Source of the DNA: an uncultured virus (IMG/VR IMGVR_UViG_3300000301_000004)
Lineage: Duplodnaviria > Heunggongvirae > Uroviricota > Caudoviricetes
Virus record (IMG/VR): IMGVR_UViG_3300000301_000004
DNA length: 64,000 nucleotides
Reading direction: 5' to 3' (one strand)
Shown: piece by piece, positions 1-64,000 of the stretch
Position numbering within the stretch: position 1 is the first letter of the stretch
Layout of the letters: each line of letters opens with the position of its first letter
Notes under the pieces: model-generated
Database searches by the model: none
What the model saw: only the letters and a program-made list of their open reading frames with translations
Told to the model about the DNA's origin: nothing
Position numbers and translations under genes: made by a program

Positions 1-29
1 ATCGCTCTGCGCGCGGCGCGTCGGAGCCG
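1..29 (+). repeat. DGR variable repeat (3' part) with IMH
   Basis: atcgctctgcgcgcggcgcgtcggagccg vs TR ataactctgcacgcagcacgtcggatacg: 5 A-to-N differences in the first 25 nt, then IMH/IMH*-like divergence. Confidence 0.88.
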
Positions 30-53
30 AAAACGGTTAAAGGATTAAACTAA
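1..53 (+). CDS. 3' end of DGR target gene (variable region, likely C-type-lectin-fold receptor-binding protein), truncated by window edge
   Basis: Frame from position 3 reads RSARGASEPKTVKGLN*; nt 1-25 match TR 267-291 with mismatches only at TR adenines. Confidence 0.85.
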   Translation, partial: RSARGASEPKTVKGLN

Positions 54-92
54 ATAACGATTGAACGAAATATTGGTAAATCGGAGAAAACG

Positions 93-116
93 TGGCTAGT
101 ACATTTGTACTAGCCA
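93..116. promoter_or_regulatory. Perfect hairpin downstream of VR (DGR target-recognition hairpin and/or terminator)
   Basis: tggctagtac-attt-gtactagcca, 10-bp perfect stem. Confidence 0.65.
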
Positions 117-169
117 ATACCGAATTTTTAGTGTATAATATAAATAGGTAGATATGCTATTAGTCTTTG

Positions 170-295
170 GCTTCGTACTTGCTATTGGGCGCTAACTGGA
201 ATAACAGCGGTTATTCAGGTTCACGTTCTGCTAATTGCAATAATTCGTCGGCTAATGTGAATGTCAATAACTCTGCACGCAGCACGTCGGATACG
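170..295 (+). ncRNA. DGR template repeat (TR)
   Basis: AAC/AAT-rich pseudo-ORF (LLGANWNNSGYSGSRSANCNNSSANVNVNNSAR) just upstream of RT; 3' end matches VR; 5' boundary approximate. Confidence 0.85.
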
Positions 296-424
296 TGGGG
301 AAAAATAAGAGGCGCGTCTTACCCCATGGCTGAGCATATTTACCTTGCAGTTTTGCAAAATACAAGAAGGGGGAAAGCAGTGGTTAGTAGTCAAAAACGA
401 AAATCACTGTTTTCAATTTTTTAA

Positions 425-1447
425 ATGAAAAGACATAGAGATCTGTGGAATAAAATCATTGATAAGGATAATTTATTATTAGCTTTTAAAAAAGCAAAAC
501 GCCATAAAAGTTGGCAACAAAAGGTTATCAAAGTTGAACAAAATCTAGAGGAAATGATTGAAAAATTAAGAGAATCTTTAATAAATGGTACATATAAAAC
601 ATCTGGATATCAACAGAAGAAAATTTATGAACCAAAAGAAAGAACTATTTATATTTTACCTTTTTACCCGGACAGAATAGTTCATCATGCAATAATGAAT
701 ATTTTAGAGCCAATATGGGATAAATTATTTATTTCACATAGCTATGCTTGTAGAAAAAATAAAGGTCAACATAAAGGCAGTATTAAATGTATGGAGTATG
801 TTCGCAAAAATAGATTTTGTCTAAAATGTGACATAAGTAAATTTTATCCTTCTATTAATCATGAAATTCTAAAAAGAATTATAAGAAAGAAAATCAAATG
901 CAAAAGAACCATAAAATTATTAGATGAAATAATTGATAGTATAGATAGTCCAACAAATGTTCCGATAGGAAATTATCTTAGCCAATGGTTTGGGAATTTA
1001 TATTTAAATGAATTGGATATGTTTTTAAAACATGATTGTAAGATAAAGTATTATTTAAGATATTGTGATGATTTTCTTTTATTTTCTAATGATAAACAAT
1101 TCTTAAAAGATATGTCTGTTAAAATAGAAGAATTTGTAACAACTAAATTAAAACTAAAATTAAGCAAATGTAATATACTATCTACGTCGCAGGGTGTGGA
1201 TTTTTTAGGTTATAGGCATTTTTCAGCTGGCTATATTTTAGTTCGAAAGTCTACTGCAAAAAGAATGAAGAAAAATATTAAGGCTTTAAAATATAAATTA
1301 GCTGTAAAGAAAATATCTAAAGAATCTGCTTTATCTACAGTGGCAAGTGTTGAGGGTTGGTTAAAATGGGCTAATGCTTATAATCTTAAAAAGTCTTTAC
1401 AATTAGAAGACTTAAAGAAGTCCATAGGAGGTTCTGTTGGTGAATAG
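425..1447 (+). CDS. DGR reverse transcriptase
   Basis: Motifs YPDRIVHHA, KCDISKFYPSI, PIGNYLSQWFGN (DGR-type SQ), RYCDD, GVDFLGY; 340 aa with no maturase or endonuclease extension. Confidence 0.95.
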   Translation: MKRHRDLWNKIIDKDNLLLAFKKAKRHKSWQQKVIKVEQNLEEMIEKLRESLINGTYKTSGYQQKKIYEPKERTIYILPFYPDRIVHHAIMNILEPIWDKLFISHSYACRKNKGQHKGSIKCMEYVRKNRFCLKCDISKFYPSINHEILKRIIRKKIKCKRTIKLLDEIIDSIDSPTNVPIGNYLSQWFGNLYLNELDMFLKHDCKIKYYLRYCDDFLLFSNDKQFLKDMSVKIEEFVTTKLKLKLSKCNILSTSQGVDFLGYRHFSAGYILVRKSTAKRMKKNIKALKYKLAVKKISKESALSTVASVEGWLKWANAYNLKKSLQLEDLKKSIGGSVGE

Positions 1448-1721
1448 ATTTAGTGACTTTTCTACCGAACAATTAATAGGTGAAAAGATTAGTATTGATA
1501 AAATTCTTAATAAAGAAATTAAAGTATTGGCTTTTAGATTAAAAAATAGTAAAATTGAAAAAGGTAGTACCTATGCACAAATTCAAATTGAATTGCATGG
1601 AGAATTAAGAGTAATATTCACAAATTCAACAGTATTAAAAGAGCAACTACAAAGATATAAAGAACATTTACCCTTTTGCACTACTATCATTAAAAATAAC
1701 AAATATTTTTCATTCAGTTAA
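1437..1721 (+). CDS. Small protein overlapping RT stop; candidate DGR accessory protein
   Basis: 94 aa, overlaps RT end; beta-rich pattern, not obviously Avd. Confidence 0.6.
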   Translation: MVNRFSDFSTEQLIGEKISIDKILNKEIKVLAFRLKNSKIEKGSTYAQIQIELHGELRVIFTNSTVLKEQLQRYKEHLPFCTTIIKNNKYFSFS

Positions 1722-1732
1722 GGAGGATAATT

Positions 1733-2035
1733 ATGGTAGGATACCCAAAATCTTTAAAAACTAAAGAAGATTATGAATATGTTAGAAATAATTTCCCAAA
1801 AGAGATGTGGAAAAAAGATTTTCAGGCTTTATTAGATAGCTCTTATGATTGGTTTTTTGTTGAAAAACTTTTAAAAATTGAAGAAATTGTTTTAGCTAAA
1901 AATCAGAGAATAGAATATGACGAGGAAAGAGATGAAAGATATCTTTACGAGTATAGGTTTAATCCGGATTGTAAATTAATGCAATTAGGCTATACGGTGC
2001 AAGAAGTACAACTTATTTTATGGGAGGCAGAATAA
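1733..2035 (+). CDS. Hypothetical phage protein (tail-fibre region)
   Basis: AGGAGG RBS, 100 aa, stop overlaps next start. Confidence 0.7.
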   Translation: MVGYPKSLKTKEDYEYVRNNFPKEMWKKDFQALLDSSYDWFFVEKLLKIEEIVLAKNQRIEYDEERDERYLYEYRFNPDCKLMQLGYTVQEVQLILWEAE

Positions 2036-3630
2036 TGTCAACTATACAAATTTATGATGGAGAAAAATTTGTACCATTTAATATTTCCAATGCTATTGAA
2101 ATGCCTGTAGGTTTTGAAGATTATGTATCTTATACAGAACTTGATCCTGGACAATTAATTAGAAATGGTCAATTAGTTAGTAGAGAAATTTATTCAGATT
2201 TATGGAGTTTTGTTCAATCAAAACCTTCTATGCTTTTAACAGAAGAAGAATGGCAAGCAAATTTAACAGCTAATGAAGGATTAGCCTGTAATTATTATTC
2301 GGCTGGTGATGGTAGTACAAATTTTAGATTACCTAAAGCCAGTGTAATAGTTCTTCCAGATCTTAATCCGGAAAATATTAATAAATATTCAACAGATACA
2401 CAAAGAAATATTACAGGTTCTATTGGAGAAATATTTGCGCCAGACCCGCCATTCACCACTGGTGCTTTTTCTGAAGAAGTATCTAGACATATTCATGTTA
2501 TTAACGATGAAGCGGCTAATCATATTTGGAAAATAAATTTTGACGCTTCTCGTAGTGTAGGTGCGGATCATACTGGCGAAGAAGTAAAACCTAAATCAAT
2601 AACTAAATTGCCTATAGTATATGCCTTTGGAAGAATTGTAAATGCTGGAGAATTAGATTTTCAAACAGTTGTACAAAAACAAAATGATTTAACTCTAAAT
2701 CATCAAATTAAATCATTTACAGATTTAACTCAAATTGGCTTAACTAATGGAATTGAGCAATTCCAGGATATTGGTAAAAACTTGCCTGAAAATTCTCAAA
2801 TAACTTATCGAGTTTGGGAGAAAGATAATCATAATCACGTCCTTTATCCTAGTATAAGTGGAATATTCACAATGGAAAAAGCAATAACATTTTGCAGATG
2901 TTTTTATAATAGTATAACACCTAATAAACAATGGCAAATGGCTTTTGATTATCGTGATGAATTTTACATTGAACCAACTTGGGAATTATTAGCAAAAAAT
3001 AATAAATTGAGTATGCCTTCTAATAACAAGATAATTATTAATTTAAAAAATCAGGGAGATTCCTGGACAGCTCCCTGTGATGGTTATATATGGGGAATGA
3101 AAATTGGGGGTAGTGATGTTGTAAACAGTTGGTTAAATGTTTGGGACTCTACTGATGCAGATACAAGTAATTATGGCACTTTGATTTATTGTGATTATGG
3201 TCAACCATATATTAATTTATGCGGTAATTTAGCTGTACGAAAAGGGCAAACTGTTTATTTTAACTGGAATAATAATTGTAGAGTATATTTTTATCCAGCT
3301 TTAAATAATAATATGCCTGTTTATGGTGAGGATGTAAGAATTTACATCAAAGCTATTAATATAAATGGTTATCCAGTTAAGGGAGCTAATGTTGAGATAA
3401 CAATATCTTCTGGCCATACAGAAAATGGAAAAACTAATAATGATGGTAGATATTTACTATCCTTTGCTGGTTATCGGGAGATAAAAAATGCAAATATAAG
3501 TTCAGGCGATATGCCTAAAGTGATGGATGTTAAAGTATCAAGCAACGAAGGAAGTGACGTACTCACACTTTATAATTTAGAAGAATTACAAGAAAATAAA
3601 ATTTATGATTTAGAAATACACATTGTATAA
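2035..3630 (+). CDS. Tail fibre protein with collar domain
   Basis: Collar motif NGQLVSREIYSDLW...GDGSTNFRLP, then DTQRNITG...FDASR...EVKPK needle segment and WTAPCDGY domain; paralogous to 62720-63631. Confidence 0.8.
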   Translation: MSTIQIYDGEKFVPFNISNAIEMPVGFEDYVSYTELDPGQLIRNGQLVSREIYSDLWSFVQSKPSMLLTEEEWQANLTANEGLACNYYSAGDGSTNFRLPKASVIVLPDLNPENINKYSTDTQRNITGSIGEIFAPDPPFTTGAFSEEVSRHIHVINDEAANHIWKINFDASRSVGADHTGEEVKPKSITKLPIVYAFGRIVNAGELDFQTVVQKQNDLTLNHQIKSFTDLTQIGLTNGIEQFQDIGKNLPENSQITYRVWEKDNHNHVLYPSISGIFTMEKAITFCRCFYNSITPNKQWQMAFDYRDEFYIEPTWELLAKNNKLSMPSNNKIIINLKNQGDSWTAPCDGYIWGMKIGGSDVVNSWLNVWDSTDADTSNYGTLIYCDYGQPYINLCGNLAVRKGQTVYFNWNNNCRVYFYPALNNNMPVYGEDVRIYIKAININGYPVKGANVEITISSGHTENGKTNNDGRYLLSFAGYREIKNANISSGDMPKVMDVKVSSNEGSDVLTLYNLEELQENKIYDLEIHIV

Positions 3631-3642
3631 TTATAATAAAGC

Positions 3643-3671
3643 TTGACAAAATAAAAGAAATATACTATAAT
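3643..3671 (+). promoter_or_regulatory. Sigma70/SigA-type promoter of lysis cassette
   Basis: TTGACA-17-TATAAT. Confidence 0.75.
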
Positions 3672-3684
3672 TAAGGAGTATAAG

Positions 3685-4014
3685 ATGAAAGATAAAATAC
3701 TTAACTGGTTTAAAAAATTGGTTGAAAATACACCACAATTAATAGGTAACAAATACATTAAGTATATAGCTTTCTACCTTATATTGGTGTATCTCGGCTT
3801 TACTGTAATGTTTGTTTACGGATGGATACATAACCTAAATGTAACAAATGAAGCAGACTTGCCGATAATTATTTCATTTTTGACTTTCTTTGTAAGTGGG
3901 TCAACTGTTTATGCCATTACATTTTTAGCTAAATTATTTATTGATAAAAATAATAATGGCATATCAGATATTCTTGAAGGAAAGGAGGAAAAAGACAATG
4001 GTAACTATAAATGA
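3685..4014 (+). CDS. Putative holin
   Basis: Two hydrophobic segments, charged C-terminus, directly upstream of amidase. Confidence 0.65.
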   Translation: MKDKILNWFKKLVENTPQLIGNKYIKYIAFYLILVYLGFTVMFVYGWIHNLNVTNEADLPIIISFLTFFVSGSTVYAITFLAKLFIDKNNNGISDILEGKEEKDNGNYK

Positions 4015-4540
4015 GATCATTGCACTTGCCGAAAGGGCTAAAAATAGTGGTATTAATCGAATCTATTGTCATCATACAGGTGGATTATACAAAATGAATA
4101 GTGTTGAAAAAGAACATTATCATATTTGTATTGAAAGTGATGGAACTGTTCGTATTAATGGTGAACTTACAGACTACAAAGAGCATACATGGCATCGAAA
4201 CAGTAACGCTATTGGAATCGCTTTATGTTGTGCTTATGGGGCGACTGTTTATAAAAATCCTGAAAGAATTAATTGGAATGGTTATCCACCAACACCAATT
4301 CAAGTCGAACGGTTAGCTGAGGTAATTTGTTTTATAGCAACCGTTCTAGAAATTCCAATAGATTCGGAGCATGTTATGACTCATGCAGAAATCGCTGATA
4401 TTGATGGTTATGGTCTTTATGGTGATGATCCTGATTTAAGATGGGATTTACTTCTTTTGGATGATCCTGGCACAGGTAGAAAAGATCAGCCCGGCGGCGA
4501 TGTAATTCGTGGATTGGCAATCTGGAAACAAAATAATTAA
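3998..4540 (+). CDS. Endolysin, N-acetylmuramoyl-L-alanine amidase (Amidase_2)
   Basis: IYCHHTGG, YHICI, HTWHRNSNAIGIALC, VMTHAE motifs; AGGAGG RBS before ATG 3998. Confidence 0.85.
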   Translation: MVTINEIIALAERAKNSGINRIYCHHTGGLYKMNSVEKEHYHICIESDGTVRINGELTDYKEHTWHRNSNAIGIALCCAYGATVYKNPERINWNGYPPTPIQVERLAEVICFIATVLEIPIDSEHVMTHAEIADIDGYGLYGDDPDLRWDLLLLDDPGTGRKDQPGGDVIRGLAIWKQNN

Positions 4541-4553
4541 GGAGGAATCTAAA

Positions 4554-4673
4554 ATGGAAGAAATTAAAGAATTTTTTGATAAAATAAAAGCTACTTTTAA
4601 TCGTTATCCAAAACTGATTTCCTTTGGACTTGGATTTGCAATCGGAGCTTACTTTACTTGGAAGCAATGGTAA
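4554..4673 (+). CDS. 39-aa single-TM peptide (not in ORF track)
   Basis: GGAGG RBS; MEEIKEFFDKIKATFNRYPKLISFGLGFAIGAYFTWKQW*. Confidence 0.65.
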   Translation: MEEIKEFFDKIKATFNRYPKLISFGLGFAIGAYFTWKQW

Positions 4674-5023
4674 ATGAAAAGAAAAATATTTTTCATGCTT
4701 TTGTTGTTTGGTTTATCATTGGGTTTACATCAGCAAGCTTATGCACAGGATTATTATTTAGTTCCAGCGAAGAAATTCGAAATGCAGGAACAACAAATAG
4801 CACAAGCGATATCCCTAAACGAACAATCGATAAACAAAATTCTGACGTTGAAAAAACAACGGACGGAATTAAACAACAACTTACAGAAAGCCAATCAGTC
4901 AGTAATAACATTGGAAAAACAGCAAACGATGTTGAAGACATCTTACGACAACAAAATCAAATACTTAGAGAGTTGCAATCAGACTTTAGAACAGGAGTCC
5001 AAAGAATACAAAAAGAAGATTAA
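4658..5023 (+). CDS. Inner-spanin-like protein (N-terminal TM + coiled coil), overlapping next ORF
   Basis: Hydrophobic N-terminus then polar helical region; follows endolysin; start uncertain. Confidence 0.45.
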   Translation: MEAMVNEKKNIFHAFVVWFIIGFTSASLCTGLLFSSSEEIRNAGTTNSTSDIPKRTIDKQNSDVEKTTDGIKQQLTESQSVSNNIGKTANDVEDILRQQNQILRELQSDFRTGVQRIQKED

Positions 5024-5093
5024 ACAATTAAAAGCTGAAAAAACTTTATTGTATATTGGACTTGGTACTGTTTTATTAATTGCGATATCCTAG
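4674..5093 (+). CDS. Spanin-like protein (signal peptide, coiled coil, C-terminal hydrophobic anchor)
   Basis: MKRK-hydrophobic-AYA signal, heptad-rich middle, terminal TM. Confidence 0.6.
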   Translation: MKRKIFFMLLLFGLSLGLHQQAYAQDYYLVPAKKFEMQEQQIAQAISLNEQSINKILTLKKQRTELNNNLQKANQSVITLEKQQTMLKTSYDNKIKYLESCNQTLEQESKEYKKKIKQLKAEKTLLYIGLGTVLLIAIS

Positions 5094-5102
5094 GAGGATG
5101 TA

Positions 5103-5447
5103 ATGGAAAATCCAAATGATAAAGATTTGCAGCACCTAGATAAGTATCTAGAGAGGTTAATGCAAAGACAAGATGAAATAGATAAAAAAGCAAAAGACGC
5201 TCAAATTTATCGGGACTATAATGTAAAATTATTAGGACTTTTAAAAATTTTAGTCATTGGTTTTCTCTGTTGCATCTTTTTTTGTGCCTGTGCATTGGGT
5301 ATTTCGTCGGTGCTTATTGCTAAAGAATATTTTACTTATGAACAAGGTATTGTAAGAACTGTTACGGAAGAATCTGATACTATTTCCGGTGCTGGAAACA
5401 GTGTTATTATGAACAGAAGTAACGGAGCAACAATAAATGGAAAATGA
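5103..5447 (+). CDS. Hypothetical membrane protein
   Basis: RBS, central hydrophobic segment. Confidence 0.65.
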   Translation: MENPNDKDLQHLDKYLERLMQRQDEIDKKAKDAQIYRDYNVKLLGLLKILVIGFLCCIFFCACALGISSVLIAKEYFTYEQGIVRTVTEESDTISGAGNSVIMNRSNGATINGK

Positions 5448-5817
5448 AAAGGTAATTGCAGAACTATTACAAAGGATTAAAACTTTAGAAAGCCGTTGTG
5501 ATAGATACGAAAAACGGTCAGAATTATTTGAAGAACAATTCCGTCAAACCTGTAAAGATGTGCAAGAGATAAACTTTAATGTCGTTACTATTTTAAAATT
5601 ATTTGATAAATTAGAATCTAGATTAAATAAAGATCAAGAAATTCTCCATGGACGTATAGGTTCTTTAAAGCGAGATTTTGAAGAATATCAAATGAAAGAT
5701 TTAAAGGACTACTATAATTATAAGAGAGTAATTGTCAATACAATACTAACTTTAATTATAGGTGGTCTAGTTGGAGGAATTATAACAGCTTGGCGGGTAT
5801 TTGGAGCTAATGACTGA
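5437..5817 (+). CDS. Coiled-coil protein with C-terminal TM (XhlA/holin-like)
   Basis: Heptads then TILTLIIGGLVGGIITAW. Confidence 0.55.
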   Translation: MENEKVIAELLQRIKTLESRCDRYEKRSELFEEQFRQTCKDVQEINFNVVTILKLFDKLESRLNKDQEILHGRIGSLKRDFEEYQMKDLKDYYNYKRVIVNTILTLIIGGLVGGIITAWRVFGAND

Positions 5818-6100
5818 ATCAGATTTCAATAAAAGACTTAAAACATTATCTTTAATTGCACTAAAGGTGATTATAAAAGGGACTGGCTTGAAAACAAAAA
5901 GTGAATTACTTTTATGGAAGTTTTATATTGAGGGTAAATCATATTATGAGATAGCCGATGACTTAGGAATTGAAAGTTCTTCAGTAGGCAAAGCCTTATG
6001 GAATGCCAAAAAGGAATTACAAACCATTATTAGTAATGAAAAGGAATTAATTCCGGACGAAGTAAAACCATATATTGAGCTCCTATTGCAAAAACAATAG
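5810..6100 (+). CDS. Sigma70 region 4-like HTH protein
   Basis: YIEGKSYYEIADDLGIESSSVGKALWNAKKEL. Confidence 0.75.
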   Translation: MTESDFNKRLKTLSLIALKVIIKGTGLKTKSELLLWKFYIEGKSYYEIADDLGIESSSVGKALWNAKKELQTIISNEKELIPDEVKPYIELLLQKQ

Positions 6101-6251
6101 CAAGGGAATAAACAGACAAACCGTCTACACAATTTAGGATATGTGTGGGCGGTTTATTTTTGTTACAATAATTACAGGTAATAAACCATGCGCCACTACA
6201 AAAAAGTTTAATATCAACCAAATATGGTGGCGGCGGTAGGAGGACAAATGT

Positions 6252-6770
6252 ATGTATCCCGATAATTATATGAATCCTATGAATAATCCAATGACAAATC
6301 CTAATTATGGTTATAATCGTATGCAACAAGTTCAGCAAATGCAGAGAGCCATAAATCCTCAAGTTCCAAATATGTTCGGACAAGTAGAACAGCCACAACA
6401 AATGCAATCATTTATATCAGCAGTTCCTGTTACCTGTTTAGAAGAAGCTAAAGCTGCTAGAATTGCTTTAGATGGATCTATGAGTGTATTTGTGAATATT
6501 CAAGATGGTGAAATTTATACAAAACAGTTGAGTATGAATGGTTTAGCCGAATTAAAAACTTATAAGTTAGTAAATCCACAAGAAAATAAGATTGAATATG
6601 TAACATCTAATGATTTTAATGGTTTAAATCAGCGGGTACAGAATATAGAAAATTTCTTAAATCAGTTAGGAGGTCAGCAAAATGAATCTAATGCAAATGA
6701 TGCAAGCATTCAACCAACTCCGGCAAATGCAAAATCCTCAAACGGCAATGCAGCACATGTTCGGAAATGA
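6252..6770 (+). CDS. Hypothetical protein, N/Q/M/P-rich low-complexity N-terminus
   Basis: GGAGG RBS; ORF track. Confidence 0.8.
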   Translation: MYPDNYMNPMNNPMTNPNYGYNRMQQVQQMQRAINPQVPNMFGQVEQPQQMQSFISAVPVTCLEEAKAARIALDGSMSVFVNIQDGEIYTKQLSMNGLAELKTYKLVNPQENKIEYVTSNDFNGLNQRVQNIENFLNQLGGQQNESNANDASIQPTPANAKSSNGNAAHVRK

Positions 6771-6915
6771 CCCTAAATTTCAACAGGCCATGAAAATGGC
6801 ACAAGGCAAAACTCCGGATCAATTAAAAGAAACGGCTCTTAATTTAGCTAAAACTCAAGGTATTGATCCTAAACAAATTATGGGAGTTTTAAGTAATTTT
6901 GGAATTAAAATCTAA
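6682..6915 (+). CDS. Small Q/M-rich helical hypothetical protein
   Basis: GGAGG RBS inside upstream ORF. Confidence 0.75.
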   Translation: MNLMQMMQAFNQLRQMQNPQTAMQHMFGNDPKFQQAMKMAQGKTPDQLKETALNLAKTQGIDPKQIMGVLSNFGIKI

Positions 6916-6968
6916 AAAGGTGCGCACCTAAAGATTTTGATTTAATAAATTAAAGGAAGTGTTTTATC

Positions 6969-7634
6969 ATGGCATTCGAAGGTGCTCAAATGGTTCCTGT
7001 TTATGACATGAACAAATCTGACGGCGATGGCTTCATGGGTGGTGGAGCTGGCTGGATGTGGGTAGTAATGTTATTTTTCTTACTCGCATGGGGCGGTGGC
7101 TTCGGCGGTTTTGGTGGTAACGGCGCTAATGGTGCAGTAAATACCTTGACTAATGAATTTTTGTACACTAACTTGAACAACACTATCGACCGTGGTTTTA
7201 ACCAACTCGCTAATCAGAATTTCGGTATCCAAAAAGATATCTGTGAATCTACTGGCGCTTTACAAATGGGTCTGTGTCAAGGATTCAATCAGACTAATGC
7301 TGCAATCGCAGAAAGTCGCTTTGCCGCACAGCAATGCTGCTGCGAAACTAATCGCAATATTGATGCTGTTCGTGCAGAAAACTACAAGAACACTTGTGAA
7401 ATCACTACTGCAATTCATGCAGAAGCTGAAGCAACTCGTGCTCTGATGACTGCAAATGTAATGCAAGAGCTTCGTGACCAGCTGCAAGCTGCTCAGTTGC
7501 AACTCGGCAACTTGTCCCAAACTCAAAACATTATTAACGCAGTTCGTCCATTCCCGCAGCCCGCATACATTACTTGCAGCCCCTATACTTCCGCTAATGG
7601 ATTCGGTTGCAACAATGGCTGTGGCTGCATCTAA
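6969..7634 (+). CDS. Gly-rich hydrophobic N-terminus + coiled coil with CCC motif, Cys-rich tail; function unknown
   Basis: GGGAGWMWVVMLFFLLAWGGGFGGFGG, QQCCCE, terminal GCNNGCGC; codon usage looks like a highly expressed gene. Confidence 0.8.
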   Translation: MAFEGAQMVPVYDMNKSDGDGFMGGGAGWMWVVMLFFLLAWGGGFGGFGGNGANGAVNTLTNEFLYTNLNNTIDRGFNQLANQNFGIQKDICESTGALQMGLCQGFNQTNAAIAESRFAAQQCCCETNRNIDAVRAENYKNTCEITTAIHAEAEATRALMTANVMQELRDQLQAAQLQLGNLSQTQNIINAVRPFPQPAYITCSPYTSANGFGCNNGCGCI

Positions 7635-7641
7635 TTAGGAA

Positions 7642-8019
7642 GTGATTATTGTGGCCTGTAACCGCTGTGATAGATTTATTAAAAGTTCCAGCATCACAAC
7701 TACTTCAACTAATCTAGTTATCACTCTTAGCACTACACCTACACTCACCAATTTAAAAAGATTTTGTCTTGTGCTTGCACAGAGTCTTCCTTCAGGGGCG
7801 AATACGCTTCCAGTGCAGATTCAAATCGGAACTACTGTTTATCCGGTTTATACCCGCACAGGTAATCTGTTAAGAGCAGATCAAATTCGTTGCCGTAGAG
7901 TTTATCCAATTATCTTTGGTAGTGACCCGAATCATTTCTCTATGTTGTGTTGTGTGCCTAATACTGTTTATACTCCAACAGCACCTACTGTACCTACGGT
8001 AGAAGTATTGGAAGATTAA
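7642..8019 (+). CDS. Cys/Thr-rich predicted beta-strand protein
   Basis: ORF track; follows 6969 gene. Confidence 0.7.
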   Translation: MIIVACNRCDRFIKSSSITTTSTNLVITLSTTPTLTNLKRFCLVLAQSLPSGANTLPVQIQIGTTVYPVYTRTGNLLRADQIRCRRVYPIIFGSDPNHFSMLCCVPNTVYTPTAPTVPTVEVLED

Positions 8020-8020
8020 T

Positions 8021-8485
8021 ATGTTAGAAACATTATTAAAACATCTTAAAGAGCAAAAAGATTTAGGTCTTACTAATGATATTTTAATGGAAACTTTTAA
8101 AAGTGCTATTAAACCATTAAAATATTCGGATAAAGAAGTTTATGACGAAGTCGTTGACAAATTGTATAAAGAGTGTTATGGTGAGCATTTTAGTGATTGG
8201 TTAGCTGAAAAAGCTGTTGAAAATTTCAAGAACGTAGATGGTACGGAAGGAGCTCACTGGTCTGTTGAACAGATTGATGATGTAATCCGTCAGTATGGTA
8301 TTAAATGTATCGGATTTAACCGTTGGGATTTATATTTTGTAATGAATATGCTTTATAGCGATTATTACAACGTATTAGGTTCTGATACAGCGACCTACGT
8401 TAAAATGAGCAAGGCTTGGTTTGAAGATCCCGATGTTAGCGAAGGCAAAGCTTATCGCTACTATATGCAAGTCGCCAAAGCTTAA
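8021..8485 (+). CDS. Helical hypothetical protein
   Basis: HWSVEQ...FNRWDLYFVMNMLYSDY motif; last gene before terminator. Confidence 0.75.
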   Translation: MLETLLKHLKEQKDLGLTNDILMETFKSAIKPLKYSDKEVYDEVVDKLYKECYGEHFSDWLAEKAVENFKNVDGTEGAHWSVEQIDDVIRQYGIKCIGFNRWDLYFVMNMLYSDYYNVLGSDTATYVKMSKAWFEDPDVSEGKAYRYYMQVAKA

Positions 8486-8489
8486 TTTA

Positions 8490-8521
8490 AAGAGTACATT
8501 CTTCGGAATGTACTCTTTTTT
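8490..8521 (+). terminator. Intrinsic terminator
   Basis: aagagtacattc-ttcg-gaatgtactctt + T run. Confidence 0.9.
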
Positions 8522-8522
8522 A

Positions 8523-8551
8523 TTGACATTTTAAAATCATTGCGGTATAAT
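8523..8551 (+). promoter_or_regulatory. SigA-type promoter
   Basis: TTGACA-17-TATAAT. Confidence 0.8.
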
Positions 8552-8575
8552 TAGTATATAAGGAGGCCAATAATT

Positions 8576-10246
8576 GTGATTAGAATTAATGTGAAAGAAT
8601 CTAAAAAATTTAAAGATTTTCAATACTGTTTATTTATTAAATGCAGTTTTGATATTGATATTGTAAGTAAATTTAGAAAATTAGAATTTAGATATTTTCA
8701 TGTAAATTCTGATTGTTGGGAAATTGCTCCTATACATTTACAAGCAGTGAAAAATATTTTAATTAATCAAGAATACCAAATAATTGGTGAAGAATTATTG
8801 CAAAATGATCTTGGAGATTTTACATTTAAAACAAAGCCTTATCAATATCAGATAGAAGGTGTTAAATATGGTATTGATAAAAGACATTGGCATTTAGGTG
8901 ATGAACAAGGTCTTGGTAAAACAAAGCAAATAATTGATTTAGCCAGATATCTGAAGGAAATACAAGGTGTAGAGCATTGCCTTGTTATTTGTGGTGTAGC
9001 TTCACTACGTTGGAACTGGCGTGATGAAATTGAAACACATAGTGATGAAACTTATAAATTATTAGGTTTTCGTTCTAGAAAAAGAAGTAATAAATTATAT
9101 GATGGTGGAACAAAAGCTAAATTAGAAGATTTAGAAGAAGTTCCGGAAGAATTTTTCTGGATTATAAATATAGAAGCATTTCGGGAAGAAGCTATTGTTA
9201 AATTACTAAAAAAATATCATGAGAATGGAACTATAGGAGCTATTTTCATTGATGAAGTTCATAAGGTTAAGAATCCACTCTCTGCACAGGGAAAAGGATT
9301 CATTAAGGTGATGAATACCAAAAACAAAAATGATTATCGTGTAACAATGAGTGGTACACCATTAGTTAATCAACCTATGGATTTATTTATTATCTTTAAA
9401 TCATTAGGTTATGAAGAAAATAGTTATACAGCCTTTAAAAATCATTATTGTATTTTTGGTGGGTATATGGATCGTGAAATAGTTGGATATCGAAATTTGC
9501 AAGAATTAAAAACAAGATTGAAAAATATTCAATTAAGACGATTAAAAGAAGATGTTTTAGAATTACCACAAAAATTTCCACAAACAGTTTATGTTGATAT
9601 GTATAAAGAGCAAGAACCTTTATACAAAGAAGTATTAGCTGGATTGCAAGATAAAATTGATTTAATAATGTTAAGTCCAAATCCATTAGCACAATTTACA
9701 AGATTAAGACAGGTTGTCGGAACTCCGCAGCTAGTAAGCTCTACAGTTCAAAAATCTGCTAAATTAGATAAATTAGTAGAACTGGTGGACGAAATTGCCA
9801 GTAGAGGGGAACAATGCCTTATATTTAGTAATTGGGCTGAGGTAGTGCAGATAATAGTTGATATCCTAAAACCTTACAATGCTATGGGGTATCTTGCCAA
9901 AAATAAAAACCTAAAGGACACAGAAAATGCCTTTAAGTCAGACAAAAACAAAGTTGCTTTAGTTGGTACTATAAAATTAATGGGTACTGGCTTAACTTTC
10001 AATAATTCAAATAATGTAATATTTTTTGATAGTCCTTGGACTGGTGCAGATAAACAGCAATGTATTGATAGATGTCATCGTATTGGTCAAACAAATGATT
10101 TGAATATTTATTCTCTTGTTTGTGCCAATTCAATAGATGAAAAGGTCGAGATGATTGTTCGGCGTAAAGAATTATTATCACAAGGTATTGTTGATAGTGG
10201 TAATATTATTCGTATGCAGGAAATCATTAATATGTTACTTTATTAA
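8576..10246 (+). CDS. SNF2-family helicase
   Basis: DEQGLGKT, DEVH, SGTP, QCIDRCHRIGQ. Confidence 0.92.
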   Translation: MIRINVKESKKFKDFQYCLFIKCSFDIDIVSKFRKLEFRYFHVNSDCWEIAPIHLQAVKNILINQEYQIIGEELLQNDLGDFTFKTKPYQYQIEGVKYGIDKRHWHLGDEQGLGKTKQIIDLARYLKEIQGVEHCLVICGVASLRWNWRDEIETHSDETYKLLGFRSRKRSNKLYDGGTKAKLEDLEEVPEEFFWIINIEAFREEAIVKLLKKYHENGTIGAIFIDEVHKVKNPLSAQGKGFIKVMNTKNKNDYRVTMSGTPLVNQPMDLFIIFKSLGYEENSYTAFKNHYCIFGGYMDREIVGYRNLQELKTRLKNIQLRRLKEDVLELPQKFPQTVYVDMYKEQEPLYKEVLAGLQDKIDLIMLSPNPLAQFTRLRQVVGTPQLVSSTVQKSAKLDKLVELVDEIASRGEQCLIFSNWAEVVQIIVDILKPYNAMGYLAKNKNLKDTENAFKSDKNKVALVGTIKLMGTGLTFNNSNNVIFFDSPWTGADKQQCIDRCHRIGQTNDLNIYSLVCANSIDEKVEMIVRRKELLSQGIVDSGNIIRMQEIINMLLY

Positions 10247-10257
10247 GGAGGGATAAT

Positions 10258-10542
10258 GTGTCAAGAAGTCGTAGAAAGAAAAGAAGAGGTTTTAAACCTA
10301 AAAGCACAGATTGCAATTTATGCTTTTTTGAAGATACTTGCAATCAAAAGACGGCTAAAATTTGCAATTCTTTTGTTCCAGCCGATAATTCTTTACCAAA
10401 AGCTAAAGAATCTGAAAATTCTATGGTAAACAATTATTTGTGTAATGATATTGGAGCTCCTGTATCTTCAAGTGAATACGTAGCGCTTATTATTTTTGCT
10501 GTATTATTAATTGTTGGCTGTGCTTATTTAGTTTGGAGGTAA
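10258..10542 (+). CDS. Hypothetical Cys-containing protein with C-terminal TM
   Basis: RBS, ORF track. Confidence 0.6.
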   Translation: MSRSRRKKRRGFKPKSTDCNLCFFEDTCNQKTAKICNSFVPADNSLPKAKESENSMVNNYLCNDIGAPVSSSEYVALIIFAVLLIVGCAYLVWR

Positions 10543-10546
10543 TAAA

Positions 10547-10906
10547 ATGAACAAAATAATAAAAGAATTAATTAGTGTACATAAAGAAGAAAGCATTCTT
10601 AGTAAAAAACTTAAAAAGTTAAAAGAAGATGTTCGTGCTTATATGCAAAAAAATAATGTATCTTCAATAACTGTTGATGATGGCGAAGTAATAATTAAAG
10701 AAGTTGAACAAACAAGTTTCGATGAAGATAGATTAATAACATGGCTTGAAGAAAATCATCCAGAATGTCTAACAGTTAAAACAGTTATTGATTATGATAT
10801 GTTAGATAAAGTAGCTTTTGAGGATAAAAAACTTCCACAAGAATTAATTGCTTTTCAAGTAGTTAAAAAATCACAAAGGATGGATGTTAAATATGTCAAA
10901 GATTAA
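10547..10906 (+). CDS. Hypothetical protein (Gam/Gp157-like size and pattern)
   Basis: RBS; N-terminal coiled coil. Confidence 0.55.
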   Translation: MNKIIKELISVHKEESILSKKLKKLKEDVRAYMQKNNVSSITVDDGEVIIKEVEQTSFDEDRLITWLEENHPECLTVKTVIDYDMLDKVAFEDKKLPQELIAFQVVKKSQRMDVKYVKD

Positions 10907-11096
10907 AGAAATCACAGTTTCCAGTAAAAGAAGTTGTCAGATACAGGGTGAATTTTTTACTTTTGAAGCCAGTGAGTTGATTAGCCTAGAAACTGACGAC
11001 AATATAGATGAAGTAAGGCAGAAAGCCTGGAGTCGTGTAAATGATGAAGTAGATAATCAAATTATTGAAACAAGTAAGATGTTCGGTGGCAGATAA
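10893..11096 (+). CDS. Hypothetical protein
   Basis: ORF track. Confidence 0.6.
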   Translation: MSKIKEITVSSKRSCQIQGEFFTFEASELISLETDDNIDEVRQKAWSRVNDEVDNQIIETSKMFGGR

Positions 11097-11113
11097 AAAT
11101 TTTTTACGAAGTA

Positions 11114-11291
11114 TTGACAGCTTGTAATGGTTGTGGTATTATAATAACAGAAGCGGGAAATAGCTTGGCGGTCGGTTCCCGGATATGTTCAGGAGTAACT
11201 CCAAAAAGTATTTGCCGCTTTTTAACCCTCATTTTTGTTTATTTGTCAGGCTAAAGCCCCCTATGACCGCCAATCATATAGGGGGCTTTTC
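11114..11291 (+). promoter_or_regulatory. Promoter and structured leader with terminator (attenuator-like) upstream of replication operon
   Basis: TTGACA-17-TATTAT; terminator aaagccccctatga...tcatatagggggctttt; loop gaccgccaa complementary to ttggcggtc at 11165. Confidence 0.65.
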
Positions 11292-11312
11292 CTGTTATAA
11301 GGAGGATTTATT

Positions 11313-11612
11313 ATGTTGAAAAAAGTATTGTTAATGAGTATGGCTTTATTAGTGGGTATCAACACCGTTAATGCCTGCGAGGTAGAACACAGGGGGGCTA
11401 ATAATAAAGGGGAGATCATTACAGACTTCAAGCCCTGTATGCAAGATAGTTGCCCAATTTATAAAAAATATAGAGAGTTAGAGATTATTATTGAAATTGA
11501 ATTGCAAGAAAAAATGTCTGATGAACAAGTTGCTACAAAAGCAGCTAGACAGGATTTTATAAAAGCTAATACTAGAAGAATTGATAAACCGACAAAAATT
11601 GTATATAAATAA
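11313..11612 (+). CDS. Putative exported protein
   Basis: Signal peptide MLKKVLLMSMALLVGINTVNA. Confidence 0.65.
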   Translation: MLKKVLLMSMALLVGINTVNACEVEHRGANNKGEIITDFKPCMQDSCPIYKKYRELEIIIEIELQEKMSDEQVATKAARQDFIKANTRRIDKPTKIVYK

Positions 11613-11630
11613 AAGAATTGAGGAAAAATT

Positions 11631-12410
11631 ATGAAAGATTTCTACTATACAGTACACGAATGGATGTTTAAAGACCTTAAATTAAGTGGTTCGGAGCTAA
11701 CAATTTATGCTGTAATTTATAGATATGCAAATGTTGAAAATCAGTATTTTACAATGACTATTAGAAGTCTTGCCGAACATTTAAATTTATCAAATGCAAC
11801 AGTTCAGAAATGTATAAATTCTTTGGTCGAGAAAGATTTGATTCTAAAAAAACAGTCAATGCACGAAAATGGTATTGGACTAAAAAATGCGTATGCTATT
11901 AATTTTGACGTGTTCCAGAAAGTAGAACAACGTGTTCCAGAAAGTAGAACACAAGAAAATAATAAATATAATAATACTAGACAATTAGACAATAAGAATA
12001 ATATACCAAATAGCAATATAGATAATAAACTAGGGGGTATAAGGGGGGTACGTGCTAAAACAAGCAAAGAAAATAATTTTTCGCGGTTTGATAAGCAGTT
12101 GGACGCTTTTCTTTTAGAAAATTTTTCAATAAAGAATGACAGGACTGTATTAAAAGCTTGTTTGAGTTCATATCTAAAATATCGATTAAAATTTAAATTA
12201 GAGCCAGAACAATGGCAGGCAATTTTAAATAGCCTTAAGGGCAGATCTTTTACAGAAGTATATTCAAGAGTTCAAACAGCCCTTGCGGCAGGATATAAAG
12301 TTTTAGTGCCTGTGTGGGAATTGCAACGTAAAGATAAGCCTATTGATAATATCCAACAAACTCCGGAAGATGATGGATTAGATCACACTATTATTGACAA
12401 GGTGTATTGA
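11631..12410 (+). CDS. Replication initiator (N-terminal wHTH)
   Basis: LKLSGSELTIYAVIY...LAEHLNLSNATVQKCINSLVEKDLI; internal tandem repeat; upstream of DnaC-like gene. Confidence 0.75.
   Translation: MKDFYYTVHEWMFKDLKLSGSELTIYAVIYRYANVENQYFTMTIRSLAEHLNLSNATVQKCINSLVEKDLILKKQSMHENGIGLKNAYAINFDVFQKVEQRVPESRTQENNKYNNTRQLDNKNNIPNSNIDNKLGGIRGVRAKTSKENNFSRFDKQLDAFLLENFSIKNDRTVLKACLSSYLKYRLKFKLEPEQWQAILNSLKGRSFTEVYSRVQTALAAGYKVLVPVWELQRKDKPIDNIQQTPEDDGLDHTIIDKVY
11908..11951. repeat. 2 x 22-bp tandem repeat (putative iterons)
   Basis: acgtgttccagaaagtagaaca twice, followed by A-rich tract. Confidence 0.75.
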
Positions 12411-13093
12411 TTATGTATGAGTATAAATTTGATCGTGAAAAATGCTGGTTTAAAGATGTTTGTGGCAAGTACAAAACAACTGACTGTTGTGCTAGTTGTT
12501 TAAGATTTATGGAATTTGATTTTTTAATTTATACTAGCCGTATTCCAAAAGTATATCAGAAATCTGTAAATTTAAAACCTGATAGTTGTGATTATGATAG
12601 TTTTGAATATCTTAATGATTTAAAGCAGGATATTATTAATTTTGTGGCGGCGGGTGAAAACTTGTTTATTCACAGCTGCTTTACTGGAAATGGGAAAACT
12701 ACATGGGCAACAAAATTTCTCCTGCGATACTTTAGTGAAATCTGGCTAGGTAACGGATTTAAACCTCGGGGACTGTTCCTTTCTACACAAAATTTACTGT
12801 TTTCCATAAAACAATCCTTTAATTCAGCAAATAATGTACAAGATTTATTAGATTTAATTCCTGTTGTTGATTTAGTAGTTTGGGATGATGTTGCAGTTTC
12901 AGGATTAAGCGCTTTTGAACAAAATACTTTATATGATTTTATTAATTCAAGAATGAATATGGGACTTGCTAATATTTTTACAAGTAATGTTTCTGATAAA
13001 GATTTAGAAAAACAGGTTGGTAAACGCTTATCCAGTCGAATTTTGAGTGGAGATATTGTTGCTTTGCGTGGAAAGGATAGACGTCGTGGTTAA
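12407..13093 (+). CDS. DnaC/IstB-like helicase loader ATPase
   Basis: TGNGKTT, LVVWDD, IFTSN, RLSSRI. Confidence 0.85.
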   Translation: MIMYEYKFDREKCWFKDVCGKYKTTDCCASCLRFMEFDFLIYTSRIPKVYQKSVNLKPDSCDYDSFEYLNDLKQDIINFVAAGENLFIHSCFTGNGKTTWATKFLLRYFSEIWLGNGFKPRGLFLSTQNLLFSIKQSFNSANNVQDLLDLIPVVDLVVWDDVAVSGLSAFEQNTLYDFINSRMNMGLANIFTSNVSDKDLEKQVGKRLSSRILSGDIVALRGKDRRRG

Positions 13094-14372
13094 ACTTCAA
13101 ATTTTAAGCAAATGTTTAAATACAGGAAGTTTTGATATTGTTACACAAAACAACCTAACAGAAGATTATTTTTTAGAATACGAAGAAGAGTTTAATTTTA
13201 TTCGTAGACATGTTAGTCTTTATGGCAAAGTTCCGGATAAAGAAACAATGCTTCAAAATTTTCCAGATTTCCCAATTACAGAAGTTAAAGAAACAGACGA
13301 CTTTTTAATTAGCACTCTAAGAGAAGAATATTTATATTCACAGATGGTTTCTGTAGTGCAGGAAACAGCAGATAAAATGCGGGACGATTCAAGGGAAGCT
13401 TTGAATTATTTATCTGCGCAGGTAGTTGCATTAAATAGTCAAAATATTGTTGGTGGCTCTAATATAGTTAAAAAAGCAAAAGAAAGATTAGAATTACACC
13501 AACAAAAAAAGGAATTTGGAACAAATTATATCAAAACCGGATTTCCTGAACTCGACGAAGTAATATATGGATTAGAGCCAGGAAACGAATTATTGACTGT
13601 AGCAGGAAGACCTAATCAGGGTAAAACGTGGATATTATTGAAAATGTTAGTAGAGGCATGGAAACAGGGCAAGCGTGTTGCTATGTACAGCGGCGAAATG
13701 AATGATATGCAAATTGGGTATCGTTTTGATACTTTATTAGCCAATTTTTCGAATAAAGCTCTTGTTATTGGTGAAAATGTTTCAGGTTATGAAGATTTTA
13801 TTGATAAAACACAGAAAAATATGTTGCCTTTTTATGTTTTTACACCGAAAAGTTTTGGTGGTAGGGCAACCGTATCCTCTATACAATCAATGATAACGGC
13901 TTGTAAGGCTGATATTATTGGTATTGACCAATACAGTTTAATGGACGATGAAACATATCGTCGAGGAAAAAGTAAAACAGAACAATTATTTAGTATAACT
14001 GAAGGTTTAATGCGTTTATCAGAAAGATATGATATTCCAATAATCGGATTATCCCAATTAAATCGTGATGGCGATATTCGTAAAGATAACGTTCAAGACG
14101 ATCCAGACTTAACTAATTTAGCCGATAGCGATAGTATTGGCCAAAATAGTTCAAAGGTATTGTTTATTAGGCAAACAGGCGCTGGCTTAAAATTATCTTT
14201 GACTAAAAATAGAACTGGTGCTGTAGGAGTAAATCTGATTTATTTTTGGGATATCGATAAAGGGCGTTTTGTTTATGTGCCAAGTGCAACGGATTCAGTA
14301 GCTCCGCAGGAACGACAAAAAGTCGAAGAAACACAACGTAAAAAATATAAAGATAGAAAAGAGGTCTTTTAA
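13086..14372 (+). CDS. dnaB: Replicative DnaB-like helicase
   Basis: TGFPELD, GRPNQGKT, SGEM, IDQYSLM, SQLNR, KNRTG. Confidence 0.92.
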   Translation: MVKLQILSKCLNTGSFDIVTQNNLTEDYFLEYEEEFNFIRRHVSLYGKVPDKETMLQNFPDFPITEVKETDDFLISTLREEYLYSQMVSVVQETADKMRDDSREALNYLSAQVVALNSQNIVGGSNIVKKAKERLELHQQKKEFGTNYIKTGFPELDEVIYGLEPGNELLTVAGRPNQGKTWILLKMLVEAWKQGKRVAMYSGEMNDMQIGYRFDTLLANFSNKALVIGENVSGYEDFIDKTQKNMLPFYVFTPKSFGGRATVSSIQSMITACKADIIGIDQYSLMDDETYRRGKSKTEQLFSITEGLMRLSERYDIPIIGLSQLNRDGDIRKDNVQDDPDLTNLADSDSIGQNSSKVLFIRQTGAGLKLSLTKNRTGAVGVNLIYFWDIDKGRFVYVPSATDSVAPQERQKVEETQRKKYKDRKEVF

Positions 14373-15382
14373 TGTTTACAATTCGAGGCAAAGCTTTATT
14401 AGAAGACGATGTTTCTATTTTGCAATTTTTACAATCACAGATAGAAGAACAATTAGGTATTAGTTTGTTTGGTCGGTTTATAGTAACAGATTCAAATATA
14501 CAAATTTGTTGTCCGGTGCATAATAATGGGCAAGAAAAAAGGCCTTCTTGTGGTATATCAAGAGTTGATAAAATAATAAATGGTAAAAAAATTCCAGCCG
14601 GGACTGTACATTGTTTTACATGTGGCTATACTGCAACACTACCTGAAATGATTAGTTATATTTATGGATATGATGATTCGGGTGCATATGGTACAAAGTG
14701 GCTAATAAAGAATTTTTTATCTATAGATATAGAAGATAGAAAACCTTTAGATTTAAAATTGAGTAGAAACAGTAATCATTCAGAACAACAATATGTTCCG
14801 GAAAAACAATTAGATAGATATCGTTATTATCATGATTATATGTTTAAACGAGGTCTTACTGAAGAACTTATTGAAAAATACGATATTGGTTATGACCCTA
14901 AATTTAAGTTAAAGAAAAATGAAAATACCTTTCCCTGCATAACATTCCCTGTAAGGGATATGCAGGGCAGAACTCTGTTTATTGCACGAAGGGCAATACA
15001 TTTCAAGCTTTACCATTATCCGGAAAACGTGTTTAAACCATTATATGGTGTGTATGAATTGGATTATAGTCAAGATACATTATATGTGTGTGAGAGTATA
15101 ATAAATGCTATAACGGCTGTTAAATATGGTGTAGCCGCTATAGCATTATTAGGTACAGGAACGCCAGAACAATTTAATTTAATTAAAAAACTTCCTTTTA
15201 GAAAAATAGTAGCCGCTTTTGATGGAGATGAAGCTGGAGATAAAGGCGCTAAGAGATTAATTAAAGTTATTGATAATAAATTGGTTAAATCTTTAGTAGT
15301 TCCAAGAGGTAAAGATATTAATGATTTATCTGAGCAGGAATTTAAAAATTGCCCTGAAATTTTTTTATCCAAAAAGTATTGA
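14372..15382 (+). CDS. dnaG: DNA primase (Zn finger + TOPRIM)
   Basis: CPVH...HCFTC; VCESIINA; FDGDEAG; KDIND. Confidence 0.9.
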   Translation: MFTIRGKALLEDDVSILQFLQSQIEEQLGISLFGRFIVTDSNIQICCPVHNNGQEKRPSCGISRVDKIINGKKIPAGTVHCFTCGYTATLPEMISYIYGYDDSGAYGTKWLIKNFLSIDIEDRKPLDLKLSRNSNHSEQQYVPEKQLDRYRYYHDYMFKRGLTEELIEKYDIGYDPKFKLKKNENTFPCITFPVRDMQGRTLFIARRAIHFKLYHYPENVFKPLYGVYELDYSQDTLYVCESIINAITAVKYGVAAIALLGTGTPEQFNLIKKLPFRKIVAAFDGDEAGDKGAKRLIKVIDNKLVKSLVVPRGKDINDLSEQEFKNCPEIFLSKKY

Positions 15383-15459
15383 CTTTTGAATTTACGAAGG
15401 GTATAATGTAATTGAAGGTGAAAACCTTACAAAATTTATTTAGAAAGTGTGGTAGTATT

Positions 15460-16368
15460 ATGAAAGTAATTTGCACAAGAAACAACGCAGAATTTGAATT
15501 GGTTAGCAAAGATGGAGATGACATCACTTTAAAAGATTTGAACTCCGGTAAAGAAAGAATTGTTAATCGCAAATCTTATGAACGCTTTTACAAGGAAGTT
15601 GAGGAAGAAGTAGTTGAGGAAGTCGAAGATCTTGAAGAAGAAGAAACTGAAGAGGAAGTTGACAAGGAAGCTTCTGAGGATTCTGAGGAAGAAGAAGTCG
15701 AAGATGCGGATGAAGACGCTGTTGAGGACTGCGAAGAAGAGGATGAAGAATTTGAGGAAGAACCTGAACCAGTAAAACCTGTAAAACGTGGTACTAAGAA
15801 AGCTGAAGCTAAAAAAGAACCAAAACCTAAAAAAGAGAAAAAAATAAAAGAGCCTAAAGCTCCACGTCAAATTTCTCCTTTGAAAGATGTTGTTGAAACT
15901 ATTGTTAAAGCCGCTGGTTGCACAATTTTTGTAACTCGTGTTAAAGGTTTCCACACCATTAAACTTGATGGTCATATGTGCATGGCCTTTACTTTTAGCA
16001 CTAAAGGAATTGTATTGTGGCTTCGTACTAAAGCTCTTGATGGCCTGAATATTGAATATAAAACTATGAAGCATATGTTTGATGCTCGTATTTCTTTAAC
16101 AGAGGATAATGAGAAAACTGCAAATCTTATCCGTAAATGTGTAGCTGCTTCTGTTGAATATCAAAAAGGTGTAAATACTCGTAAGGCTCAAAAGGCAGAG
16201 GCATTAGAGGCCGCACGCCAGAAAAAATTGGAAAAAGAAGAACAAAAGAAAAAAGAAGCAATTGCTGAAAAATTGGGTGTAAAACCTAAAAAGGCTGCAA
16301 AAAAAGCATCTAAAAAAGTAGAAACTCCAGAAGTTGAGGCAGAGGCATTAGAGGACGAGGAGGAATAA
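15460..16368 (+). CDS. Hypothetical protein with long acidic tract and Lys-rich tracts
   Basis: Own promoter TTGACT-17-TATAAT at 15379-15407; E/D run then KPKK/KKAAKK repeats. Confidence 0.75.
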   Translation: MKVICTRNNAEFELVSKDGDDITLKDLNSGKERIVNRKSYERFYKEVEEEVVEEVEDLEEEETEEEVDKEASEDSEEEEVEDADEDAVEDCEEEDEEFEEEPEPVKPVKRGTKKAEAKKEPKPKKEKKIKEPKAPRQISPLKDVVETIVKAAGCTIFVTRVKGFHTIKLDGHMCMAFTFSTKGIVLWLRTKALDGLNIEYKTMKHMFDARISLTEDNEKTANLIRKCVAASVEYQKGVNTRKAQKAEALEAARQKKLEKEEQKKKEAIAEKLGVKPKKAAKKASKKVETPEVEAEALEDEEE

Positions 16369-16371
16369 AAC

Positions 16372-17028
16372 ATGGCACGAGTTCGATATGATGAAGTAGA
16401 CCAATATACTACAAGTACAACTAATTTTTTTCAACTTAAAGAAGATCGCGATGTTGCTACAGTAAGAATTTTGTATAATAATGTTGACGATATTGAAGCT
16501 CATTCACTTCATCGTGTCAAAATTAATGGCCGAGATAAATGGGTTGAATGCCTAAGACAGATTAATGATTCTGTGGAAGTTTGTCCGTTATGTGCTTCTG
16601 GAAATAAAATTCAATTACGGGTTTTTGTTCCATTATATATAGAAGATGATGGTTCTGTTAAATTATGGGAACGTGGTAAAAAGTTTATCGATAAGCTCAC
16701 AAGTTTATGTGCGCGTTATAATCCTTTATGCTCACAATCAATTGAAATTGAACGTAATGGAGCAAAAGGAGAACAAACTACTGAATATCTTTTGTTTCCA
16801 ATAAAAGGTGACGATAAAACATTGGAAGATTTTCCAGAAGTTCCAGAAGTTCCGGAAACATTCTTATTAAATAAAACAGCAGAAGAACTGGATGAATTTT
16901 TAGATACTGGTAAAATGCCAGGATTGGAAGAACAATCCCAAAGAAGAAATCCTGCCACAGATGAAGGGGTTAAAAGACGTACACCTGCAGAACCTAAAGC
17001 TCGACGTAATCGTAGAGAAAGCTTCTAA
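16372..17028 (+). CDS. Single-stranded DNA-binding protein (gp32-like)
   Basis: FFQLK..D.ATVR, H...C...CPLC Zn site, VKLWERG; upstream of polymerase. Confidence 0.75.
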   Translation: MARVRYDEVDQYTTSTTNFFQLKEDRDVATVRILYNNVDDIEAHSLHRVKINGRDKWVECLRQINDSVEVCPLCASGNKIQLRVFVPLYIEDDGSVKLWERGKKFIDKLTSLCARYNPLCSQSIEIERNGAKGEQTTEYLLFPIKGDDKTLEDFPEVPEVPETFLLNKTAEELDEFLDTGKMPGLEEQSQRRNPATDEGVKRRTPAEPKARRNRRESF

Positions 17029-19310
17029 TGGCTCTATTTGATTTTAAACCTCGTTCATCAAAAATAACGGATGCACAAGTTGTCAATAAAGCTAAATCAA
17101 AATTACCTATATTATCTGCCGGAAACGTAAAGTTGAAGGCAGGTAATTTATCTAGTCGAATTACTTCAATTAAAGCCATGACAAATAGGTATTTTGCCGA
17201 TAAAAAAGATATGTACTTAAATGTTATGGATGAAGCTATTTTAATAGATTTAATTGATAAATTTATTGAAAATGGTATTGGGGCAATCGATACAGAAACA
17301 ACAAGTTTAGATCCCATCACTACAACTTTAGCAGGTGTTTGTTTATATACTCCAGGATATAAAGCTGCTTATGTACCTGTAAATCATGTTAGTTATATGA
17401 CAGGTATGCCGATCAAAGGGCAAATTTCAGCTGAAATTGTTAAACGTGAATTACAGCGTTTAATAGATGCAAAAGTGAAAATTGATATGTTTAATAGCGA
17501 TTTTGACTGTAGGGTATTAAAACATACTTTAGGCATTAAAATGTTTTGTTGGTGGGATGGCTATATTGCACAACGACTGCTCGATGAAAATAATAAAAAT
17601 AATAGTTTAAAGGGTTTATGGGATAAGTACGTTAATAAAGGCAAGGATAAATCGCATACATTTTCAGAGTTGTTTGCGGGTATTCCGTTTACAATGATTC
17701 CTGTTGATGTTGCGTATTTATATGCGGCTAATGACCCTATGATTACATATGAATTAGCCGAATTTCAACGTCCGTTTTTAACCGATACTGAAGTATGCAG
17801 AGAGTATGAGTTGCAAGATGTTGCTAAAATATTCCATGAATTAGAAATGCCATTGGTTCCAATCGTTTCTGAAATGGAAGATACAGGAGTATTTCTTGAT
17901 TTAGAGGTTCAGCAAAAGTTATCTGAAAAGTATAACAAGCTTATGAGTGAAGCTGCGGTAGAGTTCGAAGAAACTCTTTCACTCTATGAATCTGAAATCG
18001 AAGAATATAGAATCAAACAAGGTTCTTCTTGTAAACTGCCTGAGAAGATTAATCCAGCCAGTCCAGAGCAACTATCTATCCTGTTGTATGATATTATGAA
18101 ACTGCCTCCAGTAAGCAAGAAGAAACCTCGTGGCACAGGAGAAGAAATTCTTGAGCAGTTTGATAATCCATTGGTAACGGCCTTATTGAAATTTCGTAAG
18201 GCTTCAAAGTTAGTATCTACATATGTAGATAAATTCCCAAAAATTATAAATGCAAAAACAGGGAGGATTCATGCGAGATTTAATCAACTTGGAACAATTA
18301 CAGGTCGTTTCTCGAGTGATGACCCTAATTTGCAAAATATTCCAAGCCATGCAAAAGACATACGAAAAATGTTCAAGGCTAGTGACGGCTATGTAATGTT
18401 ATCCTGCGATTACTCAGCTCAGGAACCTCGATTGACCGTGCATTTAGCGCAGGACGAAAAAGGTATTCAGGCTTATATCGATGGAAAAGATTTGTACGCC
18501 GAAATCGCTTCATTAGCTTTCAATGTTCCGTATGATGACTGTTTGGAATTTAGACCCGATGGCACACACAATCCTGAAGGAAAGGAAAGACGTAGTCGAG
18601 CAAAGGCTATTCTTTTAGGTATTAACTATGATAAAGGAATCCCGGCTATTGCAGATGATTTACATATTTCTAAAAAATTAGCTCAGGAAATATACGATGC
18701 AGTTTTAAACGCTTTTCCTAAATTAAAAACATTTAGAGAAGAGAGTCGGCAAATGGCAAGAGATCTAGGTTATGTAACTACTGCATGGGGAAGAAAAAGA
18801 AGACTTCCTGATATGCAATTAGACACCTACGAATTTTATTGGAAAGATGGTGTGTCGAAAGACTATGACCCACTTGCCGATGATGAAGATCAAAATACTG
18901 AAGTACCTGAAGAAATCGTAACATATTATTGGAATAAATTAGCTGGATGTAAGAGCTTTAAGCAACATCAAGCCGTAATTGAAGAGGCGAATAACGAGGG
19001 TATAAAGGTAGTTGATAATCGGATGAAAATTGCTGATGCAACTCGTATGTGTGTAAATGCTAGGGTACAAGGAAGTGCGGCTGACCTAACAAAATTCGCC
19101 ATGTTATCTATTAGTCGTTGTGAAGAGTTAAAACAGCTTGGCTTCCGACTACTTATTCAGGTACATGATGAAATTATTGGGGAATGTCCAGAGGAGAATA
19201 AAATAAGATGTGCTGAATTACTTTCTGAATGTATGATAAATGCAGCCTCACTCTCTGTGCCTTTAAAATGTGATGTTGAAATCACAAAGTGTTGGTATGA
19301 AAACGAATAA
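17028..19310 (+). CDS. polA: Family A DNA polymerase with 3'-5' exonuclease
   Basis: IDTETT; TGRFSSDDPNLQNIP; DYSAQEPR; RSRAKAILLGINY; QVHDE. Confidence 0.95.
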   Translation: MALFDFKPRSSKITDAQVVNKAKSKLPILSAGNVKLKAGNLSSRITSIKAMTNRYFADKKDMYLNVMDEAILIDLIDKFIENGIGAIDTETTSLDPITTTLAGVCLYTPGYKAAYVPVNHVSYMTGMPIKGQISAEIVKRELQRLIDAKVKIDMFNSDFDCRVLKHTLGIKMFCWWDGYIAQRLLDENNKNNSLKGLWDKYVNKGKDKSHTFSELFAGIPFTMIPVDVAYLYAANDPMITYELAEFQRPFLTDTEVCREYELQDVAKIFHELEMPLVPIVSEMEDTGVFLDLEVQQKLSEKYNKLMSEAAVEFEETLSLYESEIEEYRIKQGSSCKLPEKINPASPEQLSILLYDIMKLPPVSKKKPRGTGEEILEQFDNPLVTALLKFRKASKLVSTYVDKFPKIINAKTGRIHARFNQLGTITGRFSSDDPNLQNIPSHAKDIRKMFKASDGYVMLSCDYSAQEPRLTVHLAQDEKGIQAYIDGKDLYAEIASLAFNVPYDDCLEFRPDGTHNPEGKERRSRAKAILLGINYDKGIPAIADDLHISKKLAQEIYDAVLNAFPKLKTFREESRQMARDLGYVTTAWGRKRRLPDMQLDTYEFYWKDGVSKDYDPLADDEDQNTEVPEEIVTYYWNKLAGCKSFKQHQAVIEEANNEGIKVVDNRMKIADATRMCVNARVQGSAADLTKFAMLSISRCEELKQLGFRLLIQVHDEIIGECPEENKIRCAELLSECMINAASLSVPLKCDVEITKCWYENE

Positions 19311-19319
19311 GACTATTAA

Positions 19320-19354
19320 TAACCATTACGACTGAATCGTAATGGTTATTTTTA
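19320..19354 (+). terminator. Intrinsic terminator
   Basis: taaccattacga-ctgaa-tcgtaatggtta + T run. Confidence 0.85.
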
Positions 19355-19383
19355 TTGACATTATTATAATAGTAAGGTATAAT
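19355..19383 (+). promoter_or_regulatory. Promoter of deazaguanine operon
   Basis: TTGACA-17-TATAAT. Confidence 0.8.
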
Positions 19384-19411
19384 AGTAATATAAACAGAAA
19401 GGGGGTTTGTA

Positions 19412-20335
19412 ATGTTAGATTTATATTTTGCGGGACAAGTTACAGATCATGTAGATAAGTGCTTGTTCGATATGGGAGCCAATCATCTATTCAGTTATTT
19501 GAACGAAAGGAAAAATATTGATAGATGGATTGGCTGGATTAATCAATACGGTCGAAAAGGTAAACTATTTATTGACAGTGGTGCTTTTACTGCATGGACT
19601 AAAGGTACATATATTAATGTTGATGATTATGTTTACTTTTTAAACGACAGAGTGCAGTATATTGATTTATTTGGTCAATTGGACTGTATTCCAGGAAACA
19701 TCAGGCAAAAGCCTACACAAGCACAAGTATTAGATGCAGCTGTAAAAACATGGAAAAATTATTTGTATATGAGGGATGCTGTTTTAAATAAGGATGGCTT
19801 ACTATATACGTTCCATGTGGGTGAACCGATATGGTGTTTGCGTAGAGCCTTAGAATGGCGAGATGAAAATGGCCAACCATTAAAATATATCGCTCTTGGT
19901 GGTATGGTGGGCAAGCCTAAAGATGTACAAAAGAACTTTTTATCGTTATGTTTTGATATTATAAAAAGTTCGAGTAATCCCAATGTTAAAGTCCATGCTT
20001 TTGGAATGACTGTAAGAAAAACTTTAGTCCAATATCCAGTTACTTCTGCGGATAGTTCTTCGTGGATTCAAAGCGGGCATAATGGAGCAATTTATACTCC
20101 ATGGGGTACTATTATTATTAGTGCTCAGCAAAAGGATAAAATGGCTCACCCTTTAAATGGTAGTGCTGTAGCTTTGGAAGATTTAAAATCTTACATTAAA
20201 AGCAAGAATTTCGATTTTGAGCAGTTAATGGAAGATTATGTTCAACGCGATTTGTGGAATGTAACATTTTTGATGGATTGGGCAAAAGAATATACTTATC
20301 ATGGTGGAAAAATTATTAGGAGGCGATTATTTTGA
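19412..20335 (+). CDS. dpdA: Phage DNA 7-deazaguanine transglycosylase (TGT fold)
   Basis: FIDSGAFTAW, LDCIPG, FHVGEP, YIALGG, VHAFG, SADSSSW; heads the que/folE cluster next to the polymerase. Confidence 0.85.
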   Translation: MLDLYFAGQVTDHVDKCLFDMGANHLFSYLNERKNIDRWIGWINQYGRKGKLFIDSGAFTAWTKGTYINVDDYVYFLNDRVQYIDLFGQLDCIPGNIRQKPTQAQVLDAAVKTWKNYLYMRDAVLNKDGLLYTFHVGEPIWCLRRALEWRDENGQPLKYIALGGMVGKPKDVQKNFLSLCFDIIKSSSNPNVKVHAFGMTVRKTLVQYPVTSADSSSWIQSGHNGAIYTPWGTIIISAQQKDKMAHPLNGSAVALEDLKSYIKSKNFDFEQLMEDYVQRDLWNVTFLMDWAKEYTYHGGKIIRRRLF

Positions 20336-21018
20336 AAGCAGTTGTATTGTTGAGCGGTGGTGTTGATAGCGCTACTTGTTTAGGTATGGCAGTTGATTGT
20401 TATGGCAATAAAGAGGTAACAGCGTTATCTATTTACTACGGCCAAAAGCATGAGAAAGAATTAGCTTGTGCTAAAAAGTTAGCGGAACATTATGGTGTTC
20501 AACATATTGTTCGGGATATTAGTAGTATTATGGAATTGAGTGATTGCTGTTTATTAAAAAATAGTAAAAATGAAATTAAACATACTACCTATGCCGAACA
20601 ATTAAAGGAATTAGGTGGTGAAGGGACTGTTAGTACCTATGTACCATTTCGTAACGGCTTAATGTTATCTTCAGCGGCGTCTTTGGCTTATTCCCTCGGG
20701 GGCTGTGAAGTGTGGTATGGCGCTCATGCAGATGATGCGGCTGGTAGGGCATATCCGGACTGTACTCCTGAATTTGTGGATGCCATGCGTAAAGCAATTT
20801 TAGAAGGTACTGGCGGCCAACTTACATTAAGAGCTCCTTTGATTATGTTTAATAAAGGCGAAGTTGTTAAAGCTGGATTGTCATTGAAAGTCCCTTATAA
20901 ATTTACATGGTCTTGTTATGAGGGTGGAGAAAAACCTTGTGGAGTATGTGGTACATGTAGAGATAGAGCTCATGCTTTTGAAGTTAATGGTGTAAAAGAT
21001 CCAGCTTTGCGAGGTTAA
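20332..21018 (+). CDS. queC: 7-cyano-7-deazaguanine synthase
   Basis: LLSGGVDSAT, YGQKH, YVPFRN, YPDC, TWSCY..CGVCGTC. Confidence 0.96.
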   Translation: MKAVVLLSGGVDSATCLGMAVDCYGNKEVTALSIYYGQKHEKELACAKKLAEHYGVQHIVRDISSIMELSDCCLLKNSKNEIKHTTYAEQLKELGGEGTVSTYVPFRNGLMLSSAASLAYSLGGCEVWYGAHADDAAGRAYPDCTPEFVDAMRKAILEGTGGQLTLRAPLIMFNKGEVVKAGLSLKVPYKFTWSCYEGGEKPCGVCGTCRDRAHAFEVNGVKDPALRG

Positions 21019-21020
21019 TT

Positions 21021-21224
21021 ATGGCAAAAATGGTAGACGGTAAAACCATCAAAGAACTAGAAACAAGAGCAAAGACTGCTTTATATGCAAATGAATATAC
21101 TAATGGTAATTTATTAGTTTCTGCTGAAGTATTATTAAATCTTATTCACGAAGTAAAAGTAAAAAAATATCATAATCGTATTAAACCAGGAGGAAGAAAA
21201 TGTACACAGTTATCAAAGAATTAG
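21021..21224 (+). CDS. Hypothetical protein within que operon
   Basis: ORF track. Confidence 0.55.
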   Translation: MAKMVDGKTIKELETRAKTALYANEYTNGNLLVSAEVLLNLIHEVKVKKYHNRIKPGGRKCTQLSKN

Positions 21225-21538
21225 AAATATCTGCATCTCATTATTTAAATCTGCCTTATGAGAGTAAATGCGCTAATCTTCACGGTCATAATTGGAAAGT
21301 TAAAATTTATTGCAAAGCTAGAGAACTTTCTGATTATGGCATGGTTGAGGATTTTACACATATTAAAAAATGTGTAATGGATGTATTCGATCATCAAAGT
21401 ATTAATCAAGTTGTTCCTTTTAATCCAACAGCTGAAAATATTGCAAAATATATTTGTGATATTATTCCAACGTGTTACAGAGTAGAAGTACAAGAAAGCG
21501 AAGGGAATTTAGCAATTTATGAACAAGAAGATATATAG
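21200..21538 (+). CDS. queD: 6-carboxytetrahydropterin synthase
   Basis: SASHYL, CANLHGHNW, FDH, NPTAENIA. Confidence 0.95.
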   Translation: MYTVIKELEISASHYLNLPYESKCANLHGHNWKVKIYCKARELSDYGMVEDFTHIKKCVMDVFDHQSINQVVPFNPTAENIAKYICDIIPTCYRVEVQESEGNLAIYEQEDI

Positions 21539-22172
21539 TGTAAATGAAATGTTTTTAAGTGTGGAAGGTGAAGGAATTAGAACTGGATTTCTTTCAACTT
21601 TTGTACGCTTTAATGGCTGTAACTTATGTTGTAGTTATTGTGATACCCTTTACGCACAAGATGTTCAAGAACCAAATATGTCTTTACAGGAAATTCTTGA
21701 AAGCATTGCTAAAATTGGTTGTCATCGTGTAACTTTAACAGGCGGAGAACCATTATTTAGAGCGGGTATGAACGATCTTATTGAAGCTTTATCTTGGGGT
21801 GGGTATCATGTGAATATTGAAACAAATGGTTCTGTGCCGATTGAACCATGTTGTAGTTTGCCCGGAGTATTTGTTACAATGGATTGGAAATGTCCGAGTA
21901 GTGGTATGCTAGGTTCAATGCTTGAAAGTAATCTTAAAAAGCTCACTTATAATGATGTATTGAAATTCGTTGTTGCTACTAAAGAAGATTTAGAAGAATT
22001 TAAACGAATTTATAATATGGATTTGATTTGTACCTATGTTCTTAGCCCAGTGTATGGGCAGATTGAACCGAAAGAACTTGTTCAATTTGTTAAAGATAAT
22101 ATGCTTGAAAATACAATGGTACAAGTTCAACTTCATAAAATTATATGGAATCCGGATGAAAGAGGAGTATAA
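21519..22172 (+). CDS. queE: 7-carboxy-7-deazaguanine synthase (radical SAM)
   Basis: EMFLSVEGEG, GCNLCCSYCDT, TGGEP, IETNG, QLHKIIW. Confidence 0.95.
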   Translation: MNKKIYSVNEMFLSVEGEGIRTGFLSTFVRFNGCNLCCSYCDTLYAQDVQEPNMSLQEILESIAKIGCHRVTLTGGEPLFRAGMNDLIEALSWGGYHVNIETNGSVPIEPCCSLPGVFVTMDWKCPSSGMLGSMLESNLKKLTYNDVLKFVVATKEDLEEFKRIYNMDLICTYVLSPVYGQIEPKELVQFVKDNMLENTMVQVQLHKIIWNPDERGV

Positions 22173-22173
22173 A

Positions 22174-22752
22174 ATGGAAAATACTAAAGAACAAATGCTT
22201 ATATCCGCAGGAGAGCTTATTTTACAGGCTTTTGGAAAAGATCTTCAAGATCCTTCATTAAAGGAAACTCCTAAAAGATTTGCAAAAATGATGTTAGAGC
22301 AACTTGAGGGTGAGTTCTATTCTGATTCCGATCTTGTTAGTAAGTTTGGCAAGTGTTTTGAAACAACTGGTCATGGTATTGTAACCTGTACAAATATTCC
22401 TGTTTTTAGTCACTGTGAACATCATCTTGCATTGATGTATAATATGAATGTAAGTATTGGATATTATCCAAGAACGAAAGTAATTGGACTTTCGAAGATG
22501 GCACGTATTGCTGATATGGTTGCAAAAAGATTTCAAATTCAGGAAAGAATGGGATTTAGTATTCATCGTATTATGTCTGCTATTTTATCGACTGACAATG
22601 TAATTGTAATGATTGAAGGAGAACATTCTTGTATGACTGCAAGAGGTATTAAAAAGCCAGGAGCGGTTACAAGAACTTTGCATACTAGTGGCGTTTTTGA
22701 ATATCTTGATGAACAACAATCTTTTATTAATTTAGTAAGGAGTAGTAAATAA
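22174..22752 (+). CDS. folE: GTP cyclohydrolase I
   Basis: ETPKRFAK, SHCEHH, IGLSKMARI, QIQER, HSCMTARG. Confidence 0.95.
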   Translation: MENTKEQMLISAGELILQAFGKDLQDPSLKETPKRFAKMMLEQLEGEFYSDSDLVSKFGKCFETTGHGIVTCTNIPVFSHCEHHLALMYNMNVSIGYYPRTKVIGLSKMARIADMVAKRFQIQERMGFSIHRIMSAILSTDNVIVMIEGEHSCMTARGIKKPGAVTRTLHTSGVFEYLDEQQSFINLVRSSK

Positions 22753-23840
22753 TGAAAATTGATATTATTACATCAGAGTTAAAAGATATGGTATCCAGAG
22801 TTGTTAAAGGTGCAAGTTGTGATAAACTTATTCCTTTAACGAATTATATTGGTTTTGAAGTAAAAGATAATGTATTGTGTTTAAGAACTACAGATGGAGC
22901 TAATTTTTTAAGCATTTACAAAGATAAAGTAAAAGCTCCAAATATTTCTTGTGTATTGCCTGTTGCAAGTTTTGCTAAGCTTGTAAGTAAAACAACAAGT
23001 GAGCATATTATTCTTACCATTGAGGAAGGTGTTTTAACTTTTAAAGGTAATGGATATTATCATATTGAGCTTGTACTGGACGAAAATGGGGATATATTGC
23101 AATTTCCGGACGTTTCCATAGAAATACCTGAGGATGTTAAAGCGGTACGTGTTAAACAGCCAATTCTTCAGGCGGTTTATGATATTTGCACAGCAAGCTT
23201 AGCTAAAACCATTGAAAATCCTGTAATAACTGGATATTATTTCAATGACAGGGTAATGACCACGGATAGCTTGAGGCTTTGCGTATATTCAGTAAATGTT
23301 TTTAAAAGACCTGCATTATTGCCAATCGAATTATTGAAATTGTCAACTCTAATTACAGAGGAAGATGTACAGGTATATTTCGTAGATAATGATGTTATCA
23401 TTAAATCCAAAACGATTGAAATTGCAGGCACACAATTAGAAGATATTGAATCGTATCCTGTAGAAGCTCTTGATGGTTTTTTAGAAACAGAATTTCCTTC
23501 TACTTGTACAATTAAAAAATCTTTAGTGCAGGCGGCATTAGACCGTTTAAGTATTTTCGTATCTGAATATGATAAAAATACTATTAAATTGTTGTTTACT
23601 AAAACAGGCCTTAAAATGATTTCTTCAAGAACAAAAGCAGAAGAAATTATTCCATATGATGAAAGTGATGATTTTAAAGAATTTGAGTGCTTATTGGACA
23701 TTGTTCAATTTAAAGAACTTGTAAATACTTTATCCACAGATATTATCACTTTATCATATGGCACACCAACAGCTATTAAAATGGTAGAAGGTAAAGTCGT
23801 TCAAATTTTATCTTCTTTAGACGAGGATATCGATGGCTAA
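22752..23840 (+). CDS. dnaN: Sliding clamp (DNA Pol III beta-like)
   Basis: 362 aa, three-domain periodicity with TTDG/TTDSLRL and LQAALDRLSIF-type segments. Confidence 0.75.
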   Translation: MKIDIITSELKDMVSRVVKGASCDKLIPLTNYIGFEVKDNVLCLRTTDGANFLSIYKDKVKAPNISCVLPVASFAKLVSKTTSEHIILTIEEGVLTFKGNGYYHIELVLDENGDILQFPDVSIEIPEDVKAVRVKQPILQAVYDICTASLAKTIENPVITGYYFNDRVMTTDSLRLCVYSVNVFKRPALLPIELLKLSTLITEEDVQVYFVDNDVIIKSKTIEIAGTQLEDIESYPVEALDGFLETEFPSTCTIKKSLVQAALDRLSIFVSEYDKNTIKLLFTKTGLKMISSRTKAEEIIPYDESDDFKEFECLLDIVQFKELVNTLSTDIITLSYGTPTAIKMVEGKVVQILSSLDEDIDG

Positions 23841-24621
23841 ATCTTCTTTAAAAAATTTACTTACTTTAGTAAATGAGGCAAAGAAGCAAAGTCCAGTAGC
23901 AGAATCTTTTTTACAAGATTATTTGCAGTCCATTGAAAGAACAGCGAATAGTAATAAACATAAACCTAGTGCTCATTATAAGCCCAGCAGTTTGAATTGT
24001 ATTCGTAATATGTTTTATCAAATTGTTGAGCAAGAACCTGACAGTTCTATTAAAGAGGCTCCCCTTATCGGTATAGGGGAGTCTGGAACTGATAGGCATG
24101 AACATTTACAAAATGCTGTTATTGAAATGAAAAAGAATGGCTTTGCTTGTGAATATTTAGATGTGGCTAAATATGTTGAACAAAAAGAATTACCCGGAAT
24201 TATTGTAAAAGGTAAACGAGGTATTGAAACACAGCTTTTTAATGAAACTTGGAATATTAGTTTTTTATGCGATGGTATTATTAAATACAGAGGTGAGTTA
24301 TACATTATAGAGTTTAAGACAGAAGTTTCCCGCAAGTTTGTTACTCGTAATGATGTAGATGAAGACCATAAAAGACAGGCCATTGCATATTCCTTATCTT
24401 TAGGACTTGATAAAATTATATTCGTTTATGAAAATAGGGATACTTGCGAAAAGAAATGTTATTTGCTTGAAATAACAGAAAAAATGAAAAAAGATTTAAT
24501 ACAATTAATACAGGATTGTGATGATTATGTGGATGCGAATATAGTACCGCCAAAACCTGTTGGTATTAAAGCTAAAATTTGTCAATACTGTATATATCGT
24601 TCACAATGTAGAAAGGATTAG
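23833..24621 (+). CDS. Cas4-like PD-(D/E)XK exonuclease
   Basis: PSSLNC, GTDRH, CDGI, IEFKT, Q..AY, C-terminal CQYCIYRSQC. Confidence 0.85.
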   Translation: MAKSSLKNLLTLVNEAKKQSPVAESFLQDYLQSIERTANSNKHKPSAHYKPSSLNCIRNMFYQIVEQEPDSSIKEAPLIGIGESGTDRHEHLQNAVIEMKKNGFACEYLDVAKYVEQKELPGIIVKGKRGIETQLFNETWNISFLCDGIIKYRGELYIIEFKTEVSRKFVTRNDVDEDHKRQAIAYSLSLGLDKIIFVYENRDTCEKKCYLLEITEKMKKDLIQLIQDCDDYVDANIVPPKPVGIKAKICQYCIYRSQCRKD

Positions 24622-24625
24622 GAAA

Positions 24626-25111
24626 ATGCCTGTTTCATTAGGAAAAAAGTTTGAAGCTTTAATTGCTTCCCAGCTTGATGATTGCGGTGTATGTTTTGAC
24701 CGTTTTAAAGATGATACAGCCGGGTATAAAGGTATTCGTAATATTTGTGATTTTGTTGTATTTTTTAATGGCTATTTGATTTATATTGAATGTAAAACTA
24801 TTCATGGTAAAAGTTTTAATTTTAAAAATTTAACTGATAATCAATATAATGGCCTGCAAAATAAGAGTTCTTATAATTCAGTTATTGCGGGTATCTTGTT
24901 ATGGTTTGTCGACGAGGATTTAACGATATTTGTACCTGCAAGAGTTTTATATATGTTGAAAGAGGTAGATGAACAAAAATCTATCAAAATAAATGATCTT
25001 CCTGGTGGCTGTATTGTTTTTAAAGGTAAAAAGAAAAGAACATTTTTTGAATATGATATTAAGCATAATTTACAAAAAATAATAGAGGACAGGATGAAAT
25101 ATGGAAATTGA
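24626..25111 (+). CDS. recU: RecU-like Holliday junction resolvase
   Basis: GKKFE, CDF, IECKT, NQ motifs. Confidence 0.75.
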   Translation: MPVSLGKKFEALIASQLDDCGVCFDRFKDDTAGYKGIRNICDFVVFFNGYLIYIECKTIHGKSFNFKNLTDNQYNGLQNKSSYNSVIAGILLWFVDEDLTIFVPARVLYMLKEVDEQKSIKINDLPGGCIVFKGKKKRTFFEYDIKHNLQKIIEDRMKYGN

Positions 25112-25625
25112 ACAATCTTTAGTTACAGACAGATTAAATTCTATTAATACTAATCAAAGAGCTTTAACACGTCATATTAATTCAATTGTAAAAGAGTGTT
25201 GTGGTTCTTTAGATAATTTAATGAATACAATTCGAGAAACGATTTCAAATCCTAATGTAACATTAACAAATGAACAACTTGATTATTTTATTTTAAATTT
25301 ACCTGCCTTAATGTATTACGCTTATGAAAAGCAAGAACTTGTGGGCATGCGTGAAGATATTGCTAAACAAGAAAAATTACAACGTTATAATGACAGTTAT
25401 TCAAGTTATGAAGGTACTGCCATAGAACGTAAACAATTAGCTGAATCTGATATTGTTTATGATGTGTTGGTTATAAGTATTTATAGTCGTGCAAGAAAGC
25501 AAATTCAGAATAAATTAGATTTAGCGACAGAAATGCTACAAAGCTTGAAAAAGGTCTCCACAAGACGTATTAGTGAAAATGATTTTAATAACCTTAATAA
25601 TATGGGATATAAGGAGAATTTATAA
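25101..25625 (+). CDS. Helical protein, possibly UvsY-like recombination mediator
   Basis: Coiled-coil pattern; near recA. Confidence 0.45.
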   Translation: MEIEQSLVTDRLNSINTNQRALTRHINSIVKECCGSLDNLMNTIRETISNPNVTLTNEQLDYFILNLPALMYYAYEKQELVGMREDIAKQEKLQRYNDSYSSYEGTAIERKQLAESDIVYDVLVISIYSRARKQIQNKLDLATEMLQSLKKVSTRRISENDFNNLNNMGYKENL

Positions 25626-26227
25626 TGTACGATAGCACAATTTTTAACCGTTATATTAATGAAATTGGAGATCCTAAAATTCAAGAAATTGTTGAAGAAT
25701 GTTTGCAAAAATGCCCTAAAGAATTTTATACAATGCCAGCCTCAACCACAGGTAAATATCACCCGCCTTTTGCTCTTGGTGAAGGTGGATTAGTTCGTCA
25801 CACATTAGCAGCTTGTTGCTGGGCTAAAGATTTATTGCAGTTAGAGCAATATTCCATTTTATTGCCAAAAGCAGATTATATTCTAGCCGCTTTGATTTTG
25901 CATGATAGCGTTAAAAAAGGTTTTGGAAAATCAAAATATACTGTTTTCGAACATCCTATTTATGCAGCGGAACTTGTGACAAATGTTTGTGAAGAATTAG
26001 CTGAAACTAATGGTTCTAGAAGATATATTGAATGTGGTGCAGTTATTAGTCGTTTAATTGCTTCTCATATGGGGCAGTGGAATAGGGCTTTTAACAGTAA
26101 TGTAACTTTACCGAAACCAAAATCAGACATACAACAATTTGTTCATTTATGTGATTATTTAGCAAGCAGAAAGGGTGATCCTGATGTCTATATTAACAGT
26201 AGTGCAGGAAGTGAACAAGAAATTTAA
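25625..26227 (+). CDS. HD-domain phosphohydrolase
   Basis: PASTTGKYH, GGLVRHT, LILHD, SHMG, HLCDYLAS. Confidence 0.85.
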   Translation: MYDSTIFNRYINEIGDPKIQEIVEECLQKCPKEFYTMPASTTGKYHPPFALGEGGLVRHTLAACCWAKDLLQLEQYSILLPKADYILAALILHDSVKKGFGKSKYTVFEHPIYAAELVTNVCEELAETNGSRRYIECGAVISRLIASHMGQWNRAFNSNVTLPKPKSDIQQFVHLCDYLASRKGDPDVYINSSAGSEQEI

Positions 26228-27329
26228 ATCTGAAGTTATATTTCAGGGTCGGGTAAAATATGAGCAAAGTAAGAATAAATTAAAATTTACAAGTTGCAGA
26301 TTAAACTATATGCTTTATGGAGGTTTACCTCGTGGTAAACTGATTGAATTTGCAGGTGAAGAAAACTCCGGAAAAACAACTACAGCCCTTGACGCTGTTG
26401 GTAATGCACAGGTATTGTTTGCACAAGAATATGAAGATGAATTAAAAGCTTTTGAAGAAATTCCAAAAAGAAATAAATCACAAGAAGAAGCATATAAACA
26501 TTTAAAAGCAAGAGGACCTTTAAAATGCTTATTTGTGGATTGTGAGAATACATTGGACGAAGATTGGGCTGAATTATTAGGAGTAAATGTAGACGAGTTG
26601 TGGGTAGTAAAACCAACTAACCAAACGGCAGAACAAGTTTTCGACATTGTACAAAACCTTTTAGAAACAGGGGAATTTGGACTCGCTGTGTTAGATAGTC
26701 TTGCAGTATTGATTTCACAGGATGTTTATGAAGAATCCAATGAAAAAAGAAGTTATGGTGGCATTTCAATTCCATTAACAAGATTTACTAAACAGTTAGT
26801 TCAAATTTGTTCAAGATTTAATACTACTTTTATTGGTATTAATCAATTAAGGGATAAGATTAATAGTCCTATGGGTGGCAAGGATACTACTGGTGGACGT
26901 GCATGGAAACATAATGCAATAATTCGATTATTTTTTAGTAAGGGTAATTTCTTTGATGAAAATGGTAAAGATTTAACAAGAAATACAGAATCCCCCGCAG
27001 GTAATTATGTGTTGATAAATATGCCAAAAACAAAAGCATGTAGACCTGACCGTCGTGTTGGTAGTTATACACTTAACTATACTTTTGGAATTGATTGGGT
27101 ATCAGATTTAGTAGACCTTGCAATTAAATTAGGTTACATTGACCAATCCGGAGCATGGTTTAGATTTGTATCAAAAGATGGCGAAATTTTAACTGATGTA
27201 GATGGTGAAGAAATTAAATTACAAGGTAGGCAATCTGTTGTTGAATTTTTAGAAGCAGAAGAAAACTTGGATTTCCTTCAAGATTTGGATGATGACATTG
27301 CAAAAGCTATTTCCTCTAATGTTCGTTGA
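26184..27329 (+). CDS. recA: RecA/UvsX recombinase
   Basis: GGLPRG, GEENSGKTT, FVDCENTLD, INQLR, TTGGRAWKH. Confidence 0.93.
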   Translation: MSILTVVQEVNKKFKSEVIFQGRVKYEQSKNKLKFTSCRLNYMLYGGLPRGKLIEFAGEENSGKTTTALDAVGNAQVLFAQEYEDELKAFEEIPKRNKSQEEAYKHLKARGPLKCLFVDCENTLDEDWAELLGVNVDELWVVKPTNQTAEQVFDIVQNLLETGEFGLAVLDSLAVLISQDVYEESNEKRSYGGISIPLTRFTKQLVQICSRFNTTFIGINQLRDKINSPMGGKDTTGGRAWKHNAIIRLFFSKGNFFDENGKDLTRNTESPAGNYVLINMPKTKACRPDRRVGSYTLNYTFGIDWVSDLVDLAIKLGYIDQSGAWFRFVSKDGEILTDVDGEEIKLQGRQSVVEFLEAEENLDFLQDLDDDIAKAISSNVR

Positions 27330-27338
27330 AAATAATCA

Positions 27339-27387
27339 TTGACAATGACCCTGTATGATAGTATAATAGTATCATACAGGGGGGGGG
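27339..27387 (+). promoter_or_regulatory. Promoter with inverted repeat around -10 and G9 tract
   Basis: TTGACA-17-TATAAT; ccctgtatgata-N9-tatcatacaggg. Confidence 0.7.
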
Positions 27388-27393
27388 CGGTAA

Positions 27394-27753
27394 ATGCCAC
27401 TATTTGATATTAAAAAGTTAGCTAAAAAAGAACCTACTATTCCAGAAGATATTAAAATACTGATTAAGCGTCGAAGGTTACAATTAATAGTTCATAGTTG
27501 CATTTATTACAGATTAAATGATAATTTAATTTCTGATGCAACTTATGATAAATGGGCGAGGGAGTTGGCAAAACTTCATCAGAAATATGGTGTAATAAAG
27601 ATAAATTGTTACGATGAATTTTTTAGTGATTGGGTATACGCACTAGGAAAAACATATTCTGGATTTCAATTGCCTATTAATAATTATGAAATTGTAACTT
27701 TAGCACAGGACTTGATAAAGGAGTTTAATTCTAATGGACACAAGAAAATATAG
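27394..27753 (+). CDS. Stand-alone NAD+-ligase subdomain Ia-like protein
   Basis: HSCIYYRLNDNLISDATYDKWARELAKL resembles LigA YY..D.P.ISD.EYD.L..EL. Confidence 0.65.
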   Translation: MPLFDIKKLAKKEPTIPEDIKILIKRRRLQLIVHSCIYYRLNDNLISDATYDKWARELAKLHQKYGVIKINCYDEFFSDWVYALGKTYSGFQLPINNYEIVTLAQDLIKEFNSNGHKKI

Positions 27754-28057
27754 CAATTTACAAGAAAAAAGAATTGCTAAAAAGCTTCACGGAAGAAAGC
27801 AGTTAAACAGTGGGGCTACTATGTTTCAGAAAGGAGATGTAATTACTGATAAGATATTAATTGAATGTAAAACTAAAGTTAAAGAATCTAAATCTATTTC
27901 AATTCAAAAAGATTGGATTGAAAAGTTAAAGGAAGAAGCCTTTGCAATGCGTCGTCCTTATTGGGCAATAACATTTAATTTCGGAGATAATGAAGATTAC
28001 TTTATTATTAATGAAAAACTATTTAAACAATTAATGGAGGGTTTACAAGATGAATAA
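27734..28057 (+). CDS. Small PD-(D/E)XK nuclease (resolvase-like)
   Basis: QEKRIAK, SGA..KGDV, LIECKT. Confidence 0.75.
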   Translation: MDTRKYSNLQEKRIAKKLHGRKQLNSGATMFQKGDVITDKILIECKTKVKESKSISIQKDWIEKLKEEAFAMRRPYWAITFNFGDNEDYFIINEKLFKQLMEGLQDE

Positions 28058-28451
28058 TAATACTGTAATGCGAGTTTTAACATTTATGAATCAGGTGAAT
28101 GAGGGAGTTTTTGGAGATAGCGAAAGTAACCAAAAAGAAATTATTGAATTTTTAAGTAGTGTTCCAGATTTTGGTGATTTTGTTGAAAAAGAAAAGATCA
28201 TTGATTGTAATATATCAGCTGTTTTTACAGCGCATGAAACTGGTTTTTCATCTGATGTGGAGGCTAATGGATGTGAACTTGGCATTTTATATGCTATTAT
28301 GGGAATTGTTATTGATGTTGCAAGACGTCATAAAATTTCACCTTTGGCTTTATGTATGGGTTTAATGTCAATATTACTTAATGATGAAAAGATGACCGAA
28401 GATTCTTTATTTGAAATTTTGAAGAAGATGAATAAGGAGTTTATGAATTAA
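28050..28451 (+). CDS. Hypothetical protein
   Basis: RBS, ORF track. Confidence 0.6.
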   Translation: MNNNTVMRVLTFMNQVNEGVFGDSESNQKEIIEFLSSVPDFGDFVEKEKIIDCNISAVFTAHETGFSSDVEANGCELGILYAIMGIVIDVARRHKISPLALCMGLMSILLNDEKMTEDSLFEILKKMNKEFMN

Positions 28452-28452
28452 A

Positions 28453-29478
28453 ATGATTTCACTCGCTGTTAAATATAGACCAACAACTTTTAATGACGTA
28501 GTAGCTCAAGAGAATATTAAAGCTATTCTTGAACAGCAAATTGTTACAAAAAATCATAAAAATTGTTACTTATTTACTGGCGGTGCTGGCACAGGTAAAA
28601 CAACCTGTGCTCGCATTTTTGCCAATGAATTAAATGGTGGTAAAGGTAAAGCCATTGAAATTGATGCCGCTTCCAATAATGGCGTTGAAAATGTTCGTAA
28701 CATTATTGATGACTCTAAACACAAATCTTTAGACGGTGAATTTAAAATTTATATTTTAGACGAAGTTCATATGTTAAGTACAGGCGCATGGAATGCCATG
28801 TTAAAACTTTTAGAAGAACCTCCACTAAAAACAATCTTTCTAATGTGTACTACAGACCCACAAAAAATCCCGGCTACAATATTAAGTCGAGTTCAACGAT
28901 TTGATTTTCATCGTATTCCAACAAATCAAATTGTGGAAAGATTAGATTTAATTCTTCAAAAGGAAAATTATGATCTTGAAGTTAATGCAGGGATTTGTTA
29001 TGAATGGGATAAAGAGGCATTAGAGTACATCGCTAAAATTGCAGATGGCGGAATGAGAGATGCCATTACATTATTAGATAAATGTTTATCTTATAGTGGG
29101 GATATTACCGTTGAAAATGTAGTTAACGCATTAGGGGCAACAGATTATGGTGTAATGTTTGAATTACTGGAATATATATATGAAAAAGACGAGTTTAACA
29201 TTATAGAAACCATTGAAAATATATATATGGATGGCAAAGATTTAAAACAATTTACACGCCAATTCTTTTTCTTTGTACTTGATTTAGTTAAATATAATAT
29301 TTGTCATAATTTTGATTATGTTCAAATTCCTAGTTCTTACAGCAAAGAGTGTAAATTAGAAACTGGCAAGAAGCAATTTATAATTGTTTTAACTGGTGAA
29401 TTGCAAGAACTACTTAATCGTATTAAATGGGAGCAGAATCCAAAGCAATTTATTATTGCAGGGTTGTTGACATTATGA
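28453..29478 (+). CDS. dnaX: Clamp loader gamma/tau subunit
   Basis: LAVKYRP, GTGKTT, EIDAASNNGV, LDEVHML, LKLLEEPP, TILSR, GGMRDA. Confidence 0.95.
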   Translation: MISLAVKYRPTTFNDVVAQENIKAILEQQIVTKNHKNCYLFTGGAGTGKTTCARIFANELNGGKGKAIEIDAASNNGVENVRNIIDDSKHKSLDGEFKIYILDEVHMLSTGAWNAMLKLLEEPPLKTIFLMCTTDPQKIPATILSRVQRFDFHRIPTNQIVERLDLILQKENYDLEVNAGICYEWDKEALEYIAKIADGGMRDAITLLDKCLSYSGDITVENVVNALGATDYGVMFELLEYIYEKDEFNIIETIENIYMDGKDLKQFTRQFFFFVLDLVKYNICHNFDYVQIPSSYSKECKLETGKKQFIIVLTGELQELLNRIKWEQNPKQFIIAGLLTL

Positions 29479-30299
29479 TGCAAGAAGAATTAAAAAATAC
29501 TTTAGATAATTTAACATTTGCAAGATTTATGATTATTTCGGGGGCTAGTTCTATAGCCTCCGAAGATATTGCAGAGTGTATTAGCGCTAGATTGCAAACA
29601 GTTTATATTCATTGTGGTAATAAAGTTGATGATGTTCGTAATATTATTTCAATGGCATATAAACAAACAAAACCTATTATGTATGTTTTTAAAGATTGCG
29701 ATAATATGAGTAATGCAGCTAAAAATGCTTTACTAAAAGTCATTGAAGAACCTCCACAACAGGCTTACTTTGTAATGTTATTGAAAAGTACATCAAATAC
29801 ATTGGCAACTATATTAAGTCGTGGTATGTTAATTTCTTTATTACCATTTCCACCTTCAGAACTTAAAGAATATGCTCTACAAATTCAGCCAAAACTAAAG
29901 AATGAAGAATTGACGAAAATTGCAAAAGTCTGTGAAACTCCGGAACAGGTAAAAATGTTATTAAATTATGGTGTTCAGGATTTTTGTGATTATGTTCGTA
30001 AGGTTGTTGAAAATATTCCAGAAGTCACAGTTACAAATTGTTTAAAAATAGCAAATCAGATAAACTTTAAAGAAGAGGAAGATAAATATGATCTGGAATT
30101 ATTTTTAAATACTTATACGAACTATCTTTTAGAATGTTTTATTGATGGGGATTATGATAAAGAACAATTAGATTTTTCAACTCAATCTACTTTGAAATTA
30201 AAATCCATTTTGCAGTATAGTGGTATTAATAAAGCCATGGCTTTTAAAAAATGGTTAATTCAGCAATGGGAAATTTTAGGGGGTGAAAATGTTGAATGA
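29475..30299 (+). CDS. holB: Clamp loader delta-prime-like subunit
   Basis: MSNAAKNALLKVIEEPP, TILSR; degenerate Walker A. Confidence 0.8.
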   Translation: MMQEELKNTLDNLTFARFMIISGASSIASEDIAECISARLQTVYIHCGNKVDDVRNIISMAYKQTKPIMYVFKDCDNMSNAAKNALLKVIEEPPQQAYFVMLLKSTSNTLATILSRGMLISLLPFPPSELKEYALQIQPKLKNEELTKIAKVCETPEQVKMLLNYGVQDFCDYVRKVVENIPEVTVTNCLKIANQINFKEEEDKYDLELFLNTYTNYLLECFIDGDYDKEQLDFSTQSTLKLKSILQYSGINKAMAFKKWLIQQWEILGGENVE

Positions 30300-30561
30300 A
30301 GAAAAAATTGCATTATTAAATGTTGGCGACGAGCTTTATGTTGGAGTTATTTATAAGCAACGAATATTATATCGTCATGCAAAATTTCTTAGTTATGATC
30401 CAGAAACAAGAATTTTAAAAGCACTAGGTAATAAACGTAATAAAAATACAGGAAAGTTAATTTGTAATATAGAACATAAATTTCCTTTAGATAAAATCGT
30501 TTTATTAGGTGTTCAGGGAATCACTATATTCGCAGATGAAAATTATTATGAAAAAGAATAA
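30289..30561 (+). CDS. Hypothetical protein
   Basis: ORF track. Confidence 0.55.
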   Translation: MLNEEKIALLNVGDELYVGVIYKQRILYRHAKFLSYDPETRILKALGNKRNKNTGKLICNIEHKFPLDKIVLLGVQGITIFADENYYEKE

Positions 30562-30720
30562 AATACGTCAGATATATCGGGATATTATTAAGAAAAATAT
30601 TCGCATTTGCAGGTGTGGGAAATTGACACGCCTGCAAATAATATTTATTGGGAATGTAAAATATCATCAATATGTATGTCATAAATGCGGATTAATATAT
30701 CAAGTGAGGTACGATAAGAA

Positions 30721-31698
30721 ATGAATATAGCTGAATTAAAAACACAAATCAAATCGAATGAATTAGATAATGTGTATATTTTTATTGGTGAAGAAATTTA
30801 TATTCGAAATGTTTATATAGATAATATTGCAGATTTAGGTTATTTAAAACAGGAAATGCCAACAGTGGCAGATGTTTTTAAAAAATTAGGGGCTAATAAA
30901 CTAATAAACAAGCCTGTATTATATGTTATTAGAGATGATACGGACTTTATAAAACAGGATATTGTTGTATGGCAACGGTTAGAGGCTTTGTGTACTTCCG
31001 GAGCCTGTAAAGTAATACTCGTTTATAACACATTAGATAAACGAAGTAAATTTTATAAACATTATGAAGATACTATAGTTAATTTTGAAAAATTATCGGA
31101 GCCTATTTTAATTAAGTATATTCAAAAAGATTCCGATTTAGATACAGCACAGGCAAAAGATTTAATTAAAAGATGTTCTTCAAACTATACATTATGTTTA
31201 TTAGAACTAGATAAATTAAAAATGCTGGCACAAGTAAATAATACAACAATTAGTAAGCTATATAATAAAGCTGTTAATGATGGGGTATTAATTGCACTAC
31301 CTACAGCCGAGCTACAATTATATATTAATGCAGTTTTAGAACGTGATTTTGCCAAGGCTATTGAAATTTCTAAAATGTTAGACGAAAAGACAGATCCACC
31401 TCTAAAAGTATTAGCCTTTTTATACAATACTTTTGAAGCACTATTCTCCGTTGTAGCATATGAGTCCGGTTATAGTTTCAAAAAAAATGAGTCCGGTGTG
31501 AATTTTTGGGCTGTGAAAAATGCTGAAATTTTTAGTTTTAAATGGCAAATTGCCGAGGTTCGAGATGTTATGGATTATATTCAAAGTGTTGAAAGTGGAA
31601 TAAAGATGGGCATTGTATTCGCCGAAACAGCCATGGATAATTTAGCCGTTCTATTTATGACAATACAATTAGGATTAGAAATTCGAAATTCTAAATGA
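30721..31698 (+). CDS. holA: Clamp loader delta-like subunit
   Basis: VYIFIGEEIY, LDKRSKFYK, LELDKL. Confidence 0.8.
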   Translation: MNIAELKTQIKSNELDNVYIFIGEEIYIRNVYIDNIADLGYLKQEMPTVADVFKKLGANKLINKPVLYVIRDDTDFIKQDIVVWQRLEALCTSGACKVILVYNTLDKRSKFYKHYEDTIVNFEKLSEPILIKYIQKDSDLDTAQAKDLIKRCSSNYTLCLLELDKLKMLAQVNNTTISKLYNKAVNDGVLIALPTAELQLYINAVLERDFAKAIEISKMLDEKTDPPLKVLAFLYNTFEALFSVVAYESGYSFKKNESGVNFWAVKNAEIFSFKWQIAEVRDVMDYIQSVESGIKMGIVFAETAMDNLAVLFMTIQLGLEIRNSK

Positions 31699-31829
31699 AG
31701 CATTTGTGAAATTTAATTGCGAATTGTTTTCCTGATGTTCAATCGAAAAGAATGTGTTGTAAATTTTGTAAGTGCAAAAGGGCAGCATTATATCCACGAG
31801 GGCAGCAATTGATTTTTGGGGGCAGCATC

Positions 31830-32018
31830 ATGATTAAAAATATCACTCACTGCTTGCGGTGTGGTAAACCATTGAAGGATAGCATTTCAAGACAAAGAGG
31901 ATACGGTGCTGAATGTTATAAAATCATAACTAGGAATCGTTCCTATAAGAATTATAATTTATTGAGGATTGGTGAACAAAATGGAAATAGTGGCAAAAAG
32001 GATTTACAGGGAAATTGA
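31830..32018 (+). CDS. Small Zn-finger protein (DUF6011-like)
   Basis: CLRCGKPLKDSISRQRGYGAEC. Confidence 0.7.
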   Translation: MIKNITHCLRCGKPLKDSISRQRGYGAECYKIITRNRSYKNYNLLRIGEQNGNSGKKDLQGN

Positions 32019-32322
32019 AAATATTCTTATTAGAAATAATAAAGTTCCTAATAATGTAAATCAAAAAGCAAATAATATTTTTAAATGTGTACAAGCATTA
32101 AAGAGTTATTGTCAACAACACAGCGATTTACATTATAACCTAATAGTTGAATATTACGAAACTCCTTTTACTATTAATCGTGACCAAAAATTAAAACAAT
32201 TTGCTGATAAATACAGTATTAATATTAGTCACGTTTACTTAATAAGAAGAGAGATTCTTTTGCGGTTTTTGGTAATGCTACAACAAAAAAAACTTTATAC
32301 AATACCAGTCGAAAATGCTTGA
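31981..32322 (+). CDS. Putative transcriptional regulator (C-terminal HTH)
   Basis: FADKYSINISHVYLIRREIL. Confidence 0.5.
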   Translation: MEIVAKRIYREIENILIRNNKVPNNVNQKANNIFKCVQALKSYCQQHSDLHYNLIVEYYETPFTINRDQKLKQFADKYSINISHVYLIRREILLRFLVMLQQKKLYTIPVENA

Positions 32323-32377
32323 CTAGTATTTAATTTTATGGTATACTTTAGTTACAAATAAAAAAGGGGTGTATATC

Positions 32378-32692
32378 ATGAAAAAATTTCAATTATTAAA
32401 ATGGACTGCCGAGGTTAGGGAAAAAGAACTGCAATTTCTGTTTTTTAATGGCCATAGCGTTGATTTGTTAGACGACTCTAACCCCACTGTAATATTCGAA
32501 ACTGAGTCCGAAAGCGAAGCCTATAATTATTTAGAAAAAGAAAGCGAATTGCTTTGCATTCATATTTTTAACCACTGCGGTTTAAAGTTCGCCAATGTTG
32601 ACTGCCTTATGTTGCAGGAAGTTGAAGTAGACGAAGACGGCGATGTTGTAGAATGTGAATATCTGGATATTCGTTACCCGGAGGGGGAATAA
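32378..32692 (+). CDS. Acidic hypothetical early protein
   Basis: Promoter TTGACT-17-TATACT at 32319; AAGGGG RBS. Confidence 0.7.
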   Translation: MKKFQLLKWTAEVREKELQFLFFNGHSVDLLDDSNPTVIFETESESEAYNYLEKESELLCIHIFNHCGLKFANVDCLMLQEVEVDEDGDVVECEYLDIRYPEGE

Positions 32693-32695
32693 AAA

Positions 32696-32917
32696 ATGAA
32701 AAAGTTAACAGTAATACTATTTATATTGGTAGTTACCTTTTTAACAACTCGGCCAGTCGATTCGCCTGAAGGTTTTAAGCCAAAACCACGGCTAATCACC
32801 CAAAACGAAACACACGAATTTTACGAAGAGCCACAAACACACACTATAATTAAGGTTAACAAGCGTACTGGCGAGGCAGTCGACCTGCAAAAAACTCGTG
32901 AACAGTTATTTAAATAG
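32696..32917 (+). CDS. Small protein with N-terminal signal/TM
   Basis: RBS; followed by terminator 32912-32943. Confidence 0.65.
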   Translation: MKKLTVILFILVVTFLTTRPVDSPEGFKPKPRLITQNETHEFYEEPQTHTIIKVNKRTGEAVDLQKTREQLFK

Positions 32918-33066
32918 CCTGTATTTGCAGGCTATTTTTTTTTGCATTTTTGCCAATTACCCTAAATTTATTCATATTTTAGTTTTAACGGTTTTTAGGC
33001 TTTACAGGTATAAATATATGCGGTCACACTAAAAAACTTAATACAGGCCATTTATGAAGACGAAAG

Positions 33067-33099
33067 TTATCCACAGGCTGTGAATAAAGTTGTGGATAA
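33067..33099. promoter_or_regulatory. Cluster of three DnaA boxes
   Basis: TTATCCACA (33067), TGTGAATAA (33079, 1 mismatch), TGTGGATAA (33091). Confidence 0.7.
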
Positions 33100-33197
33100 C
33101 TTTTTTTGAAAATTTTTTCATAAAAAGTGTTGACTTTTAAATCACAATCGTTTATAATTAAGTTACAAGGTAAACAAATAATAAAGGGGGCAAAAAT

Positions 33198-33491
33198 ATG
33201 TTAACTAAAAAACAAAATATTGAATTAGGTCGGTTTGCATTGTATATCGAAAGCCATGATGAACAATTTAAATATATGTTGCTAAACCGACTGCAAACAG
33301 ATTGCAAATACTATTTAGGTTATGGCAACGGCAATGAACGCCACTTGTGGGGCGAAACTGTTGAAATGCACATCGAATATATGTACATTATATATGATAG
33401 TTTAAAAATTAAGCCAGAATGGCTAACCGAGCAACAAATTAAAGTTTATAGCGATTTAATGTTACAAATTAAAAATGATAAAAATTTTTAA
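33198..33491 (+). CDS. LPD11-like protein
   Basis: YMLLNRLQTDCKYYLGYG...HLW...KPEWLT; own promoter at 33130. Confidence 0.7.
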   Translation: MLTKKQNIELGRFALYIESHDEQFKYMLLNRLQTDCKYYLGYGNGNERHLWGETVEMHIEYMYIIYDSLKIKPEWLTEQQIKVYSDLMLQIKNDKNF

Positions 33492-33559
33492 AAAGTGCTT
33501 GACTTTATAAGCAAAATCGTTTATAATAAGTATAACAAATAAACAAGGGGGTCATAAAA

Positions 33560-34216
33560 ATGACTGAACAAAAATTAAACAAACTAGAACAACAAATTAT
33601 TAAATTACTGGAGTTGGCGAACAAAAATACCAACCAAGCCGAGGCCATTGCAGCGGCCGCTAAAGCCCAGGAATTAATGGCAAAGTACAACATTAAATTA
33701 CAAAACATTAGCAAAAAACCTGCAAATATCGTGGCTGAATTTGCAGTGAATGCAAGGGGTAAAAGTTACCGTTTTGCGCTGGCAACAATTTTAGCTAATA
33801 ATTATGGTGTAAAATTAGTATGGGCTGAAAAAATGATTCCAGTATTTTATGGTTACGAAAATAACGCTAAAACGGTTACCAAAATTTACGAATGGTTATG
33901 GCAGGCCATTCACCGTATGGCCGATAGTTACCAAACGAAAATTTGGAAACAGGGTAACGGAGTTAAAGGCGTGTATAACAGTTTTGTCGATGGTTTTTTA
34001 GTAGGTTTAAAAAAGGAGCTTGACAAAAACTGCACGGCTTTAAAAATTACAGTTGCCGAGGAAGTAAATACCGAGTTCGACAAATTTATGGCCGAAAAAG
34101 GGGCAGGCACTTTTAAAACTAAAAAGCGTAACGCTCCTGTTGATACATGTGCATTTTTGCAAGGAGTAGTTGAAGGTTCGACTATTATGCAACGTAAACA
34201 AGTGGAGGCTAAATAA
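33560..34216 (+). CDS. DUF2786-domain protein
   Basis: IIKLLELA....EAIAAAAKAQELMAKYNI; own promoter at 33499. Confidence 0.75.
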   Translation: MTEQKLNKLEQQIIKLLELANKNTNQAEAIAAAAKAQELMAKYNIKLQNISKKPANIVAEFAVNARGKSYRFALATILANNYGVKLVWAEKMIPVFYGYENNAKTVTKIYEWLWQAIHRMADSYQTKIWKQGNGVKGVYNSFVDGFLVGLKKELDKNCTALKITVAEEVNTEFDKFMAEKGAGTFKTKKRNAPVDTCAFLQGVVEGSTIMQRKQVEAK

Positions 34217-34956
34217 TGTTAACTATGTTGCTAGTATCATGCGTCATTGTGTTTGGCGCATGGTACTTAATTAATAACGAATATGCTTTTACAAAATTAT
34301 GTGGTTTTATTGTAGTAACAATTATTTATATTGCAGGTTTCCCTATTTTCATGCTGCTCAATTGGTATAAAATGTTAAAAAGGTTTAATAACACATTTAG
34401 GAAGGATGACTAATATGAAAAATGGTGTACATTTACAAGGTTTTAAGGGCTATTTTGAAGGTACTAAAGCAATTGATATTAAAGTTGGTGACGTATTAGT
34501 TTGGAATTATGGATTATTAAGCAAAGTTATTAGTAAAGAAATGTCACCTTCAGGTAAAAGTGTTTATTTAATTACACAGCCATTTACTAGAACAATTCAT
34601 GGTAATGTTGAATACGATATGTTACGTCGAAATCGATATAACATCAATACTTTATTAGTCACTAATCCATTAATGCCATTATAGGAGGTTTAATTATGAT
34701 TATTGGAAATGATATAGTATTAAATGTTGAGGACTTTTTAGGAGCGATGATTAATAGTTATTTACTGTTTGCTCCTTATGCCGACCTTTCATATGATGAA
34801 ATAGCCCAATTACTTGAAGAGTATTTTTGTGATTATATAGCACAATATGGTATTGTAATATTAAAACTATATACGAAAAAAACCGAAAAAGGAATATTTA
34901 TTGATTATAAATATAATGGCATTAAAAAGTGTTATATTTATACCCAACAATTTTAA
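34216..34956 (+). CDS. Three small hypothetical ORFs (34216-34413, 34406-34684, 34696-34956)
   Basis: Coupled ORFs in track. Confidence 0.55.
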
Positions 34957-35062
34957 AAAAGTTTAAAAAAAAGTATTGACTTTGCTATAAAACTATGTTA
35001 TAATTTATTTAACAGGTAAAGCAAAGTCAATACTTGTTAAAAACAAAAAAGGGGTGTACATT

Positions 35063-35365
35063 ATGAACTTATACGAATTATTTAAAAAATTTGAAACTGA
35101 ATTTTTGGCAGGCCACGAAAAAATTAAAACAGAGCTTGACTTCGAACTTTTCGTCGGCAAACTGAGTGAACAAATTTTAGGTGATGTATATAGCCTTGAC
35201 ACTGTTTATAAAACTGGGGGTAATCATATTGAAGTCACTGCCGTTGGCTATGGTTACAGTTTTGAAGTTGAATATCATATTACTAAACATAAACTATTAA
35301 AGTTAGCAGTAATCAATACACTTTTCGGCGACCGTCGAATTACTTATGCAGTTGAATATGATTAA
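35063..35365 (+). CDS. Hypothetical early protein
   Basis: Promoter TTGACT-17-TATAAT at 34976; AAGGGG RBS. Confidence 0.7.
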   Translation: MNLYELFKKFETEFLAGHEKIKTELDFELFVGKLSEQILGDVYSLDTVYKTGGNHIEVTAVGYGYSFEVEYHITKHKLLKLAVINTLFGDRRITYAVEYD

Positions 35366-35953
35366 GTCCGTTTTTAAATTAAGTACGTTTTTAAAATATA
35401 CAAATTTTTAAATTGTTGAAATTTTTAGGCTGGCAAGGGGTATATATAAACCCTTTACCAGCCTATTTATTATTAATGTAGGTACATTTTCGTTGGCGTT
35501 AAAATGGTTATTCGTATAAAAAATAGCCCTAATTGCAAGGGCTATATATTAGTTATCTGCAGAATGTAAAATTCGGCAAAATTTTAAATTTAAAAATCAT
35601 TAGCAATTAAGAAAATAGCTAAAATAACAATATTAAGAATATAGGAATAACTCTTAATTTGAAATCATTATCAAAGAAGGTAGCATTGCATTTAGGGCAG
35701 CAAACGGTTTAGGGCAGCATCGTATATTTGTACTTAACAGCAGCTTTACCCTATTAGTAATTATTACTAATTTGCTTTATACATTGGCATATTTAAACTA
35801 TACCACTTCGATTTAAATTTGTAAATAGGTTACAATAAAAAAAGATGCTAAAATTTTTTATAAAAAAGTATTGCAATTTTACAAGCAAAGGTGTATAATA
35901 TAGTTAAGGTAAAAAGTTACCTACAAATAAATAAAAAAAGGGTGTGTTTATTT

Positions 35954-36457
35954 ATGGCAAAAGTGGCAAAAACCAAAAATAGTGGTACTTACAAAAATTT
36001 AGTAGGGGCAACCAATTATTACAATGCAGTTTTGCAAAACCTGCAAAACCTACAAATACCAGTTAACAAAATTAATAATATGCAATATGTATTAAATGCA
36101 GTAAATATTGCAACCTACAACACTAACCCGGCGGCCTTGCAATACAACCCAATAGTTACCCAAACAAGTAATGGTACACAGTACACTTTTAACTACATAC
36201 AGTGGCAAATGTACCCACAGTTACTTATCGATATTGGTATTACTACCGATATAGTAATAGTTATTAATAACAACGGTGTAGTAAATGTAAACCAGTTGCA
36301 AATGGTATACGAGTGCAGTTATGCACCGGCGTTTATTAGTAATGTGTTGCAAATACCGTATGGTGGCTATTTAAATACTACTTTTAATAATGCACCAGTG
36401 CAAATAGTAAATTATGCTAGCGAGGGCTTTTGGCAAATAGGCATTGGTAACAATTAA
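35954..36457 (+). CDS. Asn/Gln-rich orphan protein in GA-free zone
   Basis: Promoter TTGCAA-17-TATAAT at 35871; terminator 36469-36503; only 4 D/E and no R in 167 aa. Confidence 0.75.
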   Translation: MAKVAKTKNSGTYKNLVGATNYYNAVLQNLQNLQIPVNKINNMQYVLNAVNIATYNTNPAALQYNPIVTQTSNGTQYTFNYIQWQMYPQLLIDIGITTDIVIVINNNGVVNVNQLQMVYECSYAPAFISNVLQIPYGGYLNTTFNNAPVQIVNYASEGFWQIGIGNN

Positions 36458-36575
36458 AAATAATTATTAATAAGGTAGGCAAAAACCTACCTTATTTTTT
36501 TTTGTAAAAGTGCTTGCAAAATTATGCTTTTTATGGTATAATAAAGGTAACAAATAAACAAGGGGGTAAATACCT

Positions 36576-36899
36576 ATGCTAACCAATTATGTAAACAATT
36601 TAAGCAATTTAGTTAACCAATTTGTACCAATTTACCAAACAATACTCGATACTATTAATAACCCTAACGAAATTAGTAATATTTACCAATTACTCGATAA
36701 TATTACCGAGGAGTTAAATGCAAACGGTAACGAGTGCGAGCTCGAGTTTATGGCTAATAACAAATTTATACTAACAACATATACTGGTAATGGTAATTGC
36801 ATTATAAATGTAATGCCCGGCGGCGCCAATATTAGTTGCAGCGTGGGTATATGTGGCACTGCAAATTTACTTTATACCGATACATATAATTTTTATTAA
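36576..36899 (+). CDS. Asn-rich orphan protein in GA-free zone
   Basis: Promoter TTGCAA-17-TATAAT at 36514; AAGGGGG RBS; terminator 36907-36933. Confidence 0.75.
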   Translation: MLTNYVNNLSNLVNQFVPIYQTILDTINNPNEISNIYQLLDNITEELNANGNECELEFMANNKFILTTYTGNGNCIINVMPGGANISCSVGICGTANLLYTDTYNFY

Positions 36900-36984
36900 T
36901 AATTTGCCCCTTGCAAAAGGGGTATTTTTTTTTGGCTAAAAACAGGCAAAAAAATAACCTGCAAAATTGCAGGTTATTAATTTT

Positions 36985-37251
36985 TTAAACAATGCAAACG
37001 CCAACAAAAACAATATAGCCATTTTTATTAGTACGCCAATTTAAACAATAGCAATTATTATAGTTAGGGTGTTTTACTGTTATACTAAAATTGTTGCGTT
37101 TTGGTTTGCCATAAAATTTTAGTGTTAAAACCCTAAAACCAAGCGCTTTAACATACTGCAACAATACAGCACTTGTAATTTTAACGCCATAATTTAAATT
37201 GTGGCAATTTAATTGCGCAAAATGTTTGTACAAATATTTACTAACTTGCAT
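36985..37251 (-). CDS. Basic orphan protein with no Asp/Glu; the only independently promoted minus-strand gene recognised
   Basis: Minus-strand TTGTAA-17-TATAAT (37310-37282), AAGGGGG RBS, hairpin terminator 36948-36979. Confidence 0.7.
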   Translation of the reverse strand: MQVSKYLYKHFAQLNCHNLNYGVKITSAVLLQYVKALGFRVLTLKFYGKPKRNNFSITVKHPNYNNCYCLNWRTNKNGYIVFVGVCIV

Positions 37252-38589
37252 ATTAAATACCCCCTTGTTTATTATGGTTTTATTATAACATACTTGCTTG
37301 TAAATTACAATATACAATATTAAAAAATTACAAGCAAAATATGTAAACATATTTTATAAAATGATGTAAAAGTAATAAAAAATATAATAAAAATAGCGTA
37401 TTTTGGCAAATTAGTAAATTGGCAATAGGCTTTATAGGCATATAAATTGGCTATAAAAGGTTTTTGCTTGCAAAGGTATAAATAATAGGGCAGGGTAAAA
37501 AAGTATTAATACAGGCAAAATTTGGCGGCGGCGTAGTAAGTACAAACGTATTTTAGTGACTATTGAAAATATTAAATAATAAATAACAATAATAGTAATA
37601 ATACAACAAACAATAACACAGAATAATTAGCAAACAATATAAATAGCAATAATTACCAACAAGCAATAAAAAAGATTAAAAAGCCAGTATTTATGCAGAT
37701 TGCAGGTAAATAAGCAAATATAATTAGCTAGTAAAATAAGAGTAATAGGAATTAATATTAATAGTAATAATAATGCTGTTTAATAACAAATATTAGTAAG
37801 GATAATGAACTCTAATAATACTATATAAAATTTAAGCCGCCGCGCTGTGTAAAAATTGTTAGGTTTTAATAATATATACAATATAGAAAATACTACAATA
37901 ATAAATAATATACCTATAAATAATACATATATAAAGAGCTTTTAAACAAGTAAATATACCATATAAGTAGCTATTAGATATTTATTAATAACATACCATA
38001 TATGCCAACATAAATAATATACCATTAGCTATTTACCAATAATACATACAATGTGGCAATATACAAGATATAGTAACATAAACAATGTGGTAATATGGGA
38101 AATATAGTGTTTAAGGGCTACAAACAACATATACATATAAGGATTTAATACTATTTTTGCCGCTGCATGATAAGCACAAGCTCATTATTAGTAACAATTA
38201 CTGATTATGAAGCCTTATTAATATATAATATATGTATATATACAATATATACCATAATACAAGCCATGCAAACAAGCAATATATTATAAGCAATAGCCAT
38301 TATTAATTAAAAAGCCAGTGTTTATGCCATTTGGCGGTAAATAATAAATGAATATTATTAGTAATATAGATGATTATGAAGTATAGACAAATAGTAAAAG
38401 TGTATTATTAGTATATATACAAAATAATACCTTACTATTAATTAGCATAATAAGCTAATAGCAATAGCTATTGATAAGCATAAGCAACTAGATGCCCTTA
38501 CCATGTTATTAATCTTCATAATTAATACCCCCAGGAGTCCGTTTTGAAGATGTGGCCTACCACCCACCCCTACCATAATACATCTCCAT

Positions 38590-38807
38590 TAATGGATGAT
38601 TTTCCATAATCAAAAATACAGACTCCCTATAGAGTGATTTCTATCAATCAAAAATACAGACCCCTATAGAGTGATTTTCCATAATCAAAAAATATACCCC
38701 CTTAATGGATGATTTCTACCAATCAAAAACACAAGCCACGTAAAACCATTTAAGGAGTTAAATCATAAAATCTAAAAGCAAAAATACAGACCCTTAATGG
38801 ACGATTT
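38590..38807. repeat. ~38-bp-period repeat array with TGATT-N6-AATCA palindromes
   Basis: Palindrome at 38597, 38635, 38672, 38710 plus partial unit at ~38780. Confidence 0.85.
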
Positions 38808-38826
38808 ATGTCGTTAAAAATAATTG

Positions 38827-38855
38827 TTGACAAATATGTTAGATAGCATTATAAT
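38827..38855 (+). promoter_or_regulatory. Consensus promoter for 39-45 kb small-gene array
   Basis: TTGACA-17-TATAAT. Confidence 0.8.
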
Positions 38856-38990
38856 AAACGCATAGCCGCAAAATAGGGCTAAAAACTGTAAATAAAATGT
38901 TAGGAGTTGGGAAAATGCCTTAATGAAAACAGTACGTAAACGGCCGTAAAAAATTTTTTAATGTAATTATATGAAAGGAGTTTAAAAACA

Positions 38991-39149
38991 ATGAACAAAG
39001 AGTTTGTAGAGATTATCAACAGGTTAAGGGCAATTTTACAGGATTCATGGGTAAATGAATTGCCGGATAATGAAAAAATAGCAGTAAATTTTAATAAGTC
39101 AGAATTAAAATTGATATTGAATTGTATGTATAAAGAAGAATCAAATTAG
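38991..39149 (+). CDS. 52-aa hypothetical protein (not in track)
   Basis: AAGGAG RBS; MNKEFVEIINRLRAIL... Confidence 0.55.
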   Translation: MNKEFVEIINRLRAILQDSWVNELPDNEKIAVNFNKSELKLILNCMYKEESN

Positions 39150-39352
39150 GGGGCTAAATTATGACATTCTTATCAATGTTGGGCTTAATTACCATTATTA
39201 GTATATTTGTATTTTATTTATATGTACTTTGTAATTTATTAGATGTGGCGAAGAGTGCGTGGGCAAAGTTTTTTATATTGATTACTGCGAATGTTTCCAT
39301 TGCACTTTTCTTGTATTTACTTAATTACTTATGAAAATAGGAGGATGTTAAT

Positions 39353-39718
39353 ATGTATGAACCAGTTTTAGTAGATGAAAAATCAGACCTTTATAATGTA
39401 TATGAAGTTCATAAGAATTATAGAATTTTAGCCATGGCCGTTAATGTACCTTTGCAGGTAGCCGAAGAAATTTGTCATATTTTGAATGAATTTGAAATTA
39501 AATCCTTACAACCTTGCCCTAAATGTGGCCATCAACCAATAATTCGTGAACTTCCAAATGGCGGATATAAAATTGTTTGTCGTGTTTGTGACTTGACAAC
39601 TGGGCTTTTTAATCATAAACAAAATTTGATAAATTATTGGAATACAGCAATATGTGAAGAAGCAGTGCGTTATTTACAAATGGATTATGAAAGTATATTT
39701 GATAGGGAAAAAGAATAA
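39353..39718 (+). CDS. Protein with Lar-like Zn ribbon
   Basis: LQPCPKCG...YKIVCRVC...YWN. Confidence 0.55.
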   Translation: MYEPVLVDEKSDLYNVYEVHKNYRILAMAVNVPLQVAEEICHILNEFEIKSLQPCPKCGHQPIIRELPNGGYKIVCRVCDLTTGLFNHKQNLINYWNTAICEEAVRYLQMDYESIFDREKE

Positions 39719-40008
39719 TGTCAACATATATGACTTTAGAAGAGTATGCGGCTATGCTTAAAGTAGGCGATGAAGTTACTATAAAATATTATTCAATAAC
39801 TGGCGAAAAAGAAATAAAAGAAAAAATTTTAAAAATCACCAAAAGCGGGACGATTTATTTGAGAAGCACAAATTGTAAGGACGCCTTAAGATTTAGAAAA
39901 AATGGACATTGGATAAATAATTTTGGCTATCAAGGATTTATAACAAGCGAATATTCTTTAAAAAATCCATATCAAAAGCCATTTGACTTTACACAAGTAA
40001 AAGTATAG
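39718..40008 (+). CDS. Hypothetical protein
   Basis: ORF track. Confidence 0.6.
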   Translation: MSTYMTLEEYAAMLKVGDEVTIKYYSITGEKEIKEKILKITKSGTIYLRSTNCKDALRFRKNGHWINNFGYQGFITSEYSLKNPYQKPFDFTQVKV

Positions 40009-40021
40009 GGGAGGATAAAAA

Positions 40022-40321
40022 ATGAAATATAAAAAGAAACCAGTAGCTATAGAAGCATTTCAATTTGATGGGGATTTAAAAGGAAGCGATGGTAAATATT
40101 ATGTGCCAGAGTGGGCGGTCAAAGCATTTAAAGAAGGAATTTTGTACTTTGATGCCTTAACTCCAGATACTCCACCTATTGAACTGTTCATTAAAACTCT
40201 TGAAGGCACAATGCATGCTCCAGTCGGGAGTTATGTTATACAAGGAGTACGTGGAGAAATTTACTGCTGTAAAGAAGATATCTTTCTTGAAACTTATGAG
40301 CCTGTATTGGAGCGTGAATAA
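40022..40321 (+). CDS. Conserved small phage protein (KKKPV...IKTLEG...GE.Y..K.DIF..TYE family)
   Basis: Recognisable motif pattern. Confidence 0.7.
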   Translation: MKYKKKPVAIEAFQFDGDLKGSDGKYYVPEWAVKAFKEGILYFDALTPDTPPIELFIKTLEGTMHAPVGSYVIQGVRGEIYCCKEDIFLETYEPVLERE

Positions 40322-40325
40322 AAAT

Positions 40326-40742
40326 ATGGAAATTATAAAAAATATAAAAGAAGTTAGTGATGTCTATTTTAATAATGATAAATGGGATACATATGATGGA
40401 TATTGTATTGAAACAGATTCAAGAAAATTATATTTTGTCATAAATAATGGACAATGTTGTTGCGAAAATTGGGGCTATTTATCTAGTGAAGACGATTTTG
40501 GAAGCTTTATTGGCAGTGAATTAAAAAATGTTTATGTTACTGATTCTGAGTTGGGGACAATAGTATCAAACATGAAAGAAGATCTAGATGCTGGATCAGC
40601 TATGTTTATTAATGTTGAAACGACTAAAGGCTTGTTACAATTTGTTGCATATAATGAACACAACGGATATTACGGACATGAGGTAAAATTGGTATCAAAA
40701 TATGATGACAAGACCGTTATTGAGGCTGACGACGTATTGTGA
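40326..40742 (+). CDS. Conserved hypothetical phage protein
   Basis: QCCCENWG and YNEHNGYYGH motifs. Confidence 0.65.
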   Translation: MEIIKNIKEVSDVYFNNDKWDTYDGYCIETDSRKLYFVINNGQCCCENWGYLSSEDDFGSFIGSELKNVYVTDSELGTIVSNMKEDLDAGSAMFINVETTKGLLQFVAYNEHNGYYGHEVKLVSKYDDKTVIEADDVL

Positions 40743-40783
40743 CAATGAAACATATATTATAATTTAAGGAGTTAGGATAGATT

Positions 40784-41343
40784 ATGAAATTAATAGATAA
40801 AGACGCTTTAAGCATGGAACTAATGAATGAAGTGTTAAACGCTTATGCAAAGGCTGATTTTCGTTTTGCTCATGCGTTAAACGTTTTTCAAGGTTTAATA
40901 GACAAAGCTCCTACAGTAGAAGAACGCAAGCACGGGCATTGGGAAGATATTGATTTAGATACGAGCGTATGCAGTGTTTGCAAAAAACCGCAAGAATACG
41001 AAACAAAATACTGCCCGGAGTGCGGCGCGTGGATGGTGAATAAATTATGAGATTGATAGACGCTGATAAGGCGAAAGCTGAGTTATTAGCAATAGCTGAA
41101 ACTATACCCGCTTGGCCTGGCTTTTTCGACGGCATTAGAAGTGGTTATCAAAGTGCTGCTGATAGGCTTGATACAATGCCAGTTGTAGAAGAACGTAAGC
41201 ATGGTTACTGGAAAAAGGAAGGCAGTTGGTATAAATGCAGCTGTTGTAATAGCGCTATTGATCCATGGGATAACACATGGATGAAATACTGTTCCTGCTG
41301 TGGGGCTATTATGGAAAATAACGGAGATGACGATGATGAATAA
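40784..41343 (+). CDS. Two tandem paralogous Zn-ribbon proteins (40784-41050, 41047-41343)
   Basis: M.LID.D...P.VEERKHG.W...CS.C...YC..CGA.M in both. Confidence 0.75.
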
Positions 41344-43080
41344 ATATATACAACAATTTTTAGACGATAATGATTTACAAGCAGGTGAAAAATTTTATAT
41401 TTTGGATAAAGACCATGAAAAGATATCTAATGAACTATTTTATATCAATAAAAATTTTGAAAAACCGGAAGATATTTTAAAATGTGCCAGTAGAAATGGT
41501 GGTTATTCTTATACTTTACTGTATTTATTAACTGGCATAGCTTTTGTAAAGAAAAAACCTTTTTGTCCTAAATATGGTGAAATGGTTTATTATGTGACTG
41601 TTTCAGGTTATATTCAAGAAGTCAGATTTGATACGGACTCTACACTTCATCAATTATTACGCAAAGCAGGAAAATTATACAGGTCGGAAGAAGAAGCAAA
41701 AAGATATTTAGATAAAGACTATAAAGATTTAATAATACAGGAGGAAGAATAATGAAAGAAGAAACAATTATTCAGATTTTAAATAGTTTAACCACAGTAG
41801 GCGAAAAAAGTTTAGATGATTTAATTGAATATTATGGGCATCATATGTTTAATGATTTAATTGCAATGGTATTTTTCGAAATTTTTATAATTTTTATTTT
41901 TTATCTTTTTTATAAGTTATTTCCAAAATATAGGTATAAAGATGATATATTGTTTATCATAACTTTAATATCTGTTATTCTTGGCATATTAAGTATAGGT
42001 ATGGTGTGTTGTTTCATTACTGGCGTCAGTGAGTATTTAGCCTATTTACAAAATCCGTTAGGGGCAACTTTGAATTATTTAATAACTGGACGGTAATTAT
42101 TAGGAGTTAAATTTATGAATGGTAAACTTGATTCTTTTATTTTAGGTATATTATTTACTGTCAGTCTACAACTATATATGCGCAATAAATCTTATTTTAA
42201 TCTGATTATATGTATACTTTTAATTTTGTATGCTATAAGACAAATAATATTTTAAGGAGAATTATTATGTTATATCGTTTTATTTTTAAAATACTAAAAG
42301 AATTAGCGGAAACTCAGCAAGATTTAGAAATAACAAGATCTAGTAACATGACAATTTTAACTTTATTATTAGAAAAGAAAATCTGTAGTAAAGAAGAATA
42401 TGTTTCTACATTTAATGAAATACAATCTAAGAATATGGAAAATATTAATCAAATTAAGAATAAAATTCACGAAATAGAAGAACAAATTAAACAATATGAA
42501 CAACAAATGAGAAAGAAGGGTTAATAATGTTAGTTAAAGCTACAGCTATAGTTAAATTTAGTGGTATTTATAAATGGGATATTATCAATCCCCTTAAAGA
42601 TTGTCTTAAAAATGGAAAACCGATAAAAAATGAACAACTGGGGTATGAATGTAATGTTTTTGATTTATTCATTCACGATGCAACAAAAGCCTTTGTAAAC
42701 GCCGAATTTAAATTAAAAATAGGGGTAATTTTACCTGTCACAGAAGAACAATTTATAGAAGCCAATAAAAATATTAAAGATATTGTAAATACAGATACTG
42801 CCATTATAAATTGTGGTGCGTATGGTAAAGGTAGAATATATCATTTAGAATGTACTAAATTAGCAGATAGTGAAAGAGGTAGATTATAATGGAAATTATT
42901 AATGATGAAAATTTAACTAAACTTATCGAGGCCATAGTTTGTGCTTGTCAGGAAGATGAAGATGTTACAATAAGACAAAATGCTTTACAATGTATTTATG
43001 AATTAACAAATAAAATACTAGATATGCAAGTTAAAGATAAGTATTTAAATCCAATAGTTGTTGATATTAATCAGAAATGA
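41333..43080 (+). CDS. Run of small hypothetical ORFs (41333-41752, 41752-42096 membrane, 42267-42524, 42527-42889, 42889-43080)
   Basis: Tightly coupled ORFs in track. Confidence 0.55.
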
Positions 43081-43089
43081 GTGTAGAAA

Positions 43090-43431
43090 ATGAATCTAAT
43101 AGTTAATTCAGAATTATTTGAAGCTTTTACTAAAGTATTACATTATTTAAAAATTCATAAAATTGATTATATTAAAACTAATGATATTAAAATGATTGTA
43201 AAGCCAACACAAACAAAAAAAGTTATTTATAAGGTTCGGCAATATAGGGAGAAAAAAAGATGGACAAGGGAAGCTTTATCCGCCGTTTCCGGGGTAGCCC
43301 CTACAACTATTAGACTTATCGAAACAAATACCAGTGATAGACAGAATAGTGTTCGATTAAGTACCCTTATCAGTCTTGCACAGGCTTTAAATGTAAAAGT
43401 TAAAGATTTATTCGAGGAAGTGAAGGAATGA
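43090..43431 (+). CDS. XRE-family HTH regulator
   Basis: VRQYREKKRWTREALSAVSGVAPTTIRLIE...LSTLISLAQALNV. Confidence 0.85.
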   Translation: MNLIVNSELFEAFTKVLHYLKIHKIDYIKTNDIKMIVKPTQTKKVIYKVRQYREKKRWTREALSAVSGVAPTTIRLIETNTSDRQNSVRLSTLISLAQALNVKVKDLFEEVKE

Positions 43432-43710
43432 AATGTATTATTTGCAATAAAGAAAGTGATAAATTAGTAGATTGGATTCCTAAATGATTTTCTCCCTATC
43501 AATGCACAGAATCACAACTTGAAACCGTTACTTTACACGTTTGTAAATCCTGTATGGCAGATTTATACTTAAATAATATTTATGTGCAAGAGTGCATTGT
43601 TTTCATTCACCTAAAGTATTATAACGCTGCCTTGAAACAGGATATATTACACATGGCAACAAAAGAATTTATTAATTTGTTACAAAATAAATTTGAAAGG
43701 AGAAAAGAAA

Positions 43711-44467
43711 ATGTTCACGGAAACTGAAATCTTTTTAATTTTACTTATTCTTTGTAGTATTATTGTTAATGCGGTATTATATTTCATGTGGAATATAGCT
43801 ACAAAAAAATTTTCAGAATTACAAAAACAATATATTGATTATTTAACTAAATGTTCTAATGATTTGAAAGAAAAAGAATCAATCTTAAAAGCCTATGATA
43901 CATGCTTGCATAATAATAAAATTCTTTGTGAGGCTGTTAAAGAATTATTAAAACCTGATGCAGATACGGTTAAAGTTAGTCGTAAATTGGAGGAAATAAA
44001 ATGTTTGAAATGATATGCAATGGTTTTGTTGGAGTTGCAATCGCTTTTTGCTTTCTTAAATCACAAGCAGGTTTTTGGATAACTTCCATAGAAATTTTAT
44101 TAGCCTGTATTTTATTTATGTTACTTAGAATACATATGCTGTTATGGAAAGGGTTGAATAAGTAATGTTAGAGTTTTGTGTGGTTGCATTTATAAGTACA
44201 TTGGGGGCTTTTGTGTTTTCTGATGTAATTATGAATTTCTTACGTTGGTTAACGTGGATACTTGGCTATCATTTAGAGCAAGGTGATAGAGTTCTTGTTT
44301 CCGGAGTTGGTTTAGGCGTCGTTTCTCATGCTTTAAATCCTGAATTAGTTAGTGATTCTGAAGATATATATGCAGTGAAAATTGATAAATGTGATGAATA
44401 TTATATTGGAGCTTTCAAATTTTATCAAATTCATAGAATTTATCGTAGAGGTGAAGATAATGCGTAA
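43711..44467 (+). CDS. Small membrane-associated hypothetical ORFs (43711-44013, 44165-44467)
   Basis: N-terminal TM segments. Confidence 0.5.
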
Positions 44468-44903
44468 TTTTGAAAAAGTATCAAAAGTAAAGGAAGCTTT
44501 TATTCCACAAAGAAAAACAAAAAAATCAGCTGGTTATGATTTTTTTGCTCCGTGGGGAGGAGTAACTTTAAATCCAGGACAATCTATTCTTTTTAAAACT
44601 GGTATCAAATGTCAAATGAATGATGATGAAGTTTTATATATTCATATTCGTTCTAGTTTAGGTATTAAATATAATTTACAGTTAACTAATGGTACGGGTA
44701 TTATTGATTCTGATTATTATAATAATCCGGATAATGAAGGAGAAATCCTAATTGACATTACTAATAGAGGTAATGCTCCATATACTTTTAGAAAAGGCGA
44801 TCGTATTGCACAGGGTATTTTTCATAGATATCATACTGTGGATACCGAAGATGTAGATAATCTGCCGGAAAGAGTTGGCGGAGTAGGAAGTACAGGCAAA
44901 TGA
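44460..44903 (+). CDS. dut: Trimeric dUTPase
   Basis: SAGYDF, RSSLG, GIIDSDYY, GDRIAQGIF, RVGGVGSTG. Confidence 0.95.
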   Translation: MRNFEKVSKVKEAFIPQRKTKKSAGYDFFAPWGGVTLNPGQSILFKTGIKCQMNDDEVLYIHIRSSLGIKYNLQLTNGTGIIDSDYYNNPDNEGEILIDITNRGNAPYTFRKGDRIAQGIFHRYHTVDTEDVDNLPERVGGVGSTGK

Positions 44904-45284
44904 AAATGCCTTTATATTAGGAATTATAAAGGGGGTTAAGGTGTTTGGTTATACAGAAAAATATAACAGTAAAGGTTTTATCTGAGCTTGGTATAAAAAT
45001 TAATCAAAAGTTTAAACTTTATGATGGGTTTACTGGAAAGTATTATGGAATATTTTATTTCGGCTCTAACCTTACATTATGGAAATGTTATAGTGATAAA
45101 TTCGACGAAGATTATTCGGCCGTTTCTAAAAGTTGTGAATATCTTTTATACATTTTAAATGGAACACACCTGTTAGAAACAAAAGATAGTTGACATTTTT
45201 AACTTTCTGTTCTACAATTAAATAAAAGATACGAATAAGGATATCTTTTTGGTATCCTTATTTTTATTTAGAAGGAGGTTAATT

Positions 45285-45842
45285 ATGGCAACATTAGTAT
45301 CTCTTGCAGGTATTCTAACAGAGCAAGAAGAAGCATTCTGTATGGATATTGCAATGGGTGTTCGATATGTTGATGCTTTTAGACAACATTTTCCGGAAAA
45401 ATTAGATACGGTAAAAAGTGTTGGCGCATCGGCTTATTCGAAAGCACAGCAACCTGCAATCGCAAATCGTATTAGAAAATTAATTGAGGCTAGAGAACAG
45501 GAACAGTTAAAGTCTATAAAATGGTCTAAGGAAGAATCCATTGAAAAACTTCGTTATGTTATAGCTACTTGCCAAAATGAAATGGAACGTGTTAATCAAG
45601 CCTTTGAAGAAGAATTACAATTCCTTCAGGAACAAATTGAGGAAGAAGAAGACCCGAGGGTTATTAAAAGTCTTGTAAATAAGATGATTAAACTTCGTCA
45701 GAAAAATCATCTTAATAAAATTCAAGTCACAGGTATTGTTGATGCAGTTAGTGAGTTGAATACTATGCACGGCTTTAACGAAAATAACGTCAATGTTAAT
45801 AGTGCTGTTTCTTTCGTTGGGGAAGAGGATTTGGAGGACTAA
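45285..45842 (+). CDS. Terminase small subunit
   Basis: LTEQEEAFC...I..RI..L; directly upstream of TerL. Confidence 0.75.
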   Translation: MATLVSLAGILTEQEEAFCMDIAMGVRYVDAFRQHFPEKLDTVKSVGASAYSKAQQPAIANRIRKLIEAREQEQLKSIKWSKEESIEKLRYVIATCQNEMERVNQAFEEELQFLQEQIEEEEDPRVIKSLVNKMIKLRQKNHLNKIQVTGIVDAVSELNTMHGFNENNVNVNSAVSFVGEEDLED

Positions 45843-47114
45843 ATGACTACGATTAATATAGCAGAAGTTGTTGGTCGTGGTTACGCCAAATTTTGGAACT
45901 TTAAAGGTCGTTATAGATGCTTAAAAGGTGGTCGTGGTAGTAAAAAATCCTGTACTACTGCTTTATGGTATATCTATAATACGATGAAGTTCTACGAACG
46001 GTATAGATTAAAACCGAATACAATGGTAGTTAGACGTTACTATAACACACACAGAGATTCTACTTATAGACAGTTGAAATGGGCTATTAATAGATTAGGT
46101 GTAGACCATTTATGGCATTGCACAGTTAATCCTTTGGAAATCACTTATAAACCTTCCGGACAAAAGATATTCTTTAGAGGTATGGACGATGCACAATCAA
46201 TCACATCTATTACTGTTGAAGATGGATATATTTGCTGGGTATGGTGGGAAGAAGCTTTTCAATGTTCTAATGAAGATGAATTTAATAAGGTTGACTTATC
46301 AATTCGTGGCGCTATACCTTATCCATTATTTAAACAACATACTTTTACATTCAATCCGTGGTCTGATAAAATTTGGATCAAAAAAAGATTTTTTGATAAA
46401 GCCGATAATGTAAATATATTAGCTTTAACAACAAATTATCAATGTAATGAATTTTTAGGCGAAGATGATATAAAAATATTCGAGGAAATGAAACGTACTA
46501 ATCCTCGTCGTTATAGTATCGAAGGAATGGGAGATTGGGGTATTGCAGAAGGTCTTATCTATAGTAATTGGGAAGAAGCTGATTTTGATATCTCATATTT
46601 TAGAGATGTTAAAAATAAAAAAGGTATTCCAATTTATAGAGATTTCAAAGGTCTTGACTTTGGCTATGCGAATGACCCAACTGCAATGAGTTGTATTTTT
46701 GTTGACGAGGATAAATACGAAATTTTTGTTTACGATGAAATTTATCGTACTCAACTAACAAATCAACAAATTCGTGACAATATTAGATATAAGGGATATA
46801 TGAATGATGTTATTATTGCAGATAATGAGGATGCAAGAACAATTAACGAATTAAGATTATTAGGTCTAAATCGTATTAAAGCCGCTAAAAAAGGTAAAGG
46901 TAGCGTTCTTGCAGGTATTCAAAAATTGCAAGATTATCATATTTATGTTCACCCACGCTGCATGAATCACGTTGTTGAATTTAGTAACTATGTATGGGAT
47001 AAGGATAAAGATACTGGAAAACCAATTAATGAACCTATGGATGAATATAATCATTTAATGGACGCACTAAGATATGCAACTGAAAGATGTAATCGCAGAA
47101 CATTTAGTTTTTAG
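45843..47114 (+). CDS. Terminase large subunit, PBSX family
   Basis: KGGRGSKKS, WWEEA, TFNP, GLDFGYANDP, NHLMDALRYA. Confidence 0.95.
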   Translation: MTTINIAEVVGRGYAKFWNFKGRYRCLKGGRGSKKSCTTALWYIYNTMKFYERYRLKPNTMVVRRYYNTHRDSTYRQLKWAINRLGVDHLWHCTVNPLEITYKPSGQKIFFRGMDDAQSITSITVEDGYICWVWWEEAFQCSNEDEFNKVDLSIRGAIPYPLFKQHTFTFNPWSDKIWIKKRFFDKADNVNILALTTNYQCNEFLGEDDIKIFEEMKRTNPRRYSIEGMGDWGIAEGLIYSNWEEADFDISYFRDVKNKKGIPIYRDFKGLDFGYANDPTAMSCIFVDEDKYEIFVYDEIYRTQLTNQQIRDNIRYKGYMNDVIIADNEDARTINELRLLGLNRIKAAKKGKGSVLAGIQKLQDYHIYVHPRCMNHVVEFSNYVWDKDKDTGKPINEPMDEYNHLMDALRYATERCNRRTFSF

Positions 47115-47123
47115 GAGGTTATT

Positions 47124-48662
47124 ATGTTAAAATTACCTGATTTTATGAGAATTGATCCAAATGACTTTAATGCAGAAAACATTCGTCGTATGAGTAGCTA
47201 TGGTAAACCACAAGAAGATTTTTTAACTGGAGCTGTTCAACAATTTCAAAATAGTGCTTTGTTTAAGGAAAGAAAAGTAGCAAGAGAGTATTTTGAAAAT
47301 GAAACCGAGATTGATAATAAAATAAGATTTTATTTTAATCGCGAAGGATTACAAATTATTGATAATACTGTGTCTAATGTTAAATTAAGACATTCTTTTT
47401 ATCGTAAATTAGTAAATCAAAAAGTTAACTATCTTTTAAGTAAAGCCTTTACCATCAAATGCAAAAATGAAGAGTTTGAACAAATTCTTCAAGGTTATTT
47501 TAATAAAAAATTTCTTCGTCGTTTACAAAATATGGTTAGACAAGCGGTTGTTTCCGGAATTAATTGGTTTCAAGTTTATTATGATGAAGATGGAAATTTA
47601 TTATTTAAAAGAATGCCCGATTATGAAATTATTCCTTTTTGGGCAGATGCAGACCATACAGTTTTAGATGCAGTAATTCGATTTTATGAAATTATGGAAA
47701 TCAAGCCAAATGGAGATCAAATTCCACATCAAAAAATTGAATACTATACACCTCAAGGAGTTTGGTTTTATGAATTAACAGCTGGTGGAATACGAATTGA
47801 TCCGGATAAAGAAAGTTTTGTTGATAGTCATTTTCGAATTAAGAAGAAGAAAACTAATGAAAATGGTTTAATTGATACAGATGAATTTGGAAATCCTATT
47901 TATGTATCCGATCCTATGTCTTGGGGACGTGTTCCTTTTGTTTGTATTAAATATAACATGGAAGAATTGCCATTATTAAGATACATCAAAACTTTAATAG
48001 ATGACTATGATTCCATTACCAGTGATATTAGTGATCAAATTCATGATGTTCCTAATAGTATTCGTATTGTTAAAGGTTATGATGGCACAGATAAAGATGA
48101 ATTTATGCTTAATTTAAAGCAAACAAAAGTTGCCTATGTAACGGAAGAGGGCGATCTTACTAATTTAGATATACCTTTTAAATTAGAGGGAGCCGAATTA
48201 CATTTAAATCGTTTACGTAAAGATATTTATGAAGATGGTTCGGGTGTAGATACTCAACAAGATGAAATGCGAGATATTAGTGGTGAAGCTTTAAAATTTA
48301 AATATATTGATTTGTCTTTGGATTGTAACGATATAGGTGTGCAAGTAATTGAAGCATTAGAATCTCTTGCATGGTTTATTAAAGAACACGAAAAAACATT
48401 TAATAATAAAGATTTTACTTCTGAAGATTTCGATATCATCTTTAATACTGATATGATTACTAATGAAGCCCAAACAATTCTCGATTGTAAAAATAGTGAA
48501 GGTGTTATTAGTAAACAAACTATTGTTTCGAATCATCCATGGGTTATTGATCCAAAAGAAGAGATTCGTTTATTGGAAAAAGAACAAGAAGAAGAACAAC
48601 AAAAAGAACTTGATATGCAGTTAAAATTAACAAGAGCTTCTTATGGAGGAAATAATGAGTAA
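47124..48662 (+). CDS. Portal protein (SPP1 type)
   Basis: LVNQKVNYL, WGRVPF, KTLIDDYD, SGEALKF. Confidence 0.9.
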   Translation: MLKLPDFMRIDPNDFNAENIRRMSSYGKPQEDFLTGAVQQFQNSALFKERKVAREYFENETEIDNKIRFYFNREGLQIIDNTVSNVKLRHSFYRKLVNQKVNYLLSKAFTIKCKNEEFEQILQGYFNKKFLRRLQNMVRQAVVSGINWFQVYYDEDGNLLFKRMPDYEIIPFWADADHTVLDAVIRFYEIMEIKPNGDQIPHQKIEYYTPQGVWFYELTAGGIRIDPDKESFVDSHFRIKKKKTNENGLIDTDEFGNPIYVSDPMSWGRVPFVCIKYNMEELPLLRYIKTLIDDYDSITSDISDQIHDVPNSIRIVKGYDGTDKDEFMLNLKQTKVAYVTEEGDLTNLDIPFKLEGAELHLNRLRKDIYEDGSGVDTQQDEMRDISGEALKFKYIDLSLDCNDIGVQVIEALESLAWFIKEHEKTFNNKDFTSEDFDIIFNTDMITNEAQTILDCKNSEGVISKQTIVSNHPWVIDPKEEIRLLEKEQEEEQQKELDMQLKLTRASYGGNNE

Positions 48663-49680
48663 TCAGGATTATTGGCAACAAAGAGCAGAACGTAATTTGC
48701 AAGCTGTGGAAGATATTGCAGTTGATTATAATCTTGAATTAGCTAAAGAATATAAAAAAGTAATTAAAGAGCTTCAGGAAGAATTAATGCTTTTTTATGC
48801 TAAATATGCAGAAGAAAATAAAATTTCTTTGGAAATGGCTAAAAAAAGATTATCCGGTAAAGAATTATCAGAATTTAAAGAAATTATTCAGGATTATATT
48901 GAACAGGCTTCACAGTATGATACTAAAAATGCTCAAAGTTACCTTAAAAATTTAAAGGAACTTCAAGATCGTGCAAGATTATCCAGATTAGAATTATTAA
49001 TAGCCGAATATAGGCATGCTATTGAAATGCTATTATTAAAACAGGAAGATCAACAACCGAATATATACCTACAAGGCTATGAAGATATGTATTACCATAC
49101 TTTATATGACGTGCAGACTTATTCTGGCGTAGGCATGTCCTTCACTACCCCTTCCAAAGATTTAGTTATTAGTGTTCTCTCACAAAATTATTTAGGAGAG
49201 GATTTTAGTGATCGTCTTTGGAAAAATAAAGAAATGCTAATTTATAATCTTAAAAAAGAAATGCAATTAGCTTTTGCGGCTGGAAAACCATCTAGATATG
49301 TTGCTGATAAAATTGCCAGTGCTATGAATACACGCCAAGGTGTAGCAATGACTTTAGTCAGAACTGAAATGAATAATGTAGCAAATCAGGCGGCTTTACA
49401 AGCTTATACACAAGCTGGCATAAAAGAATATCAACTTTTAGCAACTTTGGATTTTAAAACATCAGAAATTTGTATAAGTATGGACGGTAGAATTTTTAAA
49501 GTATCTAAAGCTGAACGAGGGGTAAACTTTCCACCATTTCATCCAAATTGTAGAACAACAACTGTTCCAGTTATAGATGGGCAATCTTATACACAACGCA
49601 TTGCTAAAGAAGAAAGTTATTATACAGTTGATAAAAATATCAGTTATAAACAATGGTTAAAAGAATATGTAAATAAATAA
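48655..49680 (+). CDS. Minor head protein (SPP1 gp7/Mu F)
   Basis: LVRTE, ATLD.KTS.IC, PPFHPNCRTT. Confidence 0.9.
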   Translation: MSNQDYWQQRAERNLQAVEDIAVDYNLELAKEYKKVIKELQEELMLFYAKYAEENKISLEMAKKRLSGKELSEFKEIIQDYIEQASQYDTKNAQSYLKNLKELQDRARLSRLELLIAEYRHAIEMLLLKQEDQQPNIYLQGYEDMYYHTLYDVQTYSGVGMSFTTPSKDLVISVLSQNYLGEDFSDRLWKNKEMLIYNLKKEMQLAFAAGKPSRYVADKIASAMNTRQGVAMTLVRTEMNNVANQAALQAYTQAGIKEYQLLATLDFKTSEICISMDGRIFKVSKAERGVNFPPFHPNCRTTTVPVIDGQSYTQRIAKEESYYTVDKNISYKQWLKEYVNK

Positions 49681-49772
49681 GAACTTTTATATTGAATTTT
49701 AAGAATTTATATTGTATAATGTACTCGTAGATGATTCTACGAGTACATTTTTTATGAAAAGGAGCGAATGAT

Positions 49773-50384
49773 ATGACAAAAGAAGCCTTGATTGCTTTTG
49801 GCTTAACAGAAGAACAAGCAGAAAAAGCAATACAACTGCATAATGCAGCTATGGAAGGATATGTGCCTAAAGGGACTTATGATGTGCTAAAGGCAGAGAA
49901 TGAAAACCTTGTTGCAACAGTCAACAGCAATAAAACAGAACTGGAAAAATTGAAAAAATTTGAAGGTACTAATGCTGAACTTGCCGCCAAAATCGAAAAA
50001 CTTCAGGGCGAGGCTACTACGAAGGAAACTGAGTATAAAGAGCAGCTCGAAAAATTACGCAAAGTTAATGCAGTTGAATTAGCCTTATTAGCTGGCGAAA
50101 ATAAACCGCACGATTTGCAACTTGTAAAAGGGTTAATCGATTTAAGTCTAATTAAATTAGATGGGGACAAGGTTGTTAGTGGACTGAAAGAACAGGTTGA
50201 ATCTTTGCAAAAAGATAAATCTTTCTTGTTTAAACCTGCGGATAATCCTGGAAATCCTAGTGGCAATACACCGAGGGACAGTGATACCAATAAAAAAGAG
50301 CCTACAACAAGTGAAGATTTCGGTAAATCTTTAGCAAAACAAAAACTTCAAATGCTTGGGATTCAGACAGAAGGAGGAAATTAA
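49773..50384 (+). CDS. Capsid scaffolding protein (GP20-like)
   Basis: MTKEALIAFGLTEEQ, coiled coil, GLKEQV...SFLF. Confidence 0.85.
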   Translation: MTKEALIAFGLTEEQAEKAIQLHNAAMEGYVPKGTYDVLKAENENLVATVNSNKTELEKLKKFEGTNAELAAKIEKLQGEATTKETEYKEQLEKLRKVNAVELALLAGENKPHDLQLVKGLIDLSLIKLDGDKVVSGLKEQVESLQKDKSFLFKPADNPGNPSGNTPRDSDTNKKEPTTSEDFGKSLAKQKLQMLGIQTEGGN

Positions 50385-50386
50385 AA

Positions 50387-50767
50387 ATGACAATGAAGTA
50401 CAAAACTATTGCTTACGATTCTGCTAAGCATATTCTTGCAATGCCTGATCACTATGTACCTATTGCAAGAAAGGCCGCAAAAGCCACAGAGGCTGGTGGT
50501 ATGGTAGTTAAAGAAGGTGATCGTTTTATTATTAAAGCGGGTACTATTTATCCGTCTAATGACAATAAAGCGATTGGTGTTGTATTGCAAGATTATGATG
50601 TAACTGAAAGTGATGCTTCCATGGCTATTGTTTTACATGGATTTATTCGAGCAGATCGTTTACCTACTCAGCCATCAGATGCAGCACTTAAAAATTTAAG
50701 AATGATTTATTTCTTAAAAGATGACATGACCATCTTACAACCTGCGGATGCGTCTGTTGGTGGTTAA
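50387..50767 (+). CDS. Head decoration protein
   Basis: IKAGTIYP..AIGVVL.D.DVT; between scaffold and capsid. Confidence 0.7.
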   Translation: MTMKYKTIAYDSAKHILAMPDHYVPIARKAAKATEAGGMVVKEGDRFIIKAGTIYPSNDNKAIGVVLQDYDVTESDASMAIVLHGFIRADRLPTQPSDAALKNLRMIYFLKDDMTILQPADASVGG

Positions 50768-50792
50768 TTATTAGTAAAGGAGAATAATAGAA

Positions 50793-51872
50793 ATGAAATC
50801 TATTTTTGAAATTTTTGATTCAAAGGCCATTGCAGCTTATTGGACTGATGTTAATACAGCCATGAAAAATCCTATGATTGGTAGTCAATTTTTCCCCAAT
50901 AATAAAAATAATGGTCTTGAGCTTGCATGGATTAAAGGTCGTAATCAACTTCCTGTTGCATTGCAACCGTCTGCTTTTGATACCAAAGCGACTTTAAGAG
51001 ATCGTATTGGTGTTACTGAAGTTTCTACGGAAATGCCGTTCTTCCGTGAAGCAACTCGTATTGGTGAAAAAGAACGTCAGGATATTCAAAATCTGTTGGC
51101 TAAAGGCATTCCTTTTGCACAGCCTACTATTGCACGTGTATATGACGATATTACTCGTCTTGTAGATGGTGCATTGGTACAAGCAGAACGTATGCGTATG
51201 AGCTTGTTGGTAGATGGTACTATCTCTGTTACTGCAACCGCAGGCACTGGTCGTGATATTAGTTATCAATATAATTATGATCCTGACGGCGATTGGGCTT
51301 CCGACCATAAAATCACTTTGACTGGTGATGGTGTTTGGACTCAAGAAAAGAAAGCTGTAAATGATCCGATTGGTGACTTACTTGACGCAACAACTACAAT
51401 GGCTGATCAATATGGTGTCACTCTTACCCGTGCATTGATGACAACTAAAACATTGCGAGATATGTTGGCTTCTGAATCCATTAAGAAATTTATGAATCCA
51501 TTAGCAGCTCCGAATATGTTGGTTTCTAGCGCGCAGGCTAAATCCTTTGTAAGTCAAGAAACTCAACTTGAAATCATTACATATGATAAGATGTTCAAAG
51601 ATGAACAAGGTGTTGACCATAAATTCTATCCTGATGGATATGTAACTTTGTTACCGAGTTATTCTTTAGGTAATACTTGGTTTGGTACTACTCCCGAAGA
51701 ATATGATTTAATGAGCGGTAATTCTTCCGCTTCTGTTTCTGTTGTAGCTAATGGTGTTGCCATTACCACAGTTAAAGAACCACATCCGGTAAATGTATTT
51801 ACTGTTGTAGATGCTATTATGCTGCCTTCCTTCGAAAGAATGGATGACATTTATGTAATGAAAGTTCAATAA
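50793..51872 (+). CDS. Major capsid protein (cap E type)
   Basis: EMPFFRE, AERMRM, G.TWFGTTPEE, LPSF; position. Confidence 0.9.
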   Translation: MKSIFEIFDSKAIAAYWTDVNTAMKNPMIGSQFFPNNKNNGLELAWIKGRNQLPVALQPSAFDTKATLRDRIGVTEVSTEMPFFREATRIGEKERQDIQNLLAKGIPFAQPTIARVYDDITRLVDGALVQAERMRMSLLVDGTISVTATAGTGRDISYQYNYDPDGDWASDHKITLTGDGVWTQEKKAVNDPIGDLLDATTTMADQYGVTLTRALMTTKTLRDMLASESIKKFMNPLAAPNMLVSSAQAKSFVSQETQLEIITYDKMFKDEQGVDHKFYPDGYVTLLPSYSLGNTWFGTTPEEYDLMSGNSSASVSVVANGVAITTVKEPHPVNVFTVVDAIMLPSFERMDDIYVMKVQ

Positions 51873-51886
51873 TTTAGGAGGCTAAT

Positions 51887-52096
51887 ATGTCTAAGGTTAA
51901 AGTACAGTTTCCCATAACTGTAAAATATAATCGTAAAGTATATCCTCCCTATACTGATATTATCGCCGATGAATCTGATCTTCCGGAAATGAAAAAATCT
52001 GGAGCTGTTGTTTTTGAAGAACAAGTAGAACAGGAAGAAAAACCTGTTGCAACTCCAAAAAGAAAAAAATCTAAATCTGGAAGATTAACGGAATGA
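51887..52096 (+). CDS. Small head-associated protein
   Basis: Position, RBS. Confidence 0.55.
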   Translation: MSKVKVQFPITVKYNRKVYPPYTDIIADESDLPEMKKSGAVVFEEQVEQEEKPVATPKRKKSKSGRLTE

Positions 52097-52527
52097 AAAT
52101 CGTTGATAAATCTTTAGTTATGGACATTGTAAAAGTAAAGCTCGGAGCGGATACACCCTCCGAGCCTTTACTAAAAATAACAGTAGATGAAATAGAACAG
52201 ACTATTTTAAATTATTGTAATATTAATGAAATTCCTAAAGAATTAACTTATACTTTTGCGAATATGGTAGTTGACTTATTTAGGTATGAAGATGAGTTTA
52301 TAAAGGCAACAACTGTTTCTGTAGAAGGTGAGGAGGAAGAAGCCGAGCCAGATGTGAATACAGGCAATATCAACTCTATAAGGGTAGGGGATACTACTAT
52401 AACCTTTGGAAGTGGTAGCGATACCTCTATATATAACAAGAATTTAAGAAGTCATCAAGCTAATTTAGATACTGTTGTTTTAGATTATGAATCCCAACTG
52501 AAGAAATTTCGGAGGTTAGTATGGTGA
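52093..52527 (+). CDS. Head-tail connector (adaptor)
   Basis: ILNYCNI.EIP.EL, SIRVGDTTITF, QLKKFRRL. Confidence 0.8.
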   Translation: MKIVDKSLVMDIVKVKLGADTPSEPLLKITVDEIEQTILNYCNINEIPKELTYTFANMVVDLFRYEDEFIKATTVSVEGEEEEAEPDVNTGNINSIRVGDTTITFGSGSDTSIYNKNLRSHQANLDTVVLDYESQLKKFRRLVW

Positions 52528-52913
52528 TAAAAATTGGTTTTACAAGAAAACTCTTTAAATCATTAATGTATAAAGACAGAATGGAAGTTTATCGGTTAGG
52601 TTTAACTATAGGGGAGGACTTTACTGTATCAAATGAACAATCCGTTCAGCCTATTTATACAAAAATTCCTTGTAAAATTAGTTTGAATTATCAAGATTTA
52701 CCGGAAGAAGATTCATTATTAATAAACCCAACAAATCAGCATATTGGAATTTTTTGTGATCCTTCCTATGATATTCGTAAAGGTGATAAGATTAAAGCTT
52801 ATGTACTAGACGATCATGGAAATGTATTAGATACATATACAGATTATGCTGGTAGACCTGAAAAGCATACTTCCCATCAGCAGTTCGCTCTTGTAAATAG
52901 GGAGTTTGCCTAA
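52521..52913 (+). CDS. Head closure protein
   Basis: IPCKIS, IFCDP.YDI.KGD; position. Confidence 0.7.
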   Translation: MVIKIGFTRKLFKSLMYKDRMEVYRLGLTIGEDFTVSNEQSVQPIYTKIPCKISLNYQDLPEEDSLLINPTNQHIGIFCDPSYDIRKGDKIKAYVLDDHGNVLDTYTDYAGRPEKHTSHQQFALVNREFA

Positions 52914-53383
52914 TGTCTATAAAATTTGATCATAAAGATTTTGACAAGTTTTTAAAAAATTTTGAGAACCTAGAAAAAGATTATGATTTATTTTGTCGTC
53001 AGTTTCTTTTAAAAGAGGCCATGAAGGTATTAGCTGACACAAAAGCACTAACTCCAGTTAAGACAGGGGATTTAAGAAATCGCTGGGAATTAACTCAAGT
53101 TTTTAAAACTGCTAAAGGTTATTATATTCAAATTTTCAATTCACTAGAATATGCGTCATATGTGGAAGATGGGCATAGGCAACAAGTCGGTAGATTTGTT
53201 CCTGGAATTTTTGTTGGTGGGAAGTTTGTTTATACAAAAGGAGCTAAATCAGGAATAGTATTAAAAAAGCCTTTTGTAAATGGTTTTCATATGTGCCGGA
53301 TCGCAATTGATAGATATGATGATACAATTAAAGCCAACTTTGAAGCTGCATTTAAAGCATTTTATAAAGGAAAAGGATTATGA
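52913..53383 (+). CDS. HK97 gp10-like neck/tail completion protein
   Basis: TPVKTGDLRNRW, NSLEYASYVEDGHR. Confidence 0.85.
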   Translation: MSIKFDHKDFDKFLKNFENLEKDYDLFCRQFLLKEAMKVLADTKALTPVKTGDLRNRWELTQVFKTAKGYYIQIFNSLEYASYVEDGHRQQVGRFVPGIFVGGKFVYTKGAKSGIVLKKPFVNGFHMCRIAIDRYDDTIKANFEAAFKAFYKGKGL

Positions 53384-53877
53384 TTATACCAATTAAAGGC
53401 GATTTCATTATTAGTGCAATGGCAAAAAATATTGCAAATCGGTTAAAAAATGATTCTGTAGACCCACCAATAATTCCAACTATTTTTAAAAATAAGATAA
53501 TGGAAGGTGCAGTAGAGCCCTTTTTCGTATTATCTGTAATTGATGTAACACAAGAAAATGGGATGACTGCTTCGGCTTGGAGAACATATCGAATGAAAGT
53601 CGAATATTATTTAGAAGAATCCGATTATGGTAGGCATAGTGAATATCGTGATATGGCTGAAAAATTGTTTGGTATTCTAAGAATGATCGACATTCCAGAT
53701 AAACAAGATGGCGATGAAGTAGTAACAAGAAAAGCAAAGGCAAGTAAGATGAATTATCAAATTATTGAAAATGTCTTACAGTTCTTTGTTAATTATAAAA
53801 TTAAGGCAAAACTTATTTTGCCTGAAGAACCTAAAATGCAAGTTTTGGAAATTCAACGAATGGAGGATGAAGAATAA
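53380..53877 (+). CDS. Tail terminator protein
   Basis: Position before sheath. Confidence 0.65.
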   Translation: MIIPIKGDFIISAMAKNIANRLKNDSVDPPIIPTIFKNKIMEGAVEPFFVLSVIDVTQENGMTASAWRTYRMKVEYYLEESDYGRHSEYRDMAEKLFGILRMIDIPDKQDGDEVVTRKAKASKMNYQIIENVLQFFVNYKIKAKLILPEEPKMQVLEIQRMEDEE

Positions 53878-55211
53878 TGGCAGGTGGAACTTTTGAAGCT
53901 ATGAATAAAGTTCGTCCGGGTGCTTATATTAATTTTCAAAGCGCATCTCAGCCTTTGAATATGGTAGGCGATCGTGGAATTGCTACATTACCAATTCAAA
54001 TGAACTTTGGCGCTAATGATGTATTAATTAGTTTAACTCCAGAACAACTTTTAGATGGCTCCTGTGAAAGTATTATTGGCTGTAATATTATGGATGAAGA
54101 ATCTTTAATATATCAGCAAGTTTTGACAGATTGTTCTAAAGTTTTGCTTTTCCGTATGGATACTGGAGGCACTAAAGCAAAACTTATTTTAAACAATCTT
54201 ACGGCTACTGCGAAATATGCAGGTGTTGGCGGAAATAAAATTGCCGTTTCCGTGGTTGAAAATGGGTCTGCATTCGATGTTATTACTACTTTTAATGGAA
54301 TTGTTAAGGATACACAGACAGGGACTACTGTAGGCGATATCGAAAATAATGATTTTGTTGATTTTAGTGGTACAAGTTCAGCATCTTTAACAGCTGATGC
54401 GGGCGGGGAATTGGAAGATGGCACAAATGGAACTGTAGTTAATTCTAATTATACTCGTTATTTTGAATTGCTGAAAACTGCAAAATGGAATACAATGGGT
54501 ATCCCACTCGAAACATCAACTGAAATACACGCTCAAGTAAAATCCTTTATCAGTTATATGAGAGAAACAACCGGAACGAAAGTTCAGGCCGTTTTAAATA
54601 ATATTGATGCGGATACAGAGGGCATTATTTCTACTCTTAATCAAGGTTATATATCCGCTCAGTATGAGATTACAGTTCCTATTTTTGTGGCTCGTGTAAC
54701 TGGTATGAGTGCAGGTTGTGCAATTAATAAATCTTTAACTTATTATGCTTTTGAAGATGCAACAGAAATCATTAATCAATTGACACATGAACAAATTATT
54801 GATGCTTTAAGAAGGGGTAAATTTATTCTTTCTTCTCGTCAAGATGGCGTTGTTGTTGTTGAACAGGATATTAATACATTGCATACGTTTACTGCACTAA
54901 AAGATTATTCTTTTAGTAAAAACAGAGTAATTCGTACCATTGATCAAATTAATAATGATATTCGTTTATTATTTGAAAAGAGTTATTTAGGTAAACAGAA
55001 TAATAATGATGATGGTCGAGAAATATTTAAAGCCGATATCGTTGATTACTTAAATAAACTTCAAAAAATGGGCGCTATTCAGAATTTTGACGGCTCTACA
55101 GACATTACAATCAGACAAGGTGCTAACCTTGACGAAGTTGTAGTTGAATTGTATTTACAGCCTGTTGATTCAATGGAAAAATTGTATATGACAGTAACTA
55201 TTCGTCGTTAA
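53877..55211 (+). CDS. Tail sheath protein (XkdK-like)
   Basis: MAGGTF..NKVRPGAYINF, DINTL, KNRVIR, MEKLYMTV. Confidence 0.93.
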   Translation: MAGGTFEAMNKVRPGAYINFQSASQPLNMVGDRGIATLPIQMNFGANDVLISLTPEQLLDGSCESIIGCNIMDEESLIYQQVLTDCSKVLLFRMDTGGTKAKLILNNLTATAKYAGVGGNKIAVSVVENGSAFDVITTFNGIVKDTQTGTTVGDIENNDFVDFSGTSSASLTADAGGELEDGTNGTVVNSNYTRYFELLKTAKWNTMGIPLETSTEIHAQVKSFISYMRETTGTKVQAVLNNIDADTEGIISTLNQGYISAQYEITVPIFVARVTGMSAGCAINKSLTYYAFEDATEIINQLTHEQIIDALRRGKFILSSRQDGVVVVEQDINTLHTFTALKDYSFSKNRVIRTIDQINNDIRLLFEKSYLGKQNNNDDGREIFKADIVDYLNKLQKMGAIQNFDGSTDITIRQGANLDEVVVELYLQPVDSMEKLYMTVTIRR

Positions 55212-55228
55212 GAAGGGAGGACTAAATA

Positions 55229-55708
55229 ATGTCACAGGAGTATGATTATTTACGAGCTGGCGATGCCGTTTCCGGTCAAGAAGGTTGGGCAACTATGGTT
55301 GTTGACGGTGTCCTTACAGAATTGTTTATGATTAAGGATTGTACAATGACTTTCACAAAACGCAAGAAAGAATTTCGTTCTCTTGGTTTTCGTGGGGCGC
55401 AACATAAATCTTCTGGCTGGTCTGGTAAAGGTGAATTTACTCTTTACTATGTTTCTTCTGTATTTCGTAAACTTATGCGTGAATATGCTAAAACAGGTAA
55501 AGATTTATATTTCACTATTACTATCAAGAATAATGACCCAACTACCACAATCGGAAAACAGGTGTCTGCATTCTATTACTGCAATATTGATGAAGGGGTC
55601 TTGGCGAAATTAGATGTTGAAAGCGAAGTTTTGGAAGAGCCTATGACTTGCACATTCTCCGACTTTGAATATTTAGATTACTTTTCAAGCCCTAATCCGG
55701 AAATTTAA
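55229..55708 (+). CDS. Tail tube protein (XkdM-like)
   Basis: DAVSGQEG, GWSGKG..TLYY..S.FR, NNDP. Confidence 0.9.
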   Translation: MSQEYDYLRAGDAVSGQEGWATMVVDGVLTELFMIKDCTMTFTKRKKEFRSLGFRGAQHKSSGWSGKGEFTLYYVSSVFRKLMREYAKTGKDLYFTITIKNNDPTTTIGKQVSAFYYCNIDEGVLAKLDVESEVLEEPMTCTFSDFEYLDYFSSPNPEI

Positions 55709-55723
55709 TTGGAGGTTATTATA

Positions 55724-56277
55724 ATGGAACTTTTAGATCTTATTCGAAATCGTGATATACGTGATACAAAAGAAATTACTTTAAAAGGTGAGCTTGCAGG
55801 AATAACAATTACTATTAGAGCTATTGATGCCGATGAATGGCAAGAAGCTAGAGCTAGGGCAATTAAAATTAATGCAAAAGGTGAACCAACAGTTGATAAT
55901 ATGGCATTATCCAGTAGCTTAATGGCTATTGGCTGTGTAAACCCTAATTTCCGTGACCCGGCTGTTTTAGGTGGTATTACAGTTCCAACGGAATTTATTA
56001 AAGCTAAATTTAAACCCGGCGAGATTGAATTTATTGCAAATAAAATCATGCAACATTCTGGCTATGGTGAAGAGGCTGTTGACACAGCAAAAAAGTAAAA
56101 CAGCTCTTTAAAGAAGGAGATTCCGATACGGTGGCAGCATTTTGGTGTTTCAGAAGACTTCATTGGAAGCCTTCTGAATATCTAAATTTGCCAATTTCAG
56201 AAAAAGCCTGTGTGCTGGCATTTATTGAAATCGCCGCTAAACAAGATGCTGAATTACAAAAGAAAACGAAAACATAA
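55724..56277 (+). CDS. Tail assembly chaperone (XkdN-like, stop 56098) with -1 frameshift extension to 56277
   Basis: Slippery A AAA AAG at 56089-56095; -1 frame open: VKQLFKEGDSD...HWKPSEYLNLP..EKA. Confidence 0.85.
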
Positions 56278-56296
56278 AAGATAGCGAGGTTAGCCT

Positions 56297-58012
56297 ATGG
56301 AAGTCAGGAATACATTATATTTAAACGATCAAATGTCCCCTGTGCTAAATAAGGTTTTAGCCTCGCTTCGTCTTACTTTAACGGCATTAAATCAAACGCC
56401 GGGCGAAGCGAGTCTATTTAAAGCAGCTTCGCGGGATATATCAAAAGCTAATGCTTTACTTAAAGATTTTAATTCTGATGTTAATCGTTCTCAGAATTTA
56501 ATTAAGGGGCTTGGCTTTAAAGATGAAAATCCTATTGGAAACGTATTTTCAAATGCAATGAATCCTTTAACAGAATTATTAGCTGGTGTGTATTTGTTGA
56601 AAAGTACCATTTCAGAAATTGGACGTGTAACAGATATAGGCGATGCCTTAATGTTAAATGCAGCGAGATTAAATATTATTAATGATGGTTTAAGAACACA
56701 AGATCAACTATCCAGAGATATTTATGATTCTGCACAAAGATCAAGAGCTGACTATTTAGCTACAAGCCGAGTTATTGGTCGTATGGGTATTCTTGCAGGA
56801 CACGCTTTTGCAAATAACAATGAATTAATAGCTTTTACTGAGTTAGTAAATAAGGCTTTCCTTGTTGGTGGTAGTACACCACAAGAACAAAAAGCGGCCA
56901 TGTATCAGCTCACACAAGCTATGGCCTCTGGAAGATTGCAAGGCGATGAAATGCGTACTATTCGCGAATCTGCTCCTTTAATTAAAAAAGCTATACAAAA
57001 TTATATGGGACTTGATGATGCAGCTTTTAAAGAAGCACAAAAAAATGGGGAAATAACTGCTGAAGTAATTAAGAATGCAGTTTTTCAAAATGCTACAGAA
57101 ATTGAAAATAAATTTAATGAACTTCCTATAACATTCGGTCAAGCTATGACGATGGCTGGAAATAGTCTGCTAATTGGAATGGATGAAATATTTACTGGCA
57201 TTAGTACCAGCGGCGTAGGAATGATTCAAACACTTGTAGAAAATTTTGATATATTAGCTGGAATTTTAGGCTACATTGCAGGCGTTTCTCTTGTTATATT
57301 AGTTCGTAATATTGCAGCAGCGCTTCCTGGAGCCGCTGCGTTGGCATTAAGTTTTATTGCTATGAATTGGCAAGTATTGCTCGTAGTAGCCGCCGTCGGA
57401 ATGTTAATGAAATTATTTTTAGCTTTTCCGGAAGCTTTTGGAGTTATTATGGGTGGTATTAATGCAATGAAAACAGCCTTTATGAATTTAGTAAAAATGG
57501 TTGCCGATTATTTTATCTTACTATTTAATAACATAATTCTTCGAGGAATGAATTTTGTTTTAGATAAATTAGGTAAAGAAAAAATTGGTTATGTAAGTAT
57601 GTTTGCAATGGAAGATGTGGGGGCTAGTTATAAATCAGGTTATGATTGGGGAATTAATTTTGCTAAAGATACTAACACTAAAATAGACGGTTTTTTAAAT
57701 ACCATGAAAAATACATTTAATCCAAACGGTGTTGGAGCTACTGGTGGAGTTAAAGCTAAACCTATTACAGATCTTGATACTGTTGGCGAAGTAAAAAATG
57801 TTAAAGGTGGTAAAATTAGTCTTGATGAAGATAGTATTAAGTGGATTAAAGAATCTCAGGCAATAGAATTTGTGAATAGGTATACTACAATGCGTCCAAT
57901 TATGCGAGTTGTGTTTGGAGATGTACATCAAAATGCAGATGTGGGGCAAATTGCAGATGATTTGGCGGATATGTTTGAAAATGCCTATAATTTAAGTGTT
58001 GGAGAGGAGTAG
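56297..58012 (+). CDS. Tape measure protein
   Basis: AMYQLTQAMASGRLQGDE tape-measure motif; hydrophobic middle. Confidence 0.9.
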   Translation: MEVRNTLYLNDQMSPVLNKVLASLRLTLTALNQTPGEASLFKAASRDISKANALLKDFNSDVNRSQNLIKGLGFKDENPIGNVFSNAMNPLTELLAGVYLLKSTISEIGRVTDIGDALMLNAARLNIINDGLRTQDQLSRDIYDSAQRSRADYLATSRVIGRMGILAGHAFANNNELIAFTELVNKAFLVGGSTPQEQKAAMYQLTQAMASGRLQGDEMRTIRESAPLIKKAIQNYMGLDDAAFKEAQKNGEITAEVIKNAVFQNATEIENKFNELPITFGQAMTMAGNSLLIGMDEIFTGISTSGVGMIQTLVENFDILAGILGYIAGVSLVILVRNIAAALPGAAALALSFIAMNWQVLLVVAAVGMLMKLFLAFPEAFGVIMGGINAMKTAFMNLVKMVADYFILLFNNIILRGMNFVLDKLGKEKIGYVSMFAMEDVGASYKSGYDWGINFAKDTNTKIDGFLNTMKNTFNPNGVGATGGVKAKPITDLDTVGEVKNVKGGKISLDEDSIKWIKESQAIEFVNRYTTMRPIMRVVFGDVHQNADVGQIADDLADMFENAYNLSVGEE

Positions 58013-58018
58013 GATAAA

Positions 58019-58876
58019 ATGGTTGCACAATCCGGAAAAATAAGTGATACTACCACACTTCTTGAGAGCCTTTCTCCAAATTCGGATTCTATAAGTAGGG
58101 CTAGAGGCGATGTAAAGATATTTATTGTGTATAAAGGAGATACAGTGCAAATTCCTGTAAATCCTTCGGACTTAAAAATTGCTACTCCAGGAAATAACAA
58201 AACTTATCCTATTGTATCATTAGGAGAAATAAATGTTTTAAAAAATCCTAAATTAAGCACGATTGGATTTAGTTGTTTTTTCCCAACAATAGAAACACAG
58301 AATTATCCATATGTGCTAACAGGCAATTCAGAACAAACTTTTTATACTGCATTAATTAAGCAAATTTTAGATAGGCAAAATAAAGCACAATTTCATGAAC
58401 CTTCATTTTATGTAAGTTTATTTAGTAAGATTAGAGATAGCAAAGAACCTGTAAGGTTAATTATTACTGGACTTGCTGTTGGATTTAATAAGCTTGTATC
58501 TATTGAAAAATTCGATTATGATTGGAAGGAAGCAGATCCAGATCCATATTATGATATCGAATTTAAAGTTTATCAGATTTATGCAGTTAATAACGCTACT
58601 GTTGATGAAGATGGTACAATAACTGTTGATACTGGTGGATTAAGAACAGACGAATCCGAAGCTTTAACAATGGGGGATGAAGTAAGTGTAACAGGTACAA
58701 TTTATAAAGATCCAGCTATGCAATTTGTAGATAGGTATGTTAAGAATAAAACTGGCTGTTACGTAAATCTTTTAGATTTCGATAATAATGGAGCAATCCA
58801 TATAACTGATAATGAAGATCGTTGGATTGGTTGGGTATCCGAAACAGCGGTAAATAAAATATCGGGTATACTGTAA
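58019..58876 (+). CDS. Tail tube initiator (XkdP-like)
   Basis: IPVNPS, LGEINVLK.PKL, FSCFFP. Confidence 0.75.
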   Translation: MVAQSGKISDTTTLLESLSPNSDSISRARGDVKIFIVYKGDTVQIPVNPSDLKIATPGNNKTYPIVSLGEINVLKNPKLSTIGFSCFFPTIETQNYPYVLTGNSEQTFYTALIKQILDRQNKAQFHEPSFYVSLFSKIRDSKEPVRLIITGLAVGFNKLVSIEKFDYDWKEADPDPYYDIEFKVYQIYAVNNATVDEDGTITVDTGGLRTDESEALTMGDEVSVTGTIYKDPAMQFVDRYVKNKTGCYVNLLDFDNNGAIHITDNEDRWIGWVSETAVNKISGIL

Positions 58877-59865
58877 TGAATATTTTATTAGCTGTACAAC
58901 TTCCGAATACTAAAGTTTTTGAAATTTCTCAAGTTGTCTTTGATATATCTTGGACAACGACATTGCTAGAACAGCCTGGAAAATTAAGATTCTCCGTACC
59001 TAATAATATTGAATTAATTTTAGAATTTGCAACCACAGTTAATTTAAGAATTGACGATATACCAATTTTCTATGGATATGTTGTTAATATGACAGCTTCT
59101 GAAGATACTATTACTTATGAAGCTGTTGATCAAGTTTTTTATTTAAAAAATAAAGAATCCTATGTCTTTTCCGGAAAGACAGCAACTCAGATTTTTAAAG
59201 CTATTTGTGAAGACTGGAAATTTACTTACAAAATAGTTGATGATTGTTCATGGGAAGTTTCTCCACGAGTTCATGATGGAAAATCCTTGTATTCAATAAT
59301 TAATTATGGCTATGATGAAGCTTTAGTGAATATACAAAATTGGTTTATTCTGAGAGATAATTATGGTACATTAGAACAAATCAGTTTATTATCAACAAAA
59401 ACAAACTACTACATTTCAGACGATTTAAATATTACAGGTTACAATTTTAAGAAAAACATTGACAGGGATTCATATAATCGTGTAAAATTAGTACAAGACA
59501 ATACGAAAGAAGGAGTTCGTAAAGTTTATGTGGCTCAGGATGATGAAAATCAGCGTAAATGGGGCATATTGCAATATTACGAAAAAGTAGATAAAACAGC
59601 AACAGAAAATCAAATCAAACAAAGAGGCGATGCTCTTTTAAAGGTTAAAAATAGGGAATTAAAATCTTTAAGAGTTGAATGTGTTGGTTTACCCTATTCT
59701 TTTAGAGCTGGAAATTGGTTAACCGTTAAATTAGACCCTCTAACTAAAGCTGGTTTCGTTAATATGCAGGAATATATTGCAACAGATTGTTCGCATACTT
59801 GGAAAAATAATGAGCACATAGTTAAATTAAATTTAAGTCAATATAGTTTGGATGTAGGTGTTTAA
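58876..59865 (+). CDS. Baseplate hub (XkdQ-like)
   Basis: PGKL.F, IFYGYV, YLKNK, YNRVKL, WGILQYYE. Confidence 0.85.
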   Translation: MNILLAVQLPNTKVFEISQVVFDISWTTTLLEQPGKLRFSVPNNIELILEFATTVNLRIDDIPIFYGYVVNMTASEDTITYEAVDQVFYLKNKESYVFSGKTATQIFKAICEDWKFTYKIVDDCSWEVSPRVHDGKSLYSIINYGYDEALVNIQNWFILRDNYGTLEQISLLSTKTNYYISDDLNITGYNFKKNIDRDSYNRVKLVQDNTKEGVRKVYVAQDDENQRKWGILQYYEKVDKTATENQIKQRGDALLKVKNRELKSLRVECVGLPYSFRAGNWLTVKLDPLTKAGFVNMQEYIATDCSHTWKNNEHIVKLNLSQYSLDVGV

Positions 59866-60259
59866 TATGGAAGATTCTGGAGTTGTTCGGATTCTAAGTA
59901 TAACGCGAAAAATGGTAAAACAGAGAGCTCAAAGTTCCGATATGTCTGACTGTGTATACGGAACAGTGCTTTCTGTTTCTCCTTTAAGTGTACAATTAGA
60001 TTCGAGAACGACATTAGGTGAAAATCAATTAGTTGTCGGAGCTTTATGTAAGGAAACAATAATTAAGATTCCTTTTCCGGAAAAAGGACAAGTAAAACAT
60101 AAACATCAAGCTATTCATAATGGTATGCACAATACCACAGAAGAGCTTCCTGAGATACAATTATGGCGTGGCTTGAATCCCGGCGACAGAGTTATTTTAA
60201 TTAGATTTAATAATGGACAGAAATTTTTAATTCAGCAAAGGGTGGAGGGAATACCATGA
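59858..60259 (+). CDS. Baseplate spike-like protein (XkdR/DUF2577)
   Basis: GTVLSVSPL, GLNPGDRVIL..GQKF. Confidence 0.8.
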   Translation: MFNMEDSGVVRILSITRKMVKQRAQSSDMSDCVYGTVLSVSPLSVQLDSRTTLGENQLVVGALCKETIIKIPFPEKGQVKHKHQAIHNGMHNTTEELPEIQLWRGLNPGDRVILIRFNNGQKFLIQQRVEGIP

Positions 60260-60657
60260 TACCCACAAATCGCAATATTATTGTAAATCAAATAGGGCAA
60301 AATGAAGTTACAAGAACCTATAAGGTTGATAATTATAATAAACGAATTATAGGCACAACAGATGGACAGCCAGCTATTGAACAAGCAATAATGAAAAATT
60401 TTGATACTGAAAGATATGCTTATGTTATTTATTCTAAAAATTATGGAATTGAATTAGAAAAGTATATCGGTAAAGATTTTGACTATATTCAAGCAGATTT
60501 ACAGAGAGCTTTGGAAGATTGTTTATTAGCAGATTCTCGAATTTACGCTATTAGTAATTTACAGTTTACACAAGAAGGACTTGACTATATGTCAATTACT
60601 TTAGATTTACAGACTGAGTCTGGTGTATTGCCAATAACTTTGGAGGTGAAAAAATGA
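60256..60657 (+). CDS. Sheath initiator (XkdS/DUF2634)
   Basis: TERY.Y.IYS.NYGIEL. Confidence 0.85.
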   Translation: MIPTNRNIIVNQIGQNEVTRTYKVDNYNKRIIGTTDGQPAIEQAIMKNFDTERYAYVIYSKNYGIELEKYIGKDFDYIQADLQRALEDCLLADSRIYAISNLQFTQEGLDYMSITLDLQTESGVLPITLEVKK

Positions 60658-61820
60658 ATGTTTTAAGCGAATATCTGCAAAAATATACTTATGATTATAT
60701 TTTAACGGAAGCATTAAGCAAAGTTCCGGATAATGTTGATAAACGAGAAGGTTCGATTATTCGGGATGCTTTATCACCATGTTGTTACGAAGCCGCAAAA
60801 CACATATTATATTTAGCTGATATTATCGAACAAACATATATCGAAACTGCAAATGGATTATGGCTTGATGGGCGTGTGATAGAAGGGGGTGTAACTCGAG
60901 ATCCCGCAACCTATGCTAAAAAATTAGGAGTATTTAAAACACAGCTGGATGAACCTTGTCAAATTTCTATTGGACAATCTTTTTCAACCGTTGGAGATAC
61001 TATTTTAAATTATACCGCAGTACAGGTATATGTAAATGAAGATGGGGATGTAGTACCCGGAAGTTATATTATGCAATGCAATACTGTTGGCAGCGTGGGA
61101 AATAGTTATATAGGTAGAATCGTTCCTAATGATTATATTGAAAAGTTGGCAAGTGCTGAAATTACTACTTTACTTTATCCAGGAGAAGAAGAAGAATCAG
61201 ATGATTCTCTAAGAGAAAGATTTTTAGCTAATTTAATGAAAACAGCCTTTGGCGGTAATATTGCACAGTATCGGCAATGGGCTAAAGAAATTCCAGGCAT
61301 TGGTGGTGTTCAAGTTTATCCTGTATGGGCAGGCGGAGGAACTGTAAAGTTAAGTATTATTGATACAGATTACAATTCTTGTTCTTCAGAATTTTGTCAA
61401 ACTATTTTAGAAAAATTCGATCCGGAAAATTCTGGCGGGGAAACTGGATTAGGTTTAGGCATTGCTCCTATTGGCCATAAGGTAACAGTAAGCACTCCAT
61501 TACCTAGAACAATTAATGTATCCGGAAAAATCACATTATTGCCAGGATATAAATTAGAAACACTTTTGCCACAAATCAAATTGGCATTAGAAGAATATCT
61601 TTTATCGTTAAGACAGGCTTGGGAAAATAGTGATGATGAAAATAATTACTCTGTAATTGTTTATCTTGGCAGAATTAATTTTGCAATTTTAAATGTTAAA
61701 GGTGTATCCAGTGCTTACGAGTTACAATTAAATGGAACTGATACCGATATTAGATTAACAGAAACGAGTTCTTTGCAGGAAATCCCTGTATTAGGGACGG
61801 TGAGTTTAGATGAACAATAG
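60654..61820 (+). CDS. Baseplate J protein (XkdT-like)
   Basis: DKREGS, EESDDSLRER, FGGN, VYPVWAGGGTVK, APIGH. Confidence 0.92.
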   Translation: MNVLSEYLQKYTYDYILTEALSKVPDNVDKREGSIIRDALSPCCYEAAKHILYLADIIEQTYIETANGLWLDGRVIEGGVTRDPATYAKKLGVFKTQLDEPCQISIGQSFSTVGDTILNYTAVQVYVNEDGDVVPGSYIMQCNTVGSVGNSYIGRIVPNDYIEKLASAEITTLLYPGEEEESDDSLRERFLANLMKTAFGGNIAQYRQWAKEIPGIGGVQVYPVWAGGGTVKLSIIDTDYNSCSSEFCQTILEKFDPENSGGETGLGLGIAPIGHKVTVSTPLPRTINVSGKITLLPGYKLETLLPQIKLALEEYLLSLRQAWENSDDENNYSVIVYLGRINFAILNVKGVSSAYELQLNGTDTDIRLTETSSLQEIPVLGTVSLDEQ

Positions 61821-62727
61821 GTATGGTTTATACAGAACTAGAATTGGTCGTTATTTTCCTCGTTATTATGAAGGTATTTTAGAAACAGATGAATTAATTA
61901 AAGTTGAAAATGATATTTGGAATAACTTATATTTGTTATTAAATAAAGCAAAAAATAATCAATTTATTGCATACGCAGATGAAGATGGTATTTATGCTTA
62001 TGAACAATTATTCCAAATAGTTGCAGACCCTGAAACAGAAACATTGGAAGAAAGAAGATTTAGATTATTAAATAGGATACAAACATTATCTTATTATACA
62101 ATGATATATCTTCGGCAAAAATTAAATTCATTGTTTGGGGAAAATAATTATGAAGTAGAAATGGATTATTTGAACTATACTTTATATGTTAAAAGTAATG
62201 CTTCTAATTCTTTTATTTATAAGGAAAGTATTGCTACTATAAATAAAATAAAACCTGCAAACATTGTATTTATCAATGTTCCATTTATTCCAACTACTAT
62301 TGAAGTTGGCGAAGAAATTTATCAACAAAAATGGTGGTGGAATTATATTTTAGGTGGTAAATGGCGAGTAGGCCAAAAACCTTTTATAAGTGTTCAAGAT
62401 TTATCAAAATTAAAATCCGAGGAGGTGCAATCATTGACTCCGTTAATGCTTAACAAATTAAAAACATTTACAGGGGAAGAAATAAAGGCAGTCCTTATAA
62501 ATGATACTTATAAGATAACAACTTTTGTTCAAAAAATTATCACAGGTGGGTATTTAAGGATTCAATATAATGTTGAAAACTGGGAGCAAATACAACTAAT
62601 CACCAATATTAAATTTTTAGATGAGGATGATTTAATATTATCAAACGACCCTGTCTATATTCCTATTTCTTCAGATACTATGATTGAACATCGAATTAAC
62701 ATTCGGGAGGTTGGAACAAATGGCTAA
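61810..62727 (+). CDS. Baseplate wedge protein (XkdU/YmfQ-like)
   Basis: ETLEERRFRL, IKPANI. Confidence 0.8.
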   Translation: MNNRYGLYRTRIGRYFPRYYEGILETDELIKVENDIWNNLYLLLNKAKNNQFIAYADEDGIYAYEQLFQIVADPETETLEERRFRLLNRIQTLSYYTMIYLRQKLNSLFGENNYEVEMDYLNYTLYVKSNASNSFIYKESIATINKIKPANIVFINVPFIPTTIEVGEEIYQQKWWWNYILGGKWRVGQKPFISVQDLSKLKSEEVQSLTPLMLNKLKTFTGEEIKAVLINDTYKITTFVQKIITGGYLRIQYNVENWEQIQLITNIKFLDEDDLILSNDPVYIPISSDTMIEHRINIREVGTNG

Positions 62728-63631
62728 TAATATTGTTATGAAAATTACTGATTATATCGCTCATTTATGGCATGACACAGATAACGACATTGTAATGGCT
62801 GAAAATGTTAATGGTTGGGAAAATACATTGCAACAGCATGCAGAATTTTTAAAAAGATTTTCTTGGCAACCGAATACACCATATCCTAAAAATTCTGTGT
62901 TACTTTATCCTTTTGGATTGCATACTAAATTAGTATCTAAAAATGCTGGTACAAGTGGAAGTAATGAACCAACATGGTCGGAAGCAAGTGGACAAGAAGG
63001 TTCCAGAACGATAACAGATAATGATATTATTTGGGAAGAACAACCAATTCAAGTATCTGCAGATACTACACCAATAGGAACGATTAAACAGCAATTATGG
63101 AATAGCGCTCCTCCAGGATACTTAAAAATGACACAAAGTCATGTATTAAATAGATCAGAATATCCAGAATTGTGGGATTTTGTTCAAAAATATTATCCTT
63201 TAACTTCTGAAGTTGAATGGCAAAAAATGTTAACATTAAATAAAACTTCTGTTGGCTATTTTTCAACTGGTGATGACAGTACAACTTTTAGAACTCCATT
63301 TATATTAGATTTTGGTCGTGGTGGAGAAAATGCTGGTTCTTTCTTTAAAGATCAGAATAAGCTCCATAACCATACGGCTAATATAAATACTACTCCAGCG
63401 CAAGGTTCTTTCCGTACTTGGAAGTTTGATCCAGTAGCTTCCGGAGTATTTTCATCTACCTATTTAGGACGATGGGCAAACAGCAAAAATGGTGGAGATG
63501 ATGCCATGTGGCAAGTTAACTTTAATTTAGCAAATACATTAAATAATATTACTATTGGAAATTCTGGAGAATCTGAAGGATTTCCAAAACACGTTATAAT
63601 GCCTTATTACCTGAGAGTTTTAAATATTTAA
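62720..63631 (+). CDS. Tail fibre protein, constant N-terminus + invertible C-terminus (orientation A)
   Basis: Collar PIGTI...YPELW...GDDSTTFRTP; contains left IR at 63339-63374. Confidence 0.85.
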   Translation: MANNIVMKITDYIAHLWHDTDNDIVMAENVNGWENTLQQHAEFLKRFSWQPNTPYPKNSVLLYPFGLHTKLVSKNAGTSGSNEPTWSEASGQEGSRTITDNDIIWEEQPIQVSADTTPIGTIKQQLWNSAPPGYLKMTQSHVLNRSEYPELWDFVQKYYPLTSEVEWQKMLTLNKTSVGYFSTGDDSTTFRTPFILDFGRGGENAGSFFKDQNKLHNHTANINTTPAQGSFRTWKFDPVASGVFSSTYLGRWANSKNGGDDAMWQVNFNLANTLNNITIGNSGESEGFPKHVIMPYYLRVLNI

Positions 63632-63939
63632 TATTCTTAAATAATATGGCATAATTATATGCTTTGGATAAGCTTCTTCTCCACCTGTATTCACGCCTGT
63701 AGATTCAATTTTAATATCATGATTATGGTCGCCATTAAATTGTATAACTTCACGAGTATCACTTTTATGAGCGCATTCGCCAGCCCATGTACCAGTTCCA
63801 GAAAATACACCAGTTGTTCGACCCCAACTGCCCCCAACCTGATTTCCCGCAATGAAAGTTCCTCGAAGTCGTGTAGTTCCAGTCTTATTTCCAGTGGCCA
63901 AATTATGGTTATGGAGCTTATTCTGATCTTTAAAGAAAG
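63339..63939. mobile_element. Invertible tail-fibre segment bounded by perfect 36-bp inverted repeats
   Basis: ctttctttaaagatcagaataagctccataaccata at 63339-63374 and its exact reverse complement at 63904-63939. Confidence 0.88.
63620..63939 (-). CDS. Silent alternative tail-fibre C-terminus (orientation B)
   Basis: Reads in frame from IR: FFKDQNKLHNH-NLATGNKTG...EAYPKHIIMPYYLRILNI*, paralogous to ...EGFPKHVIMPYYLRVLNI*. Confidence 0.85.
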
Positions 63940-63948
63940 GAATTAAAA

Positions 63949-64000
63949 ATGATAAAATTTAGAATATTTAAACAAAGATTGAGTTATTATGGAGATTCTG
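63949..64000 (+). CDS. Start of next gene, truncated
   Basis: AAAGGA RBS overlapping right IR; MIKFRIFKQRLSYYGDS. Confidence 0.55.
   Translation, partial: MIKFRIFKQRLSYYGDS

Follow-up and report, generated by a model that had tools for sequence, protein, structure and literature searches.

The locus considered here raises a single question: why should three small genes and the promoter-like sites before them hold almost none of the dinucleotide GA, in a phage genome that is otherwise full of it? The window—the whole stretch of DNA that was analysed, 64,000 nucleotides long, to which all positions refer—comprises bases 1–64000 of a 67,495-base contig of 32% G+C. The ends of this contig overlap by 54 bases, and the 67-kb assembly is thus circular. 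The initial annotation, made from the sequence alone, had proposed that promoters, Shine–Dalgarno sites, and terminators in the zone are rewritten without GA and that the constraint acts on the nucleic acid.

The phage and its host

The virus is a gut myophage: its genome carries a replication module and encodes a Terminase_3 terminase and a contractile tail. Because relatives of its capsid protein (43%–68% identical; six loci) sit in Lachnospiraceae, Clostridiales, Eubacteriales, Peptostreptococcaceae, and other Bacillota assemblies, its host is likely to be a member of the Bacillota. Beside the tail-fibre genes, a reverse transcriptase gene and a small adjoining gene (425–1721) are consistent with a diversity-generating retroelement.

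DNA modification genes

A DpdA-like transglycosylase is encoded on the plus strand at 19412–20335 and is followed on the same strand (20332–22752) by the preQ0 synthesis genes queC, queD, queE, and folE. The DpdA matches PHROG 887 (E = 1e-44), matches the PADLOC DpdA profile weakly (E = 2e-4), and has no match in Pfam. It is 39% identical to the protein of Dp-1, 38% to that of Flasso, 31% to that of JenP1, 29% to that of Iggy, and 28% to that of CAjan, with the invariant D55-S56 and D214-S215 kept in all six aligned proteins. Together, dpdA, folE, queD, queE, and queC form the gene set of dPreQ0 DNA modification as found in CAjan and Iggy; no QueF, ArcS, or DpdM is named among the 100 proteins of the window (bases 1–64000), many of whose genes have no known function.

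In the available text on these phages, Iggy DpdA follows a strict GA motif with 97% of sites modified, in a genome with 1091-bp terminal repeats (PMC10484667), and CAjan is modified at GA and GGC, the level at TGA being slightly lower than at AGA, CGA, and GGA (PMC7544227). Dp-1 carries dPreQ1 at 1.7% of its G (PMC6884629). By analogy with Iggy and CAjan, which supply both the modified base and its motif, DpdA and the preQ0 enzymes would be likely to swap the G of [AGT]GA words for 7-cyano-7-deazaguanine.

Purging of [AGT]GA from the zone

Counted on both strands, the strict zone (35845–37362), a block of 1.5 kb, contains 17 GA against 159 expected, and these occur only as CGA apart from one GGA: observed and expected counts are 0 and 56 for AGA, 0 and 56 for TGA, 1 and 24 for GGA, and 16 and 24 for CGA. 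A zone rewritten without any GA, as first annotated, is therefore not what is found; avoidance concerns [AGT]GA and not GA in every context. GGC was dropped as a possible co-target, since it is enriched 2.8-fold in the zone.

The surviving sites follow a rule. All 13 GA on the sense strand are the in-frame starts of Asp or Glu codons and 12 of them are preceded by C, as against 88 of 725 such codons in 11 reference genes (p = 2e-10); the four antisense GA arise where the C before an Asp or Glu codon completes TCGA. Every one of the 16 CGA in the zone is thus tied to an Asp or Glu codon. With the three protein sequences left unchanged and codons sampled according to the codon usage of the phage (2000 recodings per gene), the mean numbers of [AGT]GA were 26.9, 21.6, and 11.4 for ORF1, ORF2, and ORF3, against 0, 1, and 0 observed, and none of the 2000 recodings of any gene was as low. 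TC is purged from the sense strand too (4 versus about 34 in recodings). Five relatives together show 149 distinct variant alleles, of which one creates [AGT]GA where 39 would be expected, albeit the alleles are linked rather than independent, so that a P value from them overstates the case. Selection is removing [AGT]GA from the DNA of the zone, and is still doing so.

It is barely credible that local mutation bias, or a constraint on mRNA such as a GA-specific RNA toxin (CmdT is one), produced this pattern without selection on DNA. The use of Asn and Gln in place of Asp and Glu is what G-to-A and G-to-C changes would yield; however, C has been gained before 12 of 13 Asp or Glu codons, against the AT bias (p = 2e-10), and a constraint on mRNA would account neither for the purging of TC from the sense strand nor for the rewriting of untranscribed −35 elements. 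Protein-composition, mutation-bias, and mRNA-level readings are largely refuted by the recoding, C-before-Asp/Glu, and TC results. The claim that the constraint acts on the nucleic acid, and is no artefact of protein composition, is accordingly upheld by fixed-protein recoding, by both strands, and by the −35 elements.

Three self-contained cassettes

The zone consists of three cassettes, each with its own promoter and terminator, the second and third being convergent. On the plus strand, ORF1 (35954–36457; 167 aa, 2.4% Asp+Glu, and 25.6% Asn+Gln) is preceded by a G-run Shine–Dalgarno-like site at 35938–35942 and followed by the terminator-like hairpin T1 (36469–36504). ORF2 (36576–36899, plus strand; 107 aa), in which C precedes eight of nine Asp or Glu codons, lies between a similar G-run site (36560–36566) and hairpin T2 (36905–36933). 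A two-way terminator-like hairpin, T3 (36953–36978), separates it from ORF3 on the minus strand (36985–37251; G-run site at 37260–37266), which encodes 88 aa with no Asp or Glu, contains neither GA nor TC, and is 59% identical in the sister genome G001.

Shine–Dalgarno type is not a marker of the zone, because the G-run sites proposed for it, while present, also precede genes outside: the early genes at 33198, 33560, and 35063, as well as 19412 (dpdA), 27394, 39161, 42527, and 44165. All three zone hairpins lack GA and TC, as had been noted, but so do both of the neighbouring hairpins checked (32912 and 35523). Both features were dropped as zone markers, and the DNA-level argument stands on the −35 hexamers and gene bodies instead.

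The predicted structures of ORF1 (alpha/beta, pLDDT 89.0) and ORF3 (two helices and four strands, pLDDT 87.5) are confident. Fold searches gave best hits within background for both (ORF1: Z 6.3, rmsd 3.9, 71 aligned; ORF3: Z 6.5, rmsd 3.0, 80 aligned), neither protein matched a known transcription factor, and neither has a match in the Atlas. ORF1–3 have no significant PHROG, Pfam, or PADLOC family, with only weak, sub-threshold Fumble and ZorC matches for ORF1 in profile searches, and Rfam has no match in 35300–39000. As the confident models match nothing significant, ORF1 and ORF3 do not decide the mechanism. Homologue searches with the zone proteins appear to return only variants from this clade.

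The database proteins P0075, P0111, and P0195 fuse parts of gene 35063, ORF1, and ORF2 (35954–36899), which suggests that the cassettes may recombine with each other at short shared words. Paralogy of ORF1 and ORF2 is not claimed despite a profile match of 85.6%, because the alignment behind it (A7) held the ORF1/ORF2 chimera P0195 and pairwise BLAST gives E = 2.8.

Promoter-like sites

The six promoter coordinates first proposed are all borne out: TTGCAA on the plus strand at 35871 and 36514 and TTGTAA on the minus strand at 37310, within the zone, and TTGACT at 33130, 33499, and 34976, outside it. AAAAGT does lie 1–2 nt before the hexamer at five of these sites and is absent at 37310. Each zone site has a 17-nt spacer and TATAAT, and four GA-free versions of the −35 element occur across the clade: P1 (35871–35899, plus strand) has TTGCAA; P2 (36514–36542, plus strand) has TTGCAA here, TTGCAT in L025 and L028, and TTGCTA in G001; and P3 (37282–37310, minus strand) has TTGTAA here and TTGCAA in G001 and the second sister genome, G009.

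The genome holds 24 TTG-N16–18-TATAAT sites, of which 13 gene-facing sites were kept; the 11 dropped all lie within genes, two in the sense direction (1357, TTGGTT; 57962, TTGGCG) and nine in the antisense direction. TTGA opens the −35 element at 10 of 10 gene-facing sites outside the zone versus none of three inside it (Fisher p = 0.0035). The promoter scan by itself does not rise above chance (40 sites versus 46 in shuffled sequence). The zone sites combine the features of sigma-70/sigma-A promoters: a −35 element, 17 nt, TATAAT, a downstream gene with a ribosome-binding site, and conservation.

Flanks, repeats, and genome ends

The left edge of the strict zone lies 27 nt upstream of the −35 element of P1, and the right edge 53 nt upstream of that of P3; in G009, the edges lie 75 and 240 nt upstream of the outer −35 elements. 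With its edges just beyond these elements, the zone covers the transcription units; the non-coding flank is purged less. To its left, an outer tier (32751–35500) of early cassettes with the three TTGACT promoters avoids AGA, which occurs nine times against 73 in the preceding 2.75 kb; TGA is not avoided (75 versus 82), which fits TTGACT being tolerated there. Among the products of the cassettes of this tier (33198–34216) are a protein with an LPD11 domain and one of DUF2786-DUF7168 type. On the right, the non-coding, AT-rich flank (37363–38500) has GA at 0.27 of expected, against 0.11 in the genes. The depletion is thus asymmetric, fading gradually leftward over about 3 kb and stopping abruptly at 38.5 kb, beside five degenerate copies of a repeat with a 38-bp period (38575–38820, plus strand).

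Such repeats, which are iteron- or terminase-site-like, also occur in G001, and their copy number varies in runs X6 and X7. Three DnaA-box matches (two TTATCCACA and one TTATTCACA), again shared with G001, lie at 33067–33099, a short way upstream of the first early promoter; the cluster is a possible host-DnaA origin or control site. Contig depth at 35600–38400 is below that of the flanks in most of eight runs, which may reflect AT content or strain variation. Coverage of the zone is thin in all eight. A step in depth across the zone (31.5 to 46.1) appears in one of the eight (X6) and in none of the other seven, contig depths being unable to show genome ends.

An improbable explanation is that a phage or host protein needs unmarked DNA here for genome entry, the start of replication, or packaging, so that the promoters are free of GA only through their location. 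The asymmetry with its abrupt edge at the repeat and the DnaA-box matches at the left edge would suit it, as would Iggy, whose dip is mostly intergenic and which has terminal repeats; the position of these was not found in the text of PMC10484667 or in the one supplement searched. Set against this, the non-coding flank is less purged than the genes, and GA is present in the repeats as well as in two of the three DnaA boxes.

Sister genomes, controls, and other DpdA phages

G001 and G009, whose DpdA is 90% identical, possess the same zone, and the lowest 1-kb GA ratio is 0.10 in G000, 0.05 in G001, and 0.07 in G009. The zone of G009 contains no AGA, one GGA, one TGA, and 12 CGA, and has three TTGCAA promoters. 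Cassettes are not invariably kept: L029 is without that of ORF2, ORF3 has lost 153 nt in frame in L024, and G001 retains only an end fragment of ORF1, behind a TTGACT promoter; part of this variation could stem from misassembly.

Twelve records (nine complete genomes and three fragments) that share the DUF2786 gene and have no dpdA match served as controls; these are distant phages, no close dpdA-negative relative having been found. AGA in the DUF2786 gene stands at 0.04–0.09 of expected in this clade versus 1.08–1.64 in 12 of 12 dpdA-negative homologues, and the lowest 1-kb GA ratio in all nine complete genomes is 0.67–0.79, that is, no dip. A weaker dip (<0.6) is seen in five of 16 other DpdA genomes (Iggy 0.36, JenP1 0.45, Vid5 0.52, BA3 0.52, and Flasso 0.58), the remaining 11 reaching 0.62–0.80, near or within the control range. 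Dips below 0.6 thus occur in 8 of 19 DpdA-encoding genomes versus none of nine without DpdA. Taken with the gene set and the motif of Iggy, these controls make it very probable that [AGT]GA is the phage's own modification target.

The dips of Iggy, JenP1, and Flasso lie at or beside small early-type genes. That of Iggy, at 59.75–60.75 kb (35 GA versus 97 expected), is mostly intergenic, in the stretch that separates the first early gene from the end of the record. Its other short GA-free islands were not counted, because most look, by eye, like Ala/Gln/Pro-rich coding stretches. In their lowest windows, which fall where the early region begins, both Iggy (MN029011.1, 59750–60628; L110) and JenP1 (KP719132.1, 55214–55700; L111) are depleted of GA more than of any other dinucleotide. 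The first early promoter-like sites of Iggy have TTGACG and TTGGAT. Dp-1 keeps TTGACT early promoters and has no dip (lowest ratio 0.72). TTGCAN promoter-like sites seen by eye in JenP1 and CAjan failed a relaxed scan and were not used. In G003 (L050–L057), a 154-kb DpdA-encoding phage without a strong dip (0.63), promoter-like sites are mostly TTGATT, TTGAAT, and TTGATA. The DpdA-encoding Bacillus phage Flasso (MZ357961.1, 101027–105345; L112) has seven promoter-like sites in tandem, each TTTACA-17-TATAAT, and a GA-poor 80-aa gene at 102229–102471; TTTACA, though, is also common among natural −35 elements.

A reader that has nothing to do with DpdA, namely a TC-specific DNA enzyme of the host (deaminase or ADP-ribosyltransferase type) acting on the first-exposed DNA, would see the same word, because TC and GA are identical on double-stranded DNA. 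This is very improbable: dips below 0.6 are confined to DpdA-encoding genomes, including Iggy with its measured strict GA motif, and the enrichment of GGC in the zone fits a motif of the Iggy type.

A possible immediate-early island

The best reading, to be held tentatively, is that the zone is an unmodified immediate-early island on which host RNA polymerase can start. The three cassettes, kept free of [AGT]GA, would likely be the first that the host sigma-A enzyme transcribes, the entering DNA being unmarked at these positions; the TTGAC promoters would then come into use through the cassette products or after an initial round of replication. CGA and TGA would be modified more weakly than AGA. 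On this reading, modified templates would be transcribed poorly. In the available portions of PMC4838386, 7-ethynyl- and 7-vinyl-deazaguanine almost abolish transcription by the B. subtilis and E. coli polymerases at initiation, an effect attributed to the −35 element; the B. subtilis enzyme gave lower yields, no pausing or elongation block was seen, and the templates had all G substituted with a synthetic analogue rather than preQ0 at GA. A block of sigma factor by deazaguanines has been raised before and set aside because the recognition sequence is AT-rich (PMC6884629, in part).

The zone edges, the rewritten −35 elements, and these analogue data fit initiation by host polymerase on unmarked DNA, and the TTTACA early promoters of Flasso and the state of Dp-1 (few G modified, TTGACT kept, no dip) were counted in its favour. 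Several observations count against it. Whole gene bodies are purged, at a cost in Asp and Glu, which is hard to square with the lack of any elongation block in the parts of PMC4838386 consulted. Ten TTGA promoters, those of the replication genes included, must still work from parental DNA, which this reading explains poorly. Iggy keeps an early TTGACG with 97% of its GA modified; in CAjan, CGA is modified no less than TGA; and Dp-1, with the closest DpdA, modifies few G. The 11 of 16 DpdA genomes without a clear dip, and the loss or deletion of zone cassettes in L029, L024, and G001, weigh on the same side, as does the lack of a match to a known transcription factor for ORF1 and ORF3.

The main rival, itself doubtful although it merits serious weight, is that a modification-dependent host defence (a glycosylase like Dag1 or a type IV nuclease like GrwAB) reads the mark and breaks down the DNA at each marked base; the island would then escape whole, as a fragment with promoters of its own, and would supply counter-defence proteins. 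This would explain the removal of every site from gene bodies and on both strands. The cassettes are small and self-promoted, and they vary, fuse, and drop out, as those of anti-defence arrays do. Terminases of the Terminase_3 type usually package by the headful, and the presence of one here is a point against this rival, as are the lack of a significant family match for any zone protein and the state of the remaining 65 kb, whose abundant GA would expose it to destruction if entry were not staged or infections did not cooperate. Defences of the needed type do exist: GrwAB (PMC12137116) and Dag1 (bioRxiv 2025.10.29.685425) act against phages with deazaguanine in their DNA, and dpdA mutants evade them, albeit both are shown, in the available text, in Proteobacteria only.

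There is also a broader proposal, which is unlikely as a whole: hypermodifying phages would encode in their sequence a bootstrap switch, in which an unmodified island with rewritten promoters and acidic residues removed expresses the new-fold ORF1–3; these would license host RNA polymerase on the modified genome or neutralise modification-sensing defence, and the tiers of avoidance (AGA, then GGA, TGA, and CGA) would mirror the target preference of DpdA.

Relation to known systems

Modification by DpdA was already known. A literature search, with most subscription papers outside its reach, found no paper describing motif-free islands; term searches of the available text of PMC10484667 and PMC7544227 turned up nothing on depleted regions or on promoters, and PMC10516641, the accessible part of PMC8594841, and PMC11008142 added nothing on motif-free islands.

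What appears to be new here is a motif-free, presumed early island with a clean CGA exception and natural matched promoters. The locus displays a strong local cost of the GA word, which suggests that modification motifs may be predictable from genomes alone. The matched pair AAAAGTA-TTGACT and AAAAGTA-TTGCAA allows a direct test of the sigma-factor block, and ORF1–3 are uncharacterised candidates for transcription takeover or counter-defence.

The first-step regions of T5 and T7 and SPO1-type arrays are self-promoted cassettes read by host polymerase that avoid host restriction sites. The zone resembles these pre-early or first-step-transfer regions and host-takeover arrays in its short self-promoted cassettes and its local avoidance of a DNA word; it differs in that the word avoided is likely the phage's own modification target. 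With the synthetic 7-deazaguanine templates of PMC4838386 (available text), it would share a linear substituent at position 7 of G that blocks bacterial promoters; in those templates, however, all G were replaced, the substituent was ethynyl rather than cyano, and elongation was unaffected. Dp-1 has the closest DpdA and a similar set of replication genes; its points of difference are the presence of QueF, TTGACT retained at early promoters, and a genome in which GA shows no dip. Iggy and CAjan share with it dpdA, folE, queC, queD, and queE and the depleted word GA, and Iggy also a GA dip. Unlike both, this is a Bacillota-type myophage whose DpdA is only 28%–29% identical to theirs, with a near-total purge extending over three genes and an exception for CGA.

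Follow-up and report, generated by a model that had tools for sequence, protein, structure and literature searches.

The closest described systems are the preQ0-inserting DpdA enzymes of Escherichia phage CAjan and Pseudomonas phage iggy. Their measured target is GA: 97% of GA sites are modified in iggy, whose SalI sites (GTCGAC) are blocked, while in CAjan all NGA are modified, including CGA, with TGA scoring slightly below the other NGA contexts. DNA carrying 7-deazaguanine is attacked by the glycosylase/lyase Dag1 and by GrwAB, and phages escape both by losing DpdA function. It is already known that phages shun target words, and modify bases, throughout their genomes; a conserved, local gap in the modification of a phage's own DNA was not reported in the literature searched, which excludes most subscription journals. 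We herein describe three strongly promoted phage genes that are purged of [A/G/T]GA on both strands despite the odd protein composition that goes with it.

The window analyzed here, a stretch of 64,000 nucleotides from an uncultured virus, represents nearly all of a phage genome of ~66 kb, the contigs being either circular-like or concatemers that repeat every 66,290 bp. The source is a contractile-tailed phage of the low-GC Gram-positive type. Its terminase (Terminase_3) and portal are of the SPP1/PBSX type, which, along with the pac site in the Flasso record, suggests headful packaging. The initial annotation had recognized a DpdA at 19412, and both PHROG 887 and tblastn bear this out; by tblastn, the homolog matches 184 phage records and aligns, at 39% identity, along 100% of two genes that carry the annotation queuine tRNA-ribosyltransferase, those of Dp-1 and MS1. 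It is ~29-34% identical to proteobacterial DpdAs, its NCBIfam DpdA match (E = 2.5e-4) falls under the cut-off of that model, and neither a Pfam TGT hit nor a PDB sequence hit was obtained. With the adjacent preQ0 pathway genes (Table 1), the phage has the same set as CAjan and iggy (DpdA, FolE, QueD, QueE, and QueC), as does a 113.9-kb relative (G001); a Pfam scan of 77 ORFs gave no match to QueF.

We refer to GA not preceded by C as DGA, and to TC not followed by G as TCH. Between 35846 and 37360, the initial annotation had counted 13 GA and 4 TC dinucleotides, and our recount reproduced these numbers exactly (genome rates, 64.8 GA and 32.8 TC per kb). Its finer observations held as well: 12 of the 13 GA are CGA, the sole exception lying in GAG GAG at 36708/36711; all four TC sit within TCGA; every GA opens an Asp or Glu codon, all of them in ORF1 and ORF2, behind codons that include ATC, ACC, TAC, AGC, CTC, AAC, and TGC; and serine is encoded solely by AGT (9) or AGC (3). 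The codons GGA, AGA, TTC, and TGA are not used at all in the zone genes. Outside the anomalous domain, CGA accounts for 10% of GA and TCG for 18% of TC, and against this background the probability of finding at least 12 of 13 GA as CGA is 1.4e-11 (binomial). Two statements had to be amended: the zone is real, but its core starts ~170 bp further left, at 35677, and GA is used freely in the rest of the genome only outside 32.4-38.5 kb, since the flanks are partly depleted on both sides. The core (35677-37362) holds 2 DGA/TCH sites (35844 and 36711) against ~152 expected (Poisson P ~1e-62); the density is 84/kb over the full 64-kb stretch and 90/kb outside the domain.

The depletion remained significant under codon controls of 2000 runs each. 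Recoding with genome codon usage gave 27.5 sites for ORF1, 21.4 for ORF2, and 11.7 for ORF3 (minima 16, 12, and 4), compared with 0, 1, and 0 observed. Shuffling each gene's own synonymous codons gave 15.4, 14.4, and 4.7 sites, and the fractions of shuffles at or below the observed count were 0, 0, and 0.0015. The exclusion is thus exact and far beyond chance, and the initial proposal of a selected exclusion of [A/G/T]GA, applying to both strands and exempting CGA, withstands the codon controls and agrees with the conservation across clades. Moreover, both strands, promoters, terminators, and spacers are all clean, which points to a cause at the DNA level.

Table 1. Features discussed in the text, in window positions; promoter-like sites and terminators derive from consensus scans.
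Feature	Position	Strand	Remarks
DpdA homolog (DNA guanine transglycosylase)	19412-20335	+	PHROG 887, E = 1.1e-44
preQ0 pathway genes	20332-22752	+	next to dpdA; Pfam matches
QueC	20332-21018	+	Pfam QueC, 2e-59; TIGR00364
QueD	21200-21538	+	Pfam PTPS, 1e-27
QueE	21519-22172	+	Pfam Radical_SAM, 5e-13
FolE	22036-22752	+	Pfam GTP_cyclohydroI, 1e-49
Left shoulder	32369-35676	+	eight small genes ending a long rightward gene array; word partly depleted; includes a DUF2786/DUF7168 gene (33560-34216)
Terminator-like hairpin	35523-35545	bidirectional	closes rightward gene array, left of core
Further promoter-like site	35825	leftward
ORF1 promoter-like site	35871-35899	+	TTGCAA-17-TATAAT
ORF1	35954-36457	+	167 aa, N/Q/Y-rich
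Terminator after ORF1	36469-36496	bidirectional
ORF2 promoter-like site	36514-36542	+	TTGCAA-17-TATAAT, TG extension
ORF2	36576-36899	+	107 aa; 9 of the 13 zone GA, including the unavoidable GAG GAG
Further promoter-like site	36829	antisense	within ORF2
Terminator hairpin	36905-36924	+	between convergent ORF2 and ORF3
Terminator hairpin	36953-36978	bidirectional	between convergent ORF2 and ORF3
ORF3	36985-37251	-	88 aa, basic; AAGGGGG before ATG
ORF3 promoter-like site	37282-37310	-	TTGTAA-17-TATAAT, TG extension
Right extension	37363-38480	.	1.1 kb, A-rich, C-poor; strand-asymmetric depletion
Iterons	38575-38820	+	five direct repeats of ~38 bp; sharp right edge of domain
Early-operon promoter	38827-38855	+	perfect TTGACA-17-TATAAT

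Because two preQ0-inserting DpdAs are known from the literature to target GA, our best reading, albeit a tentative one, is that the zone may be an island from which the phage excludes the target of its own modification. The preQ0 pathway and DpdA would swap guanines in the phage's DNA for a 7-deazaguanine, with DpdA acting on the G of [A/G/T]GA (AGA most strongly, then GGA, then TGA) and sparing CGA. The three cassettes of the core, presumably early and independently transcribed, would have been selected to hold no target, which would leave the core as the only segment of the virion chromosome in which all guanines are ordinary; on both flanks, selection would be of the same kind but weaker. 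The benefit would most likely be that the templates of accessory early genes cannot be marked and hence may escape block, nicking, or excision by modified-base readers, such as modification-dependent glycosylases and nucleases. If this is true, hypermodification has a cost that phages manage by position, DpdA specificity would be predictable from sequence alone (AGA > GGA > TGA, never CGA), and the three orphan proteins become candidate inhibitors of modification-dependent immunity.

The comparison with CAjan and iggy supports this reading only in part. The GA context cited in the initial annotation for CAjan is confirmed by the published work, and the same context applies to iggy; the GA core is common to their motif and to the word avoided here, and TGA is both the weakest context in CAjan and the least avoided word in our phage. 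However, their DpdAs also modify CGA, which is tolerated in the core, so the CGA exemption requires a new specificity. Nor do islands accompany GA modification generally: CAjan, with its proven GA modification, lacks any GA-poor stretch (24 GA+TC in the poorest 500-bp segment versus a median of 54). No such zone was found in Dp-1 and Flasso, the closest named DpdA relatives, or at 11 other DpdA loci (L064-L074). In an indel-rich assembly of a relative (L101), most differences from the window lie at GC/CG contexts and the fewest at DGA, which would argue against DGA modification if the assembly was made from native long reads.

The exclusion has reshaped the encoded proteins. Asp and Glu together make up 3.6% of island residues versus 13.5% elsewhere, Asn 16.6% versus 6.3%, and Lys is under-used, while the G+C content of the core is 30.0% versus 32% genome-wide. 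Such a skew recalls the alternative offered in the initial annotation, a TC-specific deaminase: an APOBEC- or DddA-like enzyme working on transcription-exposed single strands would have erased TCH and DGA while sparing TCG and CGA. The excess of Asn is what Asp-to-Asn changes would give, and the surviving Asp/Glu share is near the expectation of a simple filter, with ~10% of background GA standing after C. However, the loss of ~150 G/C sites should have cost roughly 8 points of G+C, Glu-to-Lys changes should have raised Lys, and the ORFs are open, with confident predicted folds for ORF1 and ORF3 and pN < pS. Moreover, among 289 polarized SNPs from six genomes over 20.9 kb outside the zone, C-to-T changes occurred at 24 of 1694 TCH sites compared with 94 of 4136 other C not preceded by T; hence, there is no TC footprint, and the polymorphism spectrum lends this alternative no support. 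Other highly expressed genes are not depleted either. APOBEC-type TC depletion in animal-virus genomes, which is genome-wide, partial, and mutational, likewise affects TC and GA on both strands, but here G+C is kept, a TC-to-TT footprint is missing, and TCG is exempt. A mutational origin is disfavored, and we consider it highly improbable.

The exclusion is selectively maintained in relatives. A zone of 0.83-2.1 kb is present in every zone-reaching locus whose DUF2786 neighbor is at least 54% identical, while the 12 loci whose neighbor is 31-41% identical (L030-L041) have none; in the 113.9-kb relative, the core is the only such stretch. Between two deeply diverged clades that both keep the exclusion, ORF1, ORF2, and ORF3 are 44, 29, and 56% identical, with pS ~0.75 (saturated) exceeding pN of 0.29-0.49, and in clade 2 a C precedes 10 of 11 GA codons. 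Among six close relatives, 80 distinct substitutions have left 5 new DGA/TCH sites standing, compared with ~22 expected. The initial annotation had proposed to look for zones in relatives lacking dpdA, and none was found: DpdA is present in four of the five relatives' records searched, including every record at least two-thirds complete, the remaining one being a fragment that is 55% complete. One locus, L018, is an exception to the conservation, with three CGA-to-TGA changes in ORF1 despite a 100% identical DpdA; these changes count against an island free of the phage's own target.

The genes themselves come and go. ORF1 is absent in L025, ORF2 is absent in L017, and ORF3 is internally deleted in L014; island genes are often deleted or truncated, the leftover DNA is still DGA-free, and recombinant ORF1 forms occur. 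Such variable presence and recombination, together with a moron-like build in which each gene has its own promoter and terminator, would suit cassettes imported from a DGA-less genome and keeping the composition of the donor. This explanation seems very improbable to us: the exclusion has persisted through saturating divergence within the lineage, and it grades into the resident genes on the left, which use the same C-before-GA device (36/105). Furthermore, the homologs found for ORF1 and ORF3 (72 and 44 clusters) are all at least 47% identical to the proteins of this phage over the aligned stretch, those whose DNA was fetched all lie within this phage lineage, and no homologs of ORF1-3 were found in an unrelated, wholly DGA-free genome.

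Judging from consensus scans and sequence reading, the core appears to consist of three independent promoter-gene-terminator cassettes, each gene having its own promoter, ribosome-binding site, ORF, and terminator. The -35 hexamer of ORF1, TTGCAA, lacks the GA present in the consensus TTGACA. The three proteins belong to no known family: ORF1 and ORF2 had no Pfam or PHROG match, and an Atlas search returned nothing. ORF1 is predicted to fold into two helices and a beta-sheet (pLDDT 87.2, pTM 0.85) and ORF3 into two helices and a four-stranded sheet (pLDDT 86.3), the best PDB matches being at background level (Z 6.3 for ORF1; Z 6.4 for ORF3, to IraD, rmsd 3.0 over 80 residues). Every ORF1 cluster is unnamed or labeled 'hypothetical protein', and many of those of ORF3 are truncated or frameshifted. 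Small, putatively early, fast-evolving, and variably present genes are also a trait of anti-defense islands, and since those of the core combine small size and fast evolution with strong promoters and individual dispensability, we take them as probable counter-defense or host-takeover genes. The host-takeover module of SPO1 and the first-step-transfer DNA of T5 are early or pre-early regions that the polymerase of the host transcribes. They resemble the island as clusters of small genes of no known family with strong host-type promoters, ribosome-binding sites, and terminators, and in their placement at a junction of gene arrays; we know of no word exclusion in them.

We speculate that the core might serve as a kind of stealth launch pad, the only chromosome stretch without [A/G/T]GA, firing counter-defense genes from templates that immune enzymes in search of the modified base could neither recognize, excise, nor cut, an idea that we regard as rather unlikely. 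Another purpose suggested in the initial annotation, namely readability of the first genes by host RNA polymerase, is not supported: strong sigma-A-type promoters outside the zone carry TGA in their -35 element. One of these drives the early operon (38991 onward), which adjoins the domain and has a normal DGA density; thus, a rule that early genes must be unmodified cannot be general.

The arrangement of the cassettes also bears on an explanation at the RNA level, namely that transcripts must lack GA (and UC), e.g., to evade a sequence-specific endoribonuclease of host shut-off or defense. Nearly the whole core is plausibly transcribed, given the three cassettes, the leftward promoter-like site, and the antisense one, and in the right extension it is the minus strand alone that lacks GA, which is what one would expect of a leftward leader RNA running into ORF3. 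However, GA and TC are both excluded in every cassette whatever its direction, so an RNase would need two unrelated specificities or antisense RNA everywhere; ORF1 has no TCH, though no antisense promoter covers it, and the promoter spacers and the DNA upstream (one DGA/TCH site in 35677-35870) are equally clean. We therefore consider this explanation quite improbable.

The core is embedded in a graded depleted domain of ~6 kb (32.4-38.5 kb). In the left shoulder, the DGA+TCH density is 28-58/kb versus a background of 90 ± 11 (minimum 66), with AGA at 0.18x, GGA at 0.44x, TGA at 0.79x, and CGA at 1.63x of background; in both clades, avoidance is weakest for TGA among the three excluded words. 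The C-before-GA codon device is used there far more than in the early operon (5/55; binomial P = 2e-11). The right extension has no ORF of at least 50 aa and matched no Rfam family; it holds 2 TC versus 36 expected and 25 GA versus 68 expected, with a GC observed/expected ratio of 3.2, a pattern also present in the clade 2 loci L029 and L027. This strand bias is not predicted by a purely double-strand model and counts against an island free of the phage's own target. The density is back to 82/kb at 38501, next to the iterons, which may represent an origin, a pac site, or an operator array.

Such a layout would also fit a model in which unmodified DGA/TCH is itself harmful, attacked by a host enzyme or by the phage's own host-DNA-destroying enzyme, with preQ0 shielding the sites elsewhere. 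The domain, near the iterons and an AT-rich stretch (likely origin or pac) and heavily transcribed, would be exposed single-stranded or before modification and would survive by being siteless. T4 endonuclease IV, which cleaves single-stranded cytosine DNA at TCA but leaves modified DNA intact, is a precedent. The domain is positional and not gene-bound (it slopes gradually on the left toward the core and stops abruptly at the iterons), the one-strand depletion of the extension fits single-strand exposure, and proven GA modification needs no island per se, as CAjan illustrates. The coincidence with the DpdA motif is explained equally well, because it is this very enzyme that the modification would have evolved to counter. 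On the other hand, no candidate enzyme gene was recognized (Pfam on the 77 ORFs gave RecU, a Cas4-like protein, and an HD protein only), the two strands of the core are equally clean, including the costly coding strand, and a local solution is hard to justify given that newly replicated DNA is unmodified throughout the genome. Hence, we regard this explanation as possible but doubtful. If true, it implies an unknown DGA/TCH-specific enzyme, with 7-deazaguanine modification as its antidote.

Finally, an enzyme-recognized word is also selected out in restriction-site avoidance. The classical form is genome-wide and partial and concerns mostly palindromic words of 4-6 bp, whereas the exclusion described here concerns an asymmetric 3-nt word, is near-total and local (1.7 kb with slopes), and reshapes amino-acid usage. 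With such a word, and with depletion confined to 32.4-38.5 kb, we rejected classical avoidance as the class to which the zone belongs. The same genome also shows the classical form: GAATTC occurs 0 times versus 22.6 expected, AGTACT 0 versus 8.6, and ATGCAT once versus 12.6, and GGCC stands at 0.49.

Recounting of the stretch 35846-37360 gave 13 GA and 4 TC, identical to the numbers in the initial annotation, against a window-wide rate of 64.8 GA and 32.8 TC per kb. As had been claimed, all 13 GA start Asp or Glu codons (all in two plus-strand ORFs) and 12 of them are preceded by C, the exception being the second codon of a GAG GAG pair; the codons supplying this C are ATC, ACC, TAC, AGC, CTC, AAC and TGC, each of the 4 TC is part of a TCGA, and Ser is encoded by AGT or AGC with no other Ser codon used. 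Outside the anomalous domain 10% of GA follow C, a rate at which 12 of 13 would have P = 1.4e-11. When GA without a preceding C is denoted DGA and its complement TCH, the two together reach a density of 84 per kb in the whole window and 90 per kb outside the domain, and the core of the anomaly (35677-37362) holds 2 sites versus ~152 expected (Poisson P ~1e-62). The codons GGA, AGA, TTC and TGA are absent from the three small core genes, ORF1, ORF2 and ORF3, and the composition of their proteins is skewed (Asp+Glu 3.6% vs 13.5%, Arg 0.8% vs 4.0%, Asn 16.6% vs 6.3%). The depletion survived the codon-shuffled type of control that had been proposed, run in two forms of 2000 runs each: recoding of the proteins by genome usage gave means of 27.5, 21.4 and 11.7 sites for ORF1, ORF2 and ORF3 (minima 16, 12 and 4), and shuffling of each gene's own synonymous codons gave 15.4, 14.4 and 4.7, versus 0, 1 and 0 observed. 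Since both controls give more sites than observed, codon choice and codon order are both tuned.

The exclusion initially annotated at 35846-37360 is thus there, but the anomaly is larger than claimed and polar, with partly depleted flanks on both sides. Nearly all genes of the phage point rightward. On the left, where one rightward array ends at 35365, its final eight genes (32369-35365) hold 28-58 sites per kb versus a background of 90 +/- 11. GA codons of this left shoulder follow C in 36 of 105 cases, compared with 5 of 55 for the early operon beyond the domain (binomial P = 2e-11); the shoulder genes share the core's C-before-GA device. Relative to background, AGA is the most reduced there (0.18), followed by GGA (0.44) and TGA (0.79), while CGA is enriched 1.63-fold, and the order is identical in clade 2, the more distant of the zone-bearing lineages (AGA 0.23, GGA 0.46, TGA 0.53, CGA 1.43). 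On the right, an A-rich, C-poor extension of 1.1 kb without any ORF of at least 50 aa (37363-38480) contains 2 TC versus 36 expected and 25 GA versus 68 expected, so that its depletion is mainly one-stranded, a feature also kept in clade 2. The density is back to 82 per kb at 38.5 kb, exactly at the start of five direct repeats. This one-strand pattern and sharp edge suggest an effect tied to position, perhaps to single strands. By synteny with Bacillus phage Flasso, whose record places its pac site ~6 kb upstream of the terminase, the repeats themselves could be pac, but an origin or a set of operators is equally possible. Additionally, a 52-nt element is present twice, at 37675 and 38306.

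The core consists of three compact cassettes, each with its own promoter and terminator (see table). Their -35 hexamers all lack the GA of the consensus TTGACA, which is found, as TTGACA or TTGACT, in the strong promoter-like sites outside the core (33130, 33499, 34976 and 38827). Folds were predicted confidently for ORF1 (pLDDT 87.2) and ORF3 (pLDDT 86.3), each with two helices followed by a beta-sheet; their best fold matches (Z 6.3 and 6.4, respectively) were not above background, and Pfam, PHROGs, Rfam, Foldseek PDB, VIA-align and ESM Atlas returned nothing informative on the function of the core ORFs. Paralogy of ORF1 and ORF3 was rejected (hhalign probability 0.03%).

Features of the core and its right-hand border, in window positions
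Feature	Position or layout	Strand	Remark
Bidirectional terminator	35523-35545	both	closes the rightward array
Cassette 1	TTGCAA-17-TATAAT, ORF1 (35954-36457), terminator	+	consensus scan and sequence reading
Cassette 2	TTGCAA-17-TGnTATAAT, ORF2 (36576-36899), terminator	+	consensus scan and sequence reading
Cassette 3	TTGTAA-17-TGnTATAAT, ORF3 (37251-36985), terminator	-	consensus scan and sequence reading
Five direct repeats	38575-38820		~38 bp each, at a spacing of 37-38 bp (92 bp for the last); flanked by the AT-rich extension and promoter 38827
Perfect TTGACA-17-TATAAT promoter	38827		follows the repeats; lies ahead of the early operon, which is wholly undepleted

Queried by blastn, 35400-39000 matched no GenBank phage; the zone is retained in close relatives from viral contigs. 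Wider relatives were sought through the neighbouring DUF2786 gene, two of the loci (L082 and L028) stopping before the zone. Every locus that reached the zone and had a DUF2786 identity of at least 54% carries it, over 0.83-2.1 kb and with 0-6 internal sites; no zone was found in 12 loci of unrelated phages with DUF2786 at 31-41% identity. The carriers include two diverged lineages, clades 1 and 2, whose DUF2786 genes are ~60% and DpdA proteins 90% identical, and the locus at 54% (L101) belongs to clade 1 as an indel-rich copy. Between the clades, the ORF1, ORF2 and ORF3 proteins are 44, 29 and 56% identical, and pN is 0.29-0.49 versus a saturated pS of ~0.75; hence, ORF1-3 are real, constrained genes. 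In clade 2, C precedes the GA codon in 10 of 11 cases. Among six close relatives, 80 distinct zone substitutions were recorded, ~22 of which would be expected to create DGA or TCH, and 5 new sites are standing (one each in L016 and L017, three in L018); the three zone changes of L018 are all CGA-to-TGA, in agreement with the 2.2-fold CpG hypermutability elsewhere in the genome. By these comparisons, the zone exclusion is conserved and under selection.

A mutational footprint of a deaminase, including the TC-specific enzyme named as an alternative in the initial annotation, is disfavoured by this constraint on the core ORFs, and also by the retained G+C of the core, by Lys being under-used rather than over-used, and by the spectrum of 289 polarised SNPs outside the zone, in which C-to-T at TCH (24/1694) shows no excess over other contexts (94/4136). 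Two further candidates were rejected. The motif of DarT2-type ADP-ribosylation is TNTC, while TCH is avoided here for any -2 base and one TATC(G) persists at 36225-36228; CRISPR PAM avoidance was set aside by reasoning only, as selection per PAM is too weak to clear a region completely and the remaining genome is unprotected.

The genes of the core vary among strains and are individually dispensable. L025 lacks ORF1 and L027 has a truncated copy, L017 lacks ORF2, and ORF3 carries a deletion in frame in L014 and is without its start codon in L025; truncated or frameshifted versions of ORF1 and ORF3 are also numerous in the protein database. The recurrent zone genes belong to these three families only, with three further ORFs of at least 45 aa each seen in one locus, and the zone DNA left after gene loss is always DGA-free. 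One ORF1 relative, P0010, is a mosaic of a clade-1 N-terminal part and a clade-2 C-terminal part (alignment A1: P0010, P0008, P0014), and some ORF1 forms possess a 9-residue insert or a C-terminal extension. Several relatives' contigs break off inside the zone, which would be expected where strains differ.

The core is clean on both strands and throughout its promoters, spacers and terminators, and therefore the cause most simply acts on double-stranded DNA, recognising D-G-A; a cause at the RNA level is less economical, calling for two specificities or for antisense RNAs everywhere. Among the genes of the phage is a DpdA homologue (19412-20335, +), and GA is the measured target of the only two phage DpdAs with a reported motif, namely those of iggy (strict GA motif, 97% of GA sites modified) and CAjan (GA and GGC modified, TGA scoring slightly lower). 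By our estimate, agreement by chance on one of the ten strand-symmetric classes of dinucleotides has a probability of ~1 in 10. On this basis, we put first the reading in which the island is kept clear of the word that the phage itself would modify. Enzymes attacking 7-deazaguanine DNA exist, i.e., the bifunctional glycosylase Dag1 with its many relatives and the GmrSD-like GrwAB, and phages are reported to escape from Dag1 and GrwAB only via loss of DpdA function. A template without the modified base would not be open to excision or nicking by such enzymes, and the likeliest benefit would be protected templates for counter-defence genes, which, we infer, the variable, orphan, strongly promoted cassettes resemble.

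Against an island free of the phage's own word stand the known GA-type DpdAs, which also modify CGA; the early operon next to the domain and several promoters of sigma-A type, which contain DGA freely; the one-strand pattern of the right extension with the sharp edge at the repeats; and the lack of such a zone in other DpdA phages. The mirror image, in which unmodified DGA/TCH is attacked and the modification would be a genome-wide antidote, fits these points about as well. No GA-poor stretch was found in CAjan, in Dp-1 and Flasso (the phages carrying the closest named DpdA relatives) or in 11 other DpdA loci (L064-L074): in a scan for the largest gaps of all 2- and 3-mers, the best scores in these genomes were at most 12, versus 38-47 for GA/TC words in G001, a record of a relative. 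The clade-2 DpdA loci L059 and L063 score 14-15, but from an unrelated ATA/TAT gap; it spans 369 bp without ATA/TAT (score 15) and 199 bp without TA at L059:6117-6486 (~window 15.5 kb), within ORF 15412-16365, which has a weak low-complexity match to Nop14. DpdA relatives of intermediate identity, in which motif and enzyme might be seen to co-vary, were absent from the viral contigs, the values being 100%, 89-90% (99% for a cut copy in L063) and then at most 36%. Discrepancies between L101 and the window fall mostly in CG/GC words (TCGA 19/27 sites) and are lowest at AGA/GGA/TGA; they carry no DGA-linked signal, and we give them little weight, L101 being an error-prone assembly with strain divergence mixed in.

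CpG sites mutate from C to T ~2.2 times faster than other C (28/727 vs 95/5348 sites; window 9412-30332 against L054-L058). Together with the CGA-to-TGA changes of L018 and the CG/GC discrepancies of L101, this hints at cytosine methylation; no methyltransferase gene was recognised in the window. A methylated C in CGA/TCG, if real, could explain the CGA exemption. Moreover, outside 32000-38500 the genome avoids palindromes, such as GAATTC (0 vs 22.6 expected), AGTACT (0 vs 8.6), ATGCAT (1 vs 12.6) and CTGCAG (2 vs 11.2), and among four-letter ones GGCC, GATC and CTAG have observed/expected ratios of 0.49, 0.60 and 0.61. As a test of DGA protection, the ratio for six-letter palindromes is 0.95 with an internal DGA, 0.86 without GA and 0.69 where GA is confined to the first position or to CGA, but the numbers are small. 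The preQ0-modified DNA of iggy is reported to be still EcoRI-sensitive.

In our full-text searches, outside which most subscription journals lie, no description turned up of a modified phage with a local stretch that is motif-free or unmodified. The nearest known phenomena are genome-wide avoidance of restriction sites, shown by this genome too (GAATTC), and sequence-specific deazaguanine modification. A trinucleotide exclusion that is local, near-total and strand-symmetric and alters protein composition represents a new form of target avoidance, and its link to the phage's own modification, if true, would be a new idea.

The window represents an almost complete genome, and the relatives' concatemeric contigs repeat at 66,290 bp. 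It encodes contractile tail genes of PBSX/Xkd type, an SPP1-type portal, a Terminase_3 large subunit, a DpdA-QueC-QueD-QueE-FolE cluster, and a replication module with SNF2 helicase, DnaD-like initiator, DnaB, primase, PolA, clamp and clamp loader, and RecA; synteny with Streptococcus phage Dp-1 extends over the replication and capsid modules, and synteny with Flasso over parts of them. The 218-aa ORF 16372-17025, between the primase and PolA genes, has no match in Pfam or NCBIfam and occupies the place of the Dp-1 sigma factor (Gp69); it is possibly a sigma factor with which the phage transcribes its middle or late genes. G001 (113,939 bp) contains ~48 kb of extra DNA between positions matching window 40009 and 40271, and another relative's record, G003, has two DpdA copies (90% and 99% identical); such records may be products of assembly (chimeras or concatemers) or may reflect a large accessory insertion. 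A reverse-transcriptase gene lies near the tail-fibre end (425-1444; RVT_1 4e-19, PHROG 1423 3e-114), and a quick blastn of the window ends gave no template/variable repeat pair of a DGR near it. Finally, a 601-bp segment (window 63339-63939, G001 48986-49586) is inverted in G001 relative to its neighbours, possibly as an invertible element of the tail-fibre region.
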